Positions 1 to 32,000 of a DNA stretch of 32,000 nt are shown here, in pieces. A program made the translations under genes and the position numbers. The first letter of the stretch is position 1, and each line of letters begins with the position of its first letter. The notes below the pieces were generated by a model, which had not been told where the DNA came from, did no database searches, and saw only the letters and a program-made list of their open reading frames with translations. The DNA is from Amycolatopsis sp. NPDC057786 (GTDB lineage Bacteria > Actinomycetota > Actinomycetes > Mycobacteriales > Pseudonocardiaceae): assembly GCF_042797905.1 (NCBI RefSeq), contig NZ_JBHVKW010000012.1, positions 50,374 to 82,373 on the forward strand. Reading direction: 5' to 3'.

Positions 1-1478
1 GACCAGCCCGCCCGGTGTTCGGCGACCACGGCGCCGGCGCGCAGCACCAGCACCCGGTCGCTCAGACGAAGATCGTCGAGCTCGTCGCTGACGATCAGCA
101 CCGCTTTGCCCTCCGCGCGCACCCGGTCGACGACCGCGAGCAGCGCTTCCTTCGATTTCACGTCCACGCCCGCGGTCGGGTTGATGAGCACCACCAGGCG
201 CGGATCCCCGGCCAGCGCGCGGGCGAGGACGACTTTCTGCTGGTTGCCACCGGAAAGGTCGGACACCGGCTGGTCCGCGTCGGCCGCGACGATGTCGTAG
301 TCCTTCAACGCCTGGGCGGCACGGCCGTAGCGCACACCCGGTGCCGCCAGGCCACCCTTCCCCATGCGGTCCAGAATGGACAATGTGGCGTTGTCCGCGA
401 TGGAGTGCTCCAGCACCAGCCCCTCGTGGTGCCGGTCCCTCGGCACACAACCGATCCCGGCGCGGATGGCGGCCGGGATGTCGCCCGGTTTCAGCGGCTT
501 CCCGTCCACCTTGATCGTGCCGCCGGACGGCGAACGCAGACCGTACACGGTTTCGGCGACCTGGTGCTTGCCGCTGGCGTTACTGCCCGCGAGCCCGATC
601 ACCTCGCCGCGATGGATCCGGAACGTCACATCCTCGAAGCCGTCACCGGAAAGGCCGTCGACGGTCAGCACCTCGTCGGCGTCCACGGCCAGCGCTTCGC
701 GGGTGGAGGCGTCGCGCACGGAAAGCCCGCCCTGTTCACCGGTCATCGCGTCGATCAGCTCGGCACGGCCGACCTCGGAGACCGGCGCGGTCAGAATGTG
801 CTTGGCGTCGCGCAGCACGGTGACCGCCTGGCAGACTTCGTAGACCTCGTGGAGGTGATGCGAGATGAACAGGAACGTCACCCCGCTGTCCTGCATCTGG
901 CGCATCCGCGCGAAGAGCCGTTCGATCGCCTGGCTGTCGAGCTGGGCCGTCGGCTCGTCCAGCACGATGAACCGGGCACCGTAGGACAACGCGCGCGCGA
1001 TCTCGACGAACTGCCGGTCCTCCACCGAAAGCTCGCCGGCCGGGGTGTCGACGTCGACCCGCACGTCCCAGGAGTCGAGCAGTTCCCGTGCCTGGCGGCG
1101 CAACCGCTGCCAGCCGATCGCGAACCCCTTGCCGGACTGGCGGTTGAGGAACAGGTTCTCCGCGACGGTCAGCTGTGGGACGACCATCGCGTGCTGGTAG
1201 ACGCAGGCGACCGCGCGTTTCCAGTCGTCCTGCCTTGACAAGGGCGGTGCGGGGACGCCACCGAACTCGACGTGGCCGGTGTCCGTTTTGGACAGTCCGG
1301 TGAGGATGGAGACGAGGGTCGATTTCCCGGCACCGTTGCGGCCGACGAGCGCGTGCGACTCGCCGGGGTGCACGGTGAGGCTGACGTCGGACAGCGCCAC
1401 GGTCGGTCCGTAGCGTTTTCCGACGCCCTGTGCGCTGACCACCGGCACGGCGGCGGACCCGGCGGGCAGCGCGCTCAC
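1..1478 (-). CDS. Sugar (CUT2/ribose-type) ABC transporter ATP-binding protein with two fused NBDs; the 3-prime end runs off the left edge of the window
   Basis: Absent from the ORF track because it has no stop codon inside the window. Hand translation of the reverse complement gives VSAQGVGKRYGPTVALSDVSLTVHPGESHALVGRNGAGKSTL (Walker A), FIVLDEPT (Walker B) and LSGGNQQKVVLARAL (NBD2 signature). The listed + ORF 15..1238 is its antisense shadow. The GTG at 1478 overlaps the TGA of the upstream binding-protein gene (GTGA). GTG 1448 is an alternative start. Confidence 0.85.
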   Translation of the reverse strand, partial: MSALPAGSAAVPVVSAQGVGKRYGPTVALSDVSLTVHPGESHALVGRNGAGKSTLVSILTGLSKTDTGHVEFGGVPAPPLSRQDDWKRAVACVYQHAMVVPQLTVAENLFLNRQSGKGFAIGWQRLRRQARELLDSWDVRVDVDTPAGELSVEDRQFVEIARALSYGARFIVLDEPTAQLDSQAIERLFARMRQMQDSGVTFLFISHHLHEVYEVCQAVTVLRDAKHILTAPVSEVGRAELIDAMTGEQGGLSVRDASTREALAVDADEVLTVDGLSGDGFEDVTFRIHRGEVIGLAGSNASGKHQVAETVYGLRSPSGGTIKVDGKPLKPGDIPAAIRAGIGCVPRDRHHEGLVLEHSIADNATLSILDRMGKGGLAAPGVRYGRAAQALKDYDIVAADADQPVSDLSGGNQQKVVLARALAGDPRLVVLINPTAGVDVKSKEALLAVVDRVRAEGKAVLIVSDELDDLRLSDRVLVLRAGAVVAEHRAGW

Positions 1479-2512
1479 AGGTTGTTCCCCCAGAGTGCCT
1501 TGTCGTCCACGTTGTCCTTGGTGACGACGGGCGCGGGGAGCTGGTCTTCCAGGATGCCAGGGCGGACCTCGACGACGGTGCTGCCGTGGTCGGTCGGCCC
1601 CGCTTTGAAGGTCTCCCCCGCCATGGCCTTCTTGATCCAGTACATGCCGTACTTGGCGTAGTCGTCAGCGGGCTGGGAGACGGTCGCGTCGAGTTCGCCG
1701 GCGCGGATCGCGGCGAGTTCCTGCGGGATGCCGTCGTTGCTGACCAGCACGACATGTTTCGGGTCGCCGACCGGGAAGTAGAGGTTCTTGCGCTTGAGCG
1801 CCTGCTGCGTCGGCGCCAGGTAGACGCCACCCGCCTGCATGTACACGGCCTTGATGTCCGGGTTGGCGGTCAGCAGACTGTCCAAACCGGACGAAGCCTT
1901 GTCCGCCTTCCACTCGGCGGCGACCTCCAGCACCTGGACGTCCGGGTACTTCGTCTTCATGCACTGCCGGAACGCCTCGGAGCGGTCGCGCCCGTTGACC
2001 GAGGCCAGATCCCCCATGACCTGCACGACCTTGCCCGACGTCACCTTCGCGCCGATCGCCTCACAGGCCTTGGTGCCGTATGCCTTGTTGTCCGCGCGCA
2101 CCACCATCGCGACCTTGCCGCTCTCCGGGGCGACGTCGACGGCGACCACCGGGACGCCCTTGTTCTCCGCCGCCTTGAGTCCCGCCACGACGGCGGCGGA
2201 GTCCAGCGGCGTCACGACCAGGCCCTTGACTCCCTGGTTGAGCAGGGTGTTGATGTCGGTGATCTGCTTCGCCGAGTCGCTGTCCGCGTTGACCGTCGGC
2301 AGCGCCTCGACGCCCTGTTCCTTGGCCTTCAGCGGTACGTAGTTGTTGTAGGCCTGCCAGAACGGCGAGGTCAGCAACGGGATCGTCGCGCCGACCTTGC
2401 CACCTCCGCCCGCACCCGGCTGGGGAGCGTTGTCCTTCGTGGACCCGCAGGCCGACAGTGCCAGCCCGAGCGCGGTCGCCGCGGCGGCCACCTTGATCAC
2501 CCTCGTACGCAC
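1475..2512 (-). CDS. Sugar ABC transporter substrate-binding lipoprotein (periplasmic binding protein type I, ribose/xylose-like)
   Basis: Lower part of ORF 1475..3010. The GTG at 2512 is preceded by AAGGAGGA 6 nt upstream. The N-terminus MRTRVIKVAAAATALGLALSAC|GS is a lipobox signal peptide. The body has the PBP-I sugar-binding pattern (VVTPLDS, VPVVAVD). The upstream 166 codons of the listed ORF overlap the SDR gene and are Arg/Pro-rich junk. Confidence 0.85.
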   Translation of the reverse strand: MRTRVIKVAAAATALGLALSACGSTKDNAPQPGAGGGGKVGATIPLLTSPFWQAYNNYVPLKAKEQGVEALPTVNADSDSAKQITDINTLLNQGVKGLVVTPLDSAAVVAGLKAAENKGVPVVAVDVAPESGKVAMVVRADNKAYGTKACEAIGAKVTSGKVVQVMGDLASVNGRDRSEAFRQCMKTKYPDVQVLEVAAEWKADKASSGLDSLLTANPDIKAVYMQAGGVYLAPTQQALKRKNLYFPVGDPKHVVLVSNDGIPQELAAIRAGELDATVSQPADDYAKYGMYWIKKAMAGETFKAGPTDHGSTVVEVRPGILEDQLPAPVVTKDNVDDKALWGNNL

Positions 2513-2538
2513 CGCATCCTCCTTGATGACAGCGAAAA

Positions 2539-3297
2539 CTACTGCTGGACCGGGCCGCGCGGACGCAGCCCGTACATACCTCCGTCGACAGCGAGCGCCG
2601 TTCCGGTGGTCGAAGCCGACAGCGGGCTGGCCAGGTACACGACCGCGTTCGCGACCTCGTCCGCCTTGACCAGCCTGCCCATCGGCTGACGGGCGGCCAG
2701 CGCGGCGCGTTCGGCCTCCGGATCGCCCGCCGCGTCGAGCAGCCTGCCGACCCACGGGGTGTCCGCGGTGCCGGGGCAGACGCAGTTGACCCTGATCCGG
2801 TCGGCGAGGTGGTCGGTCGCCATCGCCAGGGTCAGCGAGAGCACCGCGCCCTTGCTCGCCGAGTACAGCGCGCGGTTGGGCAGGCCCGCCCACGCGGCGA
2901 TCGAACAGGTGTTGACGATCGCGGCCGACGGCGAGTTCTTGAGGTGCGGCAACGCCGCCCTCGCCAGCCGCACCATGCCGACGACGTTGATGTCGAGCAC
3001 GCGGTGCCATTCGTCGTCGCTGTTGGCGGTGACGTCACCCTGCGCGCCGATACCCGCGTTGTTGACCAGGATGTCGAGCCTGCCGAAGCGTTCCGCGACC
3101 GCGTCGATCGCCGACCGGACCTCTTCGTCGGAGCCGACGTCGCAGCGGAATCCGGCGAGGCCTTCGGGAAGGTCGCCGGGATTCAGGTCGAGGACCGCGA
3201 CCTTCGCCCCGCGTGAGGCGAGCAGTTCCGCGGTGGCCCGGCCGATTCCCGACGCGCCTCCGGTGACCGCCGCGACGAGGCCTTCGAACTCACTCAC
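2539..3297 (-). CDS. Short-chain dehydrogenase/reductase; by context a candidate 2-keto-3-deoxy-L-fuconate 4-dehydrogenase
   Basis: Carries TGGASGIG (Rossmann), NNAG and YSASK (YxxxK). The GTG at 3297 has a GGAG about 8 nt upstream and overlaps the fucD TGA (GTGA). ATG 3315 is an alternative start. The substrate assignment is inferred only from operon context. Confidence 0.75.
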
Positions 3298-4595
3298 TTG
3301 CTTGTCTCCGTCCATTCCGGACCGTCGGGGAAGGTGAACCGGCGCAGCGTCGCGTCGTGCATCCGGGCCGAGAAACCCGGCGCGGACGGGGCGACGTAGC
3401 GGCCGTCGACGACGGCGGCCGGGTCGGTGAAGTGCTCGTGGAGGTGGTCGACCCACTCGATGGACCGGTCGGTGTCGGAGCCGGACACCGCGACGAAATC
3501 GAACATCGACAGGTGCCGGACGAGTTCGCACAGCCCGACGCCGCCGGCGTGCGGGCACACCGGGATCCCGAACTTGGCCGCCAGCAACAGGATCGCCAGG
3601 TTCTCGTTGAACCCGCCGACCCTGGCGGCGTCCAGCTGCAGTACCGAGATCGCGCCCGCCTGGAGCAACTGCTTGAACACCACGCGGTTCTGGACGTGCT
3701 CGCCGGTGGCCACCCGGATCGGGGCGAGCGCCTTGGCGATCGCGGCGTGCCCGAGGACGTCGTCCGGCGAAGTGGGTTCCTCGATCCAGTACGGGTCGTA
3801 CGGCGCCAGCGCGGTCATCCAGGTGATCGCGGTCGAGACGTCCCAGCGCTGGTTCGCGTCGACGGCGACCCGGATGTCCGGGCCGACGGTCTCGCGGGCG
3901 AGCTTCATCCGGCGGACGTCGTCCTCCAGATTCCCGCCGACCTTCAGCTTGATCATCTCGAACCCGTCCGCCACCGCCTGTTCGGCGAGCCGGACCAGTT
4001 TCGCGTCCGAATAGCCGAGCCAGCCGGGAGAAGTGCTGTACGCGCGGTATCCGTCACGCTCGATCCGGGCGATCCGCTCGGCGCGGCCCGGCTCGGCGGC
4101 GCGGAGGATGTCGAGCGCCTCCTGTTCGGTCAGCGCGTCGGTCAGGTAGCGGAAGTCGACGAGGGAGACCAGGTCCTCCGGCGACATCTCGGCGGCGAAT
4201 CGCCAGACCGGGAGCCCGGCGACGCGCGCCGCGAGATCCCAGGCGGCGTTGACGACCGCGCCGATCGCCATATGCGCGACCCCCTTTTCCGGGCCGAGCC
4301 AGCGCAGCTGCGAATCGCCGACCAGTGTCCGCGACAACGCGCCGAGCGCGGCAGCGTCGGTGGGCACGTCCCTGCCGACGACGTGCGGCTCCAGCGCGCG
4401 GATCGCCGCGGCCTGGACGTCGTTGCCGCGTCCGATGGTGAAGGCGAGCCCGTAGCCGTCCGGGCCGCCGTCGGTGTGCAGCACGACGTACGCGGCCGAG
4501 TAGTCCGGGTCCGGATTCATGGCGTCCGAACCGTCGAGCTCCCGCGAGGTGGGGAACCGGACGTCGAGCACCTCCATGCCCACGATCTTCGCCAT
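3294..4595 (-). CDS. fucD: L-fuconate dehydratase (enolase superfamily, mandelate racemase subgroup)
   Basis: The 433-aa product is collinear, from memory, with the characterised Xanthomonas campestris FucD. Shared blocks: [106 protein letters not shown]. The ATG at 4595 overlaps the upstream TGA by 1 nt. GTG 4598 is an alternative start. Confidence 0.9.
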
Positions 4596-5455
4596 CACGC
4601 CTGCCTGACGTTCTGGCGCTGACGGCCGAGGCCGTCGATCTCGAGCTCGATGACGTCACCTTCGCGCAAGTACGGCTTGGGGTCGGGCTGACCGAGGGCG
4701 ACGCCTTGCGGAGTGCCGGTGTTGATGAGGTCACCAGGGCGCAGCACCATGTACTGACTCACGTAGCGCACGATCTCGGCGACCGAGAAGATCATGTCCT
4801 TGGTCGACGAGTCCTGCTTCTTCTCGCCGTTGACCCACAACCGCAGGCCGAGGTCCTGCGGGTCGGGCACCTCGTCGGCGGTGACCAGCCACGGGCCGAG
4901 TGGGTTGAAGTTCTCGCACGACTTGCCCTTGTCCCAGGTGCCGCCGCGTTCGAGCTGGAACTCGCGTTCGGACACGTCGTTCGAGACGGTGTAGCCGGCG
5001 ACGTACTGCAAGGCTTCTTCAGCGCTTTCGAGGTAACGCGCGGTCTTGCCGATGACGACGCCGAGCTCGACCTCCCAGTCGGTCTTGGTCGAGCCGCGCG
5101 GCACGAGCACGTCGTCCTCCGGCCCGACAACGACGTCGGATGCCTTCATGAACACGACCGGCTCGGTCGGGACGGCGGCGCCGGACTCCTCGGCGTGCTG
5201 CCGGTAGTTGAGGCCGATGCAGACGACCTTGCCGGGCCGCGCGATCGGCGCGCCCACCCTCGCCCGCGCGGCTTCGGGGCCCGCTTCGGGCAGCTCACCG
5301 GCGGCCAGCGCGGCGGCGGCCCTGGCCACGCCGTCACTCGCGAAGAAGCCGCCATCGATGTCGGCGGTCAGCCCCGAAAGGTCGCGCAGCGTGCCGTCCC
5401 CGGCACGTACGAACGGACGCTCACTTCCCGGCTCCCCGAGTCGCAACAGCTGCAC
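4595..5455 (-). CDS. Fumarylacetoacetate hydrolase (FAH) family protein; by context a candidate 2,4-diketo-3-deoxy-L-fuconate hydrolase
   Basis: FAH-domain motifs are present: [50 protein letters not shown]. The GTG at 5455 ([10 protein letters not shown]...) is preceded by GAAGGGAAG. The longer listed ORF start at 5500 lacks an RBS. Confidence 0.8.
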
Positions 5456-5685
5456 GGATCTTCCCTTCAAGCCGAACCGCCAACAATCAACGGCTCCCAC
5501 AGCAACGAACAGACATCCGATGTATACCCGACTACCTTCGCCAAGATCTAGGGGCCGTTCGGATTTCCGCCGAAAATTGATCGGATCAGTCTTGCGAAGT
5601 CCGGGTGGCGAGACTCACAGCGGGAATAGTTACCTACTCTAAGCAAGTTGTTCCTCGCGGAACCATGACTGGGGAAGGAACGAGC

Positions 5686-6930
5686 ATGACCATCGCGCCC
5701 GAGCGAGTGGAAGAACCCGTCGCGCGGCCCGTCACGACCGGCCGCGCCCGATTCGTCCTGATCCTCGGCGGCCTGTCCGCCTTCGGGCCCCTGTCCATCG
5801 ACATGTACCTGCCCGCGCTGCCGCAGATGGCGGGCGAACTGCGCGCGGCGGACGCGACCGTGCAGCTCACGCTGAGCGCGTTCATCATCGGGCTCGCCAT
5901 CGGCCAGCTGATCCTCGGACCGCTGTCCGACGCGATCGGCCGCCGCAAACCGCTCGTGGCGGGTCTCGCGCTCTACATGGTCGGCTCGATCCTGTGCGCC
6001 GTCGCCCCGACCGCGGAACTGCTCATCGCCGCACGAGGCGTCCAGGCCTTCGGCGCCGCGGCGGGCATCGTGATCGCCAGGGCGACCGTGCGCGACCTCT
6101 ACTCCGGCACCGCGATGACGAAGTTCTTCTCGCTGCTCATGCTGGTCAACGGGCTCGCCCCGATCCTGGCGCCGATCATCGGCGGCCAGATCCTGAACTG
6201 GACCTCGTGGCGCGGCGTGTTCGTCTGCCTGACCGTGTTCGGCGCGATCCTGCTCGCCGTCGTGTTCTTCCTGCTGCCGGAACCGCTGCCCGAGGAACGC
6301 CGCACCCCCGCGCGGTTCGGCTCGGTGCTGCGGAAGTACGCGAGCTTGCTCCGCGACCGCGGCTTCCTCGGCTACGCGCTGGCCTCCGGGCTGATGTTCG
6401 GAAGCCTGTTCGCCTACATCTCCGGCTCGTCCTTCGCGCTGCAGGGCGTCTACGGGCTCAGCCCGCAGGCGTACAGCCTGGTGTTCGGGCTCAACGGCAT
6501 CGGCATCGTGGCCGTCGGCCAGCTGAACGGGCGTATCGTCGGCCGCTTCCCGGAACGGACCCTGCTGACCGTCGGTCTCGTCATCGCGGCGGTGGCCGGC
6601 TTCGGCGTCCTGGCCGCGGCGGTACTGGACCTCGGCCTGATCGGGCTGCTGATCCCGCTGTTCGTCCTGGTGTCGAGCATCGGCATGGTGGCACCGAACG
6701 CGAGTTCGCTGGCGCTCGCCGAGCAGGCTCGGTCCGCCGGTTCGGCTTCGGCCCTGCTGGGCGTGCTGCAGTTCGTCGTCGGCGGGCTGGCGACGCCACT
6801 GGTCGGGCTGGGCGGCGCGGGCACCGCGGTCCCGATGGGGATCGTGATGGCGGCCTTCGGCGTGCTCGCGCTGCTGGCCTTCGGGACCATGACGCGGCCT
6901 TCGCGGGCCTTGGTCACCCAGGCGGCCTGA
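5686..6930 (+). CDS. MFS transporter, Bcr/CflA (DHA1) drug-resistance subfamily
   Basis: About 12 predicted TM segments. MFS motif A is GPLSDAIGRRKP and the Bcr-type N-terminus is FGPLSIDMYLPALPQMA. The ATG at 5686 is preceded by GGAAGGA (5673-5679). ATG 5665 is an alternative start. Confidence 0.85.
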   Translation: MTIAPERVEEPVARPVTTGRARFVLILGGLSAFGPLSIDMYLPALPQMAGELRAADATVQLTLSAFIIGLAIGQLILGPLSDAIGRRKPLVAGLALYMVGSILCAVAPTAELLIAARGVQAFGAAAGIVIARATVRDLYSGTAMTKFFSLLMLVNGLAPILAPIIGGQILNWTSWRGVFVCLTVFGAILLAVVFFLLPEPLPEERRTPARFGSVLRKYASLLRDRGFLGYALASGLMFGSLFAYISGSSFALQGVYGLSPQAYSLVFGLNGIGIVAVGQLNGRIVGRFPERTLLTVGLVIAAVAGFGVLAAAVLDLGLIGLLIPLFVLVSSIGMVAPNASSLALAEQARSAGSASALLGVLQFVVGGLATPLVGLGGAGTAVPMGIVMAAFGVLALLAFGTMTRPSRALVTQAA

Positions 6931-6944
6931 CTCGCCTTCAAACG

Positions 6945-6995
6945 CTAGGAAAGGACCTTTCCTAGCAAAATTTGCAAGGAAAGGTCCTTTCCTAG
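6945..6995. repeat. 51-bp compound palindrome between convergent genes; probable bidirectional terminator
   Basis: CTAGGAAAGGaCCTTTCCTAG (6945-6965), CAAAATTTG (6966-6974) and CAAGGAAAGGtCCTTTCCTAG (6975-6995). Each outer unit is self-complementary. The AT-rich spacer, with its flanking G and C (GCAAAaTTTGC, 6965-6975), is also self-complementary. The whole is nearly its own reverse complement. It lies 14 nt after the MFS stop and 12 nt after the reductase stop. Confidence 0.7.
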
Positions 6996-7007
6996 CATCC
7001 CGAGGGG

Positions 7008-8231
7008 TCAAACGAGCGACTTGAGGTCAGCCGTCCTCAACTGCTCCGCGGTCACCGCCGCGCGTCCCTCGACCAGCGCCTTCAAGGCGTCCCCGTCGTC
7101 CCACTGGTTGACGTTCATCGCGGCGGCCACCTGCCCGTCCCGCAGCCAGAACGCCGTGAAGTCGCGCGACGCGAGGTCGCCCCGCACCACGAGCTCGTCG
7201 CGTTCGGGGTCGGCGAGCCCCCGGTATTCGCAGCCGAGGTCGTACTGGTCCGAGAAGAAATAAGGACTCCGCAGGTACGGCTCGTTCTCGCCCAGCAGGT
7301 TCCTGGCGACGTGCTCGCCCTGCCATTTCGCGTTCGACCAGTGCTCGACGCGGACACGCTTTCCGTAGCGGGGATGGAAATGCGCGGCGATGTCGCCGAT
7401 GGCGTAGACATCGGGCGCCGCGGTCCGCAGACCGGCGTCGGCGCAGACACCGCCGTCGTCGGACAGTTCCAGCCCGGCGGCGTGCGCGAGGTCGACCCGC
7501 GGCGCGGCGCCCACGGCCACGAGTACGACATCCGCGGGGAGCTCGTCACCACTCCTCAGGCGGACGCCCGTCACCCCGTCCGGGCCGCCGGTGAAGCCGG
7601 CGACGCCTTCACCCAGACGCCAGTTCACGCCGTGCTCGGTGTGCAGGCCTTTGAAGACCTCGGACACCTGCTCGCCCAGCACCGCGAGCAGCGGTGAGCC
7701 GACCTGGTCGACCACGGTCACCTCGGCGCCGTGTTCCCTGGCGGCCGCCGCGGCCTCGGTCCCGATCCAGCCCGCGCCGACGATCACCACCCGTCCGGCG
7801 TCCTTGAACGCCGAGCGCAGCGCCAGCGCGTCGTCCAGGGTGCGCAGGGTCCGCAGGCCCGGCAGATCCCCGCCGGGCACCGGCAGCGATCGCGGCCGCG
7901 AGCCGGTCGCGAGCACGAGCCGGTCGAAACGGTGTTCACCGCCCGCGTCGTCGTGCACCAGCCGGGCACCGAGTTCGATCTTGGTCGCGGTCGCGCCGCT
8001 GGAGAACGCGATGTCCTTCTCCGCGTAGAAACCCTCGTCGTGCACCCAGTCGGGTTCATCGGTGTTGCCCATCAGAAGCCCCTTGGACAAGGGCGGTAAT
8101 TCGTACGGGCGATGCGTGTCGGTGCCGAGCAGCAGGATTTCTCCCGCGTAGCCGCGTTCCCGCAGCGTTCCGGCCGCCGTCGCTCCGGCGAGACCGGCTC
8201 CGACGATGACGATCTTCCTGGGTTCGGACAT
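7008..8231 (-). CDS. FAD/NAD(P)H-dependent ferredoxin reductase-type oxidoreductase (pyridine nucleotide-disulfide oxidoreductase fold)
   Basis: KIVIVGAGLAG is the FAD GxGxxG motif, VVIVGAGWIGTE is the NAD(P) motif and YAIGD is the distal FAD motif. The C-terminal reductase dimerisation region resembles putidaredoxin/rhodocoxin reductases. The ATG at 8231 is preceded by GGGAGG 7 nt upstream. Confidence 0.8.
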   Translation of the reverse strand: MSEPRKIVIVGAGLAGATAAGTLRERGYAGEILLLGTDTHRPYELPPLSKGLLMGNTDEPDWVHDEGFYAEKDIAFSSGATATKIELGARLVHDDAGGEHRFDRLVLATGSRPRSLPVPGGDLPGLRTLRTLDDALALRSAFKDAGRVVIVGAGWIGTEAAAAAREHGAEVTVVDQVGSPLLAVLGEQVSEVFKGLHTEHGVNWRLGEGVAGFTGGPDGVTGVRLRSGDELPADVVLVAVGAAPRVDLAHAAGLELSDDGGVCADAGLRTAAPDVYAIGDIAAHFHPRYGKRVRVEHWSNAKWQGEHVARNLLGENEPYLRSPYFFSDQYDLGCEYRGLADPERDELVVRGDLASRDFTAFWLRDGQVAAAMNVNQWDDGDALKALVEGRAAVTAEQLRTADLKSLV

Positions 8232-8413
8232 CCCATGACCTCCCAAGCAGTCCCTCCCCCGGACGCTACTCCCGTTCTTCCCCGTCCGGCCTAGCGAAAG
8301 CGGAAGTCGATCACGATCCGGAGGTTCGGTTAACCCATCAGTAGGAATGTCGGGTTATCCGCGTCACGGCCCCGAAAGCGCCTCGTCCCAGCCTCGGACG
8401 AGAAAGGGAGAAC

Positions 8414-8647
8414 ATGGGATACGGGAGGATGAGGACGTTGGCACCCCGGGACGAATGGTCGGTCGGCTGCCGGGATCTCGCGGGCAGGCGCAGAGACGTG
8501 ACGGTGTTCGTGAGCAGCGACAAGATCGTGCTCGTGGCACCGCCCGGAGAGGCCGCCGTACTCGGGCCGCTGGACGTGGGGCGCCTGCGCGCCGCGCTCC
8601 GCGACGCCGTGGTCGCGGTGGCCGAACATCCGGACCACCATGAATGA
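8414..8647 (+). CDS. Hypothetical small protein (77 aa), function unknown
   Basis: G/C-ending codons dominate this frame, as in neighbouring genes. AAGGGAGA lies just upstream of the ATG. The composition is non-repetitive and protein-like (VFVSSDKIVLVAPPGEAAVLGPLDVGRLRAALRDAV). I recognise no family motif. Confidence 0.5.
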   Translation: MGYGRMRTLAPRDEWSVGCRDLAGRRRDVTVFVSSDKIVLVAPPGEAAVLGPLDVGRLRAALRDAVVAVAEHPDHHE

Positions 8648-8705
8648 CAACTACCGTTCCTACTTCTGAGTAGGTAGAGTCGGCCCCGTTCGGAAGGAGC
8701 CGGCC

Positions 8706-10679
8706 ATGACCACCTACTTCGTGACGGGCGCGACGGGCTTTCTGGGAAAACGCCTGGTCGCACGCCTACTACGGCGACCTGAGACCGTAGCCGTCCACGT
8801 TCTCGTGAGGGAGACCTCACGCGGGAAGCTCCCGAGCCACGAGAAGCTCGTTCCCGTCACCGGCGATCTGACCGAACCCCTGCTGGGCATCGATCCCGCC
8901 CAGCTGGCGCCCCTTGACCACGTCGTGCATCTCGGCGCGATCTACGACCTCACCGCGGACGAAGCGGCGAACCGCGCGGCCAACGTCGACGGCACCCGCA
9001 ACGTCCTGGAGTTCGCCGCCGCGGCGAAGGCCGGGCTCTTCCACCACGTCTCGTCGATCGCGGTCGCCGGGAAGTACGCCGGGCCGTTCACCGAGGCCGA
9101 CTTCGACCTCGGCCAGAGCTTCGCGTCGCCGTACCACGCGACGAAGTTCGAGGCGGAGAAACTCGTGCGAGAGCACGGGAAAACGCCGTTCCGCGTGTAC
9201 CGGCCGTCCGCCGTGGCCGGTGATTCGCGTACCGGCGAGATGGACAAGATCGACGGCCCGTACTACTTCCTCCCAGCCATTTCGCGGCTCGCCGCGTTGC
9301 CGCGCCGCCTCCCTCTCGCCGCCCCGGATCTCGGCGCCACGAACATCGTTCCGGTCGACTACGTCGTCGAAGCGATGGAACACCTCATGCACGTCGACGC
9401 GCCCAGTGGCAGCACTTACCACCTCGCGTCGCCCCGGCCACAGCCGCTTCACGAGGTCTACAACGCCTTCGCACGGGCCGCGGGCGGGCCGAAGATCTCC
9501 GCGGTCCTTCCTCCCGGACCATCCGGAGCGCTGAAGCGAGCCGGAACCCGGCTGGCGAAATCCGCGGCCGCCAGATTCGACCGCGTCCCCGGCGGCCGTT
9601 CGGCCCGCGCGGCGGTGCTGGCGGAGCTCGGCATCCCACTGGAGGTCCTGCCGCACCTGAGCATGGAGGTCGACTTCGACACGAGCGCGACGACGGCCGC
9701 GCTCGAAGGCAGCGGGATCACCTTGCCGCCGTTGAAGGAGTACGCCGGCCCGCTCTACCGGTACTGGCTGGAGCATCTGGATCCCGACCGCGGCCGCCGC
9801 CGTCCTGGCCCGGAACCCCTCGACGGCCGCAAGGTGCTGATCACCGGTGCGTCCTCGGGCATCGGTCGCGCGTCCGCGCTGGCCGTCGCCGCGAAAGGCG
9901 GCGACGTGATCCTCGTGGCCAGGCGCGCCGACGAACTCGAACAGGTCCGCGAGCAGATCGTCGCGGCGGGCGGGAAGGCGTCGGCGTATCCGTGCGACCT
10001 CACCGACGGCGGTGCCGTCGACGCTCTGGTGAAGGACGTGCTCGCCGCGCACGGCGCCGTCGACATGCTGGTCAACAACGCGGGCCGGTCGATCCGGCGG
10101 TCGCTTTCGCTGTCCACCGAACGGTTCCACGACTTCGAGCGGACGATGGCGATCAACTACTTCGGCCCCGTGCGGCTGACACTGGGCCTGCTGCCGTCGA
10201 TGACCGCGCGCGGATTCGGGCACGTCGTCAACGTGACCACCCAAGGACTGCAAACGGACACCCCGAGGTTTTCCGCTTACCTGGCCTCGAAGGCCGCGCT
10301 GGAGGAGTTCGGGCTGACCGCGGGACGGGAAACGCTTTCCGACGGCGTCACCTTCACCTCGGTCCGGATGCCGCTGGTGCGCACCGACATGATCACGCCG
10401 ACCGGGTCCTATCGCGGTATGCCGTCGAGTTCTCCCGAACGCGCCGCCGAGCTGGTGGTGAAGGCGCTGGAGAAACGACCTGAGATCCTGAACCTGCCCG
10501 AGGGCACGGCCGCCGAACTGGTGACGCTCGTCGCACCTCGGACGGCACGGTTCTTCGCCCACCTCGTCTACCGCGCCATGCCCGAGTCCGCGCCGGAATC
10601 CCGTGGCCTGCCCCGGAAGGCTCCGCTCGCGTCGGTGGCGGGCGCGGTCACCCGGCTGGTCTGGCGCCGCCGTCCCTGA
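8706..10679 (+). CDS. Two-domain fatty acyl-CoA reductase (FcrA/Acr1-like): an N-terminal thioester-reductase-type NAD-binding domain fused to a C-terminal classical SDR
   Basis: The N-terminal domain has VTGATGFLG and YHATK (YxxxK). The C-terminal domain has ITGASSGIG, NNAG and YLASK. The roughly 657-aa architecture matches mycobacterial Rv3391-type and Marinobacter fatty acyl-CoA reductases, from memory. RBS GGAAGGAG lies at 8692-8699. Confidence 0.75.
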   Translation: MTTYFVTGATGFLGKRLVARLLRRPETVAVHVLVRETSRGKLPSHEKLVPVTGDLTEPLLGIDPAQLAPLDHVVHLGAIYDLTADEAANRAANVDGTRNVLEFAAAAKAGLFHHVSSIAVAGKYAGPFTEADFDLGQSFASPYHATKFEAEKLVREHGKTPFRVYRPSAVAGDSRTGEMDKIDGPYYFLPAISRLAALPRRLPLAAPDLGATNIVPVDYVVEAMEHLMHVDAPSGSTYHLASPRPQPLHEVYNAFARAAGGPKISAVLPPGPSGALKRAGTRLAKSAAARFDRVPGGRSARAAVLAELGIPLEVLPHLSMEVDFDTSATTAALEGSGITLPPLKEYAGPLYRYWLEHLDPDRGRRRPGPEPLDGRKVLITGASSGIGRASALAVAAKGGDVILVARRADELEQVREQIVAAGGKASAYPCDLTDGGAVDALVKDVLAAHGAVDMLVNNAGRSIRRSLSLSTERFHDFERTMAINYFGPVRLTLGLLPSMTARGFGHVVNVTTQGLQTDTPRFSAYLASKAALEEFGLTAGRETLSDGVTFTSVRMPLVRTDMITPTGSYRGMPSSSPERAAELVVKALEKRPEILNLPEGTAAELVTLVAPRTARFFAHLVYRAMPESAPESRGLPRKAPLASVAGAVTRLVWRRRP

Positions 10680-10793
10680 GAGCCTGCCGCCGGGGCTCGA
10701 TCGGGGGACGCCCCCGGCCGCTACCATCGGTTTCCGATACGCCGGGGGGTTCGGCGGACACGGGCCGAGGCAGGACGACCGGGAAGGGGCAGT

Positions 10794-12602
10794 GTGGACG
10801 TCGCCAGTCCCCCGCTGCCGACCGGACCGGACGCCGCGGTGGTACGTCCGTCCAGGACAGTGCTGCGCCTTTGCCTGCACGCGACGTGGGTGCTCGCGCT
10901 CGCCGTCGCCACCGAACTCCGGGTGGGACGCTTCGGTTTCCACCCGTCGGACCAGGGTTTCATCCTCGCCCAGGCGTGGCGGGTGCGGCACGGCGAGGTC
11001 CCGCATTCCGACATCATCTCCGCGCGGCCGCTGGGTTCGGCGTACCTGCACATCGTCGATTTCGTGCTGCCGGGACCGCTGTTCTTCGTCTCCAGCGTGC
11101 TCAGCATGCTGGAGATCATCCTGGCGACCATCGCGTTCGCCGTACTGGTCACCCGGCGCCGCGTCCGCGACTGGGGCCCGGGGCTCACCGGGCTGACGGC
11201 GGCCGCCTCGCTGCTGAACCTCAACGCCTTCCCGCTGATGGCCTGGCACACGATCGACGGGATCTTCCTGACCGCCTGCGGCGCCTGGGCACTGGATTCG
11301 GGGCTGCGCAACGGCAAGGCGTGGCCGAGGCGGCTCGGTCTGGTGCTGATGGGCACCGCGGTGTTCGTCAAACAGAGTTTCGCGCCGGTGCCGTTGATCG
11401 CGCTGTGCTGGCTCCTGCTGCACCCGTCGCTGCGGGAGGGCGCGTTCCGCGCCGGGCGCTGGTGGGCCCGGCTGGCCTGGGATCTGCTGGCGCTGGGCGC
11501 TTTTCTGGTGTTCTACTTCGGAATCGTCACCCTCGACGGCGGGCTCGGCGCGATGGCAGAGCAGCTCACCGGCGGTCTGCCCGCGTACGGCGAGCGGCTT
11601 CTCGGGCTGTGGCTCGAAAATCCCGCGTCCCTGCTGCGGCCGCCGGTGCGGGGCTTGACCTTCTTCGTGATCGCCGGGGTGTTCCTGGCCCTGCTCGGGG
11701 TCTTCCGCGACCGTGCGGGCTTCGCCGGGGCGGTCCTCGCGCGGCTGTTTCTCCTGGCGGGTGTGGCGGTGGTGGTCGGCACCGTCGTCGACGGGCACTT
11801 CACCGGCGCGTCTCGCTGGGCGGACGTGCTCTGGTGGATCCTCGGTGTCGCCCTCCTGGTGAACTGGGCGGCGACGCGGCGGTTCCCGCGTATGGGCGCG
11901 CTGGTCTTCGCGACCGGCTTCATGACCAGCCTGTCCTGGGGGAACGACACGCCGACGCTGTTCACCGGAACGCTGGCGCTGACGGCGATCCTGCTGCTCG
12001 CGGAAGCGCTGCCACCGCTGCCCGAGCCGTCCCGCCGGTCGAGGCTGGCGGGCGCCACCGCGATGGGCCTGGTCGCGGTGCTGGCGTCGGGCTGGGCCGT
12101 GGTCGCGCACCACGACGAGGCCGCGTACCTCGACATGGCTCACGAGAAGCTGACGGGCGACCTCGGCAAGGTGACGCCGTCGATGCGCGGGATCCGGACG
12201 AATCCGGGCACCTTCACCTACATCTCGCAGATCCAGGACTGTGTCACGCGCTTCCCCGCGGGGCGCACGGCCGTCCTGCCGGACAACCCGTTCGCCTATC
12301 CCGCCTTCGGCCTGCGCAACCCGTTCCCGCTGGAATGGCCGCTGCCGCTGGAGATCGTCGCCGACGCTCCGGAGCGCATGCTCGCGACGGCCGACCTCCT
12401 CAACCGCGAAGGCGACTACCTGGTGCTGTTCCAGACCGTGAGCATGCCCGCGCTGGCCAAGGGCGGGCCGGTGCCCGCCGAGGTCGCCGGGGACGCGCCG
12501 ATCTTCGACTACCTCGGGCTGGAGAACGCGCTGCGCTCGCGGCTCACCGGGCAGACCGTCACCTGCGGCAGCTTCATCGGCAAGTGGGCGCGGCGCCCCT
12601 GA
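10794..12602 (+). CDS. Polytopic integral membrane protein, GT-C-like (ArnT/PMT_2-type) putative glycosyltransferase with a C-terminal extracytoplasmic domain
   Basis: About 11-13 hydrophobic segments are followed by a roughly 170-aa soluble tail. The first loop, FHPSDQGFILAQAWRVRHGEVPHSDIISARPLGSAYL, resembles the Asp-containing first-loop motif of GT39/ArnT-like enzymes. This is by-eye similarity only. The GTG start is preceded by GGAAGGGG. Confidence 0.5.
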   Translation: MDVASPPLPTGPDAAVVRPSRTVLRLCLHATWVLALAVATELRVGRFGFHPSDQGFILAQAWRVRHGEVPHSDIISARPLGSAYLHIVDFVLPGPLFFVSSVLSMLEIILATIAFAVLVTRRRVRDWGPGLTGLTAAASLLNLNAFPLMAWHTIDGIFLTACGAWALDSGLRNGKAWPRRLGLVLMGTAVFVKQSFAPVPLIALCWLLLHPSLREGAFRAGRWWARLAWDLLALGAFLVFYFGIVTLDGGLGAMAEQLTGGLPAYGERLLGLWLENPASLLRPPVRGLTFFVIAGVFLALLGVFRDRAGFAGAVLARLFLLAGVAVVVGTVVDGHFTGASRWADVLWWILGVALLVNWAATRRFPRMGALVFATGFMTSLSWGNDTPTLFTGTLALTAILLLAEALPPLPEPSRRSRLAGATAMGLVAVLASGWAVVAHHDEAAYLDMAHEKLTGDLGKVTPSMRGIRTNPGTFTYISQIQDCVTRFPAGRTAVLPDNPFAYPAFGLRNPFPLEWPLPLEIVADAPERMLATADLLNREGDYLVLFQTVSMPALAKGGPVPAEVAGDAPIFDYLGLENALRSRLTGQTVTCGSFIGKWARRP

Positions 12603-12625
12603 CGCGTTTGGTCCTCTGAACGCGG
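12603..12625. repeat. Single-arm copy of the GTCCTCT-loop hairpin family, between convergent genes
   Basis: CGCGTTtggtcctctgAACGCGg has a 6-bp stem and a 10-nt loop. It starts directly after the TGA at 12600-12602 and ends 3 nt before the MocR stop (12629-12631). Confidence 0.65.
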
Positions 12626-12628
12626 GGG

Positions 12629-13945
12629 TCAGTCGACGCCGGCGTCCTCGGGACGACCGGAAGCGAGTCCGGCGAGGACGTCCAAAGCGGCCCCGAGCGT
12701 CTCGAGCGGCGGCGACGAGACGGCGAGGCGGATCGCGTTCGGCGCGTGGCCGGGGACGACGGCGAACGCGGCCGCCGGGGTGACCGCGATCCCGCGTCGC
12801 GCGGCCGCGGCGACGAAGGTTTCGGCGCGCCAGTGTTCGGGGAGTTCCCACCAGCAGTGGTACGCCCGCGGATCGGCGCGCAGGGTGAACCCGGCCAGCC
12901 GCGCCGCCGTCACCCGCTGGCGTTCCGCGGCGTCGAGCCGCTTCGCCCGCTCGACGGTTTCCAGTGTCCCGCCGGTGATCCACCGGGTGGCGGCTTCGAC
13001 GGCGAACCGGGGCGCGACCCAGCCGCCCGAGCGCACGGACGCGGCCAGCCGTTCCCTCCATTCCGCCGGGACGGCGAGGAAGCCGGTGGTCAGCCCCGGG
13101 GCGAGCCGTTTGGACATGCTGTCGGTGAACACCGTGCGTTCCGGCGCGTACGCCGCGAACGGACGGACCTCGGGCCGGAGGAAGGTGTAGATACCGTCCT
13201 CGATCACCGGGATGTCCATCCGGCGCACGGTTTCGGCCAGCTCGACGCGCCGCGCTTCGTCCATTGTGGACCCAAGTGGGTTGTGCAGCGTCGGCTGGAC
13301 GTACAGCGCGCGGACGGACGCGGCTTCGAGTGCCTCGGGAATGAGCCCCATGTCGTCGGTCTCGATGGGCACCAGCTGGACACCGAGCCGTCCGGCGAGC
13401 GCCTTGACCACGGGGTACGTGATGGCTTCGACGGCGAGACGTTCTCCCATCGGCACGAAGGCGGCGATGGCGGCCGCGATGGCCTGGCGGCCGCTTCCGG
13501 CGAAGAGGATCTCCGGCGTCCAGCCGTCCTTCGCGAGCAGCCCGGCGACAGCGTCACGCGCCTGCTTCGAGCCGGAGACGCTTCCCGGCCGCAGCGCCGC
13601 CGTCAGGACGTCTTCGCGCAGCAACGGCTCCAGCGCCTTTCCGACCAGCGCCGACTGCTCCGGGAGGACGGCGAAGTTGAGTTCGAGATCGACCGTCGCG
13701 CCACCGGGTTCGGCGAGGGCGGTCTCCAGCGGCGGCCTTCCGGCGCGGACGAACGTGCCCCGGCCGACCTCGCCGACCACGACACCTCTCCGGACGAGTT
13801 CGCCGTAGACCCTGGCGGCGGTCGAGTTCGCGATCCCGCGTTCGCGGGCGAACCGCCGCTGCGGGGGCAGCCGGTCGCCGGGGCGGAGCCGTCCCGCCTC
13901 GACGTCGGCGGAGATCTCGTCCGCGACTATCCGGTAGTCCTCCAT
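12629..13945 (-). CDS. MocR-subfamily GntR transcriptional regulator (wHTH plus PLP-dependent aminotransferase-like domain)
   Basis: The N-terminal wHTH is LPPQRRFARERGIANSTAARVYGELVRRGVV. A fold-type I aminotransferase domain follows, with the candidate PLP lysine in SMSKRLAPG. The ATG at 13945 (MEDYRIV...) is preceded by GAAGGA. Confidence 0.85.
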   Translation of the reverse strand: MEDYRIVADEISADVEAGRLRPGDRLPPQRRFARERGIANSTAARVYGELVRRGVVVGEVGRGTFVRAGRPPLETALAEPGGATVDLELNFAVLPEQSALVGKALEPLLREDVLTAALRPGSVSGSKQARDAVAGLLAKDGWTPEILFAGSGRQAIAAAIAAFVPMGERLAVEAITYPVVKALAGRLGVQLVPIETDDMGLIPEALEAASVRALYVQPTLHNPLGSTMDEARRVELAETVRRMDIPVIEDGIYTFLRPEVRPFAAYAPERTVFTDSMSKRLAPGLTTGFLAVPAEWRERLAASVRSGGWVAPRFAVEAATRWITGGTLETVERAKRLDAAERQRVTAARLAGFTLRADPRAYHCWWELPEHWRAETFVAAAARRGIAVTPAAAFAVVPGHAPNAIRLAVSSPPLETLGAALDVLAGLASGRPEDAGVD

Positions 13946-14055
13946 GATGGTCCTTCGATCGCACCGAGACCGCTCGCGGGATTGCACTGCGGATGATGCC
14001 ATCGACGAGCGTCGTGAGCCGACTGCGACCTACGGAACACCACAACGGCGGACTC

Positions 14056-14074
14056 CTAGGTTAGCCTAACCTGC
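14056..14074. promoter_or_regulatory. IdeR/DtxR-type iron box
   Basis: CTAGGTTAGCCTAACCTGC matches the consensus TTAGGTTAGSCTAACCTAA at 16 of 19 positions, with a perfect 15-bp palindromic core AGGTTAGCCTAACCT. It ends 1 nt before the GTG of the ABC ATPase gene. Its half-sites contain the TANNNT hexamers TAGCCT and TAACCT, which could act as -10 elements. Confidence 0.75.
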
Positions 14075-14902
14075 GTGGAGACCGTGGAAACCCTCACCGA
14101 GCAGAGCACGACGTCCCGCCTGCACGCGGACGCGCTGACGCTCGCCTACGACGGCCGGACCGTGGCCGAAGACCTCGGGGTCGTCATCCCCGACCGGTCG
14201 TTCACCGTCATCGTCGGCCCGAACGCCTGCGGCAAGACGACCCTGCTGCGCGCGCTCGCGCGGATGCTCAAACCCCGCCAGGGTTCGGTGTTCCTCGACG
14301 GACAGGTGATCAGCTCGTTTCCCGCCAAGGAGGTCGCCCGGCGGCTCGGCCTGCTTCCGCAGAGCTCGATCGCGCCCGACGGCATCACCGTCGCGGACCT
14401 CGTCGCGAGGGGCCGGTACCCGCACCAGCGCCTGCTGCGCCAGTGGTCCCGCGAGGACGCCACCGTGGTCGCGGAGTCCATGCGCGCCACCGGGGTCGAC
14501 GACCTCGCCGAGCGGCTGGTCGACGAACTGTCCGGCGGTCAGCGGCAGCGCGTGTGGATGGCGATGGCCCTCGCGCAGGAGACCGATCTCCTGCTGCTCG
14601 ACGAGCCGACGACCTACCTGGACATCGCGCACCAGATGGACATCCTCGACCTGTGCGCGCAGCTGCACCAGGAACAGGGCCGCACGCTGGTCGCGGTGCT
14701 GCACGACCTCAACCACGCCGCCCGCTACGCGACGCACATGATCGCGATGCGCGGCGGAGAGGTCTTGGCGACCGGCTCGCCCGAAGAGGTCGTGACCGCG
14801 GCCAACGTCGAGAAGATCTTCGAGCTGCCCTGCCGGGTCATGCCGTGCCCCGAAACCGGGACCCCGCTGGTGATCCCGAAGGCCGGTCGCCGCGCCGCGT
14901 GA
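14075..14902 (+). CDS. Iron-siderophore (FepC/FecE-type) ABC transporter ATP-binding protein; orphan, with no adjacent permease or binding protein
   Basis: Carries GPNACGKTTLL (Walker A), LSGGQRQRVWMAMAL (signature), LLLLDEPTTYLD (Walker B) and VLHDLN (H-loop). The C-terminal tail is typical of the FepC/FecE/FhuC clade. Start is GTG 14075 or GTG 14084. Confidence 0.85.
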   Translation: METVETLTEQSTTSRLHADALTLAYDGRTVAEDLGVVIPDRSFTVIVGPNACGKTTLLRALARMLKPRQGSVFLDGQVISSFPAKEVARRLGLLPQSSIAPDGITVADLVARGRYPHQRLLRQWSREDATVVAESMRATGVDDLAERLVDELSGGQRQRVWMAMALAQETDLLLLDEPTTYLDIAHQMDILDLCAQLHQEQGRTLVAVLHDLNHAARYATHMIAMRGGEVLATGSPEEVVTAANVEKIFELPCRVMPCPETGTPLVIPKAGRRAA

Positions 14903-14934
14903 TCAACTCGGAGTAGGTTGGCGGCGGAGGTGCC

Positions 14935-15591
14935 ATGTCACAGCAACTGTGGTCCGAAGTGGACGACTACTTGTCCGGGGTGCTCATCCCGTCCGATCCC
15001 GCCCTCGAAGGCGCGCGTGAGGCGTCGGATCGGGCCGGGCTGCCGTCGATCGCCGTCGCGCCGAATCAGGGAAAGCTGCTCAACCTGCTGGCGAGGATGA
15101 TCGGCGCCCGTTCCATCCTGGAGATCGGCACGCTCGGCGGGTACAGCACGATCTGGCTCGCCCGTGCCCTGCCGCCGCAAGGCAGGCTGGTCACCCTCGA
15201 ATTCGACCCGAAGCACGCCGAGGTCGCGCGTGGCAACATCGAAGCGGCCGGGCTCGGCGAGCTGGTCGACGTCCGCGTCGGCAAGGCACTGGACCTGCTG
15301 CCGTCGGTCGAGGGCCCGATCGATCTGGCGTTCATCGACGCCGACAAGGTCAACAACCCGGCCTATTTCGAAGCGTCGCTGAAGCTCGTCCGGCCCGGCG
15401 GCGTGATCGTGGTCGACAACGTCGTCCGCGGTGGCGCGGTGACCGACGCCGCCAGCGAAGACCCGAACGTCCAGGGGATCAGGCGGCTGCACGAGATGAT
15501 CGCCGCCGAACCCCGCGTCGACGCGACGGCGATCCAGACGGTCGGAAGCAAGGGCTACGACGGACTCACCGTCGTGCTCGTGAAGCCCTGA
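14935..15591 (+). CDS. Class I SAM-dependent, cation-dependent O-methyltransferase (caffeoyl-CoA/catechol OMT family)
   Basis: ILEIGTLGGYS is the SAM-binding motif I. FIDADK and VVDNVV are the metal-binding Asp/Asp/Asn positions of the family. RBS GGAGG lies 5 nt upstream of the ATG, and the gene starts 32 nt after the ABC ATPase stop. Confidence 0.85.
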   Translation: MSQQLWSEVDDYLSGVLIPSDPALEGAREASDRAGLPSIAVAPNQGKLLNLLARMIGARSILEIGTLGGYSTIWLARALPPQGRLVTLEFDPKHAEVARGNIEAAGLGELVDVRVGKALDLLPSVEGPIDLAFIDADKVNNPAYFEASLKLVRPGGVIVVDNVVRGGAVTDAASEDPNVQGIRRLHEMIAAEPRVDATAIQTVGSKGYDGLTVVLVKP

Positions 15592-15598
15592 CGACTCC

Positions 15599-15712
15599 CG
15601 CGTGATCAGACGCAGACCTCACGTGATTGAAGGCGTAACTCGGGTGTGCGGTCTCCAATCACGCGAGTTACGTCCCTGATCACGCGAGTTACGCCTTCAA
15701 TCACGCGGGGAT
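15599..15712. repeat. Palindromic array of 21-bp phased tandem repeats (locus A)
   Basis: The octamer ATCACGCG occurs at 15658, 15679 and 15700, exactly 21 bp apart. Its complement CGYGTGAT occurs at 15599 and 15620, also 21 bp apart. Segment 15621-15642 (acgtgattgaaggcgtaactcg) is the near-perfect reverse complement of 15685-15706. The array sits between the OMT stop and the PBP stop. Confidence 0.8.
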
Positions 15713-17652
15713 CACCGCGGCGCCGTCGTGACCGGCCGCGGGCCCGAGCCCTCCGGCCACCGCACCGGCATCCCCTGGTGCACGCCGTTCATGAAGCGCT
15801 GCCACAGGTCGGCCGGGATGGTCCGGCCGGTCAGTTTCTCCCCGGCGGCGTCCCGCATCCGGCGCGGCTCGTCGGCGCCGACCCAGACCGCGGTCGCGAG
15901 TTGCGGCGTGTACCCGACCGCCCAGCCGCCGGCGTTGTCGTCCGTCTCGTTGTACTGGAACTCGCCGGTCTTCAGTGCCGCCGGGCGGTCCTTCAGCCCG
16001 GTGGCGAGCACCTGGTTCATCGTGCCCGCGATCCGGCGGCTCAGCGCCTCGTCGTCCTCGAACGCGGGCGCCCTGTCCGACGGCCGTTCCCACACGATTT
16101 CGCCGTTCTCGTCCCGGATCTTCGACACCAGATGCGGGGTGGCGCGCAGGCCGTCGGCGGCGAAGGTCGCGTAGGCGCCGGCCATGTCGCTGGGGCGCAA
16201 GGGATACCGGCCGACCGCGATCCCCGGGCCGATCAGGAAACCGTCCTTCTCCCGCAACGTCACCACGCCGTCGACGGCCTCGGGGATCCCCGCCGCGCGG
16301 GCGCCTTCGCGGACCGCTTCCGCGCCGAGTTTCTTCGCCAGGTCGACGAACGGACCCTGCGCTCCCCGTCCCATCGCCTCGCGCAGCGTGCACTTCCCGG
16401 CTTCACCGCACTGATCCTCGAATGTGAAGTTTTCGCCGAGGAAGTCGACCTCCGCGGGCGCCTTGAGCGGTTCGTCCACGCCGACGCCCCGTTCGAGACC
16501 GGCGGCGAGGATGAACGGCTGGAAGGCGGAGCCGGTGCCGTACGGGGTGCCGGCGTAGTCGTGCACGCTCCAGCCACCGCCGTTGTAGGCGCGGATGGCG
16601 CCGGTCCCGGGTTCGACGGCGACCAGCGACGCGCGGAAGTGCTCCGGCTGCCCCTTCAACCGCTCCTTGACCGCTTTCTCGGCTTCGGCCTGCGCTCGCG
16701 GATCAATGGTCGTCTCGACCTTCATCGCGCCGCCGCGGAGCCGGTCGAGCGGGTAGCCGACCTGTTCCAGTTCCGCGAGGACCTGCTGCTTGATGTGGTA
16801 CTGCTCGTAGGTCACGCGACCGGCCCTGGTCTCCGACGGCGCCTGGATCGCGTCCTCCGGATAGGTCATGGCGACCGCTTCGGCCTGGCTCACGTAGCCG
16901 CGCGAGACCAGTTTGTTCACCACGTAGGACCAGCGTTTCCTCGCGTGCTCGTGGCTGGAGGCGTACGGATCGTGCACCGAGGGTGACTGGATCATGCCCG
17001 CGAGGAACGCCGCCTCGCTCCAGGTCATCGAGTCGTCGAGCTTGCGGCCGAAGTAGGCGTTCATCGCCGACGCCGGGCCGTAGGTGCCGCGGCCGAACGA
17101 GATGATGTTGACGTAACTCTCGAAGATCTCCTTCTTGGTCTGCTGCTGGGTGATCTTCGTGGCGAGCACCAGCTCGGAGAACTTGCGGGTGAGGGTGGCG
17201 TCCTCGTTGCCGGTGGACTTCTTGATGTACTGCTGGGTGATCCCCGAACCGCCGCCGACGCCGGTCACCAGCGCGCGGCCGAGCCCGGTGAGGTCGAAGC
17301 CCTCGTTGTCCCAGAAGGTCGGGTCCTCGGTCGCGACGATCGCGTCGCGCAGTTTCGCGGGGACGGTGTCGTACGGCACGAACAGCCGGTCGCCGCCGGG
17401 CGGGACCACCTTGAGCAGTTCGGAACCGTCGGCGTTCTGCAGGACGACGGTCTTGTCGAGGTCGGCGAGGACCTCTTGCGGGCTGCGGACGTCGAGCAGG
17501 AGGTACGCGAGCCCGAACGCGACGACGGGGATGCCGACGAGCAGGCCGAGCGTCCAGGCGGCGATCCGTCGCCACCTGCGCTTCTTGCCCTTCGGCTCGG
17601 GAGTGGCCGTGGTCTCCGACTCGGGTGCGTCTGCCTCATCCGGGTTCTCCAC
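15712..17652 (-). CDS. Class A penicillin-binding-protein-like bifunctional enzyme: intact GT51 transglycosylase domain, transpeptidase domain with degenerate active-site motifs
   Basis: An N-terminal TM anchor is followed by the GT51 motifs EDPTFWDNEGFD, GGSGITQQ, RKFSE and KKEIFESYVN. In the TP domain, KTG is present (ALKTGE). The SxxK position reads SAFQ (in GSAFQPFILAAGLE) and the SxN position reads GAQ (in TLREAMGRGAQGPF). Confidence 0.8.
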   Translation of the reverse strand: MENPDEADAPESETTATPEPKGKKRRWRRIAAWTLGLLVGIPVVAFGLAYLLLDVRSPQEVLADLDKTVVLQNADGSELLKVVPPGGDRLFVPYDTVPAKLRDAIVATEDPTFWDNEGFDLTGLGRALVTGVGGGSGITQQYIKKSTGNEDATLTRKFSELVLATKITQQQTKKEIFESYVNIISFGRGTYGPASAMNAYFGRKLDDSMTWSEAAFLAGMIQSPSVHDPYASSHEHARKRWSYVVNKLVSRGYVSQAEAVAMTYPEDAIQAPSETRAGRVTYEQYHIKQQVLAELEQVGYPLDRLRGGAMKVETTIDPRAQAEAEKAVKERLKGQPEHFRASLVAVEPGTGAIRAYNGGGWSVHDYAGTPYGTGSAFQPFILAAGLERGVGVDEPLKAPAEVDFLGENFTFEDQCGEAGKCTLREAMGRGAQGPFVDLAKKLGAEAVREGARAAGIPEAVDGVVTLREKDGFLIGPGIAVGRYPLRPSDMAGAYATFAADGLRATPHLVSKIRDENGEIVWERPSDRAPAFEDDEALSRRIAGTMNQVLATGLKDRPAALKTGEFQYNETDDNAGGWAVGYTPQLATAVWVGADEPRRMRDAAGEKLTGRTIPADLWQRFMNGVHQGMPVRWPEGSGPRPVTTAPR

Positions 17653-17708
17653 GCCAGGTTAGACGCCCGAACGAGTGAAAAGGTTGTGGGAAAATCACCG
17701 AATCGCGT

Positions 17709-17787
17709 CCGGCCCCCGCATTTCGTCCTCTGAATGCGGTAGTTGGCATCACGAACCACCGCATTCAGAGGACGAAATGCGGGCCGG
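17709..17787. repeat. Long palindromic element of the GTCCTCT family (perfect 26-bp arms); probable terminator of the GntR gene
   Basis: 17715-17740 (cccgcatttcgtcctctgaatgcggt) is the exact reverse complement of 17758-17783. The loop is 17 nt. Pairing extends with a 2-nt bulge to 17709/17787. Each arm can also fold on its own (ccgcatt/aatgcgg). Confidence 0.85.
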
Positions 17788-18510
17788 TCAGGCGAGGAAC
17801 GCGCGAAGCAGCGAAGCGGTCCCTTCGACGTGCTCCGTCATCGCCCGGCGGGCCGCTTCGGAGTCCCCGGCGAGGATCGCGTCGACGATCGCCTCGTGCT
17901 GGGCGTTGGAGTGCTCCAGATTCGGTTCGAGCAGCGGGATCATGTCGAGCAGCTGGTTGACCCGCATCCGCGCGTCGGCCATCGCCGTGGTGAGCGATCC
18001 GGACGCGGTGACCTCGGCGATCGCCAGGTGCAGCCGCGAGTCCTTGCGGCGGTAGTCGCCGACGTCGGCCGCCGCGGCCTCGGCGAGTGTGCTGGTCAGA
18101 TGCTGGCGGTCGGCCGGGCTGAGCGAACGCGAGGCCGCCATCTCGGCGGCGCCGGTCTCCAGGACGTGCCGCAGGCCGAGCGCGTCCTCCAGGGTGGCGT
18201 TGTCGACCTTGCGTCCCTCTGCGGCGGGCGGGTCGGGCAGGACGTCGTTGACGAATGTGCCGCCGTACCGCCCGCGCCGCGACTCGACGTACCCCGCGTC
18301 GGACAGCGCGCGGATGGCCTCACGCAGCGTCACCCGGCTGACCCCGAGCCGCTCGGCGAGTTCGCGTTCCGAAGGCAGCCGCTCCCCCGCGCCCACCACG
18401 CCCAGCCGGATGGCCTGGAGCAGCCTTTCGACGGTCTCCTCGAAGGCGTTGCCCGCGCGCACCGGGCGGAACAGCGCGTCACCCGCGTTCGCGACCGTGC
18501 TCGACTCCAC
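17788..18510 (-). CDS. GntR-family transcriptional regulator, FadR subfamily (FCD ligand-binding domain)
   Basis: The wHTH is LPSERELAERLGVSRVTLREAIRAL. The all-helical C-terminal domain has the His/Asp pattern typical of FCD domains (DSRLHLAI, EHEAIVDAILAGD). The start codon is GTG and the RBS is weak. Confidence 0.8.
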   Translation of the reverse strand: MESSTVANAGDALFRPVRAGNAFEETVERLLQAIRLGVVGAGERLPSERELAERLGVSRVTLREAIRALSDAGYVESRRGRYGGTFVNDVLPDPPAAEGRKVDNATLEDALGLRHVLETGAAEMAASRSLSPADRQHLTSTLAEAAAADVGDYRRKDSRLHLAIAEVTASGSLTTAMADARMRVNQLLDMIPLLEPNLEHSNAQHEAIVDAILAGDSEAARRAMTEHVEGTASLLRAFLA

Positions 18511-18525
18511 TCTTCGAGTTTAGGC

Positions 18526-18595
18526 GGCCCGCAATTCGTCCTCGGGATGCGGTACTTGCGTGTGCAACTACCGCATCGCGAGGACTAAAGGCGAG
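18526..18595. repeat. Degenerate second copy of the long GTCCTCT-family palindromic element
   Basis: The left arm 18530-18554 (cgcaattcgtcctcgggatgcggta) pairs imperfectly with 18569-18593 (19 of 25 by my count). The left arm matches the 17715-17745 arm at about 26 of 31 positions, including the flanking GGTAnTTG. Confidence 0.65.
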
Positions 18596-18598
18596 GGG

Positions 18599-19972
18599 TC
18601 AGCATTCGATGACATTCACGGCGAGGCCGCCGCGCGAGGTCTCCTTGTACTTCACGCTCATGTCGGCGCCGGTCTCACGCATCGTCTTGATCGCCTTGTC
18701 CAGCGTCACGATGTGCGAACCGTCGCCGCGCATCGCCATCCGCGCGGCGTGGATCGCCTTCGACGCGCCGACGGCGTTGCGCTCGATGCACGGGATCTGC
18801 ACCAGCCCGCCGACCGGGTCGCAGGTCAGCCCCAGGTGGTGCTCGACGCCGATCTCGGCGGCGTTCTCCACCTGCGCGGGTGAACCACCGAGGACCTCGG
18901 TGAGTCCGGCGGCGGCCATGGCGCTGGCCGAACCGACCTCACCCTGGCAGCCGACCTCGGCACCCGAGATCGAGCCCGTCTGCTTGAGGATCGAGCCGAT
19001 CGCGCCCGCGGTGAGCATGAACGTCACGATGCCGTCGTCCGACGAGCCACGGATGAACCGCTGGTAGTAGTGCAGAACGGCCGGGATGATCCCCGCCGCG
19101 CCGTTGGTCGGCGCGGTGACGACGCGGCCGCCTGCGGCGTTCTCCTCGTTGACCGCCAGCGCGTACAGGCTCACCCAGTCCATCGCGTACAGCGGGTCGC
19201 CGACGCCGTCCTCGGCGAGCAGCTTCTCGTGCAACGCCTTCGCGCGGCGCGGCACTTTCAGCCCGCCCGGCAGAACACCCTCGTGCTCGCACCCGTTGCG
19301 CACGCATTCCGCCATGACCTGCCAGATCTCCAGCAGCCCTTCGCGAACTTCCTCACGCGTGCGCCACGAAAGCTCGTTGCGCAGCATGATCTCGCTGATC
19401 GGCAGCCCGGTGTCCTCGCAGTGCTTCAGCAGATCCGCGCCGGTACGGAACGGGAACTCCAGCCGCGTCGAGTCCTCGACGACGACAGTGTCGGTCTCGT
19501 AGGACTCATCGCGCACGAACCCGCCGCCGACCGAGTAGTAGGTCCGCTCGCGCAGCACCTTCCCATCGGCGTCGAAGGCACGGAAGATCATCCCGTTCGG
19601 GTGCGCCGGCAAGGACTTCCGCCGGTGCATGGTCAGATCGCTGTCCTCGGTGAACACGATCTCGTGCTCACCGCGCAGCTTCAGCAGGCAGGATTCGCGG
19701 ATCTCCGCGATCTTGCCGGGCACCGTGTCGGTGTCGATGTCCTCCGGACGCTCCCCCGACAGCCCGAGCAGCACGGCCTTGTCACTGCCGTGGCCGAACC
19801 CGGTCGCGCCCAGCGAACCGAAAAGCTCGCTCTGGACGCGCGTCGTGGCCGTCAGGTCGCCGTCGGCGGCCAGACCGTCCACAAAGGTCAGTGCGGCGCG
19901 CATCGGGCCCACCGTATGGGAGCTGGAGGGGCCGATGCCGATCGAAAACAGGTCGAAGACGCTGATCGCCAT
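18599..19972 (-). CDS. sdaA: L-serine ammonia-lyase (iron-sulfur-dependent, single-chain)
   Basis: The N-terminus [24 protein letters not shown] is diagnostic. The C-terminal alpha domain contains the Cys ligands. A strong RBS, AGGAAGGAGGG, lies upstream of the ATG. Confidence 0.9.
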
Positions 19973-19988
19973 TGATCTGCCCTCCTTC

Positions 19989-20990
19989 CTATCTGGCCAG
20001 CAGTGAGCTGGCTTCTTGGGCCGCGGGCCCTTCGGCGGCGAGATGGGCCAAGTTCTCCGACAGCTCTTCGCCGCGGTGGGCCTTCGTCTGCGCGAACAGG
20101 CGACCGGCCCGATACGACGAGCGTACGAGCGGCCCGGCCATCACACCAGCGAAGCCCATCGCCTCGGCGGCGTTCGAGTGCTCGACGAACTCCTCCGGCT
20201 TCACCCACCGATCCACCGGATGATGCCTCGGCGACGGCCGCAGGTACTGGGTGATCGTGAGGATTTCGCAGCCCGCGTCGACCAGGTCCTTCATCGCGGG
20301 CGCGACCTCTTCCGGGGTCTCGCCCATGCCCAGGATCAGGTTCGACTTCGTCACCAGACCCGCCTCACGAGCGTTCGTGATGACCTCCAGCGACCGCGCG
20401 TACCGGAAACCAGGCCGGATCCGCTTGAAGATCCGCGGCACCGTCTCCACGTTGTGCGCCAGCACCTCGGGGCGGGAGCCGAAGACTTCGGCCAGCTGGT
20501 CGGGGTCGGCGTTGAAATCCGGGATCAGCAGCTCGACACCCGTACCCGGATTCAGCGCGTGAATCTGACGCACCGTCTCCGCGTACAGCCACGCGCCACC
20601 GTCTTCCAGATCGTCACGCGCGACACCGGTCACCGTCGAATACCGCAAACCCATGGCCTGCACCGACTCCGCCACCTTGCGCGGCTCGGTGCGATCCAAC
20701 GCCGCAGGCTTGCCCGTATCGATCTGACAGAAGTCGCAACGCCGCGTGCACTGGTCCCCACCGATCAGGAACGTCGCCTCACGGTCCTCCCAGCATTCGT
20801 AGATGTTGGGACAGCCGGCTTCCTCACACACGGTGTGGAGGCCTTCACGCTTGACCAGGCCCTTGAGCTCCGTGAACTCCGGACCCATGCGTGCCCGTGT
20901 CTTGATCCACGACGGCTTCTTCTCGATCGGGGTTTGCGCGTTGCGGACTTCCAGCCGGAGAAGTTTGCGCCCCTCGGGGAGCGCGCTCAT
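19989..20990 (-). CDS. lipA: Lipoyl synthase (radical SAM)
   Basis: [12 protein letters not shown] is the auxiliary cluster motif and CTRRCDFC is the radical-SAM CxxxCxxC motif. The C-terminal RSSY motif is present. Its ATG overlaps the glyA stop (ATGA). Confidence 0.9.
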
Positions 20991-22255
20991 CGGTTGAGGT
21001 CCGCGTACAGCGGGTGCTTCTTGGCCAGCAGCTCGACACGGGCGGACAGCGACTGGCGCAGGTCCTCGTCGAAGTCCGGGCGCAGCGCCTCGGCGATGAT
21101 GTCGGCGACCTCGGCGAAGTCCTCGGCGCCGAAGCCGCGGGTCGCGAGCGCCGGGGTGCCGATCCGCAGGCCGGAGGTGACCATCGGCGGACGCGGGTCG
21201 AACGGAACGGCGTTGCGGTTGACCGTGATGCCGACCGAGTGCAGCCGGTCCTCGGCCTGCTGACCGTCCAAAGTGGAGTTGACCAGATCGACGAGCACCA
21301 GGTGCACGTCGGTACCGCCGGTCAGCACGCGGACACCGGCTTCGGTGCAGTCCGTGCGCGAAAGGCGGTCGGCCAGGATCTTCGCGCCTTCGAGCACCCG
21401 CTGCTGGCGCTCGCGGAACTCCTCGCTCGCGGCGATCTTGAGCGCGACGGCCTTGGCGGCGATGACGTGCTCCAGCGGACCGCCCTGCTGACCGGGGAAC
21501 ACCGCAGAGTTGATCTTCTTGGCGAGTTCCTGGCGGGACAGGATGATGCCGCCGCGCGGGCCGCCGAGGGTCTTGTGCGTGGTCGTGGTGACGATGTCCG
21601 CGTACGGCACCGGGCTCGGGTGCAGGCCCGCGGCGACGAGACCGGCGAAGTGCGCCATGTCGACCATGACCTTCGCGCCGACCTCGTCGGCGATGCGGCG
21701 GAACTCGGCGAAGTCGAGCTGACGCGGGTACGCCGACCAGCCGGCGATGATCAGCTTCGGCTTGTGCTCCTTGGCGAGGCGCTCGATCTCCTCGACGTCG
21801 ACGATCCCGGTCTCCTTGTCGACGTGGTAGGCGACGACGTTGTAGAGCTTGCCCGAGAAGTTGATCTTCATCCCGTGGGTCAGGTGCCCGCCGTGCGCGA
21901 GGTCGAGACCGAGGATGGTGTCGCCGGGGTTGAGCACCGCGACCATGGCGGCGGCGTTGGCCTGCGCGCCCGAATGCGGCTGGACGTTGGCGTGCTCGGC
22001 GCCGAACAGGGCCTTCGCGCGGTCGATCGCCAGCTGCTCGATGACGTCGACGTGCTCGCAGCCGCCGTAGTAGCGGCGGCCGGGGTAGCCCTCGGCGTAC
22101 TTGTTGGTCAGCACCGAACCCTGCGCCTCCAGCACGCCCACCGGGGCGAAGTTCTCCGAGGCGATCATCTCCAGGGTCGACTGCTGCCGGTCGAGCTCGG
22201 CCGCGACGGCGGTGGCGACCTCGGGGTCCACTTCGGACAGGGCAGCGTTGAACAT
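20987..22255 (-). CDS. glyA: Serine hydroxymethyltransferase
   Basis: Carries [24 protein letters not shown] and [14 protein letters not shown] (PLP lysine). It starts 1 nt after the gcvH stop. Confidence 0.92.
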
Positions 22256-22256
22256 C

Positions 22257-22634
22257 TCAGTTCTCCTGGGTCAGGACGGCGTAAGCCTGGGCGTCGAGCA
22301 GGGCGGGCACGTCGCCGGACAGACGCACCTTCAGGAGCCATCCTTCGGCGTACGGGTCCGAGTTGATGAGCTCGGGGGTGTCCGTTGTGGCCTCGTTCAC
22401 CTCGACGACCTCGCCGTCCACGGGTGCGTACAGCTCGCTGACCGACTTGGTCGACTCGACCTCGCCGAACACCTCGCCCGCGGTGACGGTGTCGCCGACC
22501 GAGGGGAGCTGGACGAACACGATGTCACCGAGCGACTCGGCGGCGAAGGCGGTGATGCCCACGGTGGCGACGCCGTCGGCGACGTTCAGCCACTCGTGTT
22601 CCTTCGTGTACTTCAGGTCCTGGGGGATGCTCAT
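22257..22634 (-). CDS. gcvH: Glycine cleavage system H protein (lipoyl carrier)
   Basis: The 125-aa product begins [16 protein letters not shown], and the lipoyl-lysine motif is [15 protein letters not shown]. The listed ORF (to 22904) extends upstream into gcvT; ATG 22634 is the sensible start. Confidence 0.9.
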
Positions 22635-22650
22635 GGTGTTCAGGGGCCTT

Positions 22651-23742
22651 TCAGGCGCGGGAGTAGAAGGGCAGGGCGACGACCTCGACGGGCTCGATAC
22701 GACCCCGGATGTCGACGGAAAGCTCGGTGCCGGGCTCGGAGTGTTCCCGGTCCACATAGGCCATGGCGATCGGGTAACCCAGTGTCGGCGAGAGGGCACC
22801 GCTGGTGACCTCGCCGATCTCGGTCTCGCCCGCCAGGACGGTGTAGCCGTGACGCGGCGCGCGGCGGCCGGAGCCCTTGAGCCCCACACGCACGCGGGGA
22901 ACATCCTTTTTGGACAGCTCTTCGAGCGCGGCCCTGCCGACGAAGTCGCCCGGCTTCTCGAACTTGACCACGCGGCCGAGACCGGCCTCGAACGGGCTCA
23001 GCTGGAGGCTGAGTTCGTTGCCGTACAACGGCATTCCGGCTTCGAGACGCAGCGTGTCGCGGCAGGCGAGACCGGCCGGGAGCAGGCCGTGCGGCTCTCC
23101 GGCGTCGGTCAGGATGCGCCAGACGGCGGGAGCCTCACTGGCCGGGACGTACAGCTCGAAGCCGTCCTCGCCGGTGTAGCCGGTGCGGGCGAGCAGGACG
23201 TCGTGCCCCTTCACGACGGCCGGGACGCTCGCGTAGTACTTGAGCGCGCCGAGGTCGGCGTCGGTGACGGCGCTGAGGATCTCGACGGCCTTCGGGCCCT
23301 GGACGGCGATCAGCGCGACGTCCTCGGACTTGTTCTCGACGACCGCGTCGAACCCGGAGACCCGCTCGGCCAGCGCCTGCGCGACCACGTCGGCGTTGCC
23401 CGCGTTGGCCACGACCAGGAACTTCTCGTCGGCGAGGCGATAGACGACCAGGTCGTCCAGCACACCGCCGTTCTCGTCGCAGATCATCGTGTAGCGCGCC
23501 CGGCCCGGCTTGACCCCGGACAGGTTGCCGACCAGCGCGAAGTCGAGGGTGTCGGCCGCCTGCGGGCCGGTCACCTCGATCTCGGCCATGTGGGAGAGGT
23601 CGAACAGGCCCGCGGCCTCGCGGACCGCCTTGTGCTCCGCCAGCTCGCTGGAATAGCGGATCGGCATCGACCAGCCCGCGAAATCGGTGAACAGCGCACC
23701 CAGTCCTTTGTGGACTCCGTGCAGGGACGTCTCTTTCGACAT
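22651..23742 (-). CDS. gcvT: Glycine cleavage system aminomethyltransferase (T protein)
   Basis: Typical GcvT sequence features are present: FAGWSMPIRY, GLFDLSHM, ARTGYTGEDGFE and RDTLRLEAGMPLYG. The start is ATG 23742, with TTG 23745 immediately before it. Confidence 0.9.
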   Translation of the reverse strand: MSKETSLHGVHKGLGALFTDFAGWSMPIRYSSELAEHKAVREAAGLFDLSHMAEIEVTGPQAADTLDFALVGNLSGVKPGRARYTMICDENGGVLDDLVVYRLADEKFLVVANAGNADVVAQALAERVSGFDAVVENKSEDVALIAVQGPKAVEILSAVTDADLGALKYYASVPAVVKGHDVLLARTGYTGEDGFELYVPASEAPAVWRILTDAGEPHGLLPAGLACRDTLRLEAGMPLYGNELSLQLSPFEAGLGRVVKFEKPGDFVGRAALEELSKKDVPRVRVGLKGSGRRAPRHGYTVLAGETEIGEVTSGALSPTLGYPIAMAYVDREHSEPGTELSVDIRGRIEPVEVVALPFYSRA

Positions 23743-23750
23743 CAAGTGCC

Positions 23751-26582
<2,832 letters not shown>

Positions 26583-26624
26583 GGGAGCTCCTTGGGTCAG
26601 GCGCCGGATAGACCGGTGCGCTGG

Positions 26625-26818
26625 GAACTCCCCCTCTGTCATGGCACCTGAGAGTTTCACCACCCGTGAACGGGGTGGCTTTCACCTTGGGTGAGACGCA
26701 CTTGCGCGCCTGCTTTCCAGAGTGGCCTCGCGTGAAGCGGTAGTGGGTACCTGAGAGATTCCGGGGAGTTTGCTCCTTCGGTGCCCCACCACGTTCGTGG
26801 GGGCTCTCCCGCTCCAGC
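26625..26818 (-). promoter_or_regulatory. Tandem (two-aptamer) glycine riboswitch in the gcvP leader
   Basis: On the minus strand, aptamer 1 reads GGGAGAG...CACCGAAGGAGCAA...CTCTCAGG. Aptamer 2 reads CTCTGGAAAG...CACCCAAGGTGAAA...CTCTCAGG..ACAGAGG. Both carry the conserved glycine-aptamer cores. A hairpin gcgc(a)ccgg-tctat-ccggcgc lies between aptamer 2 and the RBS. Confidence 0.9.
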
Positions 26819-26891
26819 TCGACGGCCCTGTCTGAAGTTGTGCGCATACCGTACCTGGCGTGTTCAACGCGCGTCTACTTCCAGCCGAGCA

Positions 26892-27019
26892 CGTCACTTG
26901 CGTGTCCAGAGCCGTCACTCACGTGCTTCAAGTCGTGACTCGCGTGATCGGAGACGGAACTCTTGAGTTACGCCTCCGATCACGCGAGTGACGGCCCCGA
27001 TCACGCGAGTTACGCGTTC
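26892..27019. repeat. Palindromic array of 21-bp phased tandem repeats (locus B), same family as 15599-15712
   Basis: Complement-orientation cores lie at 26899 (tgcgtgtc), 26920 (cacgtgct) and 26941 (cgcgtgat), 21 bp apart. Forward ATCACGCG lies at 26979 and 27000, also 21 bp apart. 26934-26953 pairs with 26974-26993 (20 bp, 1 mismatch). The unit 26999-27019 (gatcacgcgagttacgcgttc) is 20 of 21 identical to 15678-15698. Confidence 0.8.
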
Positions 27020-27384
27020 TCCATCATCATCTCGGCGGTGATGGTGCCGCAGAGCTCGGCGCACCGCATCATCATGTCGGCGGCGTCGGCGAGCTCGGCG
27101 TCACCGGTCCTGGCGCACTCGTCGGCGCACATGCGCATCATCTGGGAGGCGAGGCCGCACATCTTCGCGCACATGCGCATCATCTCGAGGTCGGCGACCA
27201 TGGCGGAGCAGCGCATCATCATGTCGGCGGACATGCGGGACATGTCCGCGCAGGTCACCATCATCATCCCGAGCTTCGCGCCGCCCAGCTCCATGCAGCG
27301 CGTCATCATCTCCTCGCACCGGACGTGGCACTCGTTGCACAGATCGATGCAGTCACGCATGGCGGTGCTCATCTGCCGGGTCAT
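27010..27384 (-). CDS. Met/Cys-rich four-helix-bundle protein, DUF326/Csp3-like putative cytosolic metal (copper) storage protein
   Basis: The 124-aa product has strongly G/C-ending codons on the minus strand, so the + ORF 26963..27697 is its shadow. RBS GGGAGG lies 8 nt upstream. The CxxxCxxCxxxC pattern (C-IDL-C-NE-C-HVR-C) and four helix-length blocks resemble YhjQ/Ccsp/Csp3. There is no signal peptide. Confidence 0.7.
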   Translation of the reverse strand: MTRQMSTAMRDCIDLCNECHVRCEEMMTRCMELGGAKLGMMMVTCADMSRMSADMMMRCSAMVADLEMMRMCAKMCGLASQMMRMCADECARTGDAELADAADMMMRCAELCGTITAEMMMENA

Positions 27385-27592
27385 TCTTCGGGCCTCCCGC
27401 GCTGTTCGGATCGCGGGACCGGGCGATCCCGCGTCTCAGGACTACAGCGCAGGTCAGCGGCCCGCCATCCCAGCCACCGGGACGAGTGACGGGGGGCTGG
27501 CCACGCGAGGCGAAAGGGCCCTTCACCGCACGAGACGCGGGGAAAGCGTCCTTCGGCTCCCGGACCGAGCGCGACGGCCGGGCCGGCCCGAG

Positions 27593-27645
27593 TACATGAA
27601 GGCCCCCTTCCTGTACCTAGGCGCAAGGAAGGGGGCCATCATGTA
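27593..27645 (-). terminator. Strong hairpin downstream of the gamma-glutamyl operon; probable intrinsic terminator without a U-tract
   Basis: tacatgaaGGCCCCCTTCCT (27593-27612) pairs with AGGAAGGGGGCCatcatgta (27626-27645). The core stem is 12 bp perfect and extends to 20 bp with one mismatch. The loop is 13 nt. Confidence 0.65.
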
Positions 27646-27650
27646 CTTCA

Positions 27651-27674
27651 GCGCATTTAGAGGACTGAACGCGC
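27651..27674. repeat. Single-arm copy of the GTCCTCT-loop hairpin family
   Basis: The plus strand reads gcgcatttAGAGGACtgaacgcgc. On the minus-strand mRNA this is gcgcgttcaGUCCUCUaaaugcgc, beginning 4 nt after the SDR stop codon (27679-27681). Confidence 0.6.
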
Positions 27675-27678
27675 GGGG

Positions 27679-28446
27679 TCAGAGCGGGGTGACGTAGGCG
27701 CCCGAGATCCCGCCGTCCACCAGGAACTGCGAAGCCGTGATGAACGAGGCGTCGTCGCTCGCCAGGAACGCGACGGCCGCCGCGATCTCCTCCGGCTCCG
27801 CGAACCGCCCGACCGGCACGTGCACCAGCCGCCGCGCCGCCCGCTCGGGGTCCTTCGCGAACAGTTCCTTCAGCAGCGGCGTGTTCACCGGTCCCGGGCA
27901 CAGCGCGTTCACCCGGATGTTCTCCCGCGCGAACTGCACGCCCAGCTCCCGGCTCATCGCCAGCACCCCGCCCTTGGACGCGGTGTAGGAGATCTGCGAC
28001 GTCGCGGCGCCCATCACCGCGACGAACGACGCCGTGTTGATGATCGAGCCCTTGCCCTGCCGCTGCATATGCGGCAGTACCGCCTTGCAGCACAGGTACA
28101 CCGACGTCAGGTTGACCTTCTGCACCTTCTCCCACGCGTCGATGCCCGTGGTGAGGATCGAGTCGTCCTCTGGCGGGGAGATACCCGCGTTGTTGAACGC
28201 GACGTCGACCGAGCCGAAAGTGTCCACAGTGGTCTGGAACAGGGCCTCGACCTGCTCGGCGTCGGTGACGTCGGCCTGCACGAACAGACCGCCGACCTCG
28301 TCGGCCGCGGCTTTGCCCGCGTCGGCGGAGATGTCGCCGATGACGACCTTCGCGCCCTCGCTCGCCAGCCGCCGCGCGGTGGCGAGACCGATGCCGCTGC
28401 TCCCGCCGGTGATGACCGCGACGCGGCCTTCGAAACGCTGAACCAT
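27679..28446 (-). CDS. Short-chain dehydrogenase/reductase (FabG-like); by context a candidate gamma-glutamyl-amino-alcohol dehydrogenase
   Basis: Carries ITGGSSGIG, NNAG and YTASK. Its ATG directly follows the TAA of the aldehyde dehydrogenase gene (TAAATG). Confidence 0.8.
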   Translation of the reverse strand: MVQRFEGRVAVITGGSSGIGLATARRLASEGAKVVIGDISADAGKAAADEVGGLFVQADVTDAEQVEALFQTTVDTFGSVDVAFNNAGISPPEDDSILTTGIDAWEKVQKVNLTSVYLCCKAVLPHMQRQGKGSIINTASFVAVMGAATSQISYTASKGGVLAMSRELGVQFARENIRVNALCPGPVNTPLLKELFAKDPERAARRLVHVPVGRFAEPEEIAAAVAFLASDDASFITASQFLVDGGISGAYVTPL

Positions 28447-29811
28447 TTAACCCTCCGTGCTGATGAAGACATTCTTGGTCTCGGTGAAGGCGTCGACGGC
28501 GTCCGGGCCGAGTTCCCGGCCCAGCCCGGACTGCTTGAACCCACCGAACGGCGTCCAATACCGGACGGACGAATGCGAGTTGACCGACAGGTTCCCCGCT
28601 TCGACGCCGCGCGCGACGCGGAAGGCGCGGCCGACGTCGCGGGTCCAGATCGAGCCGGACAGCCCGTACTCGGTGTGGTTGGCCATGGTCACCGCGTCCG
28701 CCTCGCCGTCGAACGGGACCACGGCGACGACCGGGCCGAAGATCTCGTCCGACGCCAGCGGATGTCGCAGGTCCGGCGGGGTGACGACGGTCGGCGCGAA
28801 CCAGTATCCGGGACCGACGGGCGCGTTGCCCCGGAAGGCGACCGGCGCAGCGTCGTCCACATAGGACGACACCTTCGCGTGGTGCCCCGCCGAGATCAGC
28901 GGCCCCATCTCGGTCACTTCCAGCCGCGGATCCCCCACGACGACACCGTTCACCGCGGGTTCCAGCAGCTCCATGAACTTTTCGTACACGCTCGACTGCA
29001 CCAGGATCAGCGACCGCGCGCAGCAGTCCTGCCCGGCGTTGTCGAAGACGCCGTACGGCGCGGTGGCCGCGGCCTTGTCCAGGTCGGCGTCGGCGAACAC
29101 GATGTTCGCGTTCTTGCCGCCGAGTTCCAGCGTCACCCGCTTCACCTGCGCGGCGCAGCCCGCCATGATCTGCTTGCCGACCTCGGTCGAGCCGGTGAAC
29201 ACCACCTTCCGCACCGCCGGGTGGTCCACGAAACGCTGCCCCACCACCGTTCCCTTGCCGGGAAGCACCTGGAAGACGTCTTCGGGGATCCCCGACTCAC
29301 GAGCGAGTTCGCCGAGCCGGATCGCGGTCAGCGGGGTGAGTTCGGCGGGTTTGAGCACGACGGTGTTCCCGGCGGCGAGCGCGGGCGCGAACCCCCAGCC
29401 CGCGATGGGCATCGGGAAGTTCCACGGCACGATCACCCCGACCACGCCGAGCGGCTCGTGGAACGTCATGTTCACGCCGCCGGGCACGGGGATCTGCTTG
29501 CCGCTCAGCCGTTCGGGCGAAGCCGAGTAGTACGTCAGCACGTCGCGGACGTTGCCCGCTTCCCAGCGCGCGTTGCCGATCGTGTGGCCGGCGTTGGCGA
29601 CCTCCAGCTGGGCGAGGTTCTCGATGTCGGCGTCGACGGCGTCGGCGAACCGGCGCAGCAGCCGCGCCCGGTCGCCCGGAGCCACCGCGCGCCACGCGGG
29701 GAACGCCGCGTGCGCGCGGGCGATCGCCGCGTCGGTCTCCTCGGCCGAGGTCAGCTCGACCGACCTCACCACCTCTTCGGTGGCGGGGTTGATCACCTCG
29801 AACGTGGTCAT
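28447..29811 (-). CDS. NAD(P)-dependent aldehyde dehydrogenase
   Basis: Begins MTTFEVINPATEE. Also carries VPWNFP, ELGGKN (catalytic Glu), FDNAGQDCCARS (catalytic Cys) and EIFGPV. Its ATG overlaps the upstream TGA (ATGA). The upstream 120 codons of the listed ORF are junk. Confidence 0.88.
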   Translation of the reverse strand: MTTFEVINPATEEVVRSVELTSAEETDAAIARAHAAFPAWRAVAPGDRARLLRRFADAVDADIENLAQLEVANAGHTIGNARWEAGNVRDVLTYYSASPERLSGKQIPVPGGVNMTFHEPLGVVGVIVPWNFPMPIAGWGFAPALAAGNTVVLKPAELTPLTAIRLGELARESGIPEDVFQVLPGKGTVVGQRFVDHPAVRKVVFTGSTEVGKQIMAGCAAQVKRVTLELGGKNANIVFADADLDKAAATAPYGVFDNAGQDCCARSLILVQSSVYEKFMELLEPAVNGVVVGDPRLEVTEMGPLISAGHHAKVSSYVDDAAPVAFRGNAPVGPGYWFAPTVVTPPDLRHPLASDEIFGPVVAVVPFDGEADAVTMANHTEYGLSGSIWTRDVGRAFRVARGVEAGNLSVNSHSSVRYWTPFGGFKQSGLGRELGPDAVDAFTETKNVFISTEG

Positions 29812-30521
29812 GGGTGCTCCTTCGCAGCTTTCACCAGCGCCTCGAAAAGCCTGATGTCGTCGGGATTCTGTTCGGGATGCCATTGGACGCCGATGGCGAA
29901 CCCGTCGCCGGGCAGTTCGGCCGCCTCGATGGTCCCGTCGGCGGCCCAGCCGACCGGGACCAGCCCGTCGCCGAGCTTGTCGATCGCCTGATGGTGGTAG
30001 CACGGCACCTTGGTCTCGGCGCCGAGGATCGACGCGACACGGCTGCCCTCGGCAAGGCTCACCGTAGTGGTGCCGAAGGTCCCCGGCGCGGGCTGGTGAT
30101 CCGCACTGTCCAAAGTGTCCGGCAGATGCTGCGCGAGCGTGCCGCCCAGCGCGACGCTGAGCACCTGCAGCCCCCGGCACACACCGAGCACCGGCTTACG
30201 GGCGGACAAGGCGGACCGCAGCAGGCCGAACTCGAAGGCGTCCCGGTTCGGCCTCGTGTACGTCGTCGCGTGCTGCTCCTGGCCGTAGCGCGCCGGGTCG
30301 ACGTCGGCGCCACCGACCAGCACGAGCCCGTCCACGGCGGAGATCAGCCGATCGTGTGCTCCGCTCACCGGCGGCAGCAGGACCGGGACGCCGCCCGCCG
30401 CGACGATCCCGTCGACGTAGACCCGGTGCAGCAGCGCGGCTTCGGTCTCCCAGACGAGGAACTTCGCCGGCTCCAGATAGGAGGTGAGCCCGATCAGGGG
30501 CTCAGAGACGTTCGAAGCCAC
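29808..30521 (-). CDS. Gamma-glutamyl-amide hydrolase, PuuD-like (peptidase C26 / class I glutamine amidotransferase fold)
   Basis: Carries PLIGLTSY, GVCRGLQ (nucleophilic Cys) and GVQWHPE (His/Glu of the triad). The GTG start overlaps the end of the synthetase gene by 20 nt. Confidence 0.8.
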   Translation of the reverse strand: MASNVSEPLIGLTSYLEPAKFLVWETEAALLHRVYVDGIVAAGGVPVLLPPVSGAHDRLISAVDGLVLVGGADVDPARYGQEQHATTYTRPNRDAFEFGLLRSALSARKPVLGVCRGLQVLSVALGGTLAQHLPDTLDSADHQPAPGTFGTTTVSLAEGSRVASILGAETKVPCYHHQAIDKLGDGLVPVGWAADGTIEAAELPGDGFAIGVQWHPEQNPDDIRLFEALVKAAKEHP

Positions 30522-31866
30522 GAATCCTCTCCCAGTCGGTGACGGCGGCGTCGTACGCGGTCAGTTCGACCTTCGCCGCGTTCAGGTAGTGGTCGACGAC
30601 CTCGTCCCCGAACGCCGCCCTCGCGAGCTCGCTCTTGTCCAGCAGCGCCGAGGCTTCCCGCAGAGTCGTCGGCACGGTCGGCTTGCCGGAACCGTAGGCG
30701 TTGCCCTGGAACTCCGGTTCGAGTTCCAGTTCGTTCTCGATGCCGTGCAGTCCGGCCGCGATCAGCGCGGCCACCGCGAGGTACGGGTTCACGTCGCCGC
30801 CCGGGACGCGGTTCTCGGTGCGCAGCGAGTCTCCGTGCCCGACGACGCGGAGCGCGCACGTGCGGTTGTCGGTGCCCCACGCGACGGCCGTCGGCGCGAA
30901 GCTTCCGGGGACGAAACGCTTGTAGGAGTTGATGTTCGGTGCGAAGAAGTAGGTCAGCTCACGCAGCCCGGCGAGCTGGCCGGCGAGGAAGTGCTCCATC
31001 AGCGGCGAAAACCCGCCGGGCCCGTCACCCGCCAGGACGGGCTCGCCCTCGGCGGAGCACAGACTGATGTGGATGTGACAGGAGTTGCCCTCGCGTTCGT
31101 TGTACTTCGCCATGAACGTGAGGCTCTTGCCCTCCTGCGCGGCGATCTCCTTGGAGCCGGTCTTGTAGACGCTGTGGTTGTCGCAGGTGGTCAGCGCGTC
31201 GGCGTAGCGGAACGCGATCTCGTGCTGGCCGGGGTTGCACTCGCCCTTGGCGGACTCGACGTACAGGCCCGCTCCGCCCATCTCGTTGCGGATACGGCGC
31301 AGCAGCGGCTCGATCCGCGCGGTGCCGAGCATCGAGTAGTCGACGTTGTACTGGTTGGCCGGGCGCAGGTCCTGGTACCGCTTGTCCCAGGCCGACTCGA
31401 AGGTGTCGTCGAAGACGATGAACTCCAGTTCGGTCCCGACGTACGCGGTGAGACCACGGGCGGCGAGCCGGTCGAGCTGGCCGCGCAGGATCTGGCGGGG
31501 CGACGGGGCCACGGCGCCGCCTTCCACCCGTTCGAGGTCGGCGAGGACGAGCGCGGTGCCCTCCTGCCACGGAAGCAGGCGCAGCGTGCCGAAGTCGGGG
31601 CGCATGACGAAGTCGCCGTAGCCGGTCTCCCAGGACGACATCGCGTAGCCGTCGACGGTGTTCATGTCCACGTCGACCGCGAGCAGGTAGTTGCACGCTT
31701 CGGTGGCGTGTTCGACGACCTCGTTGAGGAAGTACTCGGCGGCGCAGCGCTTGCCCTGCAGCCTGCCCTGCATGTCGGTGATCGCCACCAGCACCGTGTC
31801 CACGGTGCCGTCCTCGACCAGTTCCCGGAGCCGATCCAGCGTGAGCATGCCGCGCCTGTTCGCCAT
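30502..31866 (-). CDS. Glutamine-synthetase-like gamma-glutamyl-amine synthetase (GlnA3/GlnA4/PuuA type)
   Basis: GS catalytic-domain motifs are present: GTELEFIVF, ESAKGECNPGQHEI, NSCHIHISL, NINSYKRF and RTENRVPG. The N-terminus MANRRGMLTLDRLRELVEDGTVDTVLVAITDMQGRLQGKR matches the GS-like beta-grasp domain. The ATG at 31866 is preceded by GGTGAGG. Amine specificity cannot be read from the sequence. Confidence 0.82.
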   Translation of the reverse strand: MANRRGMLTLDRLRELVEDGTVDTVLVAITDMQGRLQGKRCAAEYFLNEVVEHATEACNYLLAVDVDMNTVDGYAMSSWETGYGDFVMRPDFGTLRLLPWQEGTALVLADLERVEGGAVAPSPRQILRGQLDRLAARGLTAYVGTELEFIVFDDTFESAWDKRYQDLRPANQYNVDYSMLGTARIEPLLRRIRNEMGGAGLYVESAKGECNPGQHEIAFRYADALTTCDNHSVYKTGSKEIAAQEGKSLTFMAKYNEREGNSCHIHISLCSAEGEPVLAGDGPGGFSPLMEHFLAGQLAGLRELTYFFAPNINSYKRFVPGSFAPTAVAWGTDNRTCALRVVGHGDSLRTENRVPGGDVNPYLAVAALIAAGLHGIENELELEPEFQGNAYGSGKPTVPTTLREASALLDKSELARAAFGDEVVDHYLNAAKVELTAYDAAVTDWERIRGFERL

Positions 31867-32000
31867 CAGCCTCACCTAAAGGTTCGAAGCGGTACCTTTG
31901 CGGCTTCTTCCTACCGGGTCGGCCCGACACGGTCAACTCGACCAATGGTCTGGTTCGTTACCCATTGCACACCGTAGTTGATCCCTGGGCGGATTGTCTG

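Follow-up and report, generated by a model that had tools for sequence, protein, structure and literature searches.

Introduction

To our knowledge the Csp3 proteins are the only high-capacity cytosolic copper stores in bacteria. Which structural features set their affinity for Cu(I), and its very slow uptake and release, is a question that runs through research on them. Clustered methionines (MxM, MM, MxxM) act as oxidation-tolerant, pH-independent ligands of Cu(I) and Ag(I) in CusF, PcoE/SilE, CopM and the 'Mets' of Ctr1; these proteins are not homologous to Csp3s, have other folds and compartments, and possess no Cys-lined core.

The solved Csp3s are homotetramers that take up about 17-20 Cu(I) per monomer with an affinity of ~1e17 M-1 (PMC10155185). 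RkCsp3 of Methylocystis sp. Rockwell (6ZIF) and NmCsp3 of Nitrosospira multiformis (3LMF) form a 'new subgroup', in which 16 conserved Cys hold three tetranuclear Cu(I) clusters, and His29, His37 and His42 of the α1-loop-α2 region, together with Met91, make two Cu sites at the bundle's mouth (PMC10155185). Methionine is both Cu(I) ligand and gate in RkCsp3: the ligands include Met46, Met60, Met91 and possibly Met108, and faster exchange has been put down to one flexible Met at its core/mouth interface (PMC10155185). In the exported protein MtCsp1 the bundle entrance is mainly Met (Met40, Met43, Met48), with few His (PMC5171941).

The window analysed here, a 32,000-nt stretch of Amycolatopsis DNA, encodes a 124-aa protein that a sequence-only reading had taken for a methionine-flooded variant of the DUF326/Csp3-type four-helix bundle. 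We describe the gene, its relatives and the mapping of its Cys and Met onto the bundle, and weigh what the protein may do.

Results

The gene and its composition

Translation of the ORF (Table 1) gives 28 Met (22.6%) and 13 Cys (10.5%), in agreement with the earlier hand count, so that sulfur-containing residues make up one third of the protein; there is a single His (H20), and Phe, Trp, Tyr and Pro are absent altogether. In 15 other proteins encoded in the window, Met averages 1.97% and Cys 0.74%, making this product ~11-fold enriched in the one and ~14-fold in the other (binomial probabilities of the counts: 1e-21 for Met, 1e-11 for Cys). AUG-rich coding has been kept in spite of a 69% GC content, in the window as in the genome, and a GC3 of 0.97 for the ORF itself. 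That GC3 value, and a dN/dS of 0.12-0.19 against orthologues (dS 0.2-0.5), establish the ORF as a real gene. An ORF antisense to it (26963..27697, plus strand) has no supporting evidence and was set aside as the usual shadow frame of high-GC DNA.

The N-terminal CxxxCxxCxxxC motif is confirmed as C12, C16, C19 and C23. Inspection of the N-terminus, MTRQMSTAMRD (MTRQMSTAMRDCIDL), revealed neither a twin-arginine motif nor a hydrophobic h-region; the absence of a signal peptide noted earlier thus holds, and supports a cytosolic location.

Two pairs of 19-nt repeats (27125-27143 / 27167-27185 and 27065-27083 / 27212-27230) had been read as traces of recent internal duplication. The repeats are indeed exact, but the duplication is unsupported, since the 19-mers do no more than encode two peptides that the copies share, MMRMCA and ADMMMRC. 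Both peptides consist mostly of Met, with its single codon, and of residues with strongly biased codons, such that identical codons would be expected with a probability of about 0.2; the copies diverge at the first synonymous choice, and beyond the shared peptide similarity drops to 7/14 residues, the background level. The same motifs are found in homologues only 45% identical. An ancient duplication of two heptads behind a 9-residue insertion described below (ADLEMMRMC vs LASQMMRMC) is possible, though the resemblance makes a weak case for it.

Table 1. Features of the Met-rich locus, in window coordinates
Feature	Position	Strand	Remarks
Glycine riboswitch	26728-26821		
RNA hairpin starting at the stop codon	26900..27012	minus	direct and inverted copies of GATCACGCGAGT(T/G)AC
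Met/Cys-rich Csp3-like CDS	27010..27384	minus	124 aa, ATG to TAA; stop codon 27010-27012
Clade-specific 9-residue insertion ADLEMMRMC	27169..27195	minus	codons 64-72, helix 2/helix 3 junction; carries new Cys72
Ribosome-binding site GGGAGG	27393..27398	minus	8 nt 5' of the ATG; direct sequence reading
Inverted repeat GGATCGC/GCGATCC (rejected)	27408-27429		5' UTR
Promoter-like block	27439..27482	minus	conserved across Amycolatopsis loci
-10-like element TAGTCC	27439-27444	minus	
-35-like element TGGCGG	27462-27467	minus	17-nt spacer to the -10-like element
Inverted repeat TCCCGG-TGG-CTGGGA	27468-27482	minus	within the promoter-like block
Hairpin after the upstream SDR gene	27591..27647	minus	inverted repeat I4; 22-nt arms, 95% complementary

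A probable stand-alone transcription unit

The ribosome-binding site bears out the claim that the gene stands alone with its own, and its GGAGG motif is kept across the orthologous loci. Further upstream lies a promoter-like block, kept with unvarying spacing among loci of Amycolatopsis in which protein identity is as low as 57%; the flanks diverge. A scan for consensus sigma-70 promoters returned nothing over this block, which from its conservation and its -35- and -10-like elements we regard as a putative promoter; a SigR-like reading of it (GGGAT-N18-GCT) was dropped as too mismatched. The inverted repeat of the 5' UTR is not conserved in a 95%-identical orthologue locus (L005) and is therefore probably not functional. 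The hairpin that follows the upstream SDR gene would be the terminator of that gene, which suggests separate transcription of the Met-rich gene.

A second hairpin begins at the stop codon of the Met-rich gene. It is very stable, folding with a minimum free energy of -70 kcal/mol (against shuffles, z = -9.45), and the element is kept 3' of orthologues; it is probably a terminator or insulator between the Met-rich gene and the glycine riboswitch and gcvP, which lie directly downstream in Amycolatopsis, including A. anabasis, where the protein is just 57% identical. Saccharopolyspora, Streptomyces and metagenomic relatives have unrelated genes around the Met-rich gene.

The sequence-only reading saw no CsoR, CopZ or CopA partner in the window, and none came to light: Pfam scans covering 10 ORFs in the other half of the window turned up no copper-homeostasis gene, nor did the nearer genes, matched by position and length to the gene calls of orthologous loci, include one. 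Across all the gene contexts examined, in the window and related loci, there were no cop or cso genes and no known Cu-sensor operator near the gene, and a regular-expression search of the window and 36 related loci found no CsoR-like ACCC-N-GGGT palindrome at a consistent upstream position. A TetR neighbour was considered as regulator and rejected, being present in just two lineages in which the two TetR proteins are unrelated.

Membership of the Csp3 superfamily

A Pfam search with the single sequence fails to place the protein in DUF326: PF03860 gave no match even at E≤10, and no other Pfam family was matched above its cut-off. No NCBIfam family was matched (0), TIGR04401, the Csp1 family, included; relatives score 17-29 bits against this last model, whose cut-off is 100. 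Single-sequence phmmer against PDB sequences returned one marginal match, to 3LMF (E 0.049). Among the five closest members of the clade the best PF03860 match has an E of 0.042, and Cys-richer members reach the cut-off of 20.4 bits (A. anabasis 23.5, S. spinosa 20.4 bits), whereas the Cys-reduced Amycolatopsis members are missed by the Pfam and NCBIfam models and have been deposited as "hypothetical protein". The homology of the window protein is visible at profile level only, and profiles were therefore needed.

A clade profile, built from 5 clade members and searched against PDB sequences, matched NmCsp3 (3LMF) at E 2.9e-10, RkCsp3 (6ZIF) at E 3.8e-9 and BsCsp3 at E 1e-4, the similarity of classical Csp3s to it being marginal (E 1e-4 to 0.3). 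HHalign aligned the clade with the typical RkCsp3/NmCsp3 subgroup over 112 columns (99.3% probability, E 2.4e-20), and an exhaustive search collected 291 relatives with E<1e-3. The AF2 model of the window protein, from an alignment dominated by typical Csp3 homologues, has a pLDDT of 92.6 and a pTM of 0.86; in Foldseek its top 22 PDB matches are all Csp3-type (target-normalised TM 0.85-0.87, 1.9-2.0 Å), headed by 3LMF, BsCsp3, SlCsp3 and MtCsp3. The proposed four-helix bundle is thus borne out by profile homology, model and structural matches. The protein belongs to the Csp3/DUF326 superfamily, in a clade sister to the RkCsp3/NmCsp3 subgroup; it is an uncharacterised variant within a known family and not a new kind of system.

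Distribution and conservation

The clade is carried by 36 genomes of Amycolatopsis, Saccharopolyspora and Pseudonocardiaceae MAGs, its proteins having 26-34 Met (21-28%) and 13-17 Cys. The ORF is intact and exactly 124 aa long in at least 17 Amycolatopsis genomes. Members beyond the A. orientalis group have 16-17 Cys, by way of new core positions, so that total core sulfur appears to be conserved. Cys positions drift within the clade, the P0006 group for example lacking C12 and C19, and residue 52 is Ser or Cys among orthologues of 91-97% identity. Met is conserved more strongly than the rest of the protein: 25-27 of the 28 are retained at 75-95% identity, and in homologues at 37-47% identity Met retention is 46-68%, as against 29-39% for other residues. 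The outward-facing M51, M71, M85 and M120 are invariant down to 46% identity.

The survey of homologues for a Met-rich subclass, suggested by the sequence-only reading, uncovered besides this Pseudonocardiaceae clade a sister Met-rich cluster (n=40; Streptomyces, Microtetraspora) that has kept 16 Cys and has also lost His. Such proteins, known from Streptomyces rameus, cellulosae and albogriseolus (WP_163089500-type), Microtetraspora and S. halobius, are common in Streptomyces and already carry the name "four-helix bundle copper-binding protein", which comes from annotation only. They resemble the window protein in Met content (median 16.8%, up to about 29%), in the loss of His, in near-identical helix-2 motifs (EMTRMCADMMMRRS vs DMSRMSADMMMRCS), in their actinobacterial hosts and in being encoded by stand-alone genes with no copper partners; they differ in having 16 Cys, no 9-residue insertion and PF03860 scores above the cut-off. 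A literature search found no paper characterising either the Pseudonocardiaceae clade or its sister group, and no description of Met-rich Csp3s; one apparent match dealt with DUF3267 and had no bearing on the question.

Cys and Met in the bundle

As reference for the canonical Cys columns we used 118 typical subgroup members, with 16 near-invariant Cys. The window protein keeps 11 of the 16; the others have become S49 (Cys53 of the subgroup), A79 (Cys74), M83 (Cys78), A101 (Cys94) and M105 (Cys98), and two of its 13 Cys, C59 and C72, are non-canonical. All 13 lie on a/d heptad positions (P = 5e-9; register read off the alignment together with DSSP helices in the AF2 model). The idea that core Cys had turned into Met therefore holds weakly: alignment to the closest subgroup yields Cys-to-Met substitutions in only two of 16 columns, M83 and M105, the remaining losses being to Ser or Ala.

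The Met have come about mainly in other ways: 12 stand in place of Leu, Ile, Val, Phe or Ala, three of Thr and two of Arg; five sit in the insertion or in a C-terminal extension, and four are Met of the family. Their most populated heptad positions are a and g (seven each), and on a/d positions Met and Cys sulfur stand at 8:13, where the typical subgroup has about 4:16. Met lying outside the bundle would have spoken against the sequence-only reading, and this is partly the case, nine of the 25 helical Met being on outward b/c/f positions and the rest not; with burial inferred from the alignment and the heptad register, the bias of Met towards inward-facing positions is no more than marginal (P = 0.07).

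Likeness to RkCsp3 and NmCsp3 extends from sequence, in which they are the best matches of the clade profile, and structure, in which 3LMF is the best (TM 0.85), to details: cytosolic four-helix bundles with Cys on a/d positions, without the His motif of the α3-loop-α4 region and with a single mouth Cys (Cys30, here C30). M42 and M56 align with the RkCsp3 Cu ligands Met46, at the core/mouth interface, and Met60, at the closed end; a Met at the position of M42, equivalent to Asn58 of MtCsp3, is a trait of the subgroup (PMC10155185) that the window protein shares. The differences are equally marked. There are 13 rather than 16 Cys, and Met is 22.6% rather than about 6%. The columns of RkCsp3 His29, His37 and His42, occupied by His in 66-97% of the 118 typical members, hold R29, K37 and, in an α1-α2 loop that is shorter here, either L38 or a deleted residue. 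The Met91 column, 94% Met in typical members, is L98, and Met108 is I115. Finally, the insertion columns are 100% gaps in the 118 typical members and filled in every clade member; in the AF2 model helix 3 begins at residue 66, and the insertion lengthens it at the closed end of the bundle. With five Cys, the mouth His and the equivalents of Met91 and Met108 gone, the three tetranuclear clusters of solved Csp3s cannot form unchanged.

MtCsp3, BsCsp3 (YhjQ) and SlCsp3/Ccsp are more distant: they share with the window protein the superfamily, a cytosolic location and a Cys-lined core (TM 0.76-0.87 to BsCsp3 and SlCsp3), but these classical Csp3s have 18-19 Cys, an HxxxHxH mouth motif and 5-6 Cu sites at the mouth (PMC10155185). 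Nothing of this applies here, the loop at 91-97 (ARTGDAE) being free of His; and where they have four mouth Cys the window protein has C30 alone. The Met-lined mouth of MtCsp1 resembles the His-free mouth that we infer for the window protein (C30, M26, M27, M31, M40-42), but MtCsp1 is Tat-exported, whereas the window protein has neither a Tat signal peptide nor a TIGR04401 match. The statement that a mixed thioether/thiolate core was undescribed in this fold is overstated in view of the Met ligands of RkCsp3 (PMC10155185) and the Met-lined mouth of MtCsp1 (PMC5171941).

Discussion

Metal binding, coordination by Met, oligomeric state and physiological role can be approached for the window protein by analogy with its solved relatives. 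On that footing we think it on balance probable that the protein is a cytosolic Csp3-type bundle that sequesters Cu(I) on Cys thiolates within a remodelled lining. Cu(I) ions would be held inside the bundle on cysteine thiolates, as in those relatives, and four changes would distinguish the lining. The 13 Cys would all point inward from a/d positions, 11 of them in canonical columns. The insertion would extend the normally hydrophobic closed end and place C59 and C72 in the core amid Met, so that the thiolate cavity would shift towards that end and lie farther from the mouth-side half of helix 4 (L98, A101, M105). At the mouth, C30 and the Met around it would take over from the lost His. And Met has replaced most aliphatic and aromatic packing residues, in a repeated heptad motif with Met at g and a, Arg or Met at c and Cys at d (MMxRC, MMRMC), so that almost all buried side chains other than Cys would be flexible and could serve as thioether donors. 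Such a malleable, mixed thiolate/thioether interior would be expected to change how fast Cu(I) enters and leaves, and perhaps also the capacity, the tolerance of oxidation or the choice among soft metals. Against this reading weigh the lack of copper genes and Cu-sensor operators nearby, the lost ligands, the drift of Cys positions within the clade, the outward Met and the failure of the single sequence to match Pfam and NCBIfam models.

The bundle might instead have been re-tuned for another cargo, whether Ag(I), Hg(II), Cd(II), Zn(II) or a non-metal sulfur-philic ligand. Its ligand set, with the shifted Met:Cys ratio on a/d positions, is unlike that of every solved Csp, His has been lost throughout the Met-rich clusters, and one report counts DUF326 proteins among the cadmium-binding proteins of Enterobacter cloacae (PMC6727835). 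The closest characterised relatives, however, are without exception Cu(I) binders, with affinities of about 1e17-1e18 M-1 (PMC10155185). Coordination by Cys and Met is the classic ligand set for Cu(I), and there are no arsenic, mercury or cadmium resistance genes nearby, and we consider a change of cargo unlikely.

Surface Met can serve as sacrificial antioxidants, and the protein could have drifted from metal storage to a cytosolic sink for H2O2, HOCl and peroxynitrite, its ~28 Met and 13 Cys taking up the oxidant and being regenerated by methionine sulfoxide reductases and the mycothiol/thioredoxin system. The sulfur content of one residue in three, the nine outward Met with their four invariant members, the erosion of metal ligands (five canonical Cys gone, along with the His ligands and the counterparts of Met91 and Met108) and the lack of a copper gene context would all suit a redox buffer of this kind. 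It does not account for the Cys: their confinement to the a/d stripe, and the restoration of 16-17 Cys through new core positions beyond the A. orientalis group, argue for selection on an internal thiolate lining and not on exposed sulfur. Nor did we see msrA/msrB, trx or a SigR-type signature next to the gene. This too we judge improbable, if anything slightly more so.

That the copy of the A. orientalis group is a decaying paralogue, the relaxed remnant of a Met-rich Csp3 that is losing its ligands, is less credible again. It has 13 Cys where sister genera have 16-17, the loss of C79, C83, C101 and C49 being specific to this sub-branch; residue 52 varies among close orthologues; and the window protein falls below Pfam detection. 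Yet dN/dS is low, the ORF is intact across Amycolatopsis, ribosome-binding site, promoter-like block and terminator are all conserved, and hardly any Met has been lost at 75-95% identity, which makes decay a poor prospect. Very unlikely indeed is a Met-rich regulatory ORF whose translation senses methionine or one-carbon supply and influences the glycine riboswitch-gcvPTH-glyA operon: adjacency in Amycolatopsis, A. anabasis included, speaks for it, but the -70 kcal/mol hairpin divides the two units, the riboswitch has its own control, the product is a conserved, well-folded bundle whose amino-acid sequence is under purifying selection, and elsewhere the neighbours are unrelated.

Sequestration of Cu(I) within a remodelled Csp3 bundle thus remains the reading we prefer, and fold, family and probable ligand chemistry are already known from described systems. 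A further proposition, which we put forward tentatively and think rather doubtful, is that the Met-rich, His-free actinobacterial relatives of Csp3, covering the insertion-bearing Pseudonocardiaceae clade and the Streptomyces/Microtetraspora sister clade alike, are a functionally distinct class of cytosolic soft-metal store in which many Met coordinate metal directly. Their interior would be almost entirely sulfur, about 13-17 thiolates and at least 16 inward thioethers. If true, they might, unlike any characterised Csp, hold a higher or differently arranged Cu(I) load, exchange it fast through an all-Met mouth, resist thiol oxidation, or prefer Ag(I) or another soft metal.

The window protein is a natural extreme, with ~23% Met in a regular g-a heptad stripe, no mouth His and a thiolate core that appears both shifted and extended, in a clade that is found in two genera or more and clearly subject to purifying selection. 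The clade could serve to test what swapping thiolate or imidazole for thioether does to capacity, kinetics, redox robustness and metal selectivity.

Coding status and family of the Met-rich ORF

The Met-rich ORF encodes 28 Met (22.6%), 13 Cys (10.5%) and one His, precisely the Met and Cys numbers counted by hand in the sequence-only reading; Phe, Trp, Tyr and Pro are absent. The 15 other window-encoded proteins average 1.97% Met and 0.74% Cys, making the enrichment ~11-fold for Met (P = 1e-21) and ~14-fold for Cys (P = 1e-11). GC3 is 0.97 in a window of 69% GC, and pairwise comparison with orthologues gives dN/dS of 0.12-0.19 at dS of 0.2-0.5; these coding measures mark the ORF as translated and subject to purifying selection, its AUG-rich composition being maintained despite the genome's mutational bias. 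It is against this selection that readings of the ORF as a decaying paralogue or, weaker still, as a regulatory ORF have to be set.

Queried alone, the protein has no above-threshold match in Pfam or NCBIfam, the single-sequence DUF326 test proposed at the outset gives no match even at E≤10, and among PDB sequences 3LMF is matched only marginally. An initial search found four relatives at 46-95% identity, one of them from Amycolatopsis, and a profile of these five sequences matches PDB sequences of NmCsp3 (3LMF; E 2.9e-10), RkCsp3 (6ZIF; E 3.8e-9) and BsCsp3 (E 1e-4). With a cut-off of E<1e-3, an exhaustive HMMER scan gave 291 relatives. A broader alignment, used in a second, indexed search, brought up 811 proteins; among the matches listed, 120/120 carry PF03860 and some are named "four-helix bundle copper-binding protein". 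Profile-profile comparison of the protein's clade (n=12) with typical Csp3 members (n=40) gives 99.3% probability (E 2.4e-20, 112 columns). The AlphaFold2 model, with 124 sequences as input, has pLDDT 92.6 and pTM 0.86, and its best 22 Foldseek matches in the PDB, NmCsp3, BsCsp3, SlCsp3/Ccsp, MtCsp3 and PA2107 among them, are all Csp3-type (best TM 0.85-0.87, ~2 Å). The assignment to Csp3 in family and fold is therefore sound, its basis being profile-level evidence and not the single-sequence HMM test proposed at the outset, and the DUF326/Csp3-type four-helix bundle first suggested is borne out.

Origin of the methionines

Residues were mapped onto the columns of 118 typical members (the RkCsp3/NmCsp3-like subgroup), with RkCsp3 and NmCsp3 added to the alignment. 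These members have 16 near-invariant Cys columns, conserved Met at window-protein positions 9, 56, 98 and 115 (the last three being RkCsp3 Met60, Met91 and Met108), and conserved His at 20, 29, 37 and 63, with a further His (RkCsp3 His42) in the α1-α2 loop. In RkCsp3, the two mouth Cu sites are built by His37, His42, Cys30 and Met91, Met46 is the gate to the core, and Met60 and Met108 contribute to an extra closed-end site (PMC10155185). Of these 16 Cys columns the window protein retains 11, with S49, A79, M83, A101 and M105 in the remaining five. It has M9, M56 and M42 (RkCsp3 Met46) in place, but L98 and I115 for Met91 and Met108, and its mouth His are all gone (R29, K37, and a loop 3-4 residues shorter). 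Residues 64-72 form a 9-residue insertion, a gap in all 118 typical members, which contributes Cys72, with Cys59 close by.

The sequence-only reading held that many core Cys had become Met. Such a core-wide conversion was rejected: two of the 28 Met (M83 and M105, from the five lost Cys columns) replace Cys, whereas 12 replace Leu, Ile, Val, Phe or Ala, three Thr and two Arg; five lie in the insertion or C-terminal extension and four are family Met. Leu+Ile+Val+Phe amounts to 14.7% in typical members versus 9.7% here, His to 5.4% versus 0.8%, and Cys to 13.2% versus 10.5%. The Met flood is thus mainly replacement of the hydrophobic scaffold, together with loss of His ligands.

With heptads assigned onto the DSSP helices of the model, all 13 Cys fall at a/d positions (P = 5e-9) and the 25 helical Met at a (7), g (7), b (4), c (4), d, e and f (1 each), a predicted register in which the MMxRC and MMRMC strings are a single motif (Met at g and a, Arg/Met at c, Cys at d). 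The two 19-nt repeats reported in the ORF are indeed exact, but the recent internal duplication read from them is not supported. The first pair encodes MMRMCA (residues 68-73 and 82-87) and the second ADMMMRC (53-59 and 102-108); Met has one codon and the ORF uses a single codon each for Cys, Glu and Gln, and the chance of identical codons given the shared peptide is ~0.2. Where a synonymous choice first arises the copies already differ (CGC/CGG, GCG/GCC), their flanks agree at 7/14 residues, and the motifs are common to relatives at 45% identity, which argues for the heptad pattern rather than recent duplication.

Met-rich branches of the family

Clustering of 251 full-length relatives separated a typical group (n=182; Met 5.7%, 16 Cys, 6 His), a Met-rich cluster (n=40; Met median 16.8%, maximum 28.7%, 16 Cys, 2 His) and an insertion-bearing clade (n=14; Met median 18.3%, 13 Cys, 1 His), so the window protein is not an isolated case, and the homologue survey proposed earlier did find a Met-rich subclass. 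Within the Met-rich cluster are a cluster of 87 members drawn from many Streptomyces species and, in addition, proteins of Microtetraspora and S. halobius, every one with the annotation "four-helix bundle copper-binding protein"; Met-rich relatives are already in databases under a family name. The insertion-bearing clade was located in 36 genomes when GTDB species genomes were scanned: the Amycolatopsis orientalis group (91-97% identity, which places the window there), A. xylanica (75%), A. anabasis (57%), Pseudonocardiaceae MAGs and 12 Saccharopolyspora genomes (44-52%), with 26-34 Met in all. Its Cys-reduced Amycolatopsis members are missed by Pfam and NCBIfam.

Beyond the A. orientalis group the Cys count in the clade is 16-17, canonical Cys 86, 101 and 105 being replaced and new Cys present at 52, 59 and 72, so the thiolate lining is shifted toward the extended closed end, not reduced. 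The window's sub-branch shows further losses at 49, 79, 83 and, variably, 52. Among relatives at 37-47% identity, retention is 46-68% for Met, 69-77% for Cys and 29-39% for other residues; the Met residues are under selection in their own right.

Residue 52 (27229-27231), a core d-position, is a Ser/Cys polymorphism among Amycolatopsis orthologues 91-97% identical (loci L010-L029), giving 13 or 14 Cys; a ligand position toggles between close species. Metagenomic proteins P0106 and P0309-P0314 are more extreme (101-121 aa, 25-29% Met, 16-18 Cys, ~40-45% sulfur-containing residues, Leu/Ile/Val/Phe nearly absent at 3.4%), and Pfam gives no match to the representative P0106.

Genomic surroundings

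Features in and around the Met-rich gene
Feature	Position	Strand	Details
Four-gene set	27679-31875	minus	glutamine-synthetase-like, class-I amidotransferase (Peptidase_C26), aldehyde dehydrogenase, SDR, in that order
SDR gene	27679-28446	minus	last of the set
Terminator-like hairpin	27591-27647		between SDR and Met-rich gene
Upstream conserved block	27439-27492	minus	inverted repeat TCCCGG-TGG-CTGGGA, -35/-10-like hexamers
7-bp inverted repeat	27408-27429	minus	GGATCGC/GCGATCC; 5' leader, promoter-like block to RBS
Ribosome-binding site		minus	GGGAGG, 8 nt 5' of ATG
Met-rich ORF	27010..27384	minus	124 residues, MTRQMSTAMRDCIDLCNECHVRCEEMMTRCMELGGAKLGMMMVTCADMSRMSADMMMRCSAMVADLEMMRMCAKMCGLASQMMRMCADECARTGDAELADAADMMMRCAELCGTITAEMMMENA
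Intergenic repeat	26887-27019 and 15590-15712		GATCACGCGAGT(T/G)AC, direct and inverted copies
Glycine riboswitch aptamer	26728-26821	minus	RF00504, 56.5 bits
gcvP	23751-26663	minus	downstream of riboswitch

The Met-rich gene has its own RBS, as first noted, and is followed by a long hairpin, the glycine riboswitch (Rfam reports a single aptamer upstream of gcvP) and gcvP-gcvT-gcvH-glyA; a radical-SAM/lipoyl-synthase-like gene and a serine dehydratase gene come after. This order is kept in Amycolatopsis and not in Saccharopolyspora, Streptomyces or metagenomic relatives. The four-gene set, syntenic in Amycolatopsis relatives, resembles a gamma-glutamylation (puu-like) amine catabolism cluster.

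The upstream block is conserved across Amycolatopsis, its 6-3-6 inverted repeat adjoining the hexamers at fixed spacing, and we infer that it is a promoter dedicated to this gene, perhaps with a site for a regulator. In one MAG (L001/L025) a TetR gene ends within this block, only its last 12 codons being alignable to the window; it was either lost in the window lineage or inserted in the MAG. In S. spinosa and S. hattusasensis, too, a TetR gene lies ahead of the orthologue, one unrelated to that of the MAG. The leader repeat occurs in part in L001, is lacking in L005, which carries the 95%-identical orthologue, and is probably non-functional.

Immediately 3' of the Met-rich ORF the RNA forms a hairpin with a folding energy of -70 kcal/mol (z = -9.45), composed of copies of the dispersed motif; at this site the repeat overlaps the ORF's stop codon, is conserved 3' of orthologues, and may be a REP-like element or terminator family.

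Proposed function

Copper-homeostasis genes were found neither in the window, as the sequence-only reading had it, nor at any related locus examined. An oxidant sink and a bundle with a different soft metal as cargo are less likely rivals. The best-supported reading, which we hold at somewhat better than even confidence, is that this is a Csp3-like bundle sequestering Cu(I) in the cytosol, with all of its metal chemistry inferred.

Fold, family and ligand chemistry are already known, and Met ligands are documented in Csp cores and mouths, contrary to the earlier impression that a mixed thioether/thiolate core had not been described. Searches of the literature found no description of a Met-rich, His-free actinobacterial Csp3 branch, and the Pseudonocardiaceae clade that has the insertion and a shifted thiolate core in particular appears new to it.

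In the proposed Cu(I)-sequestering bundle the His-based mouth would have become Met-lined, resembling that of exported Csp1 (PMC5171941). The thiolate core would be flanked, and in part replaced, by thioethers, and the lengthened closed end would form an extra Cys/Met-lined compartment. Met side chains are flexible, unbranched and good Cu(I) donors. As the single Met46 of RkCsp3 has been linked to faster Cu(I) exchange (PMC10155185), a Met-packed bundle would be expected to be more malleable and to exchange metal differently.
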